A stretch of DNA of 64,000 bases from Thermoanaerobaculia bacterium (GTDB lineage: Bacteria > Acidobacteriota > Thermoanaerobaculia > Multivoradales > UBA5704). Positions within the stretch are counted from its first letter, which is position 1; every line of letters starts with the position of its first letter. Below, one piece after another: positions 1 to 64,000 of this stretch. The stretch covers positions 173,086-237,085 of the forward strand of contig JBGAGQ010000002.1 in NCBI GenBank assembly GCA_044226625.1, in the 5' to 3' direction. Made by a program: the position numbers and the translations under genes. The notes under the pieces are model-generated. The model did not search any database. It saw only the letters and a program-made list of their open reading frames with translations, and was not told the origin of the DNA.

Positions 1-852
1 GTTCGAGAACTGGCGCCCCGGACAGGTCTCGAGGGTCCGAATCAGCTCGATCGCCGGCTCGAGCTCGGCAAGCTCGATGCCGAGCTTCTTGGCCACCAGG
101 GGAAACTGGCGCCGTAGGAAGAGGTCCCAGGCCTCGGCGATCACCCGCCGGGCGAGCGCCTCGTCGGCTTCCGTCTCGGCGTCCGGGTCGTCCCCGGCGC
201 GCCGACGGTGAAGATGGTCGAGCTGTAGCTCCAGGCTCTCACGCAGGTTCGCGCAGGCGATGCCGGGCGGATCGAAGCTGCGCACCAGCGCGAGCGCTTT
301 CTCGACATCTTCCAAAGTGTATCGATTCTCGTCCTCGAGATCCCCCATCGCGCGGATCTCTTCCGCGGTCGCGACCAGGAAGCCGTCGGCGTCCAAGTTT
401 CCGATGATCAGCTCGCCGATCTCGCGCTCGATCGGTGTGCATTCCCCCATGTGGAGCTGCCACAGCAGATGGTCGTAGAGGTCCCCTTCGCGCGAGAGGC
501 TGTTTTCGAGCGGTGAAGCTTCGCGCGTCTCGATCATCGAAGGCTCGTAGGACGAGTCCCACTCATCGCCGAAATAGGCGTCGAGATCGATGTTGTCCAT
601 CGACTCCCGATGGTCGATGACGTCGCCGTTGGGAAGCGGGGGCTCCTCCTTCGGGGAGACGCTCTCGTCGTCCTCTTCGATCTCGGCGTTCTCGCTCGCC
701 TCTTCGAGCACCGGATTCTCGACCAGCTCTTGAGCCAGGACGGACTCGAGCTCCATTCGGGTCATTTGCAGAAGCTTGATCGCCTGCTGCAGCGAAGGCG
801 TCATCACCAGCTTCTGGGACAGCTTGAGCGAAAGTCGTTGCTCGAGGGCCAT
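1..852 (-). CDS. rpoN: RNA polymerase sigma-54 factor, N-terminal part (runs off the window start)
   Basis: Manual translation from ATG at 852 gives MALEQRLSLKLSQKLVMTPSLQQAIKLLQMTRMELE, the sigma-54 region I. It lies directly downstream of lptB (classic synteny). Confidence 0.95.
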   Translation of the reverse strand, partial: MALEQRLSLKLSQKLVMTPSLQQAIKLLQMTRMELESVLAQELVENPVLEEASENAEIEEDDESVSPKEEPPLPNGDVIDHRESMDNIDLDAYFGDEWDSSYEPSMIETREASPLENSLSREGDLYDHLLWQLHMGECTPIEREIGELIIGNLDADGFLVATAEEIRAMGDLEDENRYTLEDVEKALALVRSFDPPGIACANLRESLELQLDHLHRRRAGDDPDAETEADEALARRVIAEAWDLFLRRQFPLVAKKLGIELAELEPAIELIRTLETCPGRQFSN

Positions 853-869
853 GAAGTGTCTCCCCCCGC

Positions 870-1640
870 TTAGAGAGAAAAGTCCTCTCCCAGATAGATC
901 TTGCGCACCTGGGGGTCGGAGGCGAGCTCCTTGGGTGTACCCGATTTCAGGATAGAGCCGTTGTTGATGATGTACGCCCGGTCGGTGATCTTCAGGGTCT
1001 CCCGAACGTTGTGGTCGGTGATCAGCACGCCGATGCCCATCTTCTTCAAATGCCGGACGATCCTCTGGATGTCGATGACCGCGATCGGATCGATGCCGGC
1101 GAACGGTTCGTCGAGCAGGATATACCAGGGGCTGATGACCAAAGCCCGCGCGATTTCGACTCGCCGCCGCTCGCCGCCGGACAGGGTGTAGCCTCGGCTC
1201 TTGCGCACCTTGCCGAGGCCGAAGTCGGCGATCAACTGGTCGATCCTCCGCTCCTGCTCGGCATGGGAGAGGTCGAGCGTCTCGAACACCGAGCGCAGAT
1301 TGTTCTCGACCGTCATCTTGCGGAAGATCGATGGTTCCTGCGGCAGGTAGCTGATGCCGCGTTGCGCGCGCAGGTACATCGGCAGCTCCGTGATGTCGTC
1401 CTCGCCGAGGAATACCGACCCCTCGTCGGGTGGAGTCAAGCCGACCACCATGTAGAAGGTGGTGGTCTTGCCCGCGCCGTTCGGCCCGAGCAGCCCGACG
1501 ATCTCGCCCGGGCCCACTTCGATCGAGACCCCTCCGACGACCGCGCGCCCGCGATAGACCTTCCGCAGATTGGCCGTCGAGAGCGTCTGCGGCGCCTCGC
1601 CGTTCGGCTCCCGCTGGAGATCCCGACCGTTTTCGTTCAC
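870..1640 (-). CDS. lptB: LPS export ABC transporter ATP-binding protein
   Basis: [68 protein letters not shown]. Confidence 0.96.
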
Positions 1641-3685
1641 CGATGTCCCTCCTGTCCGATCGGATTGGCCGGCTTGGCGGCGGGGCTTTGGACGCCCGCC
1701 TTGCCTTTGATCTCGACCTTGCCGCCGTCCACGAAATAGACCACCTGCCCACCCTGGATCTGGTTGCCGTCTTTGTCGCGCATCTTGACCGGCGCGCCAG
1801 AGGTGCCCGAAAAGTCGATCTGTCGAGCATCGACCGAGTAGATCGCGCGCTCGCCCGTGATCGTCTTGCCGCTCTGGGGATCGTTGAGACGGGCGTCGCC
1901 CGTGCAGGTCATCTTCTCCGCTTTCTTGTCTTCCTTGAGATCGACGTCAAGCGCCTTGCAGGACAGGGTTCGGGCGGTCTGGGTCACCCGCACCCCTCCG
2001 CTGTAGGAGACCTTGCGCCCGCTCTGGCTGTAGACCATCTCCGGGGCGATCACCTCGATCGGCTCCTGCGGCTTACCCGTCGATCGGTCCTCATCCTCCG
2101 GAACCCAGAGCGATTTGACGCTCCCCTTGGCGTAGAGACGATCCTCCGCCTTGTCGCCTCGAAGCTCCTCGGCGAGCAGCAGATCTTTGCCGCGCCAGGC
2201 TCGGACCGCGCCACGGAAGAGGAACGATTGCGGGTTCGATCGGTAGTACGCCTCTCGGGCGTCGACCCAGACCGGCCCCTTACCCGAGCCGAGCGCCGAG
2301 CCTGCGAGCCCCGCCTCGTCCGCTCGCGTGAGCAGGGCGCGCACGCCGCCGTCGGCTCGGAGCAGACCGGTCTTCTTCTCCCACACGACGTGAGGCCCGG
2401 TCATACGGCCACGATCGCTCTCCGCCTCGACCGGGGCGCCGAAGAACTCTCCCTGCCCCGAATCGAGCTGTAAGACGGCCCGGTCGCCGCGTGCCTTGGT
2501 CCGACCGTCCGTGAAGCGGACGTCCTGGCGCAGGATCGCCTCGGCGAGCTGGCCGCTCGGTCCGAAGTTGGCGAGCGCGCCGAGCGCGTGGGCGGTGCGA
2601 GGTAGAACCGGGGGCTGCCCCTTCTTGGGCGCGACGGTTTCGATCAAGTCGACGCCGGTGACGCCGCGAGCGGTCTTCATTACGCCGTCGATCATCCGAC
2701 CCTCGAGGCGGCGTGAGGTCAGCTTTCGAGTCAACCCCGAGCCGGTCGCCACGAGGGTCGCCGGATCGATAGGCGTTCCTTCGAGCTCGATCTCGCGCGC
2801 GGACGCCTCCTGCGGCGGCGTCAACATGCCGAACGTTTTGCCAGAGAAGGTGACGCGCGCGGCGCCCGGCTGATCGCTGTGGCCCGCGAGCGATCCCGAG
2901 ACGTTCAGGACGGCGCGAACGAACACGGCGCTCCGTTCATCGGGGCCGAGGAACGTATTGATGATCTGCGCCGTCATGCGGTCCCCGCCGCGCTGGAGCT
3001 GGACCTGGCCTTCCGATCGGAGCCGGCGGCTCTTCCGCTCGTAGACGACGCGGTCGGCGCGGAGCGCCACCGCGGGGACGACCCCGGGAAGGCTGTGCAA
3101 CTCGACGTTTCCGACCAGGATGTACATCTCGCGGTCGAGGTGAATGCGCAGCAGGTCGGAGCGCACGCGGTATTGCGCCCCACCGGCCTCGCCGTAGCCG
3201 ATGTCGACCGGCTGGACGCTCGCGAGGATCTTGCCCTGATCCTGCAGGAGGAGTACGGGCGTCTGAAGCGTGAGACCTTCCGGCCCGCGGAGGCGAACCT
3301 GGCCTTCGAGGCGACCTTCGTTCTGGAGACGGTTGAAGCTCGCGGTGCGGCTTTCGACCTCGTAGGACCTACCCTGCGCGTCGTACAGCGTGAGGCCGAC
3401 CTTGTCGAGGTAGATCGTTTCCTGCCGGTCGGCTTTGACGCTCTCCCCGCGAATCCGGAAGAGCGGCTTTTCGCCTTCCGTGAAGGTGTAGTCGAAATCC
3501 TGGCCGATCAGTGCGAGGTTCTCGGTCTTGTCCGGTAGGTCCGTACCGGTTCGCGGGCGTGGCTTCGCCGTCTCCCGACCCGATCGGCCGAACCAGAACA
3601 AACCTCCGAGCGCGGCCAGGCCGAGGACGAAAGCGACCAACAGGACCCGGCGGATCCAGGCGACAGGGGAACGAAGCTTCGCCAT
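1637..3685 (-). CDS. LPS export protein, fused LptC/LptA(OstA)-like beta-jellyroll repeats
   Basis: N-terminal TM anchor and repeated beta-strand units (e.g. 'LYAKGSVKS', 'MTCTGDARL'); overlaps the lptB start by 4 bp. Confidence 0.8.
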
Positions 3686-3780
3686 GCAAGAGGCATTCTA
3701 CGTGTTGGCACAACGATTGAAAGGGCTTGACAAGGACACCGACATCTGGCCGCGCCGGCCGAGCCGCCGCTCGGGCTCGA

Positions 3781-5499
3781 TCACGAGGCGACCGCACGCG
3801 CGTCGATCAGGCGAAGGGACGGCTCGCCGAGATAGCGGTCGTACTCCAGGATGGCGAGGACCTCGAAACGGCCGTCCAGCTGCTCGGCGCGCGATTGCCA
3901 GCCCCATCCGACCAAATTCACGCCCCGACCGTCGTCTCCTCTCGCGCGCGCGGACAGGTGGTCCGCGCCGAACCGCCTCGGCGTTCGGTCGAGCGTTAGG
4001 GGTCCGACCCGGATCACCGGCTCGGGGTTGCCCTGACCGAACGGGGCAAGGGCCGCCAGCTTCTCGTAGAACCGGAGGTCGATCTCGGACGGTGAGGCCT
4101 CGATCTCATAGGAATACCGGCGCTCGAGCAGGTCGGGCGAAAACCCCGCGGCGGCCGCTTCCTCCCATTCTTCTCGGAGGATCGGCAGCGACTCGAGCGA
4201 CGCCGAGAGGCCGAGCGCCTGGGCGTGGCCGCCGAACCGATGCAGTCTCTCTTTCCAGGGCGAGAGGAAACCGTGCAGGGCGATCCCAGGGATGCTGCGG
4301 CCCGAACCGGTGGCCGACTCCCCTTCCACCGCCAGCAACAAAGTGGGCCGATTCCACGCCCGAGCGAGCCGGCCGGCGGCGATCCCCACCACGCCGCGAT
4401 GCCAGTCCAGGCTCCAGAAAACGAGGATCGCCGGCGTTTGGCCGAGTTGCTCCGCCCGCTGGTCGGCCAGCGCAAGCGCCTGCTCGACCACCGCCGCTTC
4501 CTCGGACTGGCGGTCCCGGTTCCACTCGTCGAGCTGCGCGGCGAGCGCGGCGGCCCGCTCCGCGTCGCGCGAGAGGAGGATTTCGAGCGCCGGATCCGCC
4601 TCGGCCAATCGCCCGGCAGCGTTCAACCGAGGCCCGATCCGGAAGCCGATGTCGGAGGCCGAGTAGGGGGGCTTCATCCCCGCCTGGCGAATTAGAGCCT
4701 TCAACCCGACCGACCGCGAGCCTTCCAGTGCTTTCAAGCCGAGCGCTGCGATGACGCGGTTCTCCCCGCGCAAGGGAACGAGGTCCGCGATGGTCCCGAG
4801 GCAAGCGATCCGGAGCAGCGCCTCCTCGGAGATCGGCTTGCCGATCCGCCGGGCGAGGGCGAGCGAAAGCTTGAACGCGATCCCCGCCGCCGCGAGGTCC
4901 GGAAAGGGATAGGTGCAGCCGGGCTGGTGAGGATTGATCTGGATCGCGCCGTCGGGCAAGGTCTCGCCGGCGATATGGTGGTCGGTGACCACGACGTCCA
5001 CGCCCGATTCCCCCGCGGCTTCGATCGCCGCGCGCGACGAGCTGCCGCAGTCGGCGGTGACGATCAAGCGACAGCCCGCCGCGATCGCCCGTTCGACGTG
5101 GCATGCCTGAAACCCGTATCCGTCGCGCATCCGGTGGGGCAGGATCGCCTGGGCCTCGAGCCCGAGAGAAGAGAACACCGCAAGCAGCTGCGCCGTCGCG
5201 CTGATGCCGTCGACGTCGTAGTCGCCGACGATCGCGATCTTCTGCTTGGCTTCCCTCGCGGCGACCAGTCTCTCCACAGCGGGCGCCATCCCGGCCAACA
5301 GCGACGGATCGTGGAGATGCTCGAGACGGGGAGCGAGGAACCGCTCGGCGGATTCCGGATCGACCGCTCCCCGCCGGGCGAGCAGCGCCGCGAATCGCGG
5401 CGAATGCCCGGCCGCGATCAGCGCGTCGAGGTCGATGGGTGCGGGCTCGGCGATCCAGCTCGCCGCCCGCTCCCTACGACTCGTAGACCCCCATGGCAC
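3781..5499 (-). CDS. recJ: Single-stranded-DNA-specific exonuclease RecJ (start approximate, GTG)
   Basis: GDYDVDG, TADCG, TDHH, GTIADLVPL, GPRLNAAGRL, GGHAQALG and APFGQGNPEP motifs. Confidence 0.93.
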   Translation of the reverse strand: MPWGSTSRRERAASWIAEPAPIDLDALIAAGHSPRFAALLARRGAVDPESAERFLAPRLEHLHDPSLLAGMAPAVERLVAAREAKQKIAIVGDYDVDGISATAQLLAVFSSLGLEAQAILPHRMRDGYGFQACHVERAIAAGCRLIVTADCGSSSRAAIEAAGESGVDVVVTDHHIAGETLPDGAIQINPHQPGCTYPFPDLAAAGIAFKLSLALARRIGKPISEEALLRIACLGTIADLVPLRGENRVIAALGLKALEGSRSVGLKALIRQAGMKPPYSASDIGFRIGPRLNAAGRLAEADPALEILLSRDAERAAALAAQLDEWNRDRQSEEAAVVEQALALADQRAEQLGQTPAILVFWSLDWHRGVVGIAAGRLARAWNRPTLLLAVEGESATGSGRSIPGIALHGFLSPWKERLHRFGGHAQALGLSASLESLPILREEWEEAAAAGFSPDLLERRYSYEIEASPSEIDLRFYEKLAALAPFGQGNPEPVIRVGPLTLDRTPRRFGADHLSARARGDDGRGVNLVGWGWQSRAEQLDGRFEVLAILEYDRYLGEPSLRLIDARAVAS

Positions 5500-6424
5500 G
5501 GAACTTCGCGTACCGCCGCGAAAGAAGCTTGTCGATCGGCTCCTTCGCGAGCTCGGCGACCGCGCGTTCGATGGCGTCGCCGACCCGTCGGGCGGTCTCG
5601 CCTGGATCGGTATGGGCGCCACCGATCGGCTCCGGAACGATCGCGTCGACCACCTTGAGCTCGATCAGGTCCGGAGCGGTGAGGCGGAGCGCTTCGGCCG
5701 CTTCGGCCTTCTTGTTCTGGTCTTTCCAGAGGATCGCGGCGCACCCCTCGGGGGAGATCACCGAGTAGGTGCCGTATTCGAGGATCAGGATTCGGTCGCC
5801 CACCCCGAGCGCAAGAGCTCCCCCGCTCCCCCCCTCGCCGGTCACCGTGACGACGATCGGCGTGCGCAGCACCGCCATCTCGAGGAGATTTCTCGCGATC
5901 GCCTCGGCCTGACCGCGCTCCTCGGCGTCGAGGCCTGGAAAAGCCCCCGCGGTGTCGATGAAAGTGAGCACCGGGAGACCGAACCGCTCGGCGAGCTTCA
6001 TGATCCGCAGCGCCTTGCGATATCCCTCGGGGCGCGCCTGGCCGAAGTTGCGGCGAATGCGCTCCTTGGTGTCGCGCCCCTTCTGGTGGCCGATCACCGC
6101 GACGCTCCGGCCGCGGAACGAAGCGAGGCCCGACACGATCGCCGCGTCGTCGCCGAACGCTCGGTCGCCGTGAAGCTCCACCCAGTCGTCCATCAGCATC
6201 TCGACGTAGTCGAGCGTGTATGGGCGATCGGGATGGCGCGCGACGAGCGTGCGCTGCCAACGGTTGAGGTTACCGTAGACCTCCTGCGCGGCCTTGCGCA
6301 GGGCGACCTTCAATCGCTCGGCTTCTTTCGCCTGACTGCTGCCGGCGGGAAAGCCCGAAAGCTCGGAAATCCGCTCGCGCAGGTCGGCCAGCGGTTCGTC
6401 GAAGGAGGATTCGTTGGCCTGCAT
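5474..6424 (-). CDS. accA: Acetyl-CoA carboxylase carboxyltransferase alpha subunit
   Basis: ARHPDRP, ELHGDRAFGDD, PEGYRKALR, GEGGSGGALA, YSVISPEGCAAILWKD. Confidence 0.97.
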   Translation of the reverse strand: MQANESSFDEPLADLRERISELSGFPAGSSQAKEAERLKVALRKAAQEVYGNLNRWQRTLVARHPDRPYTLDYVEMLMDDWVELHGDRAFGDDAAIVSGLASFRGRSVAVIGHQKGRDTKERIRRNFGQARPEGYRKALRIMKLAERFGLPVLTFIDTAGAFPGLDAEERGQAEAIARNLLEMAVLRTPIVVTVTGEGGSGGALALGVGDRILILEYGTYSVISPEGCAAILWKDQNKKAEAAEALRLTAPDLIELKVVDAIVPEPIGGAHTDPGETARRVGDAIERAVAELAKEPIDKLLSRRYAKFRAMGVYES

Positions 6425-6503
6425 AGGGGGCGCAAGCTAACAGACCGGTCCGAAGGGGGTCAAACCGATCTGGCATCTCGTCGCAAACCAGAGTTTTCAG
6501 TTC

Positions 6504-6531
6504 TTGACACTTGCGGCATAGCGCATACGAT
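6504..6531 (+). promoter_or_regulatory. Putative sigma-70 promoter
   Basis: TTGACA (6504-6509)-N16-TACGAT (6526-6531), upstream of the gene starting at 6681. Confidence 0.55.
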
Positions 6532-6680
6532 CAACCAGGAGATCCGCTCGATCGAGCCCTCGCGTTCCCTGGTCCGTCGCCCTGGCTGGCGACCGCGGAG
6601 CGAGATGGCGCGACCGAGGCGAAAGGAAGGAGATTCGAAAAACGGCGGCCCGTTCGCCAAGACACGAGAGGAGACTCACC

Positions 6681-9557
6681 ATGGGTCCGCACCCGTCCCG
6701 CCGCGGCTTCCTGCGGTTGCTCGCCGCCCTCGGCGCGTTCGCAATCACCACGGCGTTCGCGATGGCTCCCGATCGCTCGTCCCCGTCGCTCCGGCCCCCT
6801 TCTCGCTCGGCTTCGCCCCCCTCCTATACCCTGTTCGAAAGCGGCCAGGTCCGTCCGCTCGCGATCTCCCCGGACCGGCGACACCTCTTCGCCACGAACA
6901 CCCCCGACAATCGCCTCGAGATTTTCCGCATCCGAGCCGGCGGATTGCTCCACGTCGCCTCGATTCCCGTCGGCCTCGAACCGGTCGCCGTCGCTGTCCG
7001 CTCGAACCGCGAGGTGTGGGTGGTGAACCATCTCTCTGACAGTGTGAGTGTCGTCGAGCTCGAAGAGCAAGGCGGCGAGATTTCCGGCGAGGTCGAGCGC
7101 ACGCTGCTGGTTGGCGACGAGCCGCGCGATCTCGTTTTCGCCGGACCCGGGCGGAAGCGAGCTTTCATCACCGCCGCTCACCGCGGGCAGAACCTGCCGT
7201 TCGATCCTCAACTGACAACGCCGGGCGTCGGACGGGCCGACGTCTGGGTATTCGACGCCGAGAACCTTGGCTCCTCGGTCGGCGGAAGCCCGCTCACCAT
7301 CGTGACCCTCTTTACCGATACCCCGCGCGCCCTGGCTGTGACCCCCGACGGGTCGCGCGTCTACGCCGCGGGATTCCACAGCGGCAATCGAACCACCATC
7401 GTTGCCGAGGCGACGCTGCCCGACGGGTTCGGTCCCGACGGCGCCGCCGGACCGACGACCAACTTCGAAGGGCGCCCCGCGCCCGAGATTGGAGCCATCG
7501 TCCGTTGGAACGGCTCCCATTGGGTGGACACCTTGGGGCGTCCGCGCGATGCCTACGTTCGGTTCTCGCTACCGGACAAGGACGTTTTCGCGATCGACGC
7601 CATGAGCCATCCGCCGCGGCAGCTCTCCGGTCCGGCCGGTTCTTTCCAGGGCGTCGGCACGATCCTGTACACGATGGCCGTCAACCCCGCGAGCGGCAAG
7701 ATCTACGTGGCCAACACCGAGGCGAACAACCTCGACCGGTTCGAGGGGCCCGGAACCTTCGCCGGCCATAGCCTTCGCGGCCACCTCCACGAGAGCCGGA
7801 TCACCGTGCTCACCCCCGGGGCGGGCGGCGCAGCCGTCGCTCCCCGGCACCTCAACAAACACCTCGACTTCAGCCATTGCTGCGCGCCGAGCCCGAACGC
7901 CGAAAGCGCGAAGTCTCTCGCCTTCCCGCAAGGCATGGCGGTGACCGCGAACGGTAAGACCCTCTACGTCGCCGCACTCGGCTCCGACGAGGTCGGCGTC
8001 TTCTCGACCGCGGAGCTCGAGAACGACACCTTCGTTCCCAGCGCGGCCAGTCACATCGCGGTGAGCGGCGGCGGACCGACCGGCCTGGTTCTCGACGAGG
8101 AGCGCGGCCAGCTCTATGTCCTCACCCGGTTCGACGACGGCATCTCCGTCCTCGACACTCGGTCGCGCGTCGAGACCGCGCACGTTCTGATGCACAACCC
8201 CGAGCCCTCGACGGTCGTCGCGGGCCGGAGATTCCTCTACGACGCGCGGCTCTCATCCAGCCACGGCGACTCGGCCTGCGCGAGCTGCCACGTTTTCGGC
8301 GACTTCGACAGCTTGGCGTGGGATCTCGGCAATCCGGACGAGCGGGTGACCGACAACCCGGGGCCTTTCATCAGCGAGTTGCTCAACCTCGTCACCGGCC
8401 AGCCGATGGAACCGATTTTCCATCCGATGAAGGGACCCATGGCCACCCAGAGCCTGCGCGGCATGGCGAACCACGGTTCGATGCATTGGCGCGGCGACCG
8501 CACCGGGGGCAACGACGCCCCGAGCACGCAGCCGGACGGTGGCACGTTCGACGAGCGCGCGGCGTTCGCACGGTTCAACGGCGCGTTCCCCGATCTGCTC
8601 GGGCGAAGCTCGGTCCTCACCCAGGCGGAGATCAAGGCGTTCACCGACTTCGTCCTCCAGATCAGCTACCCACCGAATCCCAACCGGCGCATCGACAACG
8701 TGCTGACGCCGGACCAGGATGTCGGACGGCAGCTTTTCGACACCGTCAATTGCGGCATTCCCTCGGCTCCCGAGCTCAACGGCGCCGTCCTCACCTGCGC
8801 GAGCTGTCACACGATCGACCCGAACGCAAATCCCAGCTCTTCGGCGCCCGGGCTGTTCGGGAGCTCCGGTCTCACGAGCTTCGATTTCAGCCCACAGCTG
8901 TTCAAAGCGCCCCACCTGCGGAATCTCTACCAAAAGGTCGGAATGTTCGGGAACCCGGAGAATCCCGGCTTTTTAGGCGGCGACAACGGTTTCAAGGGAG
9001 ATCAGGTGCGCGGCTTCGGATTCTTGAACGACGGCAACGTCGACACAGTCTTCCGTTTCGTCCACGGGATCAGCTTCTCCGAGGTCGCGAACGGACCGGG
9101 CAGCAACAGCATCCCGGAGGGTCCCGCGGGCGAGATCCAAAGACGACAGCTCGAGGCGTTCATCCTCGCGTTCCCAACCAACCTCGCGCCCGCCGTCGGT
9201 CAGCAGGTGACGCTCCGTGGCTCGGGCTCCCAGGCGTCTGCGCTCGCCCGGATCGAGACTCTCCGCCAGCGGGCGGAGGCGGGAGAATGCGAGCTGATCG
9301 CCAAGGCGACGCTCGACGACGAGCTCGGCTTCCTCTACGTAGGATCGGGCCGGTACGCCACCGACCGGCGCGCCTTGCCGCCGCTTCCCGGTTCCGCCCT
9401 GAGAGCGTTGGCGGAGACCGGCCGGGCGGTGACCTACACCTGCGTGCCGCCCGGCTCCGGTACGCGCCTTGGGGTCGACCGTGACGGCGACGGCGCCTGG
9501 GACGGCGACGAGCGCCGCGCCCATTCCGATCCCGAAGATCCGAGCAGCCGTCCGTAA
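6681..9557 (+). CDS. Secreted YVTN/YncE-like beta-propeller plus di-heme cytochrome c domain protein
   Basis: Propeller repeats (GLEPVAVAV, VWVVNHLSDSVSVV), two CASCH heme motifs, C-terminal DRDGDG Ca-binding-like motif, N-terminal SRRGFL signal. Confidence 0.8.
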   Translation: MGPHPSRRGFLRLLAALGAFAITTAFAMAPDRSSPSLRPPSRSASPPSYTLFESGQVRPLAISPDRRHLFATNTPDNRLEIFRIRAGGLLHVASIPVGLEPVAVAVRSNREVWVVNHLSDSVSVVELEEQGGEISGEVERTLLVGDEPRDLVFAGPGRKRAFITAAHRGQNLPFDPQLTTPGVGRADVWVFDAENLGSSVGGSPLTIVTLFTDTPRALAVTPDGSRVYAAGFHSGNRTTIVAEATLPDGFGPDGAAGPTTNFEGRPAPEIGAIVRWNGSHWVDTLGRPRDAYVRFSLPDKDVFAIDAMSHPPRQLSGPAGSFQGVGTILYTMAVNPASGKIYVANTEANNLDRFEGPGTFAGHSLRGHLHESRITVLTPGAGGAAVAPRHLNKHLDFSHCCAPSPNAESAKSLAFPQGMAVTANGKTLYVAALGSDEVGVFSTAELENDTFVPSAASHIAVSGGGPTGLVLDEERGQLYVLTRFDDGISVLDTRSRVETAHVLMHNPEPSTVVAGRRFLYDARLSSSHGDSACASCHVFGDFDSLAWDLGNPDERVTDNPGPFISELLNLVTGQPMEPIFHPMKGPMATQSLRGMANHGSMHWRGDRTGGNDAPSTQPDGGTFDERAAFARFNGAFPDLLGRSSVLTQAEIKAFTDFVLQISYPPNPNRRIDNVLTPDQDVGRQLFDTVNCGIPSAPELNGAVLTCASCHTIDPNANPSSSAPGLFGSSGLTSFDFSPQLFKAPHLRNLYQKVGMFGNPENPGFLGGDNGFKGDQVRGFGFLNDGNVDTVFRFVHGISFSEVANGPGSNSIPEGPAGEIQRRQLEAFILAFPTNLAPAVGQQVTLRGSGSQASALARIETLRQRAEAGECELIAKATLDDELGFLYVGSGRYATDRRALPPLPGSALRALAETGRAVTYTCVPPGSGTRLGVDRDGDGAWDGDERRAHSDPEDPSSRP

Positions 9558-9631
9558 GAGAGCGTCCCGACGAGGAGATCCCGGCTCACACCTGCCGGGT
9601 TCTCCTCGCCTTCCTGTCTAGCTCGAATCCC

Positions 9632-11332
9632 CTACTTCAACGCCTGCGAAAGCACCCGGCCTTCGCAGCCGCTCGGCTGCAGGATGCCGAGCAGATCCGA
9701 AAGCGTCGGCGCGATGTCGAGCGTCGAGACGCGCTCGGTGTAGCGACCCGCCTTGATCCCCGCGCCCGCGAGCAGGAGCGGCACCGAGGTGTCGTAGGCA
9801 TACGGCGTGCCGTGCGTCGCGCCGGTCGATCGACCGGGGACCCAATAGGGATCGGAGACCATCACCAGCTCGCCGCTCACCTTCGGGTGGAAGCTTCGCG
9901 CGATGCGACGCGAGATGTCGTTGTCGAGCATCTGGCCGTCGAGTAGCTGACTGCGGGTGAAGACGGCGTAGATACCGGGCTGCTGGCGCAGGTAATCCGC
10001 CGCGACGTCTTCTGCGCGGGTGTAGCTCACCTTCTTGCCAGTGATGGTCTGCAGGTTGAGATAGACGTTGTCGTCGACGATCGCTTGGACCCAATCGCCA
10101 GGGCCGAGCTCCGTCGTCATCGCCTTCTCCAATCCGTCCTCGGCGATCTGCGTCGTACCGGCACCAAACCCGGCTTTCTGGAGCTCGGCGACGATCGGCG
10201 CGACGCCGTGATCGGCGGTGACCACGATCGTCACGTTCGCGAGCCCCCCCGGGACCATCTTGCCGAGAGCGTTGAAGAAGCGGCTGAGCGCCGCGTCGGT
10301 TTGCACCGTGATGTCCAGCACCTCGGCGCTGTCAGGGCCGAAGCTATGGCCGACGTAATCGTTGCTGGACAGGTTGATCGCCAGGAGGTCGGATGCCCCG
10401 TCCTGCCCGAGCTTCTCTTGCCGCACGATTTCCGTCGCCGTGTCGAGGGTGTAGCCATTGGCGAACGGCGTGCTCGTAAAGGCGCTGTAAAAGGCCGGAC
10501 CCGGTTGTTCCAGCCCTCCCGTCACGGGATGAGGGAACGTCGCGCCGAGGCCGGGGCGCGGTCCCACCGAGCCGTTGGCCGGCGTCCAGAGCCGCTTCAG
10601 CTTCTCCGGAGCGACCGACAGCTCCCAGTTCTTGCCAAAGAAGGCGTCGACCTTCTTCGCCTCGTTCCAGGTGGTGACCCAGGCGGGCAGGGTGCCGTCC
10701 GGCCGGTAGTAACGGCTGGAGATCCAGGCCCCCGTCTTGTCGTCGAACCAGAGGACGCCGTCGGCGAGATGTCCCGCCATCAACACGGCGGCGCGGTCCT
10801 TGAGGGCGACCGCCCAGACCTTCGACGCCGCGACGGGATCTCGGCCGTTCGCCATCTTAAGCTCGTCCCCGACCGTGCTCACCCGCAAGGTTGCCGGCGA
10901 GACGCCGTTGGTTCCGTTCGGATCGTCGGCCCCGACGAGAGGGCTCGTCGTGTCCCGTACGCAATACCGCTCGCCAGGGGTCTTGAGGCCGCGATCGAAC
11001 CAATCGTTCGCAATGATCCCCGACTTATAGGGCGGGGCGCCGGTCAAATGCACCGAATGCCCCACGCCGGTCACGAGCGGGAAATGATCGTGGTGGGCGT
11101 CGGTGTGGTACGCGCCCTTTTCCATCAGATAGCGGAAGCCCCCTACCGTTCCGCCCTTCGCGGCGACCGCCGGCAGGAAGAGATCGTCGAACCGCATCAG
11201 GTAGTCGGCCCGGAACTGGTCGATCGAGAGGACCACCACCAGCTTCGGACGAACCGGCGCGGCCGAAGCGGCCGTGACGAAGACGAGGAAACTAAAGACC
11301 GCGAGCGCGATCGGGCGAAGCGTGCGAGTCAT
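9632..11332 (-). CDS. Alkaline phosphatase family (PafA/NPP-like) protein
   Basis: Signal peptide, VLSIDQFRADY, T-GVGH nucleophile region, DYVGHSFGPDS, TADHG, HGTPYAYD. Confidence 0.88.
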   Translation of the reverse strand: MTRTLRPIALAVFSFLVFVTAASAAPVRPKLVVVLSIDQFRADYLMRFDDLFLPAVAAKGGTVGGFRYLMEKGAYHTDAHHDHFPLVTGVGHSVHLTGAPPYKSGIIANDWFDRGLKTPGERYCVRDTTSPLVGADDPNGTNGVSPATLRVSTVGDELKMANGRDPVAASKVWAVALKDRAAVLMAGHLADGVLWFDDKTGAWISSRYYRPDGTLPAWVTTWNEAKKVDAFFGKNWELSVAPEKLKRLWTPANGSVGPRPGLGATFPHPVTGGLEQPGPAFYSAFTSTPFANGYTLDTATEIVRQEKLGQDGASDLLAINLSSNDYVGHSFGPDSAEVLDITVQTDAALSRFFNALGKMVPGGLANVTIVVTADHGVAPIVAELQKAGFGAGTTQIAEDGLEKAMTTELGPGDWVQAIVDDNVYLNLQTITGKKVSYTRAEDVAADYLRQQPGIYAVFTRSQLLDGQMLDNDISRRIARSFHPKVSGELVMVSDPYWVPGRSTGATHGTPYAYDTSVPLLLAGAGIKAGRYTERVSTLDIAPTLSDLLGILQPSGCEGRVLSQALK

Positions 11333-11459
11333 GGAACCCTCCAGAGGTAGGAAACGACCCCGAAAGGCTAGCATGCGAGACGGCACCCTTCGAGAGCCGG
11401 ACCCGCGTAAGGTAGCCGGTCCGGCACCCTCCAAACGGGAGAGGTGCCGGACTCCTTTT

Positions 11460-12680
11460 TCAGAGCGAGCTCAGGAACGCCATCAACTGGTTCTTCTGCA
11501 GAATCGGCAGCGTCCGATACCGCGCAGCTGCGGCCGAAGCTTGGCCGGCGTGGCGGAGGATCGCGTCGTTCCGGGTAAAGGAGAGGCCGTCGTGCATCAG
11601 GCGGTCGCGCGTCCGCAAGCCCCAGAGCGGCGCGGTCCGGACCATGTTGCGCGTCTGCGGCCCTCCGTTCTGAACGATCCCGTCGCCGGTGCCGACATCG
11701 TGGAGAAGGAAATCGCCGAAGGGATGAAAGACCTTGTCGCCCAAGGCGGGCGGAATCACGAAGGTTCCGCCATTGATCGGCGTTCCCGCTGGGGCCGTGG
11801 TGAGGTCCGGACGATGGCAGCCGGCGCAGCCGATCGCCGCGAAGACCCCCCGGCCGGCGATCGCATCCGGTCGGGAGGCGAGCGCCGCGTCGCGCGGCGG
11901 CACCTTCGTCGCCCGCATGAAGCGGGTGAAGATCTCGACGTCCTCCCCGAACGGCTCGTCGGGCGTCGCCGCCTCTTCCGGATCGGGAACGCTGTCGAAT
12001 TCCGCGAGCGAGCGGCCGCCGGAGGTGTTCTCGGTGGGTTGGAGCGGACTGGTGATCCCCATCTCGTTCAAGTAGGCGTCGGAAGAGAACGACAGCAGGC
12101 TCGCGTGCTGGTTCTTCCAACCGAAGCGACCGACTCGGACGACACCGGGCGCTTCGAGCACCGGCACGCGGAGGACGGTGCCGCGCTGCTGCGGCGGCTG
12201 GCTCGCCCGGATCGCCTCGAAGGTCGAGTCCGCCACCGCTTCGACGAATCCGTCACCGAGCGTCGAGAGCGAGGTGCGGAACGTCCGAACGTTGTCCTCC
12301 CCCGCCGCCCGTTCCTGGATGCTCGCGTCGATCGCCCGATCGTTGATCAACGAGCCACCCGGAGGATCGCTGTAAACCGAGCCGTTGTAGCGGCCGACTC
12401 GAAGCTCGGTGATCTGGCTTCCCGAACCGGACACCGGGCTCTGATGGCACTCCGAACAGGCCTGGGCGTTGTAGACCGGCCCGAGGCCGTCGGCGATGAC
12501 CTCGCGCGCTTCGAACACCTGCCGGTCGAGGTCGAACTGCGTCTGCGAGACCAGACCGTTGGTCTGATCGTCAAAGCCCGCCGGGGCCTCGACGAAGACC
12601 CGCGTGGCGGCGAACAGGATCGGCGACGAGAGCACCAGCGACCATAGAGCACCTCGGACGACGCGGCTCTTTCTCGGCAT
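11460..12680 (-). CDS. Di-heme oxidoreductase (DHOR-like) family protein
   Basis: GLGPVYNAQACSECH, GRFGWK, GCAGCH, RTAPLWGLR, LMHDG; signal peptide from MPRKSR at 12680. Confidence 0.85.
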   Translation of the reverse strand: MPRKSRVVRGALWSLVLSSPILFAATRVFVEAPAGFDDQTNGLVSQTQFDLDRQVFEAREVIADGLGPVYNAQACSECHQSPVSGSGSQITELRVGRYNGSVYSDPPGGSLINDRAIDASIQERAAGEDNVRTFRTSLSTLGDGFVEAVADSTFEAIRASQPPQQRGTVLRVPVLEAPGVVRVGRFGWKNQHASLLSFSSDAYLNEMGITSPLQPTENTSGGRSLAEFDSVPDPEEAATPDEPFGEDVEIFTRFMRATKVPPRDAALASRPDAIAGRGVFAAIGCAGCHRPDLTTAPAGTPINGGTFVIPPALGDKVFHPFGDFLLHDVGTGDGIVQNGGPQTRNMVRTAPLWGLRTRDRLMHDGLSFTRNDAILRHAGQASAAAARYRTLPILQKNQLMAFLSSL

Positions 12681-12820
12681 CGAGATCTCCTCAAAATACG
12701 AAGGGCGAGCGACGAAGCTCGCGGATTTTGAGGAGGAACACCCGACGAGAGGAGTTCCTGCGGAGGAATTCTTGAATTTGGTCAGGGAAGAATGGAGCCC
12801 TTCCAAGCCCAGCCTTGCCC

Positions 12821-15283
12821 TCACAAGAGCTGCTGGGGATCGACGTCGACGATCAGATCCCCGGCGAACGCGATCTGGCCGAGGACGTCCGCAAGCACCG
12901 TATGCAGATCGCGCAGCGACGCAGAGCGCAGGAGGAGCTGGAAGCGCCACTCCCCGCGTAGGCGTTCGAACGGCGCGGGAGCCGGGCCGGTGCGGCGGAT
13001 CGAAGCCGCCTTCGCGTGGTTGCTCACCCGGTTGGAGAGCTCGGCGAGGCGGTCGTGGGCGCGCTCCCGGTTGCGGTCCTCGGCAAGGATCTGTACCAGT
13101 CGCGAATACGGCGGATAGCGAAAGGCGCGACGAAAGCGGAGCTCCTCGCGCACGAACCCTTCGTCATCCCCACGAAGAGCGGCCTGGATCGCGTAGTGCT
13201 CGGGATGGTACGTCTGGTAGATCACCTTGCCCGGGCGGTCGCCCCGTCCTGCGCGTCCAGCGAGCTGGACCAGCAGGTTGTAGGTCCGCTCCACCGCGCG
13301 AAAATCGGGGAAACCGAGATAGCTGTCGGCGGCGAGCACCGCGGTTAAAGAGACGTTCGGGAAATGGTGCCCTTTGGAGACCATTTGCGTCCCGATCAGA
13401 ACCTGTGATTCGCCGCGCGAGAACCGCTCGAGCAGCGCGGCCGGTCCTCCCGGACGGCGCGCGGTATCGCGGTCGAGCACGGCGACCTCGACGCCGGGGA
13501 AGAGATCGGAAAACATCTCTTCGACCCTCTCGGTGCCGGCACCGATCGGTTCGAGCGCGGCCTCGGAGCAGATCGGACAGGTCGCGGGCACCGGCCGCAT
13601 CGAACCGCAGTAGTGGCAGATCAGCTCGCGGTCGCGCAGGTGGAGCGTCCGCGGCAGACCGCAGTCGTCGCAACGGAAGTCCTCGCCGCAGGCCCGACAG
13701 AGGAGCATCGGCGAGTAGCCGCGACGGTTGCGCAGGAGGATCGCCTGCTCGCCGCGCCCGAGCGCCTCGGCGATCTCGGTTTTCAGGCGCTCCGAGAAAT
13801 GGATCTCGCCCGGCACGCGTCGCGGCGCCTCCGTGCGGAGGTCGACCAGGATTCCCTCCGGCAGGCTCCCCTGCCCCGCGCGCGCCGAGAGCCGGAGCGG
13901 CGTGAGCTTGCCCTGCTCGGCGTTCCACCGGCTCTCGAGGCTCGGCGTCGCCGAGACCAGGAGCGCCGTCGCGCCCGCCGCGCGCGCCCGGACCAGCGCG
14001 AGATCGCGCCCCTGATAGCGCGGCGCGAGCTCCTGCTTGTAGGCGGGATCCTGCTCTTCGTCGACGACGATCAGCCCCAGGCGCGCAACCGGCGCGAACA
14101 GCGCCGACCGGGGTCCGAGCACTACCCGCGCTTCGCCGCGCCGCACGCGCTCCCATTCCTGATGGCGCTCGCCCGGGCCGAGCCCCGAATGCAGGATCGC
14201 GAGATCCGCGCCGAATCGGCGTTCGACCTCGCGCGCGAGCGCAGGAACCAACGCGATCTCCGGGACGAGAAGGATCGCCGACCTGCCGGCGGCGAGCGCC
14301 GCCTCGGCCGCCCGCAGATAAACCTCGGTCTTCCCCGCGCCGGTCATACCGACCAGGAGAAAGGGCGCGTATCCGCCGGCCGAGATCGCTCCTTCGAGTG
14401 CCGCCACCGCCGTGGCTTGGTCCGTACGCAGCTCGAAGGGAGCCGTTTCCCGCTCGCCCAGCATGTGCCGGTCGAGCGCCAGCCGCTCGACCTGTGTGAA
14501 CTTGCGCACCAGCCCTAGATCGGCCAGCCGCTTCAGGACCGCCGGGCTCGCCTCGGCGAGCGCCGCCAGCTCGGCCGTGGTCGCCGGCCGGCCGATCGCC
14601 GCGAGATACTCGATCGCCGCCTTGCCCGGCGCCGACCGCCCGCATGCCTTGAGCTGGTCTTCTTTCGAGCCAGGGGCGAGCTCGTAGGCCGTCACGTAGC
14701 GGGCTCCACGGGCCGCACGCTCCTCCGTGGCGATCCAGCCGCGCTCTTCAAGGTCGAGAAGCACGCGGCCGATCGGACGCGCCGGCTCGGGGGGCATCGA
14801 TCCCGGCGGCCTCAACGCCTCCGGATCCGCGAGGCTCGCCGCGAGCTCGCCGGCGTTCGCCCGGCCGAGATCGCGCAGCGCGTCGAGGAGCCGGCGCTCG
14901 TCGGGATCCCGAGGTGTCGCCAGGGCTCCGGCATCGGTCAGCCAGACCTTCCGGTTGCCCTGCGGGGGAAGGTCACCCGGCACCATTGCGCGGACCACTT
15001 CGCCGATCGGCGCGAAGTAATAGTCGGCAGCGAAGCGAGCGAGGTCGAGCAGATCGGCGGGGACTACCGGCTCGAGATCGACGATCTCTTCGAGGGGCCG
15101 GACCTCGAACCCTTCGGGCCGCCGGTCGTGGACGCCGAGCACCAAGCCGGTCAAACGGCGCTTGCCGACCCGGACCTTGGCGCGGACGCCGGGCTGCGCG
15201 ACCGGCGCGATCCCGGAAGGAACTTCGTAGGTGAGGGGGGCCGGCAGCGGGAGCGGAACCGCGATCTCGGCGTACGTCGGCAT
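12821..15283 (-). CDS. priA: Primosomal protein N'
   Basis: GMTGAGKTEVY, LVPEIAL, DEEQD, Zn-binding CxxC pairs, GTERVEE, GTQMVSKGHHFP, QLAGRAGR. Confidence 0.96.
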   Translation of the reverse strand: MPTYAEIAVPLPLPAPLTYEVPSGIAPVAQPGVRAKVRVGKRRLTGLVLGVHDRRPEGFEVRPLEEIVDLEPVVPADLLDLARFAADYYFAPIGEVVRAMVPGDLPPQGNRKVWLTDAGALATPRDPDERRLLDALRDLGRANAGELAASLADPEALRPPGSMPPEPARPIGRVLLDLEERGWIATEERAARGARYVTAYELAPGSKEDQLKACGRSAPGKAAIEYLAAIGRPATTAELAALAEASPAVLKRLADLGLVRKFTQVERLALDRHMLGERETAPFELRTDQATAVAALEGAISAGGYAPFLLVGMTGAGKTEVYLRAAEAALAAGRSAILLVPEIALVPALAREVERRFGADLAILHSGLGPGERHQEWERVRRGEARVVLGPRSALFAPVARLGLIVVDEEQDPAYKQELAPRYQGRDLALVRARAAGATALLVSATPSLESRWNAEQGKLTPLRLSARAGQGSLPEGILVDLRTEAPRRVPGEIHFSERLKTEIAEALGRGEQAILLRNRRGYSPMLLCRACGEDFRCDDCGLPRTLHLRDRELICHYCGSMRPVPATCPICSEAALEPIGAGTERVEEMFSDLFPGVEVAVLDRDTARRPGGPAALLERFSRGESQVLIGTQMVSKGHHFPNVSLTAVLAADSYLGFPDFRAVERTYNLLVQLAGRAGRGDRPGKVIYQTYHPEHYAIQAALRGDDEGFVREELRFRRAFRYPPYSRLVQILAEDRNRERAHDRLAELSNRVSNHAKAASIRRTGPAPAPFERLRGEWRFQLLLRSASLRDLHTVLADVLGQIAFAGDLIVDVDPQQLL

Positions 15284-15289
15284 CCGGCC

Positions 15290-15550
15290 CTAGCTCTCTC
15301 CTCCCGGCCGCGGGCGGCAGACCTCGGAGCAATACGCCCGACCCTCCACGTCGATCACCGCGGCGCGACCGATCGGCACGTGGGTGCCGCACGTGGCGCA
15401 CCGGATCAAGGTCATCGCGGTTGGAGGTCCCGGAGTGCCGGTGGGTTGGCGCGGGGAAGAACGCGGGCTAGGCACCGGCGCGAGCGCGCGCTGGATCCAG
15501 GTCCAGACGATCCAACCGAGGATCGCAAGCTCGAGCAGCCGCCAGATCAA
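15290..15550 (-). CDS. Small membrane protein with CxxC/YC zinc motif (PP0621-like)
   Basis: TTG start overlaps the upstream stop; N-terminal TM; 'MTLIRCATCGTHVP...YCSEVC'. Confidence 0.65.
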   Translation of the reverse strand: MIWRLLELAILGWIVWTWIQRALAPVPSPRSSPRQPTGTPGPPTAMTLIRCATCGTHVPIGRAAVIDVEGRAYCSEVCRPRPGGES

Positions 15551-16221
15551 GCCGCGGCCTTTCGGCGTTTCTCGATCTCGCCGCGCAGCCGGTCGATCTC
15601 GGGATTCTGCGGCTGGGCCGCCTTGAGCTGGTCGAGGACCCGCACCGCCTCGTCGTAACGGCCGAGGTCGAGCCCGAGGACGATCGCCTGGTTGAAACGC
15701 GACTGCCAATGGTCGGGCGCCATCTTCTCCGCTTCGCGGAATCGGGTGAGAGCCTGCTCCGATTCGCCGAGCTCGCGGTGGGTGATGCCGAGATCGGTGA
15801 GGAGGTCCGCGTCGGGTTTGGCGAGCTTGGCGAATTGGAGGTAGAGATCCCGCGCCCGGGTCCAGTTGCCGATGTCGAAATTCAGATTCGCGAGCTTGCG
15901 CACCGCGTCGGCGTCGTCGGGATGCTGATCGACGTACTCCTTGAGCTTCCGGATCTCCTCCATCCCGGGGCCGCCGCTACCGGGCGCGCCCGGAGGCATG
16001 CCACCGGCCGTGGGCGCCGCGGCCGCCGTCTCGGCCGATCCACCGGCGCCGGCTGGGGCAGACAGCGGGGCGGTGGAATCGCCCGAGCCGGTGCTTTCGA
16101 CCGGCATGCCGGCGATTCGGCGCGGCGGCTGCTTGGCGGCGATCGCCTCGAATGCGAGGTAGGCACCGACGAATCCGAGGAGGAAGCCGAACAGCAGAAA
16201 GAGCAGATTGTCGCGATTCAC
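15547..16221 (-). CDS. Membrane-anchored TPR protein
   Basis: GTG start, N-terminal TM (LLFLLFGFLLGFVGAYL), low-complexity linker, TPR repeats. Confidence 0.8.
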   Translation of the reverse strand: MNRDNLLFLLFGFLLGFVGAYLAFEAIAAKQPPRRIAGMPVESTGSGDSTAPLSAPAGAGGSAETAAAAPTAGGMPPGAPGSGGPGMEEIRKLKEYVDQHPDDADAVRKLANLNFDIGNWTRARDLYLQFAKLAKPDADLLTDLGITHRELGESEQALTRFREAEKMAPDHWQSRFNQAIVLGLDLGRYDEAVRVLDQLKAAQPQNPEIDRLRGEIEKRRKAAA

Positions 16222-17018
16222 TCGATGTCCTCTTGTTGGATCGTTTCGGTCTCGTCGGCCGGAACCCGCGTACCGGTCCAAGTTCCCGCACCTGTACCTC
16301 GCCCGGTCGCGGGGTCGATCGCCTGCCAGCTGCCTTGCAGTTGACCGCTCGCCCGATCGAAGCCGCCGGACAGCGAGCGCGTCGGCGAGCCGACGATCGC
16401 GACCGGCTCGAGCTGGAGATCGTTGCCCTGGTGGCTGCCGCGGATCGCGACTCTCGTGCCGTCCGGCAAGGTCAGCGTTCCGAACACCACCGCGTCGGCG
16501 ATCTCAAGCTCGGCCGTGCCCAGAGGTCCGACGGAGTCGAGCACCAGCCGCCAACGGCCGGCGAGCCCCTCTTCGGTCTTGACCGCCTCGGGGACCCCGA
16601 AGGCCGCGGGCGCCATGCGCGCCAGCCCCGCGATGCGCCGCAGCCGGTCCAAGACCGCGTCGAGCGCGCGCGTGGTCCGCGCCGCCGCGCGGTCGAGATC
16701 CTCCCTCGCCTCGGCCGCTTCGCGCGCCGCGCGGACGGGTGGTGTCGCTCCCCCCTGTGCGAGCTGGTCGTCGAGACGGGCGGAGAGCTCGTCGACCCGG
16801 AGCCGCGCGCCGACCTCTTGCGTGCGTGCCTCGCGATATGCCGTGAGATCGCCCTCGAGCAGCCGCCTTTCCAGGACGAGTTCGACCTCGATCCTCGCGC
16901 GGTCGAAAGTGGGCTCTGCTCCCTCTTCGGCCCGCGCCACCGAAGGCGCGAAGGCGGGCACGGCGAGGGCGACGATCAGGGCGCTGACCGCGGATCGGAC
17001 GAGGCGTCGAGTGGGCAT
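16218..17018 (-). CDS. Hypothetical secreted protein (helical N-terminal half, beta C-terminal half)
   Basis: Signal peptide ending in ARA; coupled to the TPR gene by a 4-bp overlap. Confidence 0.65.
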   Translation of the reverse strand: MPTRRLVRSAVSALIVALAVPAFAPSVARAEEGAEPTFDRARIEVELVLERRLLEGDLTAYREARTQEVGARLRVDELSARLDDQLAQGGATPPVRAAREAAEAREDLDRAAARTTRALDAVLDRLRRIAGLARMAPAAFGVPEAVKTEEGLAGRWRLVLDSVGPLGTAELEIADAVVFGTLTLPDGTRVAIRGSHQGNDLQLEPVAIVGSPTRSLSGGFDRASGQLQGSWQAIDPATGRGTGAGTWTGTRVPADETETIQQEDIE

Positions 17019-17055
17019 GCCGGATGGATTCTAACGGCAGAACCGGCCGAAACGT

Positions 17056-17086
17056 CGAAGGCCGCTCGAAACTCGAGCGGCCTTCG
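17056..17086. terminator. Hairpin downstream of carD, possible terminator
   Basis: 14-bp perfect inverted repeat CGAAGGCCGCTCGA-aac-TCGAGCGGCCTTCG; no strong U-tract. Confidence 0.5.
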
Positions 17087-17117
17087 GGTGAGACGGAGAC
17101 GATGCGATCTCGGAAGG

Positions 17118-17642
17118 TCAGCTCGCCGCCTTGGCGGAGGTCCCTTGCCGCTTCATCAGGCTCGAGGTGAGCGAGCGCTCGACGAGCTCTTCCGCATCCC
17201 GCTCGCCGATGTTCTTGACATGGGCGACCTCGCTGACGATGAAGTACTTCGCCCGCTCGTACATCTTCTTCTCGCGGAACGAGAGGCTCTTGCGCTGCGA
17301 CACGAGGCGAAGGTTCTTGAGCACCTCGGCCACCTCGGTGAGGCGCCCCGTCTTCATCTTGTCGAGGTTCTGCTTGTAGCGGCCCTTCCAGTCTTTGTAG
17401 GTATCGATGTTGCCGTCTTCCAAGATCTCGAACAGGGCGCGGATGTCGCGCGTGGCACAGAGGGGCCGCAAGCCGACGAGCTCGAGATTCGACTTCGGCA
17501 CCATGACCTTCGAGTTGTTCGACAGCAGCTTCAGGTGATAGAAGGTCTGGTCCATCCCGGCGATCTGGCTCGCTTCGATTTTCTCGACGAGGCTGACCCC
17601 GTGGTTGGGGTAAACCACCTTCTGACCGACTTTGAATGTCAC
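17118..17642 (-). CDS. carD: CarD family transcriptional regulator
   Basis: FKVGQKVVYPNHGV, 'WKGRYKQNLDKMKTG', LSFREKKM. Confidence 0.92.
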   Translation of the reverse strand: MTFKVGQKVVYPNHGVSLVEKIEASQIAGMDQTFYHLKLLSNNSKVMVPKSNLELVGLRPLCATRDIRALFEILEDGNIDTYKDWKGRYKQNLDKMKTGRLTEVAEVLKNLRLVSQRKSLSFREKKMYERAKYFIVSEVAHVKNIGERDAEELVERSLTSSLMKRQGTSAKAAS

Positions 17643-17831
17643 GATCCGGGCTCCCGTGGAGGTTGGAGAAAACGAGGAGTGAAGAGTAAGTCTCTGGGAG
17701 ACTTACGCTTACGCCGATATCTTATACACCAGGCGCGCCGTTTCGTCAAGCGCCTCGGCACCGAAACGACCCGTTTCGCCCCGGAATTCCCGCCCAAGTT
17801 ACGCCCGTTTCGCACAAGGCGATGTTCCGAT

Positions 17832-17860
17832 TTGACACCCCGCCGGCCAGGTCCTACGAT
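17832..17860 (+). promoter_or_regulatory. Sigma-70 promoter of tRNA-Leu
   Basis: TTGACA-N17-TACGAT ending 10 nt before the tRNA. Confidence 0.8.
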
Positions 17861-17870
17861 CCCCCTCCCG

Positions 17871-17956
17871 GCCGAAGTGGCGGAATGGCAGACGCAGTGG
17901 ACTCAAAATCCACCGACCGCAAGGTCGTAGGGGTTCGACTCCCCTCTTCGGCACCA
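17871..17956 (+). tRNA. tRNA-Leu (CAA)
   Basis: Acceptor stem GCCGAAG/CTTCGGC, D-arm with GG, anticodon arm GTGGA-CTCAAAA-TCCAC, long variable arm, GTTCGACTC T-loop, encoded CCA. Confidence 0.96.
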
Positions 17957-17991
17957 AGAAACCTTCTCAGGACGACCTCGACGACCGCTCG

Positions 17992-18612
17992 ATGCTCGCG
18001 GCCCACGACGCCCTCGCCCGCCTCCGTGAAGGAAATCTCCGTTTCGTCTCCGACGTTCGGAGCAATCTGACCTCGCCCACCCGGTCGCGCCGCCAGGAGC
18101 TGGCCGCCGGGCAGGAACCGTTCGCCATCATCCTCGGCTGCTCGGATTCCCGGGTACCTGCCGAAATCGTCTTCGACCAGGGGCTCGGCGACCTGTTCGT
18201 GATCCGCGTGGCGGGCAACATCGTCTCCCCGTCCCAGATCGGCAGCGTCGAGTTTGCCGCCGCGCGGTTCGGAACACCCCTGGTGGTGGTTCTAGGGCAC
18301 TCGAGCTGCGGCGCCATCCTGGCGACCCTGGAAGAGATCGGCCGGCCGTCCGAAGCCCAGTCGCGCGGTCTCCAGTCGATCGTGAGCCGCGTCCGCCCGG
18401 CGGTCGAGCCCCTGCTCGGCACCGAGCTGGCCAAAGACCCGGAGCGGCTGGTCGAAGAAGCCGTGCGGGCGAACATCCGCGCCTCGGCCGATACGCTACG
18501 CAACGGCTCTGAGATCCTGGTCCAGCTGATCCAGAACGACGGTCTGCTGGTCGTGGGCGCCGAGTACTCTCTGAAGACGGGAGTCGTCGACTTCTTCGAC
18601 GGCGTCCCCTAG
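17992..18612 (+). CDS. Beta-class carbonic anhydrase
   Basis: GCSDSRVP, FVIRVAGN, GHSSCGA. Confidence 0.94.
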   Translation: MLAAHDALARLREGNLRFVSDVRSNLTSPTRSRRQELAAGQEPFAIILGCSDSRVPAEIVFDQGLGDLFVIRVAGNIVSPSQIGSVEFAAARFGTPLVVVLGHSSCGAILATLEEIGRPSEAQSRGLQSIVSRVRPAVEPLLGTELAKDPERLVEEAVRANIRASADTLRNGSEILVQLIQNDGLLVVGAEYSLKTGVVDFFDGVP

Positions 18613-18634
18613 CGCCCCGGTCCCTTCCCCACGA

Positions 18635-19318
18635 TCAACCCGCGCAGCACCCTCCGACCTCGAGCGCCGGTAGGAGCGTCGCCGGGGGCACCGCGCCCAC
18701 GATCGTCGGGATCCCCTCGTCGTCGCCGGCGCCGGAGTCGAGCACCAGCTGCTTGAACCGGGTCCAAGGAAACCGGGGCCCCGGGTCGGAGCGGCGAGTC
18801 GGATCGAGCTTGGCGTGCGATACCACGTGCTTCAGGTTCGGATATTTCGACCAGCAGCGGCGGACGATCCGAGCGGTCGCCTCGACCTGCCAATCGGAGA
18901 ATGCGTCCGACGACGTCTGGGCGTTGACGACTTCGATGCCCAGCGACCAATGGTTGACCTTCTTCGCGCCACCGTTGACGTCCGGGTGGCTCCGCGAGTT
19001 CTGGACGTGCCAGGCGGCCCGCGCCTCCGGCGCGCAGGCCCACACCAGCTGCCCGTGCTCGGGCTCGTCCTCGTCGGGGACCAGCCAGTGGAACGACGCC
19101 TTTCCGGCGACCATGACGGACGCCGCACCTGCCGAGCTTCCCCCCGCCGTCGCGTGGATCACCACGGCCCGGACGCCGAGGATCGGGTCGAAGATCCGGC
19201 TCGACGTGCAACGCTCCCAGGTGTCTTTGATGCCCGGATACCAGGGTTCCACCAGGGTGACGTCGGCGGGCCGCCCGTCGGCGGGCAGGTCGAATTGGTA
19301 CATCGCGGGATCGCCCAT
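18635..19318 (-). CDS. N-acetylmuramoyl-L-alanine amidase (Amidase_2/AmpD-like)
   Basis: VVIHAT, ASFHW, AWHV, NHWSLGIE, SHAKLDPTRRSDPG. Confidence 0.88.
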   Translation of the reverse strand: MGDPAMYQFDLPADGRPADVTLVEPWYPGIKDTWERCTSSRIFDPILGVRAVVIHATAGGSSAGAASVMVAGKASFHWLVPDEDEPEHGQLVWACAPEARAAWHVQNSRSHPDVNGGAKKVNHWSLGIEVVNAQTSSDAFSDWQVEATARIVRRCWSKYPNLKHVVSHAKLDPTRRSDPGPRFPWTRFKQLVLDSGAGDDEGIPTIVGAVPPATLLPALEVGGCCAG

Positions 19319-19470
19319 AGGACCCTCCTTCCGGATGGGATGCTGATTGAAGGATTCTCTTGCATTTTGTGTCCCGAGGGAAGCGAGCGGCCGGAAACGA
19401 ATCCGGCGCCGCGCGGGGAGCGCGACGCCGGAGAAAACGACTCGAAGAGCCGGGAGTTACGCCGGGCGAA

Positions 19471-21717
19471 CTACTGGAAGTACCCGGTCACGTCCACGGT
19501 CAGCTGGAGGGTCCCCGTCGGCTGGATCGCCACCACCTTGAACGTCCCGTCCGCTTCGAGCGCGATGATGGCGTTGTTGGCCCTCGTCTGGCCGGCGACG
19601 TAGTTGACCGTCGCGGTGCTCGGGAACGTCCCGGAGTAGGCCACCACGTGGCCGTCCGACGCCCCGTCGATCGCCGTTACGTTGAGCGCCAAGGCCTTGG
19701 CGCCCGCCGGGATGCCGCACAGGCCGCTCGAGTTGAACGTGCGCTCCTGGCCCGGCACGAGGGCAGGTCCATTGCCCGAGCGGGTGTCGATCAACCGGCA
19801 CGGCGACACGGTAAAGAACGAGCCCTGCGGCGGCGCGTCGGGATTCGCCGGCGCGAGGGTTTGGAGGGTGAGCTCCGTCGTCGGGCCGGATTCAAGGATC
19901 CCCAGGGTCGAGCTGACCGGCACCGCCGTCCGGTCGATATCGAACCGGAACGCCACGAGCGACGCGTAGTCGATCGGAGCCGGCGGGGTCGTCCCGGTCG
20001 GCGCGGTCCAGGTGATGCCGGTCGCGTCGGTCGTCGCGGTCCAGTTGTTGGCCGCGAAGCCGTCGCCGTCGACGTAGGTTATGTTGTCGATCGTGGCCCC
20101 GGTCGGATCGAACGGAACGTGGAAGCTCTTGATCTGCCGATCGAAGTCGTGGTTCTGGAACGCGTAGGCGAAGCGCTTCCGGCCCGGGCTACCGGCGACA
20201 TCGGTCACTTTGACGGCGAGCTGGACATGCCCCTCGCCGGTGTCGAGCGACTGGTTGTCGGCGTCCGCCCCCGGCGTCGTCGGATTGACCCACGCGTTGA
20301 TCGCCGGTCCGAGGGTATAGGCACCCACGGTGGGGAACGTCCAGGAGGACCCGATCTTCGCCGGAGCCACCTGGCGGTAGCCCATGCTGTTGAAGATGTT
20401 CACGTCGTTGCGGATGATGTAGAACGCCTCGACGTAGTAGCTCGCACCCGCCACCGTCAGGTCCGTTTCCGCCGCCTTGAGGCCGTGGGTGGTGAAGTTC
20501 TCTCCGGAGCCGCTGAAGTCCTGCGTGCAATCTCCGTTGGTGTCGAAGTGGCTCGCGATGCCCCCGCAGTGTGCCCAAAGCCCGGTGGACGCCGTCACCT
20601 CGTTGCGTGGGGCAAGCGAGGTGTTGCTGTTGTTGGTGCCGGTGCTGTAGACGTCGGAGCAGCCCAGACCCAGGACCCGCCCGCTGTCGGTACAGGCGCC
20701 GACGTCGCAGCCGTTGTTCAGGGTGAGGAACGCGTGCTTGAGGTCGTTGCGGCCCAGCGGCTCCAACACGCCCCCGACCGAGCGAGTCATCTGCCAGACC
20801 AGGAAAGGATGCTGGTCGTTCCAGGGAGCCACGCCGAGGTTGGTGAACTTCGCGTACCAGGGAACGTTGGCCGTGCCGACGTTCTTGAGGTCGGCCGAAG
20901 GCAGGACCACGACCACGGAGCGGCCGTTCACCGTCGCGATACCGGCCGAGGCGACGTTGGACATGTTGGTCAGCGAGACGTCCAGCGTGCCGCTCCAGTC
21001 GCCGCACGGCGGCGGCGCGTTGATCCCGACCGGGAGCGCGGGAGCCGGCGGCAGATTGCGGCCCGAGAGCGTCACGTCCAGGTCGAACACGCCGATGGGA
21101 ACCCCTGAAAATCGATCGTCCCCCATCAGTCGGGCAAGGTCCGGCGCGATGCGCAGGTCGGCGTTCAGGTAGCGCAGCTTGCCGGTCGGCGCATCGAACA
21201 ACCACTGCGCCTCGGCGGCCGAGAGCACCGCCATGCCCGCCTTGTCGTAGAAGTCGAGCACGCCCGCTTTGTCTCCGGGCCGCATCTCGAGGTTCGAGAG
21301 GTCGAAGGTGCCGGCCCTACCGACCAAGCGGAAGCCGCCGCGGGTGTGCATGGCCGTCCCTTCGAAGCTTCGGAACCCGTCCCAGGCTACGCGAGCGCGG
21401 AGGTCGATCCGGCCGTCCAACGCGAAGGACGCCGCGTCGCGCGGCATCACCGACAGGAAGTGGGAGGTGTGCCCGGAGACCGAGGGCGCGAGATCGGTAA
21501 CCTGGAAGCCGAGGCTCGCGATCCTCGAGCGCTCGAGGCCCACGGTCGCGACCCCATCCAGGATGTCCCACGAGGCGGTGATCGCCGGGGGTTGCTTCGG
21601 CGGAGCGTCGGCGGTCGCCGGGCCTGCAGCCAGAAAGGCGCCTCCGAGCAGCGCGAGCAGACGAGGAGCGATCCGAGAACGCCCGGATCGGCGAACGGAG
21701 TTTGGAGCGTAATTCAC
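19471..21717 (-). CDS. Large secreted hypothetical protein with C-terminal 'PCRLIDTR...NVT...RANNAI' domain
   Basis: GTG start, signal peptide, Cys-containing central domain, C-terminal beta domain. Confidence 0.75.
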   Translation of the reverse strand: MNYAPNSVRRSGRSRIAPRLLALLGGAFLAAGPATADAPPKQPPAITASWDILDGVATVGLERSRIASLGFQVTDLAPSVSGHTSHFLSVMPRDAASFALDGRIDLRARVAWDGFRSFEGTAMHTRGGFRLVGRAGTFDLSNLEMRPGDKAGVLDFYDKAGMAVLSAAEAQWLFDAPTGKLRYLNADLRIAPDLARLMGDDRFSGVPIGVFDLDVTLSGRNLPPAPALPVGINAPPPCGDWSGTLDVSLTNMSNVASAGIATVNGRSVVVVLPSADLKNVGTANVPWYAKFTNLGVAPWNDQHPFLVWQMTRSVGGVLEPLGRNDLKHAFLTLNNGCDVGACTDSGRVLGLGCSDVYSTGTNNSNTSLAPRNEVTASTGLWAHCGGIASHFDTNGDCTQDFSGSGENFTTHGLKAAETDLTVAGASYYVEAFYIIRNDVNIFNSMGYRQVAPAKIGSSWTFPTVGAYTLGPAINAWVNPTTPGADADNQSLDTGEGHVQLAVKVTDVAGSPGRKRFAYAFQNHDFDRQIKSFHVPFDPTGATIDNITYVDGDGFAANNWTATTDATGITWTAPTGTTPPAPIDYASLVAFRFDIDRTAVPVSSTLGILESGPTTELTLQTLAPANPDAPPQGSFFTVSPCRLIDTRSGNGPALVPGQERTFNSSGLCGIPAGAKALALNVTAIDGASDGHVVAYSGTFPSTATVNYVAGQTRANNAIIALEADGTFKVVAIQPTGTLQLTVDVTGYFQ

Positions 21718-21836
21718 GCGACGACCCTCCAGAGGTTTTTTCGGCGGAACCGACGGCTGGACACGGGCACTCTACCCGCCTGGATCGAGTCGTTGCAAGC
21801 GAGGCCCTCGGTTCTCCGCCCGCCTCCCGGCTGGAG

Positions 21837-21857
21837 CAAAACGTCGCTACAATGCTG
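21837..21857 (+). promoter_or_regulatory. Conserved 21-bp upstream element containing TACAAT, copy 1
   Basis: CAAAACGTCGCTACAATGCTG; 20/21 identical to 27574-27594. Confidence 0.7.
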
Positions 21858-21864
21858 CTCGTCC

Positions 21865-23451
21865 ATGGAGATCACCGGCGGTAACGGCTCGACGATCGGC
21901 CTGGCCGGAGTTCGCCGCGAGGCCTCGCCGCGGCCGGGGCGCGCCGTTCCCGCTCTGACGATCCTGCATCACCCCGACCTGTCACGAGTAGGCGACATCG
22001 CCTTGCTCGACGAGCTCGCCCATGGCGCGGTGGCTCGGGTGTCGCGCCTCACCCCGGAGCTCGCGTCGCCGGGAAGCGCCTCGGGTCGGCCGCTCTCCGA
22101 CCGACATCTCTCCCGCGATCCCGTGGAGCTGTCGGCGGCCGCGGACGGCGGCGTACGCCTGGCCTGCGGCACCAGCCCGATCCGCATCGAAGCCGACGGC
22201 AAGGTCGTGCCGAAAGAGGCTCTCTTCTCCCGCGAACGGCTGGCGCGCGGCGTGGTTCTGGAGCTCGCCGAGCGGATCGTGCTGCTCCTGCATCACCGCA
22301 CCTCGGCGCCGACGCTCGAAACCGAGACCTTCGGCCTGGTCGGCGCGAGCGAGGGGATCTCCCGCGTTCGCACCGACATCCGCCAGGTGGCCGATCTCGA
22401 CGTTCCGGTCCTGATCCGCGGCGACACGGGGACGGGCAAGGAGCTCGTCGCCCACGCCGTCCACACCGCCAGCCGGCGGCGCGGCGGCCCGTTCCTCGGC
22501 GTCAACATCGGCTCGATCCCTTCTTCGCTCGCCGCCTCCGAGCTGTTCGGCGCGGTGCGGGGCGCCTTCACCGGAGCCGTCGAGCCGCGGGCCGGCTTTT
22601 TCCGCCGCGCCCATGGCGGCACGCTCTTTCTGGACGAGATCGGCGAGGTGAGCGGCGAGGTGCAGGCGATGCTCCTGCGCGTCCTGGAAACCGGCGAGCT
22701 CTACGCGGTGGGAAGCCAGGCGGCGCAGCAGGTGGACGTACGGGTGCTCGCCGCGACCGATTCGAACCTCGAAGCCCGCGCCCGGAGCGGCGACTTCCGC
22801 GCGCCGCTCCTCCACAGGCTCGGCGGTTATGTCATCTGGCTCCCCCCTCTCCCCGAGCGACGTGAGGACTTCGGCCGGCTGTTCCACCATTTCTTGTCCG
22901 ACGAGATCGCGCGGGTCGACGCCGAGAGCCGCCCTCCGGCCGAACGCATCCCCGCCTCGCTGGTGGCGCGCCTCGCCCGGCACGACTGGCCGGGTAACGT
23001 GCGTCAGCTCCGCAACGTCGCCCGACAGCTGGTCATCGCCAATCGCGGCCGCGATCGCATCGAGATCACCCCGGCGGTCGATCGCCTGCTCGCCGAGTCG
23101 CCGACTACCGGCTCCCGAGTAGCCGCCCGTCCGGTGGCGGTTCCCCGGAGACGGCGCAGCTCCGAGATCCCCGACGCCGAGGTCGAGGCGGCGGTACGAG
23201 CCCATCGGTTCGATCTCCAGGCGGCGGCCGTGTCGCTCGGCATCTCGCGTCCTTCCCTGTACGAACGGATCGCCGCCCATCCGACCCTGCGAACGGCGAG
23301 CGACCTTTCGACCACCGAGATTTCCGCCGCCTTCGAGGCCTGCGCCGGGGACTTGGAACGCCTGGTCGATCGTCTCGAGGTCTCCCCTCGGGCGCTCGGC
23401 CGCCGCTTGCGGGAGATGGGACTCCTCCCCCGCGGCGAAGGCGAGGCATGA
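21865..23451 (+). CDS. Sigma-54 enhancer-binding protein with N-terminal FHA-like domain and duplicated C-terminal HTH
   Basis: GDTGTGKE, ELFG..RGAFTGA, LFLDEIGE, WPGNVRQL; 'LSDRHLSRDP' FHA-like segment; no receiver domain. Confidence 0.9.
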   Translation: MEITGGNGSTIGLAGVRREASPRPGRAVPALTILHHPDLSRVGDIALLDELAHGAVARVSRLTPELASPGSASGRPLSDRHLSRDPVELSAAADGGVRLACGTSPIRIEADGKVVPKEALFSRERLARGVVLELAERIVLLLHHRTSAPTLETETFGLVGASEGISRVRTDIRQVADLDVPVLIRGDTGTGKELVAHAVHTASRRRGGPFLGVNIGSIPSSLAASELFGAVRGAFTGAVEPRAGFFRRAHGGTLFLDEIGEVSGEVQAMLLRVLETGELYAVGSQAAQQVDVRVLAATDSNLEARARSGDFRAPLLHRLGGYVIWLPPLPERREDFGRLFHHFLSDEIARVDAESRPPAERIPASLVARLARHDWPGNVRQLRNVARQLVIANRGRDRIEITPAVDRLLAESPTTGSRVAARPVAVPRRRRSSEIPDAEVEAAVRAHRFDLQAAAVSLGISRPSLYERIAAHPTLRTASDLSTTEISAAFEACAGDLERLVDRLEVSPRALGRRLREMGLLPRGEGEA

Positions 23452-26081
23452 CCGACGAAGGGCGCGAGGAGTCCGGCGGGTCCGAGGGTTCCCGGCCCGT
23501 CCCCGAAAGGATCGGTCCCTATCGGATCCTCTCGCGACTGGGCGCCGGCGGCATGGGCGAGGTCTTCCTCGCGCTCGACGAGCGGCTCGACCGGCGCGTG
23601 GCGCTCAAGAGGATCCGGACCGCCTCCGACGTCACGACCGAGCGGCGAGAGCGCTTCCGGCGCGAGGCGCGGCTCGCTGCCCGCTTGAACCATCCTTCGA
23701 TCGTCCAGATCTACGACGTGCTGTCCGACGGGGACGCCGAGGTGCTCGTCTTCGAATACGTCGAGGGAGCGACCCTTCGGCAGATCGTCGACCGCAGCCC
23801 CCTCGCCCCGGGCCGGGCCGCAGCGATCGGCCGCGACGTCGCCCTCGGGCTCGCCGAGGCGCACCGCCTGGGGATCGTCCACCGCGATCTGAAGACCGAA
23901 AACGTCCTGGTGACGCCGGCGGGCCGGGCGAAGGTCGCCGACTTCGGGGTCGCCAAAGGCGGGCTCGAGGGGGACGACCTGACCGCCACCGGCATGGTGG
24001 TCGGCACCACCCGCTCGATGTCTCCCGAGCAGGCGCGTGGCGAACCGGCCGATTTCCGCTCGGACCTGTTTTCGTTCGGCATCCTCCTCTATGAAGCGCT
24101 CGGCGGACGCTCGCCGTTCACCGGGGCGAACCCGCTTTCGACACTCCAGCGCGTCTTGCACGACGATCCTCCGCCGCTTCATCTGGCGGTCGCGGGGGTC
24201 CCCAAAGAGTTTTCGGAGCTCGTCCATCGGCTACTCGCCAAAGAGCCGCACCTGCGGCCCCGGAGCGCCTCGGAGGTTGCGTCCGCGCTCGGCGCCTGGG
24301 CCGACGAGTCGCTTCACCGCCTCGACGACGAGGAGACCGCGTTCGAAACACCGTCGTTGCGCGCCGCGGCGCTCCCTCCGCTCCCCTCCACAGGGACCAA
24401 GGAGCCGACCACGCCGCGGCGGTTTCGCGCCGCCCGCGGAGCGGTCGCCGTCGGCGCGGCCTTGCTGGGCCTCGGCGCCGCCGCGGCGATTTATTTCGCC
24501 GTGCGCTCCCCCACCCCTCCGCTCGAGATCGCCGTGCTGCTGCCGGAGATCGGCCCGGCCGGCCGAGGTCGGCCGGAGGTCGAGCTGATTGCCGCGGCCG
24601 TGCGCGACGCCGCGTTGCGCCAGCTGGGCGATCTCCGAGGGGTGGCCCCCAAAGCGCCCGAGGAGGTCGACGCCGTGCAGGGACCCGCGAGTGGGGTCGC
24701 CCGCGCGGTCGCCGCGCAGGAGCTGATCGCCTCTCGCCTCGACTGTCGGGCCGCTAGCTGCCGTCTGACCTTGCGGCGCATCCGCGGCGCCGACGGCGCG
24801 CTGCTCGACGCCGAGAGTCAGGATCTGCCGATCGAGGATCTCGCGCTCGCGAGCCACGCGGTCGAGAGTCTGGTGCTGCGCGCCTTCCCGGAGCGGCGGT
24901 CGCGCCGGGGCGGGAGCGAGCTCGGAGCGGGCAGCGAGGAGATCGCCGAGCTCCTCCACCTGCGCCAGGCGCTCGACGCGCCGACCGGCCCCGATCTTTC
25001 GGGCATCCTCGAGCGGATCGCCGCGCTGCGCGGCCGCGCTCCGCGATTTTTCGACGTGTATCTCCTGGAGACCGACGCCGAACGGCTCGCGTTCGTCCGC
25101 TCCCGCGAGCGCCGTCATCTGGAGGCCGCCTTCGCCCGGTTGGAGGAAGCCAAAACCCTCTCCCCCGACAGTCCGGAGCCGTTTCGGAGCGAGGTCTACG
25201 TGGCCCTGGCCGGGGGCGAGACCGATCGGGCGGCGCGCGCCCTGCGCGAATTCGCGGCGAGGAACCCCGGCGACCCGCGAGCCCTGGAGCTCGGCGCCTT
25301 GGTCGACAATGCGTCGGGGCGACCGCGGGAGGCGCTCGCGAAGTTGCGCGCCGCCGTGCGCGACTACCCGTCCCAACGCCGGCTGCGCAACCTGGCGAAC
25401 CTCGAGGCCCAGCAGGGCGAGATCGCCGCTGCCCGCGAGCATCTCGACCAGCTCCTCCGCGACGCGCCGGACGACGAACAGGGCCTGTCGGCCCTCGCGG
25501 GGCTCGAGCTGGGAAGCGGCGATCCGGCCCGCGCCGAGGCGCTCTACGCGCGGATCGTGCGGAGGTCCCCCCGCCTGGTGCCGCTCACCAATCTGGGGCT
25601 CGCCCGCATGCTCCTGGGTCGTCACGCCCAAGCGGCGGAGAGCTTCGAACGGGCCGCCCAGCTCGCCCCGTCCGATCCTCTCGTCGCCCTGAACCTCGCC
25701 GACGCGTGGGAGTTGCTCGGCCGCAAGCGCGAGGCCGCGGCGAAGTACTCCCAGGTGGTGGCCGCGATCACGGCAGATCCCGCCGCGACCGAGGCCCAAT
25801 ATCGCTCGACCCTCGCCCAAGCGCTCGCCCATCTCGGTCGGGGGCCGGAGGCGGTCGAGGCGATCCAGGACGCGCTGCGCACCGCCCCGAAGAACGCCCA
25901 GGTCGCCTACGAGGCGGCTCTCGTCTATAGCCTTCTGGGGGAGCGCTCCTCCGCGCTCACCAACGCCCGCCGCGCCATGGAGCTCGGTTGCGAGCCGCGC
26001 TGGTTCGGCTTTCCGTGGTTTGCCGACCTCCGAGCGCGCCCCGAGTTCGGCGCCCTGCTCGCCAAGGCGCCGAACGGCTGA
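23448..26081 (+). CDS. Membrane Ser/Thr (Hanks-type) kinase with C-terminal TPR region, paralog 1
   Basis: LGAGGMGEV, VALK, HRDLKTEN, DFG, MSPEQ; TM 'GAVAVGAALLGLGAAAAIYFAV'; TPR repeats; ATGA overlap with the activator gene. Confidence 0.93.
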   Translation: MTDEGREESGGSEGSRPVPERIGPYRILSRLGAGGMGEVFLALDERLDRRVALKRIRTASDVTTERRERFRREARLAARLNHPSIVQIYDVLSDGDAEVLVFEYVEGATLRQIVDRSPLAPGRAAAIGRDVALGLAEAHRLGIVHRDLKTENVLVTPAGRAKVADFGVAKGGLEGDDLTATGMVVGTTRSMSPEQARGEPADFRSDLFSFGILLYEALGGRSPFTGANPLSTLQRVLHDDPPPLHLAVAGVPKEFSELVHRLLAKEPHLRPRSASEVASALGAWADESLHRLDDEETAFETPSLRAAALPPLPSTGTKEPTTPRRFRAARGAVAVGAALLGLGAAAAIYFAVRSPTPPLEIAVLLPEIGPAGRGRPEVELIAAAVRDAALRQLGDLRGVAPKAPEEVDAVQGPASGVARAVAAQELIASRLDCRAASCRLTLRRIRGADGALLDAESQDLPIEDLALASHAVESLVLRAFPERRSRRGGSELGAGSEEIAELLHLRQALDAPTGPDLSGILERIAALRGRAPRFFDVYLLETDAERLAFVRSRERRHLEAAFARLEEAKTLSPDSPEPFRSEVYVALAGGETDRAARALREFAARNPGDPRALELGALVDNASGRPREALAKLRAAVRDYPSQRRLRNLANLEAQQGEIAAAREHLDQLLRDAPDDEQGLSALAGLELGSGDPARAEALYARIVRRSPRLVPLTNLGLARMLLGRHAQAAESFERAAQLAPSDPLVALNLADAWELLGRKREAAAKYSQVVAAITADPAATEAQYRSTLAQALAHLGRGPEAVEAIQDALRTAPKNAQVAYEAALVYSLLGERSSALTNARRAMELGCEPRWFGFPWFADLRARPEFGALLAKAPNG

Positions 26082-26095
26082 GAGAGGCGCCCCGG

Positions 26096-26881
26096 CTACT
26101 CGCCCTCCACTCCGGGCGGCTCGACCAGGATCGTCGGATCGTTCGGCGCTTTCAGCTTCTCGTCGACGGGGACGATCTTCAGCGGCACCGTGGCGGGCTT
26201 CATCCCGGCATCGACCGAAACCGTGAGCGTCACCGTGTTGCCGACCTGTGTTCTGGTGATGTAACTCGGCTGGCCTTGAGGAAACTCGATACCGGGCACC
26301 GCCAGCTCGAACTGGGCATCGAAGACCACCTGGTAGATGCCGAAGTCACCGATCAGCGCGTAGTAATCCGAAGAGAGCCCGCTGAGCTTCTGGTTGCCGT
26401 GGGAGTAGATGTAGTCGGTGGCGACCAGGCTGATGCCCACCTGCAGCGTGTTGGGATCGCTCGGAGCGTCGGAGGCGGTCAGGCCTGGTGGCTCGACCAA
26501 GATCGTGGGGTCGAGGATTTCGGTGCCACCTCCGGATGTCGTTGCCACCAGCGAGAACGAGGCGCGCTCCCCCACGGTCGCGTCGGTGGCGATCAGGAGC
26601 GTCACCTGGCTCGGGCTCTCGTTGCTGCCGTCCAGATAGATGCTGATCCCTTTGTGTTCCGAGTTGAAAACCACCGCCGGGCTCGCAAAGTTGAAGCCCT
26701 GGGCGTTGAACGTCAGGAAATAACGTCCGGGCTTGGCGATGTCGAGCCGTCGATGGTCCGTATTCCAGCTCAGGTTCGTGGCGGAGGTCGGTTGCGGCGT
26801 GAAGATCCTTTGGCCGTCCTTGGCGATCGAGACATCGACGGTGAGGCTGTTGGTTTGGTTCGGTCCGCCTAGATTCAGCAT
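26096..26881 (-). CDS. Two-domain hypothetical protein; each domain ends in DPTILVEPPG (DP-EP-like)
   Basis: Beta-rich 261 aa; motif present twice; RBS GAGGGAGG; no signal peptide seen. Confidence 0.8.
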   Translation of the reverse strand: MLNLGGPNQTNSLTVDVSIAKDGQRIFTPQPTSATNLSWNTDHRRLDIAKPGRYFLTFNAQGFNFASPAVVFNSEHKGISIYLDGSNESPSQVTLLIATDATVGERASFSLVATTSGGGTEILDPTILVEPPGLTASDAPSDPNTLQVGISLVATDYIYSHGNQKLSGLSSDYYALIGDFGIYQVVFDAQFELAVPGIEFPQGQPSYITRTQVGNTVTLTVSVDAGMKPATVPLKIVPVDEKLKAPNDPTILVEPPGVEGE

Positions 26882-26938
26882 GGTCCCTCCCTCGAGGCGT
26901 CGTCCGGCGCCCCGGCGTCAAGGCATTGAATGGTTGGT

Positions 26939-27325
26939 TCAGAAACGGGGCGGCTCGACCAGGATCGTCGGATCGGAGGTCGCGCCGTCGTCCCGATGCA
27001 CGAGGAATTCGACGACCTGCGGAAAGGCGACACCCTCGTACGGCGCGTCGATGGTGACGGTGAAAGATGCGTCGCGCTGCTCCCAGGTGACGTTTTTCGG
27101 CTGGCCGTGCGGAAAACCGATCGCGGGAACGGCGAGCTTGAAATCGGTCATGAAATTCAGGTCGAACGTGCCGTAGTCGGTGATGCGGCCGAAGCGGAGG
27201 CCGTCGCTGAAGGAGATGCCCGGAGACTCGTACTGGGTGGTGTAGACGAATCGGCCGGCGGGCGAGGTGTCGATCTGGACGTCCAGGATTCCACCGGTCG
27301 TTTCCACGATCAGAGGCATGGCCAT
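26939..27325 (-). CDS. Single-domain DP-EP-like protein ending in DPTILVEPPRF
   Basis: RBS AAGGAGG before ATG at 27325; clearly similar to domain 2 of 26096-26881 (FKLAVPAIGFPHGQP vs FELAVPGIEFPQGQP). Confidence 0.8.
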   Translation of the reverse strand: MAMPLIVETTGGILDVQIDTSPAGRFVYTTQYESPGISFSDGLRFGRITDYGTFDLNFMTDFKLAVPAIGFPHGQPKNVTWEQRDASFTVTIDAPYEGVAFPQVVEFLVHRDDGATSDPTILVEPPRF

Positions 27326-27424
27326 GGTGGTCCTCCTTGCGCTGGGCGCAGAAATCCGGTTCGCCGCGGAAGCCGCCCCGCTCGGTTGCCGTCGTACCGC
27401 TGAACCGTGATGCCCACCTCCCAC

Positions 27425-27440
27425 TACAAGGGGCGTGCCA
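27425..27440 (-). promoter_or_regulatory. Putative sigma-54 (-24/-12) promoter
   Basis: Minus strand TGGCACGCCCCTTGTA: TGGCAC-N5-TTG, with T instead of C at -12. Confidence 0.7.
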
Positions 27441-27492
27441 GGCATTCGACCCCGGCGGAACGCCCGACCCCGCCCCTCCCACCGCGCATCGT

Positions 27493-27524
27493 CGACGTGT
27501 CGGCGACGCGTCGTCGACGTGTCG
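27493..27524. promoter_or_regulatory. Three tandem CGAC-N2-GTCG palindromes, candidate enhancer (UAS)
   Basis: CGACGTGTCG-G-CGACGCGTCG-T-CGACGTGTCG with 11-bp period. Confidence 0.55.
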
Positions 27525-27573
27525 CGAGGCCCCGGAGGTCAAAAAACGGCAATCCGAACGCTCTGGAACCCGA

Positions 27574-27594
27574 CAAAATGTCGCTACAATGCTG
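27574..27594 (+). promoter_or_regulatory. Conserved 21-bp upstream element containing TACAAT, copy 2
   Basis: CAAAATGTCGCTACAATGCTG ending 11 nt before the ATG of kinase 2. Confidence 0.7.
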
Positions 27595-27605
27595 ACCGAC
27601 CCTGC

Positions 27606-30185
27606 ATGAATTTTCTCGGCGGAGAGCGGCTGGGACCCTACCTACTGGTCGAACGACTCGGTTCGGGCGGCATGGGAGAGGTCTTCCTGGCGATCGACGA
27701 ACGCCTCGATCGACGGGTTGCCTTGAAGCGCATCCACGCCGGACCGGGTGCCACGGCCGAGAGACGGGATCGGTTTCGGCGCGAAGCTCGGCTCGCCGCC
27801 CGGTTGAACCACCCGTCGATCGTCCAAATCTACGACGTCCTCTCCGACGGCGAGGACGAGATCCTGGTCCTCGAGTACGTCGAGGGGACCACGCTGCATC
27901 GCATGCTCCAAGGCGCGCCGCTTTCCCCCACCCGGGCGGCGGCGATCGGACGTGACGTCGCCCACGGCCTCGCCGAAGCGCATCGGCAAGGCATCGTCCA
28001 TCGCGATCTGAAAAGCGAGAACGTCCTGGTGACGCCCCTCGGGCGCGGGAAGATCTCCGACTTTGGAGTCGCCAAGCGGCAGATCGAGGACGACGGCCTC
28101 ACCGCGAGCGGAATCGTCATGGGCACGACCCGATCGATGTCGCCGGAACAGGCACGAGGTGAGCCGGTCGATTTCCGCTCGGACCTCTTCTCCCTGGGCA
28201 TTCTGCTCTACGAGGCGCTCGGAGGTCGTTCGCCGTTCGTCGGCGCAAACCCGCTGTCGACCGTTCAGCGCATCCTGAACTCTGAGCCGGAACCGCTCGC
28301 ACACCTCGAACCGGAGGTGCCCCGAGATCTGGCCGATCTCGTCCACCGCCTTCTCGCCAAGGAACCGCATCTGCGCCCGCGCAGCGCCGCGGAGGTCGCG
28401 GGCGTGCTCTCCGCCTGGGCCGACGGGCCGGACACCGGCGAGGAGTCGACGGTGGCCGAGCCCGCCGTTTCCCGGCTCAAGCGAACCCCGAAGACCGCGC
28501 CGTCCGAACCCGATCGACCCCGTCGCGGCGCGCGGCGCCTTCTGCTCCTCGGACCGCCGGCGCTCGTTCTCGCGATCGGCGCCGTGCTCTTCCTTCTCCT
28601 GCGGCCTCCCGCTCCGCCGCTCGAAGTCGCGATCCTCGCGCCGACGATTTCCGGCTCCGCGTCGGGGGAGGCGGTCGGCGCGGGATCGCTCCTCTCCGCC
28701 GGAGTCCGCGTGGCCGAGCTGCAGGTGATCTCCGGACTGTCGGGCGTCGCGGCCAAAGTCCCCGACGAGATCGACAAGGCGAAAGGAACCTTGCGGCAGA
28801 TCGCCCTGGCGCTCAATGCCGACGAGCTGATCGCGACCAAGCTGGTCTGCCGCGACCCTTCGTGCGTGGTCACCCTCGACCGAATTCGGGGCGAAGACGC
28901 GACGCTCATCGAGTCGGCGGCTCTCTCGGTTCCGTTCGACGATCCCCTCCTCGCGGCGCGCGCGGTCGCTTCGCGCATCCGCGCTTTCTATCCCGAGCGC
29001 CGAGCGCGAGACGGTGCCGGCGACCTTTCGATCTCGAGCCGCGATTTCGCGGAGTTCCTGCGCCTCTCCTCCCGGTTCCGCGCACGGCGTACGGCGGATC
29101 TCGGCACGTTGCTCGACCAGGCCGTCTTGCTCTCCTCCCGCTCGCCCCGGTTCGTCGAGGGGTGGCTGCTCGAATCGGAGATCGCTCGCCACCGCTTCCT
29201 GCAATCGCGCGACCCGGCCGATTTGGAGCGCTCGCTCGAAAGCAGCCGCCAAGCGCGAAACATCGCCCCGGGCGACCCGCGGCCGCTCGTGTTTCTGGTA
29301 TCCGCCGCCGCAGCGGGCGGCCGGCTCGAGATCGCGAGAGAGGCGCTGAGGGAGCTGGAACGGCTTTCGCCCGGAGATCCGATGGTGCTCGACCGTCGCG
29401 CGATCGTCGCCCAGGCGAGCGGCCGGCCCGACGAGGCGCTTCGGTTCGCCCGCGCCGAGGCGGCGATCCACCGCTCTGTCGCGACGTTGAGCAACCTCGC
29501 CTGGTACGAGGTGCAGCAGGGAGAGACCGCCGCGGCCCGGGCGACCCTCGAAGAGCTGCTCCGGCGTTCGCCCGACGACGCGGACGGGCTTTCGCAGCTC
29601 GCCTACCTGGAGCTCTCGACCGGCGATCCCGCCCGGGCCGAAAAGCTCTATGCCCGGCTCGTGCGGCAGGCGCCGCGCTTCGCCCCGATCACCAACCTCG
29701 GCCTGTCGCGGATGGTCCTCGGTCGCTACGGCGAAGCGGTCGAGGCACTCACCCGCGCCGCGGCGCTCGAACCGGCCAATCCCGTCGCGCGCTTGAACCT
29801 CGCCGACGCGCGGCTCCTGCTCGGAAAGACCGCCGAAGCCGAGGCGGACTATCGCGCCGTGCTCACCCAGTTGGCGAAAGATCCCGCGACCGCGACGACG
29901 CCGCAATGGCTCACCATCCGCGGCCAGGCGTTAGCCCACCTCCATCGCGGCGCCGAGGCGGTCGCCTCGGTCCAGGAGGCTCTCCGGCTCGCGCCGAAGA
30001 GCCCCCAGGTCGCCTTCGAGGCCGCTCTCGTCTACACCCTCTCGGGCGAGCGCCTTTCCGCTCTCGCCGCCGCCTCGCGCGCCCGCGAGCTCGGCCTCGA
30101 ACCCGGCTGGTTCCGCTTCCCCTGGTTCGATCCGATCCGCGCGGAGCCCGTGTTCCAAAAGCTCTCGAGAGCGGGCAGGCCCTAG
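27606..30185 (+). CDS. Membrane Ser/Thr kinase with TPR region, paralog 2
   Basis: LGSGGMGEV, HRDLKSEN, DFG, GTTRSMSPEQ; TM; collinear with paralog 1 along its whole length. Confidence 0.93.
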   Translation: MNFLGGERLGPYLLVERLGSGGMGEVFLAIDERLDRRVALKRIHAGPGATAERRDRFRREARLAARLNHPSIVQIYDVLSDGEDEILVLEYVEGTTLHRMLQGAPLSPTRAAAIGRDVAHGLAEAHRQGIVHRDLKSENVLVTPLGRGKISDFGVAKRQIEDDGLTASGIVMGTTRSMSPEQARGEPVDFRSDLFSLGILLYEALGGRSPFVGANPLSTVQRILNSEPEPLAHLEPEVPRDLADLVHRLLAKEPHLRPRSAAEVAGVLSAWADGPDTGEESTVAEPAVSRLKRTPKTAPSEPDRPRRGARRLLLLGPPALVLAIGAVLFLLLRPPAPPLEVAILAPTISGSASGEAVGAGSLLSAGVRVAELQVISGLSGVAAKVPDEIDKAKGTLRQIALALNADELIATKLVCRDPSCVVTLDRIRGEDATLIESAALSVPFDDPLLAARAVASRIRAFYPERRARDGAGDLSISSRDFAEFLRLSSRFRARRTADLGTLLDQAVLLSSRSPRFVEGWLLESEIARHRFLQSRDPADLERSLESSRQARNIAPGDPRPLVFLVSAAAAGGRLEIAREALRELERLSPGDPMVLDRRAIVAQASGRPDEALRFARAEAAIHRSVATLSNLAWYEVQQGETAAARATLEELLRRSPDDADGLSQLAYLELSTGDPARAEKLYARLVRQAPRFAPITNLGLSRMVLGRYGEAVEALTRAAALEPANPVARLNLADARLLLGKTAEAEADYRAVLTQLAKDPATATTPQWLTIRGQALAHLHRGAEAVASVQEALRLAPKSPQVAFEAALVYTLSGERLSALAAASRARELGLEPGWFRFPWFDPIRAEPVFQKLSRAGRP

Positions 30186-30620
30186 CTATCGGGGATTCTT
30201 TGGGTCGAAGTTGCCCCCGGTGCCGCCCGGCGGATCGATCGCGATCGAGGGATCGTGCGATCCGAGGCTGGTTTGGATCGTCGTTGAGATCGACGCCGGG
30301 AGCTGAGCCAACGCCTTGTTGACCGTGACCGTCAATTCGAAACTCGGTGCTCCTTCTTCAATATCCGGGGGAAGGGACAACGTGATGCCGTCGAACGCGC
30401 CCGGAGTGAACGTGATCGGGGGATTGTTGAAGGTCATCAATGCCAACGAGCTCTCGAAGGTCAATAGGAACGTGTCGATTTCGTTGTCCGGGAGCTGAGG
30501 CGCGGTCTTCAGGGTGATCGTCGCGCTGCCAGGCACGATCAGGCCTACGTTCGGGTTGGGCACGACCGCGGTGACCACGGGTACAGGAGAAACGGTCAAG
30601 GTGGCTGAGAATTCGGACAT
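30186..30620 (-). CDS. DP-EP-like protein with DPSIAIDPPGG near the C-terminus
   Basis: Beta-rich 144 aa; RBS GGAGGG; abuts the kinase 2 stop tail-to-tail. Confidence 0.75.
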   Translation of the reverse strand: MSEFSATLTVSPVPVVTAVVPNPNVGLIVPGSATITLKTAPQLPDNEIDTFLLTFESSLALMTFNNPPITFTPGAFDGITLSLPPDIEEGAPSFELTVTVNKALAQLPASISTTIQTSLGSHDPSIAIDPPGGTGGNFDPKNPR

Positions 30621-30699
30621 GGAAGTCCCTCCGATCGGCACGGTCGATACCAGCCGAAATTTGAGCCTCGGTCATTTCCGTGGGCTGCATCGACTGATG

Positions 30700-30714
30700 G
30701 CAACCGACATGCCA
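30700..30714 (-). promoter_or_regulatory. Sigma-54 (-24/-12) promoter
   Basis: Minus strand TGGCATGTCGGTTGC: TGGCA-N6-TTGC with exact GG-N10-GC spacing. Confidence 0.8.
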
Positions 30715-30898
30715 TAGCCAGCTTGCGAATTGAATGGAACTTCGCTCTCCGGCTTTCTTCGGAAAACCTGGGATCGGCCTTGCCAAGGGGCAAGCCGACG
30801 CGTTTTCCCGACGTGTCGGCGTGAAACTCCTCGAGGGCCAAGGCGCCGGGCGCCCGGTCGAGTTGCGGTCGGGCGCCTGGCGACTTCGCCGAAAGGGC

Positions 30899-31390
30899 TC
30901 AGTTGATCGTGAGCGAGGAGGAAGCGGTGCAGATCAGCGCGTTGGTCGTCGTGTTGCGCGATTCGACGGTCACCGTCGTGGTGCCTTTGATCGCGCCGGC
31001 GAGAGGCACCAGCGTGCTGTCGAAAGAGCCCGCGATGCAGCCGCCGGAGGAGGTCCAGATCTTCTGGCGCGTGGTGTTCTCGACGAATCCCGCCAGGTTG
31101 GTCGGCCAGGCGAACGAGAAAGTCTCCTTGTGCGGCTGGCTGTCACAGGGGCTGTAAGAGATCGAGAAGCTGAGCGTCGCACCGTTGGTCGCCGGGTTCG
31201 GCGAGAGCGTCAAGGTGCAGCTCGTCGCCGCCGCCGCGGCCGCGCCCTTTGGAGCGACGCCGAGCACGACGCCGCTCTTCGTGTCCTTCCTCCCCGCATC
31301 CTGGGCCTTTTCGCCCTCCTGGGCCAGCAGGGATCCCGCGGAACCAACGATTACACCGATGACGAGGACGATTGGACGGATCTGCCTCAT
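30899..31390 (-). CDS. Small secreted beta-sandwich (Ig-like) hypothetical protein
   Basis: Signal peptide, RBS GGAGGAG, 'CTLTLSPNP...', 4 Cys. Confidence 0.7.
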   Translation of the reverse strand: MRQIRPIVLVIGVIVGSAGSLLAQEGEKAQDAGRKDTKSGVVLGVAPKGAAAAAATSCTLTLSPNPATNGATLSFSISYSPCDSQPHKETFSFAWPTNLAGFVENTTRQKIWTSSGGCIAGSFDSTLVPLAGAIKGTTTVTVESRNTTTNALICTASSSLTIN

Positions 31391-31456
31391 GATGCGCTCC
31401 TCCCTGGCTCTCTGGAGCCCGGATTGGCCAGGCGGCCCATGGCGCGCCCGGCGAAA

Positions 31457-31481
31457 GGGGGAGCTCGAGCCGAGCTCCCCC
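31457..31481 (-). terminator. GC-rich hairpin, possible terminator or attenuator
   Basis: GGGGGAGCTCG-agc-CGAGCTCCCCC followed by TTT on the minus strand, downstream of mlaD. Confidence 0.5.
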
Positions 31482-31604
31482 TCGGTTGCCCTGACTTAGG
31501 CGGGAGTCGGATGCATCATGTTACAGTGTCGTTGAATAAAAGAATAGCTGCAACTCAAAGGGGCCACTCAGATCGACCGGGCCGCCGCGGACTTTGCCGA
31601 CGGT

Positions 31605-33071
31605 TCAGAACTTCGGTACCGACCCCAACAGGTACTTCAAGTTGTCGTCGCGCCACTTGACGCCCGCGCCCAGGAATAGGGATTTGTTTTCGAGCGGGTC
31701 GTCGAGGCCGCCGACGAGGTAGAGGTTCGGGTGGAGCTGCCAGCGGCCGGTGAGGCGCAGGTGGGGGTTCTCGTCGTTTTCGCGGTTGAAATCGAAGGCG
31801 TCGAAGGAGAGGAGGAACTTGTCCTTGTCGAACGGCAGCTCGACGGAGGCGCCGCCGGTGTTTTCGATCAGGCCGGCCCAGAGGCGTAGGTTGCTCGGCG
31901 CCTTGTAGCCGAAGAGGGCCGAGGCGACGCGGGTGTCTTCGCGGGTGAGCGTCTCGATGACTTTCGTCTCGCTCGAGCCGTCGGGGTTGGTCGTGGTGAT
32001 CGTCTGCGTCTTGGTCTTGAGCTTGCCGCCAGGGGTGTTCGAAAGCGCCGCCCGATAGATCTTGTTGCCTTCGCCCGGCTGAATGTCGATCCGGAACGTC
32101 GACTGCGATTCCTTGGGATCGGAGAGGTAGTAGCCCTGCAAGTCGAGGTCGAGCTGGAACTTCTGGATCGCGCCGAGGGTACCGGATAGGGACTTGACGC
32201 CCCCTTCGATCGAGTCGAGCGTCGAAACCAGCTTGTCGTGCGCCGTCTCGTCGTTGACCAGCTTGCCGATCGTCCCCTGGCCGGAGGCGATCTTGTCGGT
32301 GATCTTGTTCAGGTTGTCGACCGAGGTCTGGATGTCCGACGTCACCTTACGGACGTTCTCCATGCTCCCTTTTAGGTTGCCCCGGTTCTCGGCCAGGATC
32401 TCGGAGATCTGCTTCGCCGTCTCTTCGAGCTGTCCGGAGAGGCGCGGCAGCTCGGCCGCGAGGTTCGCGCCGACCTGCTCGAAGTTGCCGATCGTCCGGC
32501 CGATCTGGGCTCGGTTCTCCGCCACCAGGAGCCGAATCTCGTCGCTCGTCTTCGCGAGGTTCGCCATTAGTTGGCCGAGGCTCACCCCCCCGTCGCCCCC
32601 CGACAGCGCGCCGCTCAGGCCGCCCGTCATCCCCTGGATCGAATCGCCGATCGAGTTGAGTTTCGCCATCGCCTGATCGAAACTGATCGGCGTCTCCCCG
32701 GGGAGGACGGCGTTCTCCGGCAGCTTCGGCGCATCCGCGGGACCGGGGACGAGCTCCACGTATTTCTCGCCGAGCAAGCCGAGGTTCGCGATCGTCGCGG
32801 TCGTCCCCTCGGTGAGATCGATCGGCTTTTCGAGCACGATCCGCACCTTCGCCCGCCGCCCTTCGAGCCCGATGCCGTCGACCCGGCCGACGCGCACGCC
32901 CGCCACGCGCACCGCCGCCTTGTCGTCGAGCCCGGCGACGGAATCGAAGACCGCGGAGACCGCCTTGCCCTTGGCGCCCCAAGGGTTCCAGTCCTCGATC
33001 TTCCAAACCAGCACGCCGAGGATCGCGAGACAGATCGCGGTGAACAGTCCGACGCGGATGACGTTGCCCAT
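31605..33071 (-). CDS. MCE/MlaD family lipid transport protein with long helical region
   Basis: FDSVAGL..AAVRVAGVRVGRV, GLLGEKYVEL, GTIGKLVND. Confidence 0.9.
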   Translation of the reverse strand: MGNVIRVGLFTAICLAILGVLVWKIEDWNPWGAKGKAVSAVFDSVAGLDDKAAVRVAGVRVGRVDGIGLEGRRAKVRIVLEKPIDLTEGTTATIANLGLLGEKYVELVPGPADAPKLPENAVLPGETPISFDQAMAKLNSIGDSIQGMTGGLSGALSGGDGGVSLGQLMANLAKTSDEIRLLVAENRAQIGRTIGNFEQVGANLAAELPRLSGQLEETAKQISEILAENRGNLKGSMENVRKVTSDIQTSVDNLNKITDKIASGQGTIGKLVNDETAHDKLVSTLDSIEGGVKSLSGTLGAIQKFQLDLDLQGYYLSDPKESQSTFRIDIQPGEGNKIYRAALSNTPGGKLKTKTQTITTTNPDGSSETKVIETLTREDTRVASALFGYKAPSNLRLWAGLIENTGGASVELPFDKDKFLLSFDAFDFNRENDENPHLRLTGRWQLHPNLYLVGGLDDPLENKSLFLGAGVKWRDDNLKYLLGSVPKF

Positions 33072-33105
33072 CGTTCAGCTCCTGGTTCTTCGAGCGGCGC
33101 CGCAA

Positions 33106-33900
33106 TCAAGCGGTGAGCGGGCCGTCGGCGAGGCCGTGGATGAATTGTTGCACGCGCGGGTCCTCCAGCTCACGGAACTCGGCGGGCGCCGCTTCCGCGA
33201 CGATCTTCCCCTGGTGGATCATGGCGATCCGGTCGCCGATTCGGAACGCGCTCTGCATGTCGTGGGTGATCGTGATCGTGGTCGTATGGAGCCGGTCGTT
33301 CAGGTCGATGATCACCTCGTCGATCAGCGCCGTGGTCACCGGGTCGAGGCCCGTCGTCGGCTCGTCGAAGAGGAGGATCTCCGGCTCTACGGCGATCGCG
33401 CGCGCGAAACCGACGCGGCGGCGCATGCCGCCCGAAAGCTGCGACGGAACCTTGTCGGCCACCCCTTCGAGGCGGACCAGCGCCAGGCACTCCTCCACCC
33501 GCTCCCGCCGCTCGGCGGCGCTCATCGAGGTCTGCCGGGTGAGCGGAAAACCGACGTTCTCCCCCACCGTCATCGAATCGAACAGCGCCCCTTCCTGGAA
33601 CGACATGCCGAAGCGGCGGCGGAACTCGGTGAGCTGCCGGTTGGGTAGGGTTTCGATTGCGACCCCGTCGACCTCGACGGTGCCGGCATCCGGACGGAGA
33701 AGGCCGATCACGTGCTTGAGGAGCACGCTCTTGCCGGTCCCCGAGCCACCGATGATCACCAGCGACTCCGCCCGGCGGATGTCGAGGTCGACGCCGTCGA
33801 GCACCTTCTTCGGGCCGAACGATTTCTTGAGGCCCCGAATGCGCACCTTCGCCGCATCGGTGGCGCCCTGGGATGGGGTCTTGCCGGTCGGATCGGTCAC
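33106..33900 (-). CDS. mlaF: MlaF-like ABC transporter ATP-binding protein
   Basis: GGSGTGKS, FQEGALFDSM, LSGGMRRRV, DEPTTGLDP. Confidence 0.88.
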   Translation of the reverse strand: MTDPTGKTPSQGATDAAKVRIRGLKKSFGPKKVLDGVDLDIRRAESLVIIGGSGTGKSVLLKHVIGLLRPDAGTVEVDGVAIETLPNRQLTEFRRRFGMSFQEGALFDSMTVGENVGFPLTRQTSMSAAERRERVEECLALVRLEGVADKVPSQLSGGMRRRVGFARAIAVEPEILLFDEPTTGLDPVTTALIDEVIIDLNDRLHTTTITITHDMQSAFRIGDRIAMIHQGKIVAEAAPAEFRELEDPRVQQFIHGLADGPLTA

Positions 33901-33911
33901 GGGCGCGCTCT

Positions 33912-34673
33912 CTAAAAGAGGATCCGGGTGAGGAAGAAGTCGGAGATCAGAATCGCGATGCTCGCGAGCACGACCGCTTTGGTCGTCGAACGGCCGACCC
34001 CTTCGGCGCCGCCGGTGGTGTAGAACCCCTGCTGACACCCGATCAAAGCGATCAGATAGCCGAACACCGCCGCCTTGATCAGCCCCGAGAAGAGGTCGTT
34101 CAGGTCCATGAACTGGAAGCTCGCGTGCAGGTAGCTCACCGGGTTCGCACCCATCAGCGGCACCGAGACGACGTAGCCGCCGAGGATGCCGAGCGCGTCG
34201 GCGAGGACGACCAAGAGCGGCAGCGTGAGCACGGTCGCCCAGACGCGCGGCACGACGAGGTAGTGCACCGGATCGGTCGCCATGACCTCGAGCGCGTCGA
34301 TCTGCTCGGTCACCCGCATGGTGCCGAGCTCCGCCCCCATCGCCGAGCCGGAGCGGCCGGCGACGATCAGGCTCGAAAGGACGGCCGCGAGCTCGCGCAC
34401 CATCGAGAGGCCGACGAGCGTGCCGACGTACGACTCGGCGTTGAAGCGCCGGAGCACCGTGAAGGTCTGGAGCGCCATCACGCCACCGGTGAACAGGGCG
34501 GTCAAGAGAACGACCGGAATCGAGCCGAGCCCCACGCGCACCATCTGACGAAACAGCTCGCGGAGGTCGTACGGTGGCCGCGGCGTCCAGGCGAATACGC
34601 GACCCGACATCTCGGTGAAGCGGCCGAGCTCGAGGAGGAAGCGCTCGATCGGCTGCGGCAGGGCTCTCGCCAA
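33912..34673 (-). CDS. mlaE: MlaE-like ABC transporter permease
   Basis: VRELAAVL, GRSGSAMGAELGTMRVTEQIDAL, GGAEGVGRSTT; TTG start with RBS. Confidence 0.9.
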   Translation of the reverse strand: MARALPQPIERFLLELGRFTEMSGRVFAWTPRPPYDLRELFRQMVRVGLGSIPVVLLTALFTGGVMALQTFTVLRRFNAESYVGTLVGLSMVRELAAVLSSLIVAGRSGSAMGAELGTMRVTEQIDALEVMATDPVHYLVVPRVWATVLTLPLLVVLADALGILGGYVVSVPLMGANPVSYLHASFQFMDLNDLFSGLIKAAVFGYLIALIGCQQGFYTTGGAEGVGRSTTKAVVLASIAILISDFFLTRILF

Positions 34674-34675
34674 GG

Positions 34676-35947
34676 TCAGTCCTCCCTCGAGAATCGGGAC
34701 ACGATCTGGTCGAGGCGCCCGGCGCGGAAATAGCGGCGCGGCAGCCGAAGGCCCAGATGACAAAGGATCTCCCACGAGATCGTTCCCGCCTGCCGCGCGA
34801 GGTCGACCGCGGTGATCCGCTCTTTCCCCTGCCGGCCGAGCAGCACCGCCTCGTCGCCCAGCGAGGCGTCGACGTCGGTCACGTCGAGCAGCGTCATATC
34901 CATCGTCACCGATCCCGCGACGGGAACGCGCCGTCCCGCGACCAGCGCGTGCGCCTGGCCGGTGAGGCGCCAGGCGTAACCATCGGCGTAGCCCACGGGG
35001 ACGACGGCGATCCGGCTCGGCCGCGTGGTCACGGTCCGGCCGCCGTAGGAGAGCTGCGTTCCCGCCGGGACCTCGCGGACCTGGACGATCTTCGCCACCA
35101 CCGACATCACCGGCTCGAGCCCCGTCGGATCCACCGGATCGGTCACCGGGTCGATGCCGTAGAGGCCGATCCCCATGCGCACCAGGGTGTTTCGCGACGA
35201 GGGACGATGGAGCGCCGCCGCCGAGTTCGCCATGTGGATCTCGATCGACTCCCGCTCCGCGGCGGAAAGCTGACCGAGCACGTCGAGGAAACGGTTCTCC
35301 TGGCGGTCGTTCTTGGCGTTCTCGAGGTCGTCGGCGCTGGCGAAATGGGACAGGAGCCCAGCCATTCGCAGCTGGGGCGACGAGCGCACGATCTCCAGCG
35401 CCCGCGGCACCTCGGAGAGCGGTACGCCCAGGCGCCCCATCCCCGTGTCGACCTTCAGATGGAAATGCTGCGACGAGCCCGAGGTATTGCCCGTCGCCCA
35501 CTCCCGCCAGAGCGCGAGCTCTTCGAGGCTCGAGATCGCCGGGGTGAGGTCGTAGCGGCGGTAGAGCGCGAGCCACTCCGGCCGCGCGGTACCGAGGACG
35601 AGGATCGGCAGGTCGACTCCCGAGCGGCGGATTTCCGCTCCCTCTTCGAGCAGGGCCACGCCGAGCCAGTCGACTCCCGCCGCCTCGAGCGCGCGAGAGA
35701 CCCCGATCGCCCCGTGGCCGTACGCGTCGGCCTTCACCACGGCGAGGATGCGCGACGAGCCCATCCGTCCGCGCAAGGCGCGCAGGTTCGAATCGAGCAC
35801 GTCGAGGTCGACGTCCACCCAGGCCGGGCGCAGCGCCGAGGCGAGCAGCTCCGCCTCGCTCGGCCGCCGGGCCGTGGCGGACGCGGCCTCCGGCTCGGGC
35901 GCCTCGGGCTCGCGGGCCTCAGAAGGGTGAAGAGTGATCGAGGCCAT
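34676..35947 (-). CDS. alr: Alanine racemase
   Basis: AVVKADAYGHG, HLKVDTGMGRLG, ANSAA, VGYADG, VTMD. Confidence 0.95.
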   Translation of the reverse strand: MASITLHPSEAREPEAPEPEAASATARRPSEAELLASALRPAWVDVDLDVLDSNLRALRGRMGSSRILAVVKADAYGHGAIGVSRALEAAGVDWLGVALLEEGAEIRRSGVDLPILVLGTARPEWLALYRRYDLTPAISSLEELALWREWATGNTSGSSQHFHLKVDTGMGRLGVPLSEVPRALEIVRSSPQLRMAGLLSHFASADDLENAKNDRQENRFLDVLGQLSAAERESIEIHMANSAAALHRPSSRNTLVRMGIGLYGIDPVTDPVDPTGLEPVMSVVAKIVQVREVPAGTQLSYGGRTVTTRPSRIAVVPVGYADGYAWRLTGQAHALVAGRRVPVAGSVTMDMTLLDVTDVDASLGDEAVLLGRQGKERITAVDLARQAGTISWEILCHLGLRLPRRYFRAGRLDQIVSRFSRED

Positions 35948-38558
35948 GGCGGTCCAGGTTGCGGAAACTGGTGGTCTCTCCCAAGAAGACCAGATCGACC
36001 GTACCGGTCTCGCCGTTCCGGTGCTTGGCGATGATCAGCTCGGCGAGCCCTTTCTTGTCCGGATCGTCCTGGTTGTAGACCTCGTCGCGGTAGACGAACG
36101 CGACCATGTCGGCGTCTTGCTCGATGGAGTTGTGAACGATTAGGTCCCCTGCCACGAACGACTCGACGCCCGGAACCGTCAGGTCGAAGACCTCACCTTC
36201 CCCGTCCCGCTCGATGGTCGCCACTCGGTCCCAGTAAATGTCGCTCTCCGCCAGCGCGCGTAGCGCCTCCGAACCCACGGCGGCTGCGACTCGCAAGGCT
36301 CTCTCTCGACTTACATTCTGACGATAGATCGTCATACCGGAATATGCGGTCTCGATCCGAGCGTGCATCTCACGATGGGTTATCCCAGCCTCCTTCATGC
36401 ACGGAAGGACGAGCTTTTTCCAGATCGCCGAAGGGATCACATCGCGGTTCGTGTTCTCACGTTTTGAGCTGATCAGGTCGACCGTTTCGCGTAGCGATTC
36501 GGATTTGTAGCGACCGACGGCGCCCACGGCCTCCGCAAAGCGAAGCGTCATCGTTCGGCCCGAGATCTTGACGTGCCATTGATCGCGCCCTTTTCCCTTT
36601 TGGGAGAGACGATGGGTTTGGCTCTGGATGCCGAGTCGAAGGAGGAGCGCTTGGACGCCACGCGCGAGGTTCTCGCTCGAAGACGCGTAGTAGATCGCCG
36701 GGTAGGGCCGCCCGGCGACCCGAATGCATCCATCGGTCGCCCACAGGTGGCGCAAGAATTTTCCGATCGACTCCTTCGGCTGCTCGAACAGGCGCTCGGG
36801 AATCCTTTTCTGATGAGATCGCAAACCCCAGACGCCGAGGTGGTCGAGCCACTCCGAGACCGGGCTTCGTGTCCCGTGTGTGTGATGCCGTGTCGATGAG
36901 AGATCGACCTGGTACCACGTCCGTTCCGATCGAATCCTCGGCTCGACCTCGGCGCCGAACAGCGCCCGACTGGCTTCAACGACGACCTCCGCGAGGTCGA
37001 GCTCACGGGTGGTGTATTGAATCGCGTGCCTCGGCAGCGTACAGCCGTCGCCGATCAGATGCCCGAGGAGTGTGAGCTCCGGATCGGTCATTGACTTCTG
37101 GCCCCCGGAGGCAACCGAACGAGGGGTCGCGACGTGCTCTCCGGTCTGCAATTCGTCCAGCCGTTTCCATCCTTCGATGGTCAGAAAACGGTGGTTCGCC
37201 GTGGCCCGTATCGAGCGCCCGTTGCCGGTTGTGAGGCGAAAGAGCGGCTTAAACCCCGTCGAGAAAGCTCGCGTCGTGAGTCCTTTAGAGAGCTTGCACG
37301 TCTCCTCGTCGATTCCCCAGACCGTGAAACCCTCCCGGCCGGCAAGCTCGGAGATCGGGACACGCTTTCCGGTATCGGCGACCGTCACGAGCGTCTCTCC
37401 CGAGAGACAGCCGGATTCGCGAAGATCCGATAGTTGTGGCCGATGGTCGCTGCCGCGACGTTCCGGCTGGCGGGAGAGCTGAGAAAGCGCGATCACGGGG
37501 AGCTCGAGCTCTTTGGCGAGCTGCTTCATGCCCCGGCTGATCGCGGCGATCTCGAGGTTCCGGTTCTCGTACTTGCCGCCCGCTTGCATCAGCTGGAGGT
37601 AGTCGAGGATCACCAGGGCGAGGCCTTTTTCGGCTTTCAGGCGGCGCGACTTGGAGGCGATCTCCAGCAGGGTCGGGTTCGGCGAGTCGTCGATGTAGAG
37701 CGGCACGTCCGAGGTCGCGCGGACGACTTGATGGACGCGCGTCCACTGCTGGTGCGAGAGAGTGCCCGAACGGAGGCGCGAGAACGACACGTCCGCCTCC
37801 GAGCAGAGGATGCGGAGCGCGAGCTCCTGCTGGCTCATTTCGAGCGAGAAGATCCCGACCGTCCGGCGCTCCCGAATCGCCACGTGCTGCGCCATGTTGA
37901 GCGCGATACTGGTCTTGCCCATGCCGGGGCGCCCGGCGATGATGATCAGGTTCCCCTTGTTGAGGCCGTGGGTGATCCGGTCGAGGTCGGTGAACCCGGT
38001 CGGCACGCCGATCAGGGTCGATCCGGGGCGCTCCTCCAGGTCTTCGAGCGTGGCGTGGAAGACGTTCGAGAGCGCGACGAACCCGCGCTGGACCGCCTCC
38101 TCGCCCAGCCCCAGGATCGCCTGCTCCGCCCGACCGAGCGCTTCGGCCGCCTCGACCCCGCCGTCCAGGCAGTCGCGGATGATCTTGCCCGACGCCTCGA
38201 TCAGTCGACGGCGGACCGAGCGCTCCTTGACGATCTCGACGTAGGCGTCGAGCCGCCCCAGGTCGGGCAGGTCGAGGTCGAGGTTCGCGAGATAGGCGAT
38301 CCCGCCGGCCTTCTCGAACAGCGCCTGCTGCTCGAGCTTCGCCTGCACCGTCCGCAGGTCGATGCCGACGTGCGCCTCCTGGAGCTCGAGCATCGTCCGG
38401 TAGAGGATCTGATGCCGCTCGCCGTAGAAGTCCTCCGCGACGAGGCGCCCGGAGATCGTCGGCAGGAGCGCCGGGTCGAGCATCACCCCGGCGAGCACCG
38501 CCCGCTCGGACTCCTCGCTGTGCGGGAGCGACTTCTGAGGGCTTAAGGTTTCGAGCAT
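35919..38558 (-). CDS. dnaB: Replicative DNA helicase DnaB containing an intein
   Basis: GRPGMGKT, FSLEM, DYLQL, ALSQLSR, DLRESG|intein|SIEQDAD, IIAKHRNG. Confidence 0.96.
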   Translation of the reverse strand: MLETLSPQKSLPHSEESERAVLAGVMLDPALLPTISGRLVAEDFYGERHQILYRTMLELQEAHVGIDLRTVQAKLEQQALFEKAGGIAYLANLDLDLPDLGRLDAYVEIVKERSVRRRLIEASGKIIRDCLDGGVEAAEALGRAEQAILGLGEEAVQRGFVALSNVFHATLEDLEERPGSTLIGVPTGFTDLDRITHGLNKGNLIIIAGRPGMGKTSIALNMAQHVAIRERRTVGIFSLEMSQQELALRILCSEADVSFSRLRSGTLSHQQWTRVHQVVRATSDVPLYIDDSPNPTLLEIASKSRRLKAEKGLALVILDYLQLMQAGGKYENRNLEIAAISRGMKQLAKELELPVIALSQLSRQPERRGSDHRPQLSDLRESGCLSGETLVTVADTGKRVPISELAGREGFTVWGIDEETCKLSKGLTTRAFSTGFKPLFRLTTGNGRSIRATANHRFLTIEGWKRLDELQTGEHVATPRSVASGGQKSMTDPELTLLGHLIGDGCTLPRHAIQYTTRELDLAEVVVEASRALFGAEVEPRIRSERTWYQVDLSSTRHHTHGTRSPVSEWLDHLGVWGLRSHQKRIPERLFEQPKESIGKFLRHLWATDGCIRVAGRPYPAIYYASSSENLARGVQALLLRLGIQSQTHRLSQKGKGRDQWHVKISGRTMTLRFAEAVGAVGRYKSESLRETVDLISSKRENTNRDVIPSAIWKKLVLPCMKEAGITHREMHARIETAYSGMTIYRQNVSRERALRVAAAVGSEALRALAESDIYWDRVATIERDGEGEVFDLTVPGVESFVAGDLIVHNSIEQDADMVAFVYRDEVYNQDDPDKKGLAELIIAKHRNGETGTVDLVFLGETTSFRNLDRHGLDHSSPF
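36129..37409 (-). mobile_element. Intein (427 aa) with LAGLIDADG homing endonuclease
   Basis: Starts CLSGET, block B ATANHRF, LAGLIDADG-like LLGHLIGDG and FLRHLWATDG, ends DLIVHN followed by Ser+1. Confidence 0.95.
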
Positions 38559-38683
38559 CGAGGAGGGGGTCGGACCGGGAGAGGCGTGGCGGTCATTCTC
38601 CCGCAACGCACGGGGGAGCGGCAAGCGGCGATATCCTCCCGGGACCGGCTTCGCTCGCCGGGAACCTCCTCGACGACCGTTCG

Positions 38684-40294
38684 ATGACGCCGTCCCCCAA
38701 ATCGCCCTGGCGCCCTCTGCGTTATCCGCTGCTGCGCTCGCTCTGGATCGCGAGCGTCGCCTCGAACGTGGGCACGTGGCTCCAGAGCGTCGGCGCGTCG
38801 TGGCTGATGACGACGCTCACGCCGTCGACCACCCAGGTCGCCCTGGTCCAGGTCGCGACCAGCTTGCCGATGTTCCTCCTGGCGCTCCCGGCGGGGGCGC
38901 TCGCCGACGTAATGGACCGGCGTCGGCTCCTGGTCGCCACCCAGAGCTGGATGCTCGCTGCGGCGGCGGGGCTCGCGCTCACCACGGGGCTCGGCCTCGC
39001 CTCCCCCGGCTCGCTCCTCCTGTTCACCTTCCTGCTCGGGCTCGGCACGGCGTTCAACGGCCCCGCCTGGCAGGCGATCCTCCCCGAGCTGGTACCCCGC
39101 GAGGACCTACCGGAGGCGATCGTCCTGAACAGCGTCGGCTTCAACATCGCGCGAGCTGCCGGCCCGGCGCTCGGCGGCCTGATCGTCGCGGCCGCCGGAC
39201 CGGAAGCCACATTCGCTTTGAACGCCGTCTCGTTCCTCGGCGTGCTCGTGGTGCTGGTTCGCTGGAAGCGACCGATCGAGCCGTCGATCCTGCCGACCGA
39301 ACGCTTCTTCGGCGCCATGCAGACCGGGGCGCGCTACGTCCGGCACGCGCCCGAGCTGATCGCGGTCCTCTGGCGCGGCACCTCGTTCGTGTTCTGCGGC
39401 AGCGCGCTCTGGGCGCTCCTGCCGGTGGTCGCCCGGGTCGAGCTTCAACGCGGACCGGGCTCGTACGGATTACTCCTCGGGATGCTCGGCGTGGGGGCGG
39501 TCACCGCGGCGTTCGCCCTCCCCCATCTCAAGCGGAACAACTCGACCGACCTGGTGGTCATCGTCGCGACCCTGGTCTTCGCGGCCGGCATGGCGGCGCT
39601 CGCGTTCCTGAAGAGCTTCCCGCTCGTCCTCCTCGCGATGCTCCTCGCCGGCGGCGCCTGGCTCTCGGCGCTTTCGAGCCTGAACGTGGCGTTCCAAACC
39701 TCGTTGCCCGCCTGGGTCCGAGCGCGGGCGCTCTCGGTCTATCTCCTCACGTTCTATCTCGGCCTTTCGACAGGAAGCGCGCTCTGGGGCCTGCTCGCCG
39801 ACCACTTCAGCCTCCGCGTCTCCCTGCTCGCAGCGTCCGGTGCGACCGTCGTGGCGCTCCTCTTCACCGCCCGGTTCCATCTCCGGTCCGGCGAGGGGTT
39901 GAACCTCTCCCCCTCCCGCCAATGGCCGGCGCCCATCGTCGCCCATGAGCCCGAGCCGGAGCGCGGGCCGGTGCTCGTCCACGTCGAATACGAGGTCGCC
40001 CTCGACCGGGCCGAGGAGTTCCGGGAGGCGATGCAGGAACTCCGCCGATCGCGCCTGCGCGACGGAGCCTATGAATGGGGGCTGTTCACCGACGCGGGAG
40101 ACGCCACCCACCACGTCGAGCAATATGTCGTCGCCACCTGGATCGAGCACTTACGCCAGCACCAGCGCGAGACCGTCTCCGACCGCGAGCTCAAACGGAA
40201 GATCCGCACGTTCCAGCGGAACCCTGGCCCGCCCAAGGTGCGCTATCTGATCGCCGAGCGGCCGGGCGGAGAGCCGTTCCGGGAGGTGGGTTGA
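38684..40294 (+). CDS. MFS transporter (MFS_3-type) with soluble C-terminal domain
   Basis: SNVGTWLQ, GALADVMDRRRLL, FNIARAAGPALGG, about 12 TM, C-terminal WIEHLRQH. Confidence 0.9.
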   Translation: MTPSPKSPWRPLRYPLLRSLWIASVASNVGTWLQSVGASWLMTTLTPSTTQVALVQVATSLPMFLLALPAGALADVMDRRRLLVATQSWMLAAAAGLALTTGLGLASPGSLLLFTFLLGLGTAFNGPAWQAILPELVPREDLPEAIVLNSVGFNIARAAGPALGGLIVAAAGPEATFALNAVSFLGVLVVLVRWKRPIEPSILPTERFFGAMQTGARYVRHAPELIAVLWRGTSFVFCGSALWALLPVVARVELQRGPGSYGLLLGMLGVGAVTAAFALPHLKRNNSTDLVVIVATLVFAAGMAALAFLKSFPLVLLAMLLAGGAWLSALSSLNVAFQTSLPAWVRARALSVYLLTFYLGLSTGSALWGLLADHFSLRVSLLAASGATVVALLFTARFHLRSGEGLNLSPSRQWPAPIVAHEPEPERGPVLVHVEYEVALDRAEEFREAMQELRRSRLRDGAYEWGLFTDAGDATHHVEQYVVATWIEHLRQHQRETVSDRELKRKIRTFQRNPGPPKVRYLIAERPGGEPFREVG

Positions 40295-40296
40295 GG

Positions 40297-40548
40297 CATT
40301 CGATTTCACGGCCGAGGAAATCGATTTCCTGTCCCCCGAATTCGTTCATCCGGTCCAGAAATTCGATTTTCTACGTCCCGAATTCGAGTTTCTCTCTCGC
40401 GAATTCGAATTTCTGTCTCCCGAATTCGAATTCCTAGGTCCCGAATTCGATTTCGCCGCCGAGGAATTCGATTTTCTGGCCTACGAATTCGATTTCGGCG
40501 ATGGCGAATTCGAATTTCTCCGCCGAAAAGTCGGATTCCGCCAAGCGA
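40297..40548. repeat. Degenerate tandem array, 12 x 21 bp, core AATTCGATTT
   Basis: Units at 40297, 40318, 40339 ... 40528 with exact 21-bp period. Confidence 0.9.
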
Positions 40549-40615
40549 TCCCGCTGGAGAGTCGGCCACTGCACGAAACCCGTGCTACCCTCTGGGTTGA
40601 ACCTGAGGAGCGAAC

Positions 40616-40852
40616 ATGAGGCGACTCAACGTGACCTTGGTCGTCGACGAAGACCTGCTGCGGGAAGCCAGGGCCGTCGCCGCGCGCCAGCACACCTCCA
40701 TAAACGAAATGGTCCGTCAATACTTGAGGGAGGTCGTGAGCCAGGAAAACCAGCGCCGTGTCGCCTTCGAGCGCATCGAACATTTGATGGCGAATCCCAA
40801 GGTGCATCTCGGCGGTGCCCGCCCGTCGAGAGACGAGCTCCATGAACGCTAA
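40616..40852 (+). CDS. RHH-type antitoxin (DUF6364-like)
   Basis: NVTLVVDEDLLREARAVAARQHTSINEMVRQYL; overlaps the PIN gene. Confidence 0.85.
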   Translation: MRRLNVTLVVDEDLLREARAVAARQHTSINEMVRQYLREVVSQENQRRVAFERIEHLMANPKVHLGGARPSRDELHER

Positions 40853-41270
40853 CCTCACGGCATTCGTCGACACCAACGTGCTGGTCTATGCCGTAAGCGA
40901 CGACGAACCCGAAAAGCAGCGCAGAGCCCGAGAGATCGTCTCTCGTGGATTTGCCGAGGGTTGTTACGCGATCAGCACTCAGGTGATGCTCGAGTTGTAC
41001 GTCAACGTGACGAAGAAGGCCCGAATTGGACTCCCACCCGCGGAGGCGTTCGAATATGTCCGCGCGCTTTCTCAATGGCCGGTGATCGAGATGACCCCCG
41101 AGCTCGTCCTGGCGGCCCTCAGCCTCTCTGAGCGATCGATGATCTCGCCTTGGGATGCGGCGATTCTAGAAGCCGCGAGACAGGCCGGTTGTCCTCGGGT
41201 GCTCACCGAGGATCTCGCCGAAGGCCAGAGCTACGTCGGGGTCACGGTCGAAAATCCGTTCGCTGGATAG
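40842..41270 (+). CDS. PIN-domain (VapC-like) toxin
   Basis: FVDTNVLVYA, STQVMLE, WDAAILEAA, LTEDL, VENPF. Confidence 0.9.
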   Translation: MNANLTAFVDTNVLVYAVSDDEPEKQRRAREIVSRGFAEGCYAISTQVMLELYVNVTKKARIGLPPAEAFEYVRALSQWPVIEMTPELVLAALSLSERSMISPWDAAILEAARQAGCPRVLTEDLAEGQSYVGVTVENPFAG

Positions 41271-41432
41271 GCAGAGGCCACGAGCTACAGTGCTCGGGGA
41301 GCCGAGCCGACCGTTCCCTTTCTCTGCCGGTCCAGGCCACCAAGAGCACCGTTAAAAGCAGGTCGCCCCCGGGATCCAGCACCTCCGGCAGCATGCGTTC
41401 CTCGGAGCGAGTCCCCATAGAATCGCTCGCCG

Positions 41433-42707
41433 ATGGAACCGACCCTCGCCAAATCCGCGCCCCCGACCGTCGGCATCGGTTGGCTGATCCGGCTTCGTTG
41501 GCTCGCCGCCGCGGCTCAGGTCCTCGGACTCGTACTGCTCGGCGCGAGCCCGAGCGATGCTTTATCCCCTCTCGCCTACGGCGTGCCCCTGGCCGTCGCG
41601 CTGACCAATCTACCCGCCCGCGGGGCCGCGGATCGGTTCGGTTTCGACCGCGTGGCGGCGTCGCTCCTCGCCCTCGACACGCTCTTGCTGACCGGTTTGC
41701 TCGCCGCGACGGGCGGGGCGCTGAACCCGTTTACGATCTTCTACCTCGTCGAGATCACCCTCTCCGCCCTCGTGCTCTCCCCTGCCGCCACCTGGTGGAT
41801 CGCGCTCCTTTCGGCCGCCGGGTTCGGATCGCTCTTCTTCGCCGGCTCCGACTCGCCGCTCGCCCACATGCGCCTGACGATGGCCGATCACCTGAAAGGC
41901 ATGTGGATCGCCTACCTCTCGGCCGCGACTGCGACGACGGCGTTCGTCACGGCCCTGCGGGCGAACCTCGAGCGCCGCGAGCGCGAGCTCGCCGAGGTGC
42001 GCGCCCAGCGCGACCGGAACGAGCGTCTCGCCGCCCTCTCGACGCTTGTCGGCGGCGCCGCGCACGAGCTCGCGACGCCGCTCGCGACGATCGGGGTGAT
42101 CGTGGGCGAGCTGCGGAGAGAGGGCGGCTCGGGCGTTCCCCCGCAGATCGCGGAGGACCTCGATACCGTCGCCGAGGAGCTGGTGCGATGCCGCGCGATC
42201 CTCGACGAGATGGCGGCCGGAGCGGGAGAAAGCCCGGGCGAGCGATCGTCGGAGGTCTCGGCCGCGGCTTTACTTACCTCGGCGATCGATCGGCTCGAGC
42301 CGGAACGGCGGCCCCGGGTGAGCGCGGACCTCCACGGTGGCGAAGAGCTTCTCCACGTGCCGCCGCGCGCCGTCGCCCGCGCCCTCGAGGGCCTGCTGCG
42401 CAACGCGTTCGAGGCCTCTCCGCCGAACGCCGGGGTGGTGGCCCGAATCGAGGTCGAGCCACCGGTCGTGCGCTTCGTCGTCGAAGATCGCGGCGGAGGC
42501 CTCGACGAGCGATCGCTTCGCCACGCCGGGGAGCCGTTTTTCACCACCAAAGGAGCCGGCAAGGGGCTGGGCCTCGGCCTGTTCGTGGCGCGTTCGCTCG
42601 CCGGTCAGCTCGGAGGCGACCTGACCCTCGCTCCGGCCACGGCCGTCGGTACGGGGGGCACGGTCGCCACGCTCACCCTGCCGCTCGCGAAAACCCAGGA
42701 CCGATGA
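41433..42707 (+). CDS. regB: RegB/PrrB-like sensor histidine kinase
   Basis: LRWLA, TGGALNPF, AAHELATPL H-box, 'RC' Cys, PFFTTK, GLGLGLF. Confidence 0.85.
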   Translation: MEPTLAKSAPPTVGIGWLIRLRWLAAAAQVLGLVLLGASPSDALSPLAYGVPLAVALTNLPARGAADRFGFDRVAASLLALDTLLLTGLLAATGGALNPFTIFYLVEITLSALVLSPAATWWIALLSAAGFGSLFFAGSDSPLAHMRLTMADHLKGMWIAYLSAATATTAFVTALRANLERRERELAEVRAQRDRNERLAALSTLVGGAAHELATPLATIGVIVGELRREGGSGVPPQIAEDLDTVAEELVRCRAILDEMAAGAGESPGERSSEVSAAALLTSAIDRLEPERRPRVSADLHGGEELLHVPPRAVARALEGLLRNAFEASPPNAGVVARIEVEPPVVRFVVEDRGGGLDERSLRHAGEPFFTTKGAGKGLGLGLFVARSLAGQLGGDLTLAPATAVGTGGTVATLTLPLAKTQDR

Positions 42708-43270
42708 CCGAGATCCTCCCCGGCGACCTGCTGCTCGTCGAAGACGACGCCAACCTGCGCAAAGCGCTCGCCCGGGCGCTCGGCGGACGCGGCTTCACGG
42801 TCGCCGCGTTCGGGACCGTTGCCGAAGCGACCGATCATCTCGCGGCGGTCGGCGCGAACGGCGAGGACGGCGCCGCGCCCCGGTTTGCCGTCCTCGATCT
42901 ACGGCTGCCGGACGGCTCGGGGCTTGATCTCGTGCCTCTCCTCCTGGAGCGCTCTCCGGGGGCGCGCGCGGTGATCCTCACGGGTTGGGGCTCGATCGCG
43001 ACTGCGCTTCGTGCGCTGCGCCTCGGCGCGGTCGATTTCCTCGCCAAGCCGGTCGACGTCTCGTCCCTCGTGCGCGCCCTGTTCGACGAGGCCCGCGACG
43101 AAGCGGACGAACGGGAAGACGCCATCCCGACCCTCGACCAGGTCGAATGGGAGCATCTGCAACGGGTGCTCGAGGAATCCGACGGCAATGTCTCGCTCGC
43201 GGCCCGCCGGCTCGGCCTCCACCGGCGCTCGCTGCAACGAAAGCTCTCGAAGCGGCCGACGACCTTCTGA
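42704..43270 (+). CDS. regA: RegA/PrrA-like response regulator
   Basis: LLVEDD, VLDLRL, GSIATA, LAKP, WEHLQRVL..GNVSLAARRLGLHRRSLQRKL. Confidence 0.88.
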   Translation: MTEILPGDLLLVEDDANLRKALARALGGRGFTVAAFGTVAEATDHLAAVGANGEDGAAPRFAVLDLRLPDGSGLDLVPLLLERSPGARAVILTGWGSIATALRALRLGAVDFLAKPVDVSSLVRALFDEARDEADEREDAIPTLDQVEWEHLQRVLEESDGNVSLAARRLGLHRRSLQRKLSKRPTTF

Positions 43271-43300
43271 ACCTCGCGGCGGCGCTCCCCCTCCCGACGT

Positions 43301-43315
43301 GCGACGATTTGCCGC
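43301..43315. promoter_or_regulatory. RegA/RegR-type binding box
   Basis: GCGACGATTTGCCGC; the reverse complement is GCGGC-N5-GTCGC. Confidence 0.7.
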
Positions 43316-43354
43316 ATCGCGGTATCGAAGCGGTCGAGCTACTCTCACCTCACC

Positions 43355-43912
43355 TTGTTCGCCGATCTCTCCCCAAGCTCACCCACCGCTCCTTCGAAGC
43401 CGTCCGATTCTTCTCACTTCCTTCGGCTCGCCGGGTTCTATCTGTTCGCGGCCGTCCTCGGGCTCTCGGCCTGCGGTCGCTCCCCCGAGGAGGAGGTCGC
43501 CGCGGGGCGTGAGCTCTATCGAACTCGCGGTTGCGCGAGCTGCCATGGCGAAAACGGCCGCGGCGACGGCCCGGCTCGACCGTCTCTCCGTCGTCCGCCG
43601 CGGGACCTTCACCGGCCGGAATCTTTCACGCAAGGCCGCACGATCGCCGAGATCGCGAAGACCCTCGAAACCGGGATCCCCGAAGGGGGCATGCCCGCCG
43701 CTTCGTACCTGCCGGAAGACGAGCGCCGCGCTATCGCGATCTACATTCGTTCTCTCGGGTTGCGCCCGGGAGAATCTCTAAGGAGTGAGCTTTCATGGAC
43801 CGTGTCCTCCGTGCTTTCGCAGCGCTCGCCCTCGCCGCTTTCGCCGCCCCGCTCTTCGCCCACCACACCGCGGAAAAGCCCGTCGTCGGGCAAGCCTGGG
43901 TGCGGGAAGTGA
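43355..43912 (+). CDS. Mono-heme cytochrome c lipoprotein (ends uncertain)
   Basis: Lipobox LSAC, CASCH, GGMP Met ligand; the reading frame runs 118 bp into the next gene. Confidence 0.75.
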   Translation: MFADLSPSSPTAPSKPSDSSHFLRLAGFYLFAAVLGLSACGRSPEEEVAAGRELYRTRGCASCHGENGRGDGPARPSLRRPPRDLHRPESFTQGRTIAEIAKTLETGIPEGGMPAASYLPEDERRAIAIYIRSLGLRPGESLRSELSWTVSSVLSQRSPSPLSPPRSSPTTPRKSPSSGKPGCGK

Positions 43913-44259
43913 TCCCGGGCCAGGAGGCGACCGCCGCTTACCTGGTGATCGAGAGCCGCGATCATGAAGCCGACGCGCTGATCGGCGCGAGCTGCGACGC
44001 CGCCGGAACCGTCGAGATCCATACGATGAAAAACCAGGCGGGCATGATGGTGATGAAGAAGCTCGACCGCCTTCCCCTCGCGCCGGGAGGCAAGATCGTG
44101 CTCGCACCCGGGGGAAACCACCTCATGCTGTTCGGCCTCAAAAGAGATCTCCGCGCGGGCGATCACGTGCGTCTGAAGCTGACCTTCCAGGCGGCGGGAG
44201 AGGTCGAGGTCGACGCTTCGGTCAAGGCCCAGGAGCTCGAGAATCATGCCCACCGCTAG
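43795..44259 (+). CDS. Copper chaperone PCu(A)C
   Basis: AWVR, AAYL, EIHTM..MMVM, PGGNHLML. Confidence 0.92.
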   Translation: MDRVLRAFAALALAAFAAPLFAHHTAEKPVVGQAWVREVIPGQEATAAYLVIESRDHEADALIGASCDAAGTVEIHTMKNQAGMMVMKKLDRLPLAPGGKIVLAPGGNHLMLFGLKRDLRAGDHVRLKLTFQAAGEVEVDASVKAQELENHAHR

Positions 44260-44887
44260 GGGCCGGCTGGCCGCCATCCTCATCCTCGCGGCGCTCCTCG
44301 GCGCCGGGGCTTCCTGTCGGCGCTCGCCCGCCGAGGATCCGGACCTAGTGGTCGAAAAATACGGTGGGGATTTCACTCTCACCGGCGACAACGGCCGGCC
44401 GCTTTCGCTGCATGATTACCGAGGCCGGATCGTCCTCATGTTCTTCGGCTATACCGCCTGCCCGGACGTCTGCCCGACCACCCTCTCCCGGGTCGCGCGG
44501 GCCTATGCGCTTTTGGCGAAGGAGGGGATTCCACGGGACGAGATCCAAACCCTCTTCGTCACCGTCGATCCGGAGCGCGACACGCCCGACAAGATCCGAA
44601 AATACCTCACCTATTTCGGAGTGAACGCGGTTGGGGCGACCGGCTCCCAGGCCGACCTCGAGCGGGTGGCCAAGAGCTTTGGAGCGGCGTTCTGGCGCGA
44701 GGAGGCTCCGAGCTCCGCGGCCGGCTACCTGATGAGCCATACGTCTTCGATCTATCTGATCGACCGCCTCGGCCGGGTCCGCCATGCCTTCGACTTCGAG
44801 GACTCACCCGAGCGTATCGCCGAGCTCGTCGCACGGCTCGCCAAAGAGGACTGCTGCCCAGCGACGCCCGCCGCCACGAAGCGATGA
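44246..44887 (+). CDS. SCO family protein
   Basis: FFGYTACPDVCPTTL, VTVDPERD, YLMSHT. Confidence 0.93.
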   Translation: MPTARGRLAAILILAALLGAGASCRRSPAEDPDLVVEKYGGDFTLTGDNGRPLSLHDYRGRIVLMFFGYTACPDVCPTTLSRVARAYALLAKEGIPRDEIQTLFVTVDPERDTPDKIRKYLTYFGVNAVGATGSQADLERVAKSFGAAFWREEAPSSAAGYLMSHTSSIYLIDRLGRVRHAFDFEDSPERIAELVARLAKEDCCPATPAATKR

Positions 44888-44995
44888 GCGGCGGTTCATC
44901 CGACCGCCTCTCCGGCGCGTAGGAATGCTCGAAACGCGGGGGCCCGGCGTGGTGCCCGCGCGTTCCCTTCACCCGATTCGCCCCGGAGAAGACCG

Positions 44996-47158
44996 ATGTC
45001 CCGTTCCCTCGCGAGACTCCTGCTCGCCGTCTGTTGTGCCGGCTCCGCCGGCCTCCCGTCCGCGTTCGGCCAGACCGAAGCGCCTTCGGCCGCGAGCGAA
45101 ACCGCCGGCGAAGCGAAACCTGTGGCGTCTCAGCCCGCCGATCGAGATTCGGGCGCCGACGAGAATCCCACCCCGGACGACCTGCGCGTCTACGACGAGG
45201 TCGAGGTCGTCGGCCGGGCGAGCGACCTCACCGGGATCGCCGACTCGGCGACCGAGGGGGTGACCGGCCGGGCCGAGCTTTCCCAGCGGCCGATCCTCCG
45301 GCCGGCGGAGCTGCTCGAAACGGTGCCCGGCGTAATCATCACGCAGCACAGTGGGAGCGGTAAGGCGAATCAGTATTTCCTCCGGGGGTTCAACCTCGAT
45401 CACGGCACCGATTTCCGGGTAAGCGTCGACGGCATGCCGCTCAACATGCCGAGCCACGGTCACGGTCAGGGATACGCCGATCTCAATTTCCTCATCCCCG
45501 AGCTGGTCTCGGCCGTCGAATACCGCAAAGGTGCCTACGACGCCTCGCTCGGCGACTTCTCCGCGGCGGGCGCGGCGCAGCTCGAGCTGGTCGATCGGCT
45601 CGACCGCGGCATCGCCCAGGTGACCCCGGGGAGCTACGGTTACGGCCGGGCGCTCGTCGCCGACTCGCGCGAGATCGGCGGCGGCGTCCTCCTCGGCGCG
45701 CTCGAATACGTCGCGAACGACGGTCCCTGGAAGCTGCCCGAAGGTCTCGAGAAGAAAAACGGGGTGCTGCGCTACAGCCGGGGGGATGCGGGGACCGGCT
45801 TCAGCCTGACGGCGATGGGCTATGACTCCTCGTGGGATTCGACCGATCAGATTCCGACCCGCGCCGTTCGCGAAAGGCTCGTCGACCGCTTCGGCGCGAT
45901 CGATCCGACCGATGGCGGCCGCTCTTCGCGCTACAGCTTGTCGTTCGAAGAGCGGCGCGCGACGAACGAACGCCTCGACCGGTTCCAGGCCTACCTCGTC
46001 GCCTACGACCTCGATCTGTTCTCGAACTTCACGTTCTTCCTGGACGATCCGGAAAACGGCGACCAGTTCGAGCAGGTCGATCGCCGGACGATCGCCGGGT
46101 TCCAAGCCGACCGCCGGTGGTTTACGACCCTCGGCGGCCGGAGCGTCGAGACGACCGCAGGGCTCGAGGGACGCGGCGATTCGATCTCCAATGGCCTCTT
46201 TTCTTCCCGCGAGCGGCAGCGCCTCGGCACGACCCGAAAAGACGACATCCGTCAGATCTCGGTCGCTCCTTTCGCCCAGGCCCTCGTCCATTGGACCCCG
46301 TGGCTGCGGACGGTGACGGGCCTACGCCTCGACGGCTATTCGGCCCGAGTCACGAGCGACCTCGCGGCGAATTCCGGAGGCCGGACCGCGGCGCTTCTGT
46401 CGCCGAAGGTGAGTTTGCTCTTCGGACCGTGGCGGTCGACAGAGATCTACCTGAACTATGGCTACGGCTTCCACAGCAACGACGCGCGCGGCGCAACGAT
46501 CCGCGTCGACCCGAAAACGGGCGATCCGCTCCGCCGCGTCGATCCGCTGGTACGGGCGAAAAGCTTCGACCTCGGCGTGCGGACGAACGCCCTCCGCGGT
46601 CTCCAGACTACAATCTCGCTCTTCGCCCTCGACCTCGATTCCGAGCTGCTGTTCGTCGGCGACGCGGGCAACACCGAGGCGAGCCGGCCGAGCCGGCGGA
46701 TCGGCGTCGAGCTGGCGAACTTCTGGCGCGTCCGCCCCTGGCTCTCGATCGACGCCGATCTCTCCCTCTCCCGCGGGCGCTTCCGAGACGACGCTCCGGA
46801 AGGCGACCGCATCCCCGGCGCGATCGAGCGAGTCGCGGCGATCGGCGTCACCCTCACCGATACGAAGGGCCTCTCGGCGAGCGTCCGCCTCCGCTGCTTC
46901 GGCCCGCGCGACCTGATCGAAGACGGCTCCGTCCGCTCCCGCTCCTCGAGCCTCGTGAACGCCCGGGTCGCCTACCTGTTCGGGAGCCGGCTGGAGGTGG
47001 GCCTCGAGCTGCTCAACGCCCTCGACGCCCAAGCGAGCGACATCGACTACTTCTACGCCTCGCGCCTCCCCGGCGAACCCGCCGAAGGGGTCGAAGACCG
47101 GCACTTCCATCCCGCCGAGAAGCGGTCCGCCCGGCTTACCGCGGAGTGGCGGTTCTAG
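44996..47158 (+). CDS. TonB-dependent receptor
   Basis: Signal peptide, plug 'QHSGSGKANQYFLRGFNLDHGTDF', barrel strands, terminal WRF. Confidence 0.9.
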   Translation: MSRSLARLLLAVCCAGSAGLPSAFGQTEAPSAASETAGEAKPVASQPADRDSGADENPTPDDLRVYDEVEVVGRASDLTGIADSATEGVTGRAELSQRPILRPAELLETVPGVIITQHSGSGKANQYFLRGFNLDHGTDFRVSVDGMPLNMPSHGHGQGYADLNFLIPELVSAVEYRKGAYDASLGDFSAAGAAQLELVDRLDRGIAQVTPGSYGYGRALVADSREIGGGVLLGALEYVANDGPWKLPEGLEKKNGVLRYSRGDAGTGFSLTAMGYDSSWDSTDQIPTRAVRERLVDRFGAIDPTDGGRSSRYSLSFEERRATNERLDRFQAYLVAYDLDLFSNFTFFLDDPENGDQFEQVDRRTIAGFQADRRWFTTLGGRSVETTAGLEGRGDSISNGLFSSRERQRLGTTRKDDIRQISVAPFAQALVHWTPWLRTVTGLRLDGYSARVTSDLAANSGGRTAALLSPKVSLLFGPWRSTEIYLNYGYGFHSNDARGATIRVDPKTGDPLRRVDPLVRAKSFDLGVRTNALRGLQTTISLFALDLDSELLFVGDAGNTEASRPSRRIGVELANFWRVRPWLSIDADLSLSRGRFRDDAPEGDRIPGAIERVAAIGVTLTDTKGLSASVRLRCFGPRDLIEDGSVRSRSSSLVNARVAYLFGSRLEVGLELLNALDAQASDIDYFYASRLPGEPAEGVEDRHFHPAEKRSARLTAEWRF
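47077..47158 (+). repeat. Direct repeat copy 1 (3' end of the TonB receptor gene)
   Basis: Imperfectly duplicated at 48032-48111. Confidence 0.9.
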
Positions 47159-47399
47159 CTAGCGGGGGAGGATTCGAGATGGGGGCGGTGCGGTCCGCCG
47201 AAAGAGCCCCTCTTTGAAAGAAACCCACCCCTTCTGGCGCGAGAGAGCCCCCCTCCTGGCCTCCCCCCGCATGCGGGGGGAGGGACCCTGCGCCGAGAGG
47301 AAGTAGGAGTCGGGAGGTGGGCGTCCCTGTGGGGCAGAAAGGGCCGGGCGGGCCTCCTCCCCCGCTAGCGGGGGAGGATTCGAGGTGGGGGCGGTGCGG
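47158..47399. repeat. Cluster of REP-like palindromic elements
   Basis: 36-nt unit at 47158-47193 and 47364-47399 (35/36 identical); perfect 24-bp palindromes at 47260-47283 and 47355-47378. Confidence 0.8.
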
Positions 47400-47451
47400 A
47401 CCCGGCGAACGACGGTGAGAAATTCGGGCTAGGCCGGCACAGCCTGTCGCC

Positions 47452-47742
47452 TCAGCGGAGCCTCCAAAGCCCCGGCTTCCGCCGGTGGTGGAGGACGGCG
47501 AGGACGACGACGCGATCGGCCTCCGGTTGGATGTAATAGATCGAGTAAGGGAACTTTCGGAGGACACACCGTCGAGCGCCGCCGATATCCGGGTATTGAA
47601 GCGGGTACTCGCGAATCCGATCGTAGCTCTGGCTCAAATCGAGAACGAATCGGCCGCCGAGGCCCGAACGTTCCGCCTCGTACCAATCTCGAGCTGCTCG
47701 GATTTGGGCCTCGGCCCGGGGCCGTACGATGAGTTGCATCAA
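47452..47742 (-). CDS. RelE/ParE family toxin
   Basis: AEAQIRAARDWYE..GLGGRF, RKFPYSIYY, VLAVLHHRRKP. Confidence 0.88.
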   Translation of the reverse strand: MMQLIVRPRAEAQIRAARDWYEAERSGLGGRFVLDLSQSYDRIREYPLQYPDIGGARRCVLRKFPYSIYYIQPEADRVVVLAVLHHRRKPGLWRLR

Positions 47743-47975
47743 CGAGAGGGATCGGAGCGCCGCAGCTCTTCCTCGATCTCTTCCCAGGGGCGCCCGGCTT
47801 CCGGATCCGCTCGATACCCCTCAAGTTCCTCCGCGATGACGTCTCGATGCCAATCCGGAACGGGGATCCGCTCTTCGTGCCGGGAGATCCGATCCCATAG
47901 TTCCTGAACGTAATCGATCTGGTCGCCAATCGGCAGGTCGTCGAACTCCGGAGGAACTCTTAGCGGCTGGCTCAT
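47739..47975 (-). CDS. Addiction module antitoxin (TIGR02574-like)
   Basis: VQELWDRI, VPDWHRDVI, PWEEI; overlaps the toxin start. Confidence 0.85.
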   Translation of the reverse strand: MSQPLRVPPEFDDLPIGDQIDYVQELWDRISRHEERIPVPDWHRDVIAEELEGYRADPEAGRPWEEIEEELRRSDPSR

Positions 47976-48031
47976 TAGCGAGAGATGCTACGCCGGGTCC
48001 GTGAGGACATCAACCGATTCGGATCGCTCCG

Positions 48032-48111
48032 ACCCGCCGGGGGTCGACGAACGGCACTTCCATCCCACAGAGAAGCGGTCCGCGGGGCAGACCGCGGAGT
48101 GGCGGTTCTAG
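48032..48111 (+). repeat. Direct repeat copy 2 (degenerate fragment of the TonB receptor 3' end)
   Basis: CGGCACTTCCATCCC..GAGAAGCGGTCCGC..ACCGCGGAGTGGCGGTTCTAG shared with 47077-47158. Confidence 0.9.
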
Positions 48112-48507
48112 TAGCCGGCTCTGCCGGGTAGCGCACTCTCCCGGGATCATGCCGATCTGCGGGGAGTCGACCAACGGCGAACGGCTCGCGCCCGAGACTC
48201 GCCGGTCCGACGCCGAATCTCCTGCCCGGAGCCGAAATCCCTCGGCCGCGTACTCCGGTTCGCAGGTCGAGCTCCGAATCTCCGGGTCTCACTCCAAAAA
48301 TGCTGGTGGAGCTGGAAATCGGCTGGCTGGAGTCCAAATCGCCTGGCGTTCCTGCAGCCAGGAGATTGCAGAGTCCCGCCAGCCATTCTCGGAGTGCCGC
48401 CGGGCTATTTCGAGCCCGAATGGCCGACTTGAAGCACCGCCAGGAAGTTTTCGACCGCCGCCAGCGAATTTCCCAGCGCAGCCGGTAAATCTGGAGTACG
48501 GCCAGCC

Positions 48508-48572
48508 GATATGACGTGCGACCAGGAGATTTGACGTGCGGCTGGGAGATTTGACGTGCGGCCGGGAGATTT
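48508..48572. repeat. Tandem repeat, about 3.2 x 20 bp (GATTTGACGTGCGGCxGGGA)
   Basis: Units at 48508, 48528 and 48548. Confidence 0.85.
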
Positions 48573-48833
48573 CTAGCTAGTTCTTCCCTAATCGCGAGCC
48601 CCAAGATGGCTTCTTTACTCCGATGAGGTCGGTCATGGAGACTTTTCATCGACGCCGTGCCGGGTTAGCTGTTCACCAGCAGACCGTCGTGGCTTGCGCC
48701 CGCCTTGGGGGAGCGCAGCAAGGAAGCGGCGCCCTTGTTCCCCGCCGTCCCCGCCGCATAACATCCGTCGTCGAATGACGACATTACCCTCGTCTCTCTT
48801 CCCACCGGTCCCGGCGGACGGAGCACCTTTCCC

Positions 48834-49814
48834 TTGAAAACCAAGATCCTCGTCACGGGGTCGCTCGGCCAGGTCGGCTCCGAGCTGGTCCCCGCCCTCC
48901 GCCGCCTGTACGGCCCCGACCAGGTGATCGCGTCCGACGTCCGGATGATGAGCCGGGAACAACTGTTGCGCACGGAGGGGCCGTTCGAGTTCCTCGACTG
49001 CACGAACGCCCGCCAGATCCAAGAGATGGTGCGGCGCTACGACGTGGGCACGATCTTCCACCTCGTGGCGCTTCTCTCGGCGACCGGCGAGAGCCGGCCG
49101 CAGGTCGCCTGGGACGTGAACATGGGGAGCCTCTACGGCGTGCTCGAGGTGGCGCGGCAGAATCGTTGCGCGGTCTTCTTCCCCAGCTCGATCGGCGCGT
49201 TCGGCCCGGGAACTCCGCGCGACCAGACGCCGCAGGACACGCTGCAGCGACCGAGCACCATGTACGGCGTGACGAAGGTAGCGGGCGAGCTGCTCTGCGA
49301 CTATTACCACGAGCGCTTCGGCGTCGACGCGCGCGGGGTCCGCTTTCCCGGCATCATCTCCCACGGTGCCCCGCCGGGAGGCGGCACCACCGACTACGCG
49401 GTCGAGATCTTCTACGAGGCGATCCGGCACAAGCACTACACCTGCTTCCTGAAACCCGATACGCGGCTCGACATGATGTTCATGCCCGACGCGGTCAAGG
49501 CGACGATCGACGTGATGGAGGCCGACGCGGCGAGCCTGGTCCACCGCAATGCGTTCAACGTCACGGCGATGAACTTCACCCCCGAGGAGCTCGCGGCGGA
49601 GATCCGCAAGCACATCCCCGATTTCGTCCTCGACTATCGGATCGATCCGGTCAAGCAGGCGATCGCCGACACCTGGCCGCGCTCGCTCGACGACAGCGCC
49701 GCGCGCGCGGAATGGGGCTGGCAGCCGCAGTTCGACCTGGCCGCGATGGTCACCGAAATGCTCGAAGCCCTGGAAAAGAAACTGTCGCAGGAGATCGACG
49801 AACATGCCCGTTGA
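48834..49814 (+). CDS. tdh: L-threonine 3-dehydrogenase (SDR type)
   Basis: ILVTGSLGQVGSEL, LLSATGE, PSSIGAFG, YGVTK, PGGGTTDYAV; adjacent to kbl. Confidence 0.88.
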   Translation: MKTKILVTGSLGQVGSELVPALRRLYGPDQVIASDVRMMSREQLLRTEGPFEFLDCTNARQIQEMVRRYDVGTIFHLVALLSATGESRPQVAWDVNMGSLYGVLEVARQNRCAVFFPSSIGAFGPGTPRDQTPQDTLQRPSTMYGVTKVAGELLCDYYHERFGVDARGVRFPGIISHGAPPGGGTTDYAVEIFYEAIRHKHYTCFLKPDTRLDMMFMPDAVKATIDVMEADAASLVHRNAFNVTAMNFTPEELAAEIRKHIPDFVLDYRIDPVKQAIADTWPRSLDDSAARAEWGWQPQFDLAAMVTEMLEALEKKLSQEIDEHAR

Positions 49815-51033
49815 CCGCTTCCTACCCGCGCTCGACGCCGAGCTGTCCGCCCTCGAACAGCGCGGTACAAAGAAGGGCGCCGAGTCCGTCATCGTGGGCG
49901 TCGTCCCCGCGGCAGGCGAGCTCGGGCCGCGCTACCTGCTCGCGGGCGAGGGGGACCGGCCGTTCCTCAAGATGAACTCGAACAACTACCTCGGCATGGC
50001 GCTCCGGGCCGAATTGATCGAAGCCGAGGAGCACGCGAGCCAGGCCTACGGCGTCGGCCCCGGCGCGGTCCGGTTCATCAGCGGTACGTATTCGGCGCAC
50101 ACCGATCTAGAGGCCCGCCTCGCGAAATTCCACGGCCGCGAATCCGCGATGCTCTGGAGCAGCGCCTATGCCGCGATGCTGGGCGTCCTCGTGCCCCTGA
50201 TCACGCCCGAGACCGCGGTGGTCAGCGACGAGCTCAACCACAACTGCATCATCAACGCGATGCGCCTCGCGCGGCCGAAGGACAAGAAGATCTACCGTCA
50301 CCTCGACCTCGCCGATCTCGACGCGAAGCTCACCGAGCTCGCCGGGGTCTGCCGGCGGGTGATTTTGGTGACCGACGGCATCTTCAGCATGCGCGGCGCG
50401 AACGCCCCGCTGCCGAAGATCGTCGAGATCGCCCGGCGGCACGACGCGAATTTCCCGGAGAACGTCGTCCTTCTCGTCGACGACTCGCACGGCGTCGGCG
50501 CCTTCGGGCGCACCGGCCGCGGCACCGAAGAGGCGACCGGCTCCGAACCGGCGGACATCCTGGTCGCCACGCTCGGCAAAGCTCTGGGCGTGAACGGCGG
50601 TTACGTCGTCGGGAGCAAGATCCTCACCGACTTCCTGCGCGAGACCTCCCCCACCTACATCTATTCGAACCCGATCACCGTCGGCGAGTGCGCCGCGGCC
50701 CATCGCGCCGTCGATTTGCTCGACAGCCCGGAAGGGCTCGAACGTCTGGCCCATCTCCGCGCCATGACCGAGCGCTTCCAGCAGGGGCTCCTCCGCCTCG
50801 GCTACGAGACGATCCCGGGGCAGCACCCGGTCGTCCCGCTGATGGTGCGCGACACCGCGAAGACGACGGCGCTCGTCGCCCATCTGCGGTCGCAGGGCAT
50901 CCTCGCGACGGGCTTGAAGTTCCCGGTGGTGCCCAAAGGGGACGAGTCGATCCGTTTCCAGATCTCGGCCGACCACACGCCGAAAGACGTCGACGGCGTC
51001 CTCGTGGCGCTGGAGAGTTTCGCCGGGCGTTAG
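49804..51033 (+). CDS. kbl: 2-amino-3-ketobutyrate CoA ligase (glycine C-acetyltransferase)
   Basis: NSNNYLG, AVRFISG, SDELNH, DGIFSM, DDSHG, TLGKALG, FPVVPKG. Confidence 0.88.
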   Translation: MPVDRFLPALDAELSALEQRGTKKGAESVIVGVVPAAGELGPRYLLAGEGDRPFLKMNSNNYLGMALRAELIEAEEHASQAYGVGPGAVRFISGTYSAHTDLEARLAKFHGRESAMLWSSAYAAMLGVLVPLITPETAVVSDELNHNCIINAMRLARPKDKKIYRHLDLADLDAKLTELAGVCRRVILVTDGIFSMRGANAPLPKIVEIARRHDANFPENVVLLVDDSHGVGAFGRTGRGTEEATGSEPADILVATLGKALGVNGGYVVGSKILTDFLRETSPTYIYSNPITVGECAAAHRAVDLLDSPEGLERLAHLRAMTERFQQGLLRLGYETIPGQHPVVPLMVRDTAKTTALVAHLRSQGILATGLKFPVVPKGDESIRFQISADHTPKDVDGVLVALESFAGR

Positions 51034-51156
51034 GGGCTAGGCGTAGAGTCCCCTCGCTGAGTCTTTCCGGGAAGATCCAAGCGGTCGGCTAACCCGGGCG
51101 GAGCGGTTTCGGACCTATCGGTTCAGTTGGAATGAATCCAACGACCGAGGTGACCA

Positions 51157-52290
51157 ATGAAACGAGCCGCGAAGTGGGCGCGCCGGCTGCCGCTTTTCCT
51201 CCTGATCCTGGGAGTTCTCAACACACCGTCCTTTTCTCTTCCGGTGGGAACGCCGGTTGTGATCACCGGCGACGAGGAGTGCGAGGTGAGCGTCGACGGC
51301 GAATCGATCGGGACCGTCGCCGCCGGGGAGATCAAGAAGATTTCCCTCGTGTCCGGAGAACACTTGGTGAGCGCCAGCTGTCCGGGCGGCCGTCGATGGA
51401 AAGACACGGTGACGGTCGGAAAAGATCAAAAAGTGGTGACGATCGCTTCGGCGTCCTCGGCAACGTCGCCTTCGGCTTCCGGTCCATCGGCCGATGCCGA
51501 AGACGTCACCATCGGCAGCGGGTGTTTCCTGCTTTTCGACCAGGAGAAGCTCGTTCCCGCCGGCCGCTGGAGGGTCGGCGGGGTGATCAAGAACGGACCC
51601 TGCGACAAGGGGGGAATCCGTCCCGGTGGCATCGTCCTCTCGCTCGGCGGCAAGAAGGCGAAGGACCTCTCGCCGGACGACCTCGAGAAACTCGACGGCG
51701 GCCCGGCCGGGACGAAGCTCACCTGGGAAGTGGTCGACCGCGAGGGTGAGATCAAGAAGGTGGTTCTCGTTCAGATCGCCTACCCGAAATCCGGGAGCGT
51801 CGAGGTCATGCAGCCCGACGGGCAGAGCGTCCGTACGGTGCCCTACGACGGCTACGACTCGATGATCCAGGCGTTCCGAAGCTCACTGCTGGACTCGAGC
51901 TCGACGGCGCCGGCCGCGACCGTCTCCACCCCCTCGCCGACGCCTTCGACGGCGAGACGCTGCGTCGGCAAGGCCACGTCCTGCTGGTTGCGCCCCGCCG
52001 GCACCTGTACCTCCGGCCGAGGATGCGTCCCGTCGGGAAATTGCCTCGGCTTTGCAGGCAGCTGCTTCGGCAAATCCGAATTCACCTGCGCGACGACGCC
52101 CGGCTGCTACTGGATGTCCTTTTCGAAGACCTGCAGCGGCATGGGGCCGACCTGCGCCGGCAAGACCGAGTACACCTGCGCCGCGACCCCGGGTTGCAAC
52201 TGGGTCTCCTCCTGCGCCGGGACGGCGACGCCGTGCGCTTTGCTCGGCGAAACGGACTGCTTCTCCCAGCCCGGCTGCAACTGGCAGTAG
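51157..52290 (+). CDS. Secreted protein with PEGA-like and PDZ-like domains and four C-terminal 4-Cys repeats
   Basis: Signal peptide; 'VSVDGESIG..GEHLV'; 'GPCDKGGIRPGGIVLSLGG..GPAGTKL'; Cys repeats at 51961-52290. Confidence 0.75.
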   Translation: MKRAAKWARRLPLFLLILGVLNTPSFSLPVGTPVVITGDEECEVSVDGESIGTVAAGEIKKISLVSGEHLVSASCPGGRRWKDTVTVGKDQKVVTIASASSATSPSASGPSADAEDVTIGSGCFLLFDQEKLVPAGRWRVGGVIKNGPCDKGGIRPGGIVLSLGGKKAKDLSPDDLEKLDGGPAGTKLTWEVVDREGEIKKVVLVQIAYPKSGSVEVMQPDGQSVRTVPYDGYDSMIQAFRSSLLDSSSTAPAATVSTPSPTPSTARRCVGKATSCWLRPAGTCTSGRGCVPSGNCLGFAGSCFGKSEFTCATTPGCYWMSFSKTCSGMGPTCAGKTEYTCAATPGCNWVSSCAGTATPCALLGETDCFSQPGCNWQ

Positions 52291-52370
52291 GCGCTGGAGA
52301 AAGAGAGGTGGCTTCGGCTCGCCTCACTCCGGAGGGTCTCCCGCTGGCCGGCCGGGGACGGTCTTCGTCG

Positions 52371-52622
52371 GCTACACAAGAACCTCCGCCAGCTACACAA
52401 GAATCGCGGCGGGGCTCGAGGGAAGCGGCGATCGTCTCGAGAGAGTCTCCTTCGGGCTCGAGAGAATCGCCGACGGCTACACGAGAACTCTCGTCGGTTC
52501 CACAAGAACCGCGGCCGGGGCCGAGAGAATCGGCGAAGTTCGCACGAGAACTTGAGCCGGTCGCACGAGAATCTCCGCCGGGTTCGAGAGAACCGACGCC
52601 GGGACCGAGAGAATCGCCAGCG
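52371..52622. repeat. Degenerate tandem array, 12 x 21 bp, core (C/G)(A/G)AGAA
   Basis: Units at 52371, 52392, 52413 ... 52602 with exact 21-bp period. Confidence 0.9.
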
Positions 52623-52648
52623 GGCGGCTGCAGGCGGGAGAAGTCCTC

Positions 52649-53116
52649 TTAAAGTCCCGCCGACAGATCCCCCCGCTCGAGCGGCAGGCGGGCGAGGTTT
52701 TGCTCGGCCCAGGCGGCGGCGGTGGCGTTCAGGGGGCTTTTCACGTTGTAGCTCTGGAAACCGATCATCTCCGCGATCTGGACCACCATCTGGGCGAGGG
52801 ATTGGCCGGCGCTCCAATGGTCGCCGATGCAGATCTTCTGCGGGTCGATGTTCGGGTGGAACACGGGCGTGACCATGCGACAGAAGGGCGGGCGGCGCGG
52901 ATAGTCGAGCGGCAGGAAGACTTCCGCACGGAAGACCGAGCCGGGGCGCGGCGGGGAGCCGTCGTCCTGCGGTACGAGGCCGCGCAAGCGAAACTCGAAG
53001 GTGTACTTTTCCGGCGGCTCCCCTTCCGTCGCCACGAGACGGATCGAGGGATGATCGGTAAAGAGCGCGGAAACCTTTTCGAAATCCGAGCGCAGCCTGC
53101 GAATTCGCGCGAGCAC
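52649..53116 (-). CDS. Ubiquitin-conjugating enzyme E2 (UBC fold)
   Basis: RRLRSD, YPRRPP, PVFHPNIDPQKIC (HPN plus catalytic Cys), W, SPLN..AA. Confidence 0.93.
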   Translation of the reverse strand: MLARIRRLRSDFEKVSALFTDHPSIRLVATEGEPPEKYTFEFRLRGLVPQDDGSPPRPGSVFRAEVFLPLDYPRRPPFCRMVTPVFHPNIDPQKICIGDHWSAGQSLAQMVVQIAEMIGFQSYNVKSPLNATAAAWAEQNLARLPLERGDLSAGL

Positions 53117-53126
53117 CGTCGTCCTC

Positions 53127-53726
53127 CTACCCTAGCACCACGTATTTGATCCACCAGGCGAGGAGCCCGAATCCGAGGATCGCGCACTGTGCCGCCGCGG
53201 TCGTGAAGGCGACGCGGAACAGTCCGTCGACGCCGCTCGGCAGACGCCGGATCTCCTCTTTCCGGCTCCGATAATAGAGCGCCCCGACCGTGAGCGTAAT
53301 GAGCGAAAGGCCCGGCAGCAGGCTCATGACCATGAACAGGCGCGCAGCGCGCCGAACGGCGGGCGCGCGCTGGCGGCGCACCTCTCGACGCTCGTGGACA
53401 TCCTTGCTCTCGGGGCGGGCTGCGACCTCGGAGCCGCAATGCCGGCAGCGAACGGCGAGCGCCATGATCTTCGCGCCGCACTTCGGGCAATCCTTGTCCT
53501 CGCGCCCCCAATAGGCGGGCGCGACTTCCAGCGCTTTCAACCCTTCCGTCTTCGGCACCTCTTTGCAGCCATAGACGGCGCAGCCGCCGTTTTCGCTCCA
53601 ACATTCGGCATGGTACGGGGCGCGGCAGGAAGGACAGGCGACCGCCGCCTCTCCCGCATCGATGCTCGACATGCAGATCGCGCAGTTTTCGGCCGGCGCG
53701 CTCCGGCTCTCCCCCACGTCGCTCAC
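53127..53726 (-). CDS. Prokaryotic RING finger + zinc ribbon + TM protein (putative E3)
   Basis: CAIC-x12-CPSC-x4-HAEC-x6-C-x4-C (Prok-RING_1 pattern), CPKC..CRHC, two hydrophobic segments; GTGA overlap with the upstream gene. Confidence 0.85.
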   Translation of the reverse strand: MSDVGESRSAPAENCAICMSSIDAGEAAVACPSCRAPYHAECWSENGGCAVYGCKEVPKTEGLKALEVAPAYWGREDKDCPKCGAKIMALAVRCRHCGSEVAARPESKDVHERREVRRQRAPAVRRAARLFMVMSLLPGLSLITLTVGALYYRSRKEEIRRLPSGVDGLFRVAFTTAAAQCAILGFGLLAWWIKYVVLG

Positions 53727-55141
53727 GAGCGCTGCCTCTGCTCGAACAGGAAGCTCGTGTCGCCGATCTGGATGCGGTCTCCTTGACGCAGTCGGGAGGT
53801 ACGGATCGCTTGGCCGTTCACGAAGAGCGGACTCACCGCGTCGCGCGCGGAGATCTCGCACTCGTCGCCGATCATGCGGATCGTCGCGTGGTTCTGGGCC
53901 ACCTTCGGGTCGTTGAACAGGTAGATCTCGGAGCGCGGCGAGGCACCGATGTTCATCACCTCGCGGAACATCAGGAACTCCTTGCCGGCGAGCGGGCCTT
54001 CGACCATGCGCAGCCAAGCGTCGCGGGTGAGCAGCTCGACGACGCCGATCATCACGCCGACCGCGGCGCCGATCACCGCGATGCCGATCATCCGCGCTTG
54101 ATCCGCCCCGACGCGATCTGCGCCGAGCACCACCAGGTCGAGCGGATCGAACAACAGGCCGCCGAGCATGCCGCCGATCAGGCCGCCGAGGAATCCGTGG
54201 CTGAGCAGCTTCTTCGAGCGGAGCGCGATCCCTTGCCCGAGCCCCATCGCGGCACCGGCGAGCGACCAGGCCAGCATGCGCGCGACCATCTGGAACAGGA
54301 AGCCCATCGAGCGCACGGTCTGCGACGGTGAGGCGAGCTGCTCCTGGGCCGCCGTGCTGATCGGGGTATAGAGCACGCCGGCGAGCACGCCCGAGAAGAG
54401 CCCGCCAACGAAACCGACGAGCGCCCCGATCAGGCCACCGAGGATGGCTCGCCGTGCCACCCGGCAGACCACGCCGTCGGCCGCGCCGATCGCGAGGCCG
54501 ATCATCGCGCCGACCACAGCGAACAGGAGAAGGCTCGCCGTCTCGCTCGCCTGGTCTTGGTCGCGGATCGGCGTGAGGGCCTTGGCCTTCGCCGGAACCT
54601 TGGGGGAGGCGTCGACGAAATGGCCGATGGTCAGATCGTTGCCGGCGACCTCGTAGTGCTCGACGAAGACCCCCACCTCGCGCCCCGGAGCGAGCGTCGA
54701 AGGATCGAAAGACCCGAGGATCCGAGTTCCAGAGACGGCGCGGAGGAACGGGAAAAGCCAGATCTTCTGGCCCCGCAGGGTGATCGTCCCCTGGCCGGCG
54801 ATCTCCTGGGCGGCGCTCGGGTCGAGCTTCAGGTCTTCCGGCGTGAGGGTTTCGGCGAAGCTCACCGCTTCGATCTTCCCCTGGACGTAGATGTAGTCTT
54901 CGAGCGACGGCTCGAGGATCGCCCAGGCCGCGAGCGCGGCGAGCAGCCCCACCACGCCAAAGAGGATCCAGTTCTGGTAGAACCAGCGGCGCCTCGGCTC
55001 GGCCGAAAAACCGGTCTCCCCGCGGAGCGCCATCTGACGGCGCAACAGGTCGTCGACGTGCCCGCTTTCGGCCTCCTCGCGGGTGATGACGATCAGGGAA
55101 TCACCCGTTGCTTCGTTCGATTCGTTGGGTCGATCGCTCAT
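53723..55141 (-). CDS. Polytopic membrane protein with C-terminal FHA domain
   Basis: Multiple Gly-rich TM helices; 'NIGASPRSEIYLFNDPKVAQNHA..FVNG..LRQGDRIQIG'. Confidence 0.88.
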   Translation of the reverse strand: MSDRPNESNEATGDSLIVITREEAESGHVDDLLRRQMALRGETGFSAEPRRRWFYQNWILFGVVGLLAALAAWAILEPSLEDYIYVQGKIEAVSFAETLTPEDLKLDPSAAQEIAGQGTITLRGQKIWLFPFLRAVSGTRILGSFDPSTLAPGREVGVFVEHYEVAGNDLTIGHFVDASPKVPAKAKALTPIRDQDQASETASLLLFAVVGAMIGLAIGAADGVVCRVARRAILGGLIGALVGFVGGLFSGVLAGVLYTPISTAAQEQLASPSQTVRSMGFLFQMVARMLAWSLAGAAMGLGQGIALRSKKLLSHGFLGGLIGGMLGGLLFDPLDLVVLGADRVGADQARMIGIAVIGAAVGVMIGVVELLTRDAWLRMVEGPLAGKEFLMFREVMNIGASPRSEIYLFNDPKVAQNHATIRMIGDECEISARDAVSPLFVNGQAIRTSRLRQGDRIQIGDTSFLFEQRQRS

Positions 55142-55177
55142 CAAAGGCTCTCCGGCGCGCCTTCCGGCGCAAGACGG

Positions 55178-56215
55178 CTATTTCTTCGGTGGGACACGCT
55201 TCTTTTCCATTCGTTGACGGCGGAGCTCTTCTTCTTTTTGCTCTTTTTTCTGCTCTTCGATCGTGATCCGCGCGAGCTTGTCGAGATACGCGTCGAGGCG
55301 TGGCGGCACGTTCCAGTCGACGACCGCAACGCCGAGCATCACCGTCTGGTCGCCGATCCGTACCGGCACCGGAACGTAGCTCTGGACTTTCGGCGGCGCC
55401 ACGCGCTCTACCCGATCGCTCCAGATCAAATAGGTGATCCAACCGATGAATCCCGTCGAGAAGACGATCAACAGCGCGAGCAGCGTGCGGTGGAAGTTGC
55501 GCCGCTGCTCGTCGAGCGCTTGGATCAGATGGTTGATCCGCCCTTCGAGCCGCTCCACCTCGCGCCCGAATTCGAGCCCCGGGCCGCGATCGACGTCTCC
55601 CCCTGTCCTCGACGCCGCCGGATCGCCCTTGCGTTCCGCGGCGGGAACTCGCGCCGCGTGCTCACGCCCGTCGACCCAGAACTTCGCCAGGTGCTCGATT
55701 CCCCGCGGCGTGTTCCAGCAGATCGCTGTCTCACCGCCCAGAGGGTCGGTGACGAAGGCGATCTGGGTCGGACCGGAGAAGAAATTCTCCTGGATGAAAA
55801 GGTCCATCGCCGAAAACTCGACGCCGAACCCGGGGTGCGTGTGATACCAGCCGACGATCGAGAGTTTGGGGTAGGTGCGGTCGAGCGTCGCGTGGATCTG
55901 GGTCCAGGTCTCGTGGGTGAAAGTGACCTGCGCCCGCGCCTCGCGCGCCGCGAGCGCGCGGATCACGGCATGCACTTCGATGAACGGTCCCTCGTCATCC
56001 ATGCAGCTTTCGCCGACCAGGACGCCGCCGACCTCCGCATCGACCGATTCCTTGGCGTGCCCGACGAGCTCCGCGTAGGCGCGCCGCGCAAAGGCCACGC
56101 GCAGCGGAACCCCCGTGGCGGCCGGTCCGGGAAAGGTTCTCTGGATCACGCGTGCGGGCTCATCCGGCGCGGCCGAGCCTGCTGCCTCGCGTTCGGCTTT
56201 CGGTTTTCTCGCCAT
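55178..56215 (-). CDS. JAB/MPN+ (JAMM) metallo-isopeptidase with coiled coil and TM
   Basis: EVGGVLVG, IVGWYHTHPGFGVEFSAMD (HxH-x7-S-x2-D), TM 'LLALLIVFSTGFIGWITYLIW'. Confidence 0.92.
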   Translation of the reverse strand: MARKPKAEREAAGSAAPDEPARVIQRTFPGPAATGVPLRVAFARRAYAELVGHAKESVDAEVGGVLVGESCMDDEGPFIEVHAVIRALAAREARAQVTFTHETWTQIHATLDRTYPKLSIVGWYHTHPGFGVEFSAMDLFIQENFFSGPTQIAFVTDPLGGETAICWNTPRGIEHLAKFWVDGREHAARVPAAERKGDPAASRTGGDVDRGPGLEFGREVERLEGRINHLIQALDEQRRNFHRTLLALLIVFSTGFIGWITYLIWSDRVERVAPPKVQSYVPVPVRIGDQTVMLGVAVVDWNVPPRLDAYLDKLARITIEEQKKEQKEEELRRQRMEKKRVPPKK

Positions 56216-56217
56216 GC

Positions 56218-57420
56218 CTACCTCCCCTCTCCGCGATCCGGGACCGGCGCGTCCGCCTCGAGCTCGAATCCGCGGAAGCCCTCGCCGTAGCGCGCCCAGA
56301 CGACCTCCCAGGCCGGGAGGCCGAGCTCGCGCGGCGACTTCGCCAGATGCTCGCTGCCGCGCGGGAACGAATGGACGTAATGCGGCACCCGGTCGGCGCC
56401 GCAGCGTGGGCAGAGCGCCTCGTCCTCGGAGATCGCGTCGACCGGACGCATCACCTCGGTCCGCTCGGTGCACCCCGGACATTCGAGCGCCAGGACCAGC
56501 TCGCGCGGCAGGTCGATCGCGTCGCAACCGCCGAGCAGCTCCTCGGCCCGGCGGAAGACGACATCGAGCGCCGTCTCCGTTCCCCAATCGGCCCGGACCT
56601 CGACCGGCGGCGCTCCATCGTGCCAAGGGCAATTGGGATCGATGGGATAGGAGAGAGCGTATGAGCCGTGGCTCGCCCCATCGAACAGGAACCCCCGGCC
56701 GAATAGGCCCGGCAGGCCGTGGAGGAATTTCACCACCTCCTGCGCCTGGATCGCGCCGATGACCGAGGCGGTGATCGGCGTGGTCGGCACGCCGCCGCTC
56801 GCCAGCGCTCGCCGTGCGAGCATCGAACACGAACGGCGGCGATGGATCTCCCGCCAGTCGACCTCGCCCATCGTGCATTCGTAACAGGCGGTCTCGGGTG
56901 GGAAAAAACCGCGCACGATCCCCTGCATCACCTCGATGCCGCCGTCGATCCACGGACGGCCGAGCCGCGCGCAAGCGCCGTTCAAGAACACCCGCGCCTC
57001 GCGGTTGTCGAGGGCGCCGACCACGACGTCGGCCCACCGGATCCAGCCGAGCCCTAGAGCGGCCATGACGTTCACCGGTAGCGGGTAAACCGTCATCTCC
57101 GGGTAAAGATCGAGCGCCGCACGCGCCGCCGTCACCGCTTTGCCCTTCCCGGCGTCCGCCGCGCGGAAAAGCGGAGAGCGCGAGAGGTTGCTGATCTCGA
57201 TCACGTCCATGTCGGCGATCGCGAGTTGGCCGAGGCCGAGCAGCGCGAGGTTCTTGATCACCTCGTTGCCGAGGGCGCCGGCCCCGACGACCAGGACGCG
57301 ACCGGCGCGCAGCTTCTCCTGCTGCCACCATTGGACGCGCTCGAATCGGGAGAAGCGCGCATCGGCGCCCTCGGGCTCCTGGGAGAGGACGAGGGGCTCC
57401 TCCCCGGTTCCGGCGTTCAA
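56218..57420 (-). CDS. E1-like activating enzyme (ThiF/UBA family) with C-terminal extension
   Basis: VVGAGALGNEVIKNLALLG, DMDVIEISNLSR, DNREAR, ACYECT..RRRSC, C-terminal CPGC/CPRC. Confidence 0.93.
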   Translation of the reverse strand: MNAGTGEEPLVLSQEPEGADARFSRFERVQWWQQEKLRAGRVLVVGAGALGNEVIKNLALLGLGQLAIADMDVIEISNLSRSPLFRAADAGKGKAVTAARAALDLYPEMTVYPLPVNVMAALGLGWIRWADVVVGALDNREARVFLNGACARLGRPWIDGGIEVMQGIVRGFFPPETACYECTMGEVDWREIHRRRSCSMLARRALASGGVPTTPITASVIGAIQAQEVVKFLHGLPGLFGRGFLFDGASHGSYALSYPIDPNCPWHDGAPPVEVRADWGTETALDVVFRRAEELLGGCDAIDLPRELVLALECPGCTERTEVMRPVDAISEDEALCPRCGADRVPHYVHSFPRGSEHLAKSPRELGLPAWEVVWARYGEGFRGFELEADAPVPDRGEGR

Positions 57421-57698
57421 GTCCCGGCCGCTCCGGCGGTGATCTCCGGCTGCAACCGAAGCTCGTCCCCGGCGAGGACGCCCGAGGCGGCGAGCGTCTG
57501 GGTGTCCAGAAGCTGCTGGCCGCTCCGACGGTGATAGAGCTTGTAGCTCATGATCTGGCCATCGGGGCTGTTCAGAGGCAGCGACATCTTTTCGACCAGC
57601 AAGGCGACGATGCGATGGATCGCAACGTCGTCCGGGGTCTCGACGTCGCGCGCCCGGCTGCCGGAGACGTCGAGGACGCGAAGGCGGATGGCGGGCAT
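57417..57698 (-). CDS. Ubiquitin-like (beta-grasp, YukD/EsaB-like) protein
   Basis: 93 aa; 'QLLDTQTLAASGVLAGDELRLQPEITAG-AAGT' matches the ubiquitin C-terminal pattern; RBS AAAGGA. Confidence 0.88.
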   Translation of the reverse strand: MPAIRLRVLDVSGSRARDVETPDDVAIHRIVALLVEKMSLPLNSPDGQIMSYKLYHRRSGQQLLDTQTLAASGVLAGDELRLQPEITAGAAGT

Positions 57699-57724
57699 CA
57701 AACCGATTCCTTTCGAACCGAGCT

Positions 57725-58513
57725 TCAACTCAGGTTGTTGACGATGATCAGGAGGAGGAAGATCACGACGATTGCACCGTTCCACCAGAGCGCGGCCTGC
57801 ATGAGCGCGGTGTTCTTGAGCCGCTTTTCCCGGGAGGCGAGGGCAAGGCCCAGACCGATCACCGCCGGCCAGAAGGTGATCGCGGTGATTCCGACATCGG
57901 CCGCCTCGCTCCCCTCCCCTTCCAACAGCGTCTTGAAAAAGCCGAGGAAAAGCATGCCGACGAAAAGCGTCGACCAAACCGCGAGGCCCAACGCGAGATG
58001 GGAGAGGCTCTTCCGTTTTGCGCTCGGCTCGGAAGTGCTTTGCGCCTCGACGCAAGCGGGGCAGACATGCGTGCCTCCGGGCAGGGCAAAGTCACAGGTT
58101 GCGCAGAGCGGTCGCGCGCACAGGCCACAGCGCACCAGCGCCTCGGATTCGGGATGGTTCGCGCAGCGCTCGTCGAGCATCTTCCGCCGCACGGCCGCAG
58201 CGGCCACGGGGGTGACCGGCAGGAGCGGATGACCGCACACGCACGCGGTCGATTCCGCCGCATTCGACCGTCCGCACTCGGAGCAAAGCTGGGGTTCGAG
58301 CCTCGACTTGGACTGCTCGGCGACACAGTCGCCGCAGTAATCCCAGTTTCCAAGCTCGAACGCGCAGAGGGTACACACCGGTCTGCCGCACGAGGAGCAG
58401 CGAGTGATCGCCGGCCGGCGGGGATGTTCGAAACATTGCAGTGCGCCGGGCGCTGCCGCCGGCGACTCGGCGGCCGGAGGGCTCGTTGCGGGAGAGGCGC
58501 CTTCGATGTCCAT
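57725..58513 (-). CDS. Double B-box-like zinc finger + zinc ribbon + TM protein
   Basis: Two C-x2-HP-x6-C-x2-C-x4-C-x2-C..C-x2-C units, CSEC..CVC ribbon, three C-terminal TM helices. Confidence 0.82.
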   Translation of the reverse strand: MDIEGASPATSPPAAESPAAAPGALQCFEHPRRPAITRCSSCGRPVCTLCAFELGNWDYCGDCVAEQSKSRLEPQLCSECGRSNAAESTACVCGHPLLPVTPVAAAAVRRKMLDERCANHPESEALVRCGLCARPLCATCDFALPGGTHVCPACVEAQSTSEPSAKRKSLSHLALGLAVWSTLFVGMLFLGFFKTLLEGEGSEAADVGITAITFWPAVIGLGLALASREKRLKNTALMQAALWWNGAIVVIFLLLIIVNNLS

Positions 58514-58520
58514 TCGCGCG

Positions 58521-58916
58521 CTACTTCTGACCCAGGCGCGCCATCAGGCCCAGGACCCAGAGGATCAGGCCGACGGCGGCGATCACGAGCGCCGCGGTCG
58601 CTTTGCCGCCCCCGGTGAGGTTCGGGTTGGCGGCGATCTCGCGTTTCGCCTTGAGCGCCTTCGAGATCGCCATCGGTTCCAGGATGATGCCGAAGCAGAA
58701 AATGCCGATGATCGCGGTCTTCAGGGCCTCATCGGCCTCCTTGCAAGGCTCCGTCGCCTGCTCGAAGACGGGGATCCCGCCCGCGAGCGCCGAGACCTTG
58801 CAGGCCCCGCAGAATTTCTGCCCTTTGATCGTCACCAGGCAGTTGCCGCAAAACGGCTCCTGGCATGCGGTACAGCGATCGGCAGCCTCGACCCCGGGAT
58901 GATTTCGACATTCCAT
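58521..58916 (-). CDS. B-box-like zinc finger + DUF4190-like membrane protein
   Basis: MECRNHP..CTAC..FCGNC..FCGAC; 'AISKALKAKREI..GGGKATAALVI'; RBS GAGGAGG. Confidence 0.82.
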   Translation of the reverse strand: MECRNHPGVEAADRCTACQEPFCGNCLVTIKGQKFCGACKVSALAGGIPVFEQATEPCKEADEALKTAIIGIFCFGIILEPMAISKALKAKREIAANPNLTGGGKATAALVIAAVGLILWVLGLMARLGQK

Positions 58917-59024
58917 TGGTTCCCCTCCTCTGTGGAAGCTCACACGGCGAGCGCAGAACGCCCTGTCGCGCCTTGGCGCCGCGCTCCCAAAAAACCAAAC
59001 CCGCTCCTCGAAATGGCTGCCCTG

Positions 59025-59053
59025 AACGTATTCCAGGTCGGGCAGGGAGTCAA
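59025..59053 (-). promoter_or_regulatory. Putative sigma-70 promoter of the ubiquitin-like operon
   Basis: Minus strand TTGACT-N17-TACGTT, about 110 nt upstream of 58916. Confidence 0.55.
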
Positions 59054-59174
59054 TTCGGCAAGTGACGGGTTGCTGCGCCGTTTGGGACCGACTCGGCTCC
59101 TTGAATTTTGGCTTCCTGAGAAGAGGACACCGTTCGTGACCACCCGTTGAGTCTCCTCTAGACTCCGCGCGCGA

Positions 59175-60308
59175 ATGGACCTCGGTGCGACCTTCACGCT
59201 CCTCTCCGGCGGAACCCTGTTCCTCGGGATCTTCCTCGGCGTCTTCCTGTTTACGCAGGGGGGACCGAATGCCCGCTCGCAGCAGATTCTGGGACTCCTG
59301 ATCCTCGCTTGCGCGTTGAACGCCGCGCATCCGGTTCTGGTGCGGACGATGGGGCTCCCGCACGGGGGGCCGAGGCATTTCTTCGAGCCCCTTCAGTTCC
59401 TTCTTGCGCCGCTCATGACGGCGTATGCCGTCTCCCTGCTCGAAGGAGGGTTTCCCTGGCGCGCGCGACATGCGCTCCACCTGCTGCCGGCGGCCTTCGC
59501 GGGGGCGGTGGCGCTGCGATACTCGCTCCACCCCGACGGCTCGTCGTGGATCTCGCTCGGCCTCTGGGGCCTGTTGTCGATCCAGATATTGGCCTATCTC
59601 GTTCCGGCGGTGCGCGTCCTCCGCCGCTATCGGCTCTCGCTCCCTGAACGGGTGTCGAACCTCGATCGGGTCGATCTCGACTGGTTGCGCTGGTTTTATT
59701 TAGTCGTCTTCTCCCTGTGCACGGTGGCCTGGGCGGTTCCGCTGCTCTGGGTCCACCGGATGCCACGGTCGATCCTGAGTCACGGCCTTTCCCTGGCGAC
59801 AACGGCCGCGGTCTGGGTGCTCGGCTACCGCGGACTGCGCCAGAAGATCCCGGACGCCGCCGAGGTCGACCGGTTGGAGCCGTCCCGGGCGGAGGAGCCG
59901 GAGGCGAAGCCGCGCCCTCCCCTGGCGAAACCCGAGGCGCAACGCCTCAAGGCCGCGCTGGTCGACATGCTGGAGACGCGGAAGCCCTATCTCGATCCGG
60001 AGCTCGGGCTCGCCGATCTCGCGCGGCTGCTCGGCACGCCGCGAAACGTCCTCTCGGCGGTGATCAACCAGGAGTTGGGCATGAACTTCTACGATCTGGT
60101 GAACGGCTACCGGGTCCGGGAGTTTCGCGCTCTGCTCGCCGACCCGGAGCGGCGGGAGGAAAAGCTGCTCACCCTCGCCTTCGACGCCGGTTTCAATTCG
60201 AAGCCGACGTTCAACAAGGTGGTGCTCAAGACGACGGGACAGACCCCTTCCCAGCTCCGAGAGGAGGCGATCGAGTCTCGACCGTCCCATCGAGCCCCGG
60301 ATCCCTGA
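59175..60308 (+). CDS. Membrane-bound AraC family transcriptional regulator
   Basis: N-terminal multi-TM region; YLDPELGL, LSAVIN, NFYDLVNGYRV, AFDAGFNSKPTFN. Confidence 0.9.
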   Translation: MDLGATFTLLSGGTLFLGIFLGVFLFTQGGPNARSQQILGLLILACALNAAHPVLVRTMGLPHGGPRHFFEPLQFLLAPLMTAYAVSLLEGGFPWRARHALHLLPAAFAGAVALRYSLHPDGSSWISLGLWGLLSIQILAYLVPAVRVLRRYRLSLPERVSNLDRVDLDWLRWFYLVVFSLCTVAWAVPLLWVHRMPRSILSHGLSLATTAAVWVLGYRGLRQKIPDAAEVDRLEPSRAEEPEAKPRPPLAKPEAQRLKAALVDMLETRKPYLDPELGLADLARLLGTPRNVLSAVINQELGMNFYDLVNGYRVREFRALLADPERREEKLLTLAFDAGFNSKPTFNKVVLKTTGQTPSQLREEAIESRPSHRAPDP

Positions 60309-60403
60309 CCGATCGGGTCTCGATCGATCCGTCCGGACGATCGCCGGCATCCCTCCCCCATAGCTTCGGTCCGCCGCACCGGACCTGGACCATGGGAGCC
60401 ACG

Positions 60404-61102
60404 ATGCCCGCCACGAACCTGATCGAGCTCGAAGCCGTCTCGTTGACCTACGCCGCCGGGAGCGCGGGTTACCCCGCCCTCCACGACGTCTCTCTTTCGA
60501 TCGTCCCCGGCGAGCACGTCGCCGTGATCGGCGCGTCGGGCAGCGGCAAGTCGTCGCTGCTCAACATGATCACCGGGATCGACCGACCCACCCGCGGCCG
60601 GGTCGAGGTCGCGGGAACTCGGATCGACGGCCTTTCCGAAGCGCCCCTCGCGCTCTGGCGCGGCCGGACGGTCGGAATCGTCTTCCAGTTCTTCCAGCTG
60701 ATCCCGAATCTCTCCATTCTCGACAACGTCGTCCTGCCGATGGATTTGGTCGGGGTCGTCCCAAAAGCCGAGCGCCGGTCCCGAGCGCGCGGGCTGCTCG
60801 AGCGGACGGGGATCGCGCCGCAGGCCGAAAAGGTCCCCGCCGAGCTCTCGGGCGGCGAGCAACAGCGGGCCGCGATCGCCCGCGCGCTCGCGAACGATCC
60901 GCCCCTCCTCGTTGCCGACGAACCCACGGGCAACCTGGACAGCGGTAATGCCCGCGCGGTGCTCGACCTCTTCCGTGATCTTGCGGCCAGCGGCAAGACG
61001 GTGATCGTGGTGACCCACGAGCGCAACGCCGGCACCGAATTCGGCCGCGTGGTGACGCTCGAGGACGGCCGGGTCGTCTCCGACGAGCGGAGGGCCTCAT
61101 GA
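60404..61102 (+). CDS. ABC transporter ATP-binding protein (LolD/MacB-like)
   Basis: GASGSGKS, GIVFQFFQL, LSGGEQQR, ADEPTGNLD. Confidence 0.92.
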   Translation: MPATNLIELEAVSLTYAAGSAGYPALHDVSLSIVPGEHVAVIGASGSGKSSLLNMITGIDRPTRGRVEVAGTRIDGLSEAPLALWRGRTVGIVFQFFQLIPNLSILDNVVLPMDLVGVVPKAERRSRARGLLERTGIAPQAEKVPAELSGGEQQRAAIARALANDPPLLVADEPTGNLDSGNARAVLDLFRDLAASGKTVIVVTHERNAGTEFGRVVTLEDGRVVSDERRAS

Positions 61103-63393
61103 GCCCCGAGCTGCTCAAAGCTTGGCGCGACGTCCGGGCCGGCGGCGGCCGATCGCTGCTCGTCGTCTTCGCCCTCGGTCTGGGCCTCTGGGGCGCGGGC
61201 TCGGTGGGCGTGGCCTATCGGATCCTCTCGCACGACCTGCGGCAAAACTTCCTCGCCACCCGGCCGCCGCACGCCGTGGTGACGTTTGCCAAGTCGGGCG
61301 CGCTCGACCTCGCCGCGTTGTCTGCCCGTCCGGAGATCGAGGCGGCGGAATGGCGCGACTTCGCCCTGCTCCGGGTCGAGCGCAGGGCCGATGCGTGGAT
61401 TCCCCTGGCTCTCTACGGCGGCCGGGATTTCGAGCACGCCGGGGTCGCGCGCGTTGTCCGTACCGAAGGGGCCGAACAGCCCAAGCCCGGAGCGATCCGG
61501 ATCGAGAGGAATGGACGGCAGATCTCGGACCTCGGCACTGGAGGCGTCGCGCGAGTCCGGAGCGGTGGGAGAAACGTCGAGGTGCCGATCGATGGCCTGG
61601 TCTTCGATCCGGCCCAGGCGCCTTCGACGCAGGAGCATGCCCTCTACGGCTACACCGACCCCGCGACGTTCGCGACGCTCTCCGGCCAGGAGCCGGGCAA
61701 ACGCCTGCTCATCCGCTGGCGCGGCGTCCGCTCGAAGGTCGAGGTCGAACGGGCGGTGGCAGAGCTTGGAGCCGCATGGAAACCGAGCGGCCCGGAGGTC
61801 GTTTCGGTCTCGATTCCTCCGTTTCTCGAACATCCCCACCAGTGGCAGCTCGACACCTTGATCGGGACCCTCGGAACGATCGGCCTTCTCGCCTTTCTCT
61901 TGAGCTCGGTCCTGGTCAGCCAAGTCGTCGCCGCACTGCTCGCCAAACAGGTCCGGCAGGTGGGCATATTGAAGGCGATCGGCGCCAGCCGCCTGCGCGT
62001 GACCCGGATCTACGCCCTTTACCTTCTCTGTTTCGCCGTCGCCTCCGGTGTGGCGGCGATCCCGCTCGCGGTGGCGACCGGCTACGGCTTCGCTCGCTTC
62101 TGCGCCCGTCTACTGAACTTCGAGATCCTCACCACGCGCCTGCCCGGCGAGACGCTCGGGCTGTTGATCGTCGCCGCGTTCGCCCTCCCCTTTCTGTTCG
62201 CCGGTCCGACGCTTCTCCGCGCCGGGCGGATCAGCGTCCGCGAAGCGCTCGCCGAGCCGCGCCTCCCGCTCCGCCGCCGGCTGTCGAGGCGGGCGGCCGT
62301 CTCGGTGCTCGCCACGGCGCTCGGCGTCGCGATCTTTTCCACCGGATTCAACGTGCGTCAGAGCCTGTTCGAGTTCCTCGCCGCAACCCGCGATTCGATG
62401 CGCTTCGACCTGGAGGTGGGGGTCCGTCAGCCGGTCCCACGCGAGGCACTCTCCCGCGCGTTCGCCGGTGTGCCGGGAATCGAGCGAACGGAAGCGTGGA
62501 GCGGAGGCAAAGGTGGGCTTCCGCCACACAAGGACGGCGAGTCCGCGGAGATCTCGATCGTATCCCTCCCGATTCCGTCTCGGATGGTGGCGCTTCGAAT
62601 GGTCGACGGGCGCTGGCTCGAACCTCGGGAGACCCCGGAAGTCGTTCTGAACCTCGCGGCGCTCGATCGTTTCGGCGTGCCCCGGATCGGCCAGGCGCTC
62701 GAAATCACGATCGGCGGCCAGCCGAGGCGAGTTACGCTCGTCGGAGTCGCCGAGGAGCTGAACTCTCCGAAGGCCTACCTCTCCGAAACGTTTTTCGATC
62801 GCTGGGCGAACCCCGAGCGGCGCGCGAGCACCTTGCTCGTCTCCGCCCGGGACCGAAGCTTTCGCGGCGTGATGGACCTCAAGCGGGAGATCGAGCGGGC
62901 GGTCGCGGCCTCCGATCTCGACGTCGGCCACGTGACCTCGCGCGCCGAGAAGACGGCGATGGTCGCCGCCCACCTGGACATCATCCTGGTGACCCTCTTG
63001 ATCCTCGCGTTCCTCGTTCTCGGCGTGAGCGCGCTCGGTATGGCCTCGGCCACGTCGATCACCGTGCTGGAACGAACCCGCGAGATCGGCGTCCTCCGAG
63101 CGATCGGAGCCACCCCGCGGCGCATCCTCCGTCGCTTCGTCGCCGAGGGCATGAGCGTTCACCTCATCGGCGTCGCCCTCGGCCTTCTTCTCTCTTGGCC
63201 CCTCTCGCGCGCCGCCGCGCTCCTCTTCGGCCGCCTGATGCTCGGCCAGGGCGCCACGCTCCGCCCCGCTTGGAGTCCCTTGGGATTCGCGATCACGACG
63301 GTCGTCTCGATCCTTTTCGGTCTGCTCGCGACGCGGATTCCGGCCGGCGCGGCGGTGAGGATCTCGACACGGGAGGCGCTGGCGTACGAATGA
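61099..63393 (+). CDS. FtsX/MacB-like ABC transporter permease (duplicated)
   Basis: QVGILKAIGA and ERTREIGVLRAIGA motifs; ends REALAYE. Confidence 0.9.
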   Translation: MSPELLKAWRDVRAGGGRSLLVVFALGLGLWGAGSVGVAYRILSHDLRQNFLATRPPHAVVTFAKSGALDLAALSARPEIEAAEWRDFALLRVERRADAWIPLALYGGRDFEHAGVARVVRTEGAEQPKPGAIRIERNGRQISDLGTGGVARVRSGGRNVEVPIDGLVFDPAQAPSTQEHALYGYTDPATFATLSGQEPGKRLLIRWRGVRSKVEVERAVAELGAAWKPSGPEVVSVSIPPFLEHPHQWQLDTLIGTLGTIGLLAFLLSSVLVSQVVAALLAKQVRQVGILKAIGASRLRVTRIYALYLLCFAVASGVAAIPLAVATGYGFARFCARLLNFEILTTRLPGETLGLLIVAAFALPFLFAGPTLLRAGRISVREALAEPRLPLRRRLSRRAAVSVLATALGVAIFSTGFNVRQSLFEFLAATRDSMRFDLEVGVRQPVPREALSRAFAGVPGIERTEAWSGGKGGLPPHKDGESAEISIVSLPIPSRMVALRMVDGRWLEPRETPEVVLNLAALDRFGVPRIGQALEITIGGQPRRVTLVGVAEELNSPKAYLSETFFDRWANPERRASTLLVSARDRSFRGVMDLKREIERAVAASDLDVGHVTSRAEKTAMVAAHLDIILVTLLILAFLVLGVSALGMASATSITVLERTREIGVLRAIGATPRRILRRFVAEGMSVHLIGVALGLLLSWPLSRAAALLFGRLMLGQGATLRPAWSPLGFAITTVVSILFGLLATRIPAGAAVRISTREALAYE

Positions 63394-63641
63394 GGGGTTT
63401 CCGCGGGGTGGCTCCGCGGACCGCACCTCTCAAATCGATATCGCGGGCCCGCGTTCGCGATCTCCAGCCGATCGGAAGCCTTCCGGCCGATCCCCGCCTC
63501 GTCTAGACTCCCCGCAGATCGAGTCGGCCAACAGTTCCGCAGGACGGTCTTCGCCGGAGAAATCGCGCGGGAGCGGGCTAAGGCTCCGCTGTCGCGCTCG
63601 AGGTGTCGAATCGTCGACCGAGGAGAGAGGAGAGGGTTGCG

Positions 63642-64000
63642 ATGGCGGAACGGAAGAGCCGTGCCGAACTGATCCAGCAAGACATGCGGGACCTCCACCG
63701 TCTGGGCTACGCCCAACAGCTGTTTCGCGAGATGGGGGGCTTTTCGAACTTCGCGATCTCCTTCTCGATCATCTCGATCCTGACCGGAGCCATTCTGTTG
63801 TTCGGCTTTGGGCTGCGTTTCGCCGGGCCAATCATCAACACCGTGGGCTGGCCGGTGGTCAGCCTGTTCGTGATGGTGATCGCGGCTTCGATGGCCGAGC
63901 TCGCTTCGGCCTATCCGACCGCAGGGGGGCTCTACTTCTGGGCGCACCGCCTCGGCGGGCCGAAGTGGGCGTGGACCACCGCCTGGTTCAACATGATCGG
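63642..64000 (+). CDS. Amino acid permease (APC family), partial
   Basis: Manual translation gives LGYAQQLFREMGGFSNFAISFSIISILTG..MAELASAYPTAGGLYFW; runs off the window end. Confidence 0.88.
   Translation, partial: MAERKSRAELIQQDMRDLHRLGYAQQLFREMGGFSNFAISFSIISILTGAILLFGFGLRFAGPIINTVGWPVVSLFVMVIAASMAELASAYPTAGGLYFWAHRLGGPKWAWTTAWFNMI

What the first reader, a model, noticed from the sequence alone, without database searches (positions are those of the whole stretch)
52649..58916. Complete, membrane-tethered, eukaryote-like ubiquitination operon (Ubl-E1-E2-RING E3-JAMM plus B-box and FHA partners)
Seen: eight co-oriented genes with overlaps or gaps under 40 bp, in the order B-box/DUF4190-like, 2xB-box-ZnR-TM, Ubl, E1, JAMM-CC-TM, multi-TM-FHA, RING-ZnR-TM, E2. 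The catalytic motifs look intact. Established: E1-E2-RING-JAMM is the eukaryotic ubiquitin cascade, and RING-containing prokaryotic operons were predicted by comparative genomics (Pfam Prok-RING_1). The characterised bacterial systems I know (CBASS Cap2/Cap3, Bil) use no RING E3. Inference: five of eight products are membrane proteins, so this may tag membrane substrates (ERAD-like quality control, envelope-stress signalling or phage sensing). No sulfur-transfer (thi/moa/cys) genes are adjacent.
Basis: partly seen in the sequence, partly recalled or inferred. Interest (0 to 1): 0.92.

Follow-up and report, generated by a model that had tools for sequence, protein, structure and literature searches.

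The report
Membrane-bound bacterial ubiquitin-like tagging operon
Eight tightly packed genes encode a complete ubiquitin-style protein-tagging machine anchored in the bacterial inner membrane; the type was predicted from genomes in 2011, I found no report of a bench test in bacteria, and the whole cassette is conserved gene for gene across many phyla.

Summary
Window 52649-58916 (minus strand) holds eight co-oriented genes separated by at most 36 nt or overlapping by 4 nt. In order they are B-box/DUF4190-2TM, B-box-3TM, Ubl, E1, JAMM-1TM, 6TM-FHA, RING-2TM and E2. All catalytic and zinc-binding residues are invariant in 31-37 orthologues. The same eight genes, in the same order, occur in 29 of 42 related loci from at least eight phyla. 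Seven more loci are collinear until a contig end. The cassette is nevertheless rare and patchy: 2 of 41 relatives carry it, and it is present or absent at one site within the genus. The Ubl always ends ...EITAG plus a variable tail, so it looks like a pro-Ubl trimmed by the JAMM. E1, E2 and JAMM are closest to eukaryotic or Caldiarchaeum enzymes. The FHA lacks the phosphothreonine-binding residues. A complex prediction docks the RING protein's transmembrane hairpin on the glycine-zipper helices of the FHA protein (ipSAE 0.71, best control 0.00). The operon class is already in print as a prediction (Burroughs 2011, not readable here). Its biological role is unknown.

The parts
58521..58916 (-). 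g1: B-box zinc finger followed by a two-helix DUF4190 membrane hairpin (131 aa)
   Evidence: One search gives DUF4190 9.4e-8 and zf-B_box 0.0025; 27 of 31 orthologues hit ANCHR-like B-box. C3, H6, C15, C18, C23, C26, C36 and C39 are invariant; two TM segments.
57725..58513 (-). g2: two B-boxes with a zinc ribbon between them, then three TM helices (262 aa). Only the membrane-proximal B-box is universal.
   Evidence: zf-B_box 1.1e-6, two stretches. C117, H120, C129, C132, C137, C140, C151 and C154 are invariant in 24 of 24. The N-terminal B-box and the middle ribbon vary; three TM segments.
57417..57698 (-). g3: ubiquitin-like protein (93 aa). The predicted mature end is Gly89 of ...LRLQPEITAG (codon 57432-57434). 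AAGT (57420-57431) is the predicted propeptide.
   Evidence: YukD 4.3e-9, above threshold. EI[T/I]AG is present in all 34 cassette-type sequences, followed by 0 to 53 variable residues, and six ORFs stop right after the Gly. G89 and K53 are invariant in 32 of 32.
56218..57420 (-). g4: E1 adenylating enzyme with a C-terminal zinc ribbon (400 aa). Candidate catalytic Cys198 is at 56827-56829.
   Evidence: ThiF 1.7e-51; the best solved relatives are eukaryotic UBA7, UBA1, SAE2 and UBA3 (6.5e-27), ahead of ThiF (5e-20). C179, C182, C198, C264, C314, C317, C337 and C340 are invariant in 32 of 32. The start overlaps the Ubl stop by 4 nt.
55178..56215 (-). g5: Rpn11-like JAMM metallopeptidase, then a coiled region, one TM helix and about 80 extracytoplasmic residues (345 aa). 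The HxH...S..D motif lies at 55802-55843.
   Evidence: JAB 1.6e-11; the best solved relative is the Rpn11-like protein 6fjv (1.2e-9), followed by eukaryotic Rpn11 and CSN5. E61, H125, H127, S135 and D138 are invariant in 34 of 34. TM segment at 246-264.
53723..55141 (-). g6: six-TM glycine-zipper membrane protein (472 aa). It has an OB-like extracytoplasmic beta domain (residues 84-177, 54611-54892) and a C-terminal cytoplasmic FHA-fold domain (residues 372-472, 53726-54028).
   Evidence: Yop-YscD_cpl 1.5e-11 and FHA 2.3e-8. AlphaFold model with pLDDT 79.9. FHA fold, Z 18.7, rmsd 1.3 over 97 residues against GarA; the pThr-binding Arg is present in 0 of 35 and the Ser in 2 of 35; many glycines in the TM helices are invariant.
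53127..53726 (-). g7: C4HC3 RING (Prok-RING_1, residues 15-54, 53565-53684), then a zinc ribbon and a two-helix membrane hairpin (199 aa). This is the predicted E3.
   Evidence: Prok-RING_1 2.6e-11 (43.7 bits, cut-off 29.1). C15, C18, C31, C34, H39, C42, C49, C54 and the ribbon residues C80, C83, C94, C97 are invariant in 35 of 35; two TM segments. The GTG start overlaps the g6 stop by 4 nt; predicted to dock on g6.
52649..53116 (-). g8: UBC-type E2 (155 aa). The HPN motif and catalytic Cys96 (52829-52831) are present.
   Evidence: UQ_con 9.1e-14; the best solved relatives are eukaryotic E2s, including UBC13/UBE2N and UBC9 (best 4.6e-11). H87, N89 and C96 are invariant in 36 of 36.

Best explanation
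The eight genes encode a self-contained, horizontally mobile, inner-membrane-anchored ubiquitin-like conjugation and deconjugation machine.

Proposed steps:
1. The 93-aa Ubl is made as a precursor. The Rpn11-like JAMM peptidase (g5) removes the variable tail after the invariant ...EITAG and exposes Gly89. This step is inferred.
2. The soluble E1 (g4) adenylates that glycine and probably forms a thioester on the invariant Cys198. This step is inferred.
3. The Ubl passes to Cys96 of the UBC-type E2 (g8). This step is inferred from intact motifs.
4. The C4HC3 RING of g7, held at the membrane by a two-helix hairpin, recruits E2~Ubl to the cytoplasmic face of the inner membrane.
5. The six-TM glycine-zipper protein g6 acts as the intramembrane hub that holds g7. 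A complex prediction supports this. It may also hold the hairpins of the two B-box proteins and the JAMM protein. Its phospho-independent FHA domain, the B-boxes and the conserved N-terminal helix would serve as cytoplasmic docking or substrate-selecting surfaces.
6. Targets would be membrane-embedded or membrane-associated proteins, including the components themselves. The JAMM peptidase reverses the mark.

The biological role is not shown. The distribution fits an accessory module, either conflict/defence or conditional control of envelope proteins, better than housekeeping quality control.
For: All catalytic and metal-binding residues are invariant across 31-37 orthologues from many phyla. 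This covers E2 HPN and Cys, the JAMM motif, the E1 cysteines and the eight RING ligands.

The Ubl ends in Ala-Gly in all 34 cassette-type sequences. The tail after it ranges from 0 to 53 residues and is unconserved, and six genes stop exactly at the Gly. This parallels the pro-ubiquitin that Rpn11 processes in Caldiarchaeum (passages read).

E1, E2 and JAMM are nearer to eukaryotic or Caldiarchaeum enzymes than to ThiF/MoeB.

Gene order and strand are identical in 29 of 42 loci. Seven further loci are collinear as far as their contigs reach. No flanking family is shared by more than 5 loci, so the cassette is the unit.

Stop and start codons overlap at Ubl/E1 and at g6/g7.

Topology places every zinc finger, the JAMM domain and the FHA domain on the cytoplasmic side.

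The g6+g7 complex prediction gave ipSAE 0.71 in three runs against a best control of 0.00. Contacts agreed at 92% or more and partner pLDDT was at least 78. The tool states that its mark was reached by 58 of 80 solved complexes and 2 of 110 mismatched pairs. The interface uses g6 helices 274-289, 318-337 and 367-374, which include the invariant glycine zipper G316-G328, and g7 residues 136-138 and 160-196.

The cassette is patchy. It occurs in 2 of 41 relatives and is present or absent next to the same araC-ABC-FtsX genes within the genus. Five loci hold only remnants. The tree splits phyla.
Against: No biochemical step has been observed for any bacterial member. The papers I could read call these operons uncharacterised.

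The Ubl's only Pfam match is YukD. That family's founding member is reported not to be conjugated (passage).

No substrate, effector, protease or unfoldase gene is part of the cassette, so the consequence of tagging is unknown.

The complex prediction used my own 35-row alignments and full-length membrane proteins. The controls were unrelated proteins, so generic helix packing may be favoured. It supports binding but does not show it.

No g6-g7 fusion was found (weak evidence).

On a defence role: PADLOC gave only partial E1 and JAB matches. The window's flanks are ordinary metabolic and transport genes. Phage and plasmid collections hold no close copy. The proteins are unusually conserved for a defence system, with E2 61-86% identical across phyla.
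Confidence: 0.7

Rival explanations
1. The cassette is an anti-phage or anti-mobile-element defence system. Like Bil, it would conjugate its Ubl to invader proteins, here at the inner membrane (injection, assembly or lysis proteins). Alternatively, tagging would switch on a membrane-disrupting activity of the glycine-zipper protein g6 as an abortive-infection response. This rival concerns the biological role and is compatible with the biochemical mechanism above.
For: The distribution is sparse and patchy: 2 of 41 relatives, and no close orthologue in 400 other genomes of the phylum. The cassette is present or absent at one site within the genus. It has moved between phyla, and decayed remnants exist. 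The extracytoplasmic parts of g6 and g5 are the least conserved segments (A2 mean column identity 42% against 60% for the whole protein). The characterised bacterial Ubl systems Bil and type II CBASS are both immune pathways (passages). Aravind and colleagues regard such operons as mobile, conflict-type elements (section read).
Against: PADLOC found no specific model. The window shows no defence-island context, and no neighbour recurs across the 42 loci. Phage and plasmid collections hold no close copy. The core proteins are highly conserved. No recognisable toxin or nuclease effector is present.
Confidence: 0.35
2. The cassette is an accessory, ERAD-like or MARCH-like regulator of the cell's own membrane proteins. 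Tagging would mark envelope proteins for extraction, degradation or altered activity under particular conditions.
For: Five of the eight products are membrane proteins with cytoplasmic zinc-finger or FHA modules. The RING is C4HC3 and is followed by two TM helices. From recall, that is the layout of eukaryotic MARCH/K3-type ligases, which select targets through transmembrane contacts. The core proteins are strongly conserved across phyla, as expected for interaction with conserved cellular partners. The flanks in the window are ordinary genes.
Against: The system is missing from most close relatives, so it cannot be a general quality-control route. No protease, AAA+ unfoldase or proteasome gene travels with it. 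No target is known.
Confidence: 0.3
3. The Ubl is not conjugated. It would be a YukD-type structural subunit, and the FHA/YscD-like membrane protein would be part of a secretion or assembly apparatus, with the E1, E2 and JAMM homologues doing something else such as sulfur transfer or metabolite ligation.
For: The best Pfam labels for g3 and g6 are YukD (type VII secretion accessory protein) and Yop-YscD_cpl (type III secretion inner-membrane component). YukD itself is reported not to be conjugated (passage).
Against: No secretion ATPase, substrate or channel gene lies in or beside the cassette in any of the 42 loci. The Ubl has an invariant C-terminal Gly exposed or followed by a disposable tail. 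The E2 keeps HPN and Cys, and the JAMM and RING sites are invariant. The E1 is closer to eukaryotic Ub/Ubl E1s than to ThiF/MoeB. No thi, moa or cys genes are adjacent.
Confidence: 0.05

Closest known systems
Prokaryotic 'complete' ubiquitin-type operons with a Prok-RING_1 E3 (predicted by Burroughs, Iyer and Aravind 2011; archaeal prototype in Caldiarchaeum subterraneum, reconstituted by Hennell James et al. 2017 and Fuchs et al. 2018)
   Same: Both have Ubl, a ThiF-type E1, a UBC-type E2, a small RING E3 and an Rpn11-like JAMM peptidase in one operon. Both have a pro-Ubl with a tail after the conjugating glycine. [quoted passage not shown]
   Different: The archaeal system has five soluble components and a Gly-Gly end, as described in the passages read. 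This cassette has eight genes and an Ala-Gly end. Its RING and JAMM proteins are membrane-anchored, and it adds two B-box membrane proteins and a six-TM FHA protein. I could not read the 2011 paper, so I cannot say how much of the eight-gene layout it already shows.
Bil (BilABCD), type II CBASS Cap2/Cap3 and Bub: the experimentally characterised bacterial Ubl-conjugation systems
   Same: All have bacterial E1/E2-type chemistry, a JAB or other peptidase, and a sparse accessory distribution (passages).
   Different: The passages read list Ubl, E2, JAB and E1 for Bil and a fused E2-E1 for CBASS, with no RING E3 or membrane scaffold mentioned. PADLOC models matched only part of the E1 and the JAB domain of this cassette, and matched the E2, Ubl, RING, B-box and FHA proteins not at all.
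Eukaryotic membrane RING ligases (MARCH/viral K3-K5 RING-CH, Doa10, Hrd1) and split analogues of FHA-RING (RNF8, CHFR) and RING-B-box (TRIM) ligases. This comparison is from recall.
   Same: g7 is a C4HC3 RING followed by two TM helices. RING, B-box, coiled-region and FHA modules all sit together at one membrane, and the FHA protein is predicted to bind the RING protein.
   Different: Here the modules are separate polypeptides joined through TM helices. g7 gave no Pfam RINGv match at E up to 0.1. The FHA lacks the phosphopeptide-binding residues. The resemblance is in layout, and homology is not established.

Membership tests
Prokaryotic complete Ub-type operon with Prok-RING_1 (Burroughs 2011 class / Caldiarchaeum type) | Beta-grasp Ubl with a conjugatable C-terminal glycine | tested here: met
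   YukD (beta-grasp) 4.3e-9, above threshold. Gly89 is invariant in 32 of 32. It is terminal or followed by a variable tail. The Ubl fold itself was not modelled.
Prokaryotic complete Ub-type operon with Prok-RING_1 (Burroughs 2011 class / Caldiarchaeum type) | ThiF/UBA-type E1, UBC-type E2 with HPN and Cys, and a JAB/Rpn11-type peptidase with an intact JAMM motif | tested here: met
   ThiF 1.7e-51, UQ_con 9.1e-14 and JAB 1.6e-11. H87, N89 and C96 are invariant in 36 of 36, and E61, H125, H127, S135 and D138 in 34 of 34.
Prokaryotic complete Ub-type operon with Prok-RING_1 (Burroughs 2011 class / Caldiarchaeum type) | RING finger of family Prok-RING_1 with all eight zinc ligands. The bacterial forms carry TM helices (this last point is recalled from the Pfam description and comes from no call). 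| tested here: met
   43.7 bits against a cut-off of 29.1. The C4HC3 ligands are invariant in 35 of 35. Two TM segments.
Prokaryotic complete Ub-type operon with Prok-RING_1 (Burroughs 2011 class / Caldiarchaeum type) | The genes are conserved together as one neighbourhood in other genomes | tested here: met
   29 of 42 loci hold all eight genes in the same order. Seven more are collinear up to a contig end.
Prokaryotic complete Ub-type operon with Prok-RING_1 (Burroughs 2011 class / Caldiarchaeum type) | ATP-dependent E1~Ubl and E2~Ubl thioesters and RING-stimulated isopeptide conjugation | not testable with these tools
   This needs reconstitution. It has been shown only for the archaeal system (passages).
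Bil / type II CBASS / Bub defence systems | Proteins match the systems' own profile models (PADLOC), with a fused E2-E1 or the BilABCD gene set | tested here: not met
   Only partial E1 matches (best 2.5e-14, covering residues 35-149) and JAB matches (best 5.2e-7). The E2, Ubl, RING, B-box and FHA proteins gave no match. PADLOC-DB dates from 2023, so later systems are not covered.
FHA domain as a phosphothreonine reader | FHA beta-sandwich fold | tested here: met
   VIA-align Z 18.7, rmsd 1.3 over 97 residues against GarA. Foldseek E 3.9e-8 against OdhI. Pfam FHA 2.3e-8.
FHA domain as a phosphothreonine reader | Conserved Arg after the loop Gly and Ser of the S-x-x-H loop, which contact the phosphate. 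The roles of these residues are recalled. Their positions were read from the GarA alignment. | tested here: not met
   GarA has GR...SRRH where this protein has GA...AQNH. Across 35 orthologues the Arg is present in 0 and the Ser in 2.
YukD (type VII secretion accessory Ubl, not conjugated) | Sequence match to the family together with a type VII secretion gene context (FtsK-like ATPase, WXG100 substrates) | tested here: not met
   The sequence match is met (37.4 bits against a cut-off of 27). The context is not met: no such genes lie in or near the cassette in 42 loci. Unlike what is described for YukD, the C-terminal Gly is invariant.
MARCH / RING-CH membrane E3 ligases | C4HC3 RING followed by TM helices, and a sequence match to the RINGv family | tested here: inconclusive
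   The architecture is present. No RINGv match at E up to 0.1 appeared among the 18 Pfam hits of g7. No structural comparison of the RING was made.
B-box zinc finger (TRIM-type) | B-box ligand pattern and profile match | tested here: met
   g2 scores 29.1 bits against a cut-off of 24.1, with eight ligands invariant in 24 of 24. The window's g1 is below threshold (18.4 bits), but 27 of 31 orthologues hit ANCHR-like B-box and the eight ligands are invariant.

The most novel reading that the evidence does not exclude
The cassette builds a single inner-membrane ubiquitin-ligase holo-complex. A six-TM glycine-zipper protein would serve as an intramembrane socket for the TM hairpins of a RING-CH-like E3, two B-box adaptors and an Rpn11-like deubiquitinase. 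The complex would conjugate a YukD-type Ubl ending in Ala-Gly to membrane or invader proteins. If so, this would be the first RING-dependent Ubl conjugation shown in bacteria. It would also be a split prokaryotic counterpart of the MARCH, TRIM and FHA-RING ligase layouts, spread as one mobile eight-gene unit across at least eight phyla.
Probability: 0.35. Interest if true: 0.85.

Novelty: new member of a known kind. Interest (0 to 1): 0.6.

Why it matters
RING-type E3 ligases are the largest enzyme group of the eukaryotic ubiquitin system. Among the papers I could search and read, the only prokaryotic RING cascade that has been reconstituted is the archaeal one from Caldiarchaeum. This bacterial cassette is compact at 6.3 kb. 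Every motif is intact, and the gene set is stable across phyla. It also offers clear handles for experiments: the ITAG cleavage site, E1 Cys198, E2 Cys96, the RING ligands and the g6 TM5 glycine zipper.

Showing that it conjugates would extend RING-dependent tagging to bacteria. It would also reveal what a membrane-anchored version does, and it would bear on whether eukaryotic membrane ligase layouts had prokaryotic forerunners. If it proves to be a defence system, it would be a new mechanistic type beside Bil and CBASS.

Tried and rejected
Literature. Eight full-text searches found no experimental paper on a bacterial Ubl-E1-E2-RING-JAB operon and no description of the B-box/FHA eight-gene layout. 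The primary source, Burroughs 2011 (PMC5938088), and the 2012 review (PMC5881585) are not held. The layout may therefore already be drawn there or in its supplements. Supplements were not consulted.

Fused forms. A search for longer proteins related to g7 found none at E up to 1e-5 among 6542 candidates. This is weak evidence.

Expression. No RNA holder was listed among 4 runs.

Promoters and terminators. The scan found 0 promoter-like sites and 5 terminator-like sites, against 4.3 expected by chance. This is uninformative.

Extracytoplasmic domain of g6. Modelled alone it reached pLDDT 87.6. Foldseek found nothing at E up to 0.001, and the best match was an OB domain of lysyl-tRNA synthetase at 0.019. 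The best VIA-align Z was 7.2, followed by many SSB, RPA and PriB OB folds at Z 6-6.8. That is below the tool's own noise mark of 8. I therefore call it an OB-like beta-barrel only and assign it no family.

TM bundle of g6. Whole-model searches were filled by FHA matches. The TM part was not searched on its own.

ESM Atlas for g6. It returned only its own kind of FHA clusters, from Verrucomicrobiota, Acidobacteriota and Planctomycetota.

Eukaryotic contamination was rejected. GC content is 0.64-0.70 in the operon and similar in the flanks. The operon structure is bacterial, and more than 40 bacterial loci carry it.

Sulfur-carrier reading was rejected. See the third rival explanation.

Full report
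WHAT IS THERE

On the minus strand of window 52649-58916 lie eight open reading frames with plausible starts and ribosome-binding sites:
- g1 58521-58916
- g2 57725-58513
- g3 57417-57698
- g4 56218-57420
- g5 55178-56215
- g6 53723-55141
- g7 53127-53726
- g8 52649-53116

Successive genes are 7, 26, -4, 2, 36, -4 and 10 nt apart. The next gene on the g1 side is divergent (an AraC-type regulator, 59175-60308). The next gene on the g8 side is convergent (51157-52290).

Pfam gives these assignments:
- g1: DUF4190 and a sub-threshold B-box
- g2: B-box, two stretches, above threshold
- g3: YukD
- g4: ThiF plus a C-terminal zinc ribbon
- g5: JAB
- g6: Yop-YscD_cpl and FHA at the C-terminus
- g7: Prok-RING_1 plus zinc-ribbon families
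- g8: UQ_con

For g1 the B-box call rests on the orthologues. Of 31 sequences, 27 hit ANCHR-like B-box, 12 hit zf-B_box and 29 hit DUF4190. The eight ligands are invariant.

A hydropathy scan and an AlphaFold model of g6 (pLDDT 79.9, pTM 0.73) give 2, 3, 1, 6 and 2 TM helices for g1, g2, g5, g6 and g7. Ubl, E1 and E2 have none. With these topologies every zinc finger, the JAMM domain and the FHA domain face the cytoplasm.

The flanking genes are an epimerase-family gene, a class I/II aminotransferase, a PDZ-like secreted protein, an AraC-type regulator, an ABC ATPase and an FtsX permease. No sulfur-transfer genes are present.

IS IT MORE THAN CHANCE

The E2 has 2190 relatives at E up to 1e-5 in the metagenome protein collection. 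The 120 best are 69-100% identical and 152-157 aa long.

A scan of one genome per species found 42 loci. They come from Thermoanaerobaculia and Blastocatellia (Acidobacteriota), Planctomycetota, Verrucomicrobiota, Kiritimatiellota, Gemmatimonadota, Vulcanimicrobiota, Thermodesulfobacteriota and others. I ran tblastn and ORF-level BLAST with the eight window proteins. The 42 loci fall into four groups:
- 29 hold all eight genes in the same order and strand.
- 7 are collinear as far as the contig reaches (L003, L011, L025, L030, L041, L042, L043). In L043, g6 and g8 are split across reading frames.
- 5 are remnants or rearranged. L024 has a partial RING plus E2 only. L027 has g6, g7 and g8 but only the C-terminal part of the JAMM gene (residues 125-328), and no E1 or JAMM N-terminus in the 1157 nt upstream. 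L034 has a partial RING plus E2. L039 and L040 have E2 fragments only.
- 1 is a different, soluble variant (L044): E1-Ubl-E2-JAB without RING, B-box or FHA.

I clustered 1047 flanking ORFs. No neighbour family occurs in more than 5 loci. The eight genes are therefore the conserved unit.

RESIDUE-LEVEL CHECKS

Across 31-37 orthologues the following are invariant:
- E2: H87, N89, C96
- JAMM: E61, H125, H127, S135, D138
- E1: C179, C182, C198, C264 and the four ribbon cysteines
- RING: C15, C18, C31, C34, H39, C42, C49, C54 (a C4HC3 pattern) and the ribbon residues C80, C83, C94, C97

Cys198 of the E1 lies between the CxxC pair and the PTT motif. That is the region where the alignment to UBA5 shows UBA5's cysteine-bearing loop. 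Its catalytic role is inferred.

The Ubl is the most telling. All 34 cassette-type sequences end in ...LRLQPEI[T/I]AG. After that motif come 0 to 53 unconserved residues, and six genes stop directly after the Gly. The window's copy carries AAGT after Gly89. This is the signature of a conjugatable Ubl made as a precursor. In the passages I read, Caldiarchaeum pro-ubiquitin has a nine-residue tail that its Rpn11 homologue removes.

Lys53 of the Ubl is also invariant.

KINSHIP OF THE ENZYMES

By sequence search against solved structures:
- The E2 is closest to eukaryotic E2s, among them UBC13/UBE2N and UBC9 (best 4.6e-11).
- The E1 is closest to eukaryotic UBA7, UBA1, SAE2 and UBA3 (6.5e-27), ahead of ThiF (5e-20) and MoeB (2e-16).
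- The JAMM protein is closest to an Rpn11-like protein, entry 6fjv (1.2e-9). I take this to be the Caldiarchaeum enzyme of the paper listed. Eukaryotic Rpn11 and CSN5 follow.
- The Ubl has no solved sequence relative.

THE FHA PARTNER

The C-terminal domain of g6 has the FHA fold (Z 18.7, rmsd 1.3 over 97 residues against GarA; Foldseek 3.9e-8). In the alignment, GarA reads GR...SRRH where g6 reads GA...AQNH. Among 35 orthologues the Arg is never present and the Ser is present twice. From recall, these are the phosphate-contacting residues. The domain is therefore probably a phospho-independent docking module, like the YscD-type domain that is its best Pfam match. That fits the absence of any kinase gene in the cassette.

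Between TM1 and TM2, g6 has a confidently modelled beta domain. It resembles OB folds only weakly. It is also the least conserved part of the protein (A2 mean column identity 42%, against 60% for the whole protein).

A PREDICTED MEMBRANE COMPLEX

g6 and g7 overlap by 4 nt. A complex prediction with both full-length proteins and 35-row alignments gave ipSAE 0.71 in each of three runs, against 0.00 for the best of three controls. Contacts agreed at 92% or more, and partner pLDDT was at least 78. The tool states that its mark was reached by 58 of 80 solved complexes and 2 of 110 mismatched pairs, and that these counts hold only roughly with my own alignments.

The interface joins g7 residues 136-138 and 160-196 (its TM hairpin) to g6 helices 274-289, 318-337 and 367-374. 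The second of these helices carries the invariant glycine zipper G316, G319, G320, G323, G324, G327, G328. This supports binding but does not show it.

The result suggests what the many invariant TM glycines of g6 are for. They would form packing faces for partner helices, possibly including those of g1, g2 and g5. That extension is untested.

No g6-g7 fusion protein was found (weak evidence).

DISTRIBUTION

The E2 was found in only 2 of 41 genomes of the genus, family and order, the window's own genome included. In a sample of 400 further genomes of the phylum, 9 had an E2 at E up to 1e-20, all only 34-53% identical.

Two same-genus genomes (G001, G003) keep the araC-ABC-FtsX genes but lack the cassette beside them. 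G002 has it at the same place.

A tree of concatenated E1, JAMM, g6 and E2 (31 rows) recovers class-level groups. It separates the two acidobacterial classes, with Thermoanaerobaculia sister to a verrucomicrobial clade (support 95). It also breaks Planctomycetota into at least three groups. So there has been transfer between phyla, with vertical descent or local transfer within classes.

The cassette's GC content does not differ from the flanks. The plasmid collection holds one distant E2 (24.8% identity) and the phage collection none.

WHAT IS KNOWN

From the passages I read:
- Aravind and colleagues describe mobile prokaryotic operons with E1, E2, sometimes E3, and a JAB peptidase. They propose that these act like restriction-modification systems at the protein level.
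- Hennell James et al. state that distant E2 and E3 homologues, including some complete operons, occur in several bacteria.
- Ye et al. [quoted passage not shown]
- One paper that cites Burroughs 2011 says prokaryotic B-boxes are linked to folding, stability and proteolysis of membrane proteins.

The 2011 paper itself could not be read. I recall that the Pfam entry for Prok-RING_1 says the bacterial versions contain TM helices. That comes from no call.

The kind is therefore known as a prediction, and this locus is a new member.

- the strict eight-gene synteny across phyla
- the ITAG-plus-tail Ubl end
- the degenerate FHA
- the C4HC3-RING-plus-two-TM layout
- the predicted g6-g7 intramembrane contact

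VERDICT

The structural interpretation is supported. The functional interpretation remains open, and the novelty was overstated.

I put 0.7 on the biochemical mechanism, a membrane-anchored, RING-assisted, reversible Ubl conjugation. For the role, I put roughly equal and lower odds on defence or conflict versus conditional control of the cell's own membrane proteins.

Noticed in passing
window 52370-52625: The 357-nt gap between the convergent 377-aa gene and the E2 gene is filled by about a dozen degenerate 21-nt tandem units. Tandem Repeats Finder scores two stretches (52540-52618), and the rest are visible by eye. Parts of this stretch (window about 52506-52626) match several other contigs in same-genus genomes G001, G003 and G004, so it looks like a dispersed intergenic repeat family.
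   Followed up: partly
L035 9465-9857 and four other loci, directly after the E2 gene: In 5 loci a small membrane-protein gene (about 130 aa, with a CPF...C..CG motif) follows the E2 gene. It overlaps it or starts within 38 nt on the same strand. It may be an optional ninth gene. The window lacks it.
   Followed up: no
L024, L027, L034, L039, L040, L043: These are decayed or rearranged copies. L024 has a partial RING plus E2 only, with 8.4 kb upstream lacking the other genes, in a bin labelled Bathyarchaeota. L039 and L040 hold E2 C-terminal fragments only. L027 has a truncated JAMM gene. L043 has frame breaks in g6 and E2. None contains runs of N.
   Followed up: partly
L011, L018, L036 (and L024): Contigs from bins labelled Clostridia, Bifidobacteriaceae and Rickettsiales carry the cassette. 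In the tree, L011 nests inside the Blastocatellia clade and L018 inside a verrucomicrobial clade. L036 is unplaced. These may be mis-binned contigs and not real occurrences in those groups.
   Followed up: no
L044 7382-10091: A related but simpler soluble set lies in a Planctomycetota bin. It comprises E1, a YukD-like Ubl ending ...VAG plus a tail, a UBC-type E2 (38% identical) and a short JAB, with no RING, B-box or FHA genes detected. Nine distant E2 genes (34-53% identical) in the phylum sample may belong to this or to other variants.
   Followed up: partly
window 51157-52290 (+): This 377-aa predicted secreted protein has a weak PDZ match and a cysteine-rich C-terminal part with a recurring C...TPGC.W-like motif. 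Only its C-terminal 66 residues have a counterpart beside the cassette in G002.
   Followed up: no
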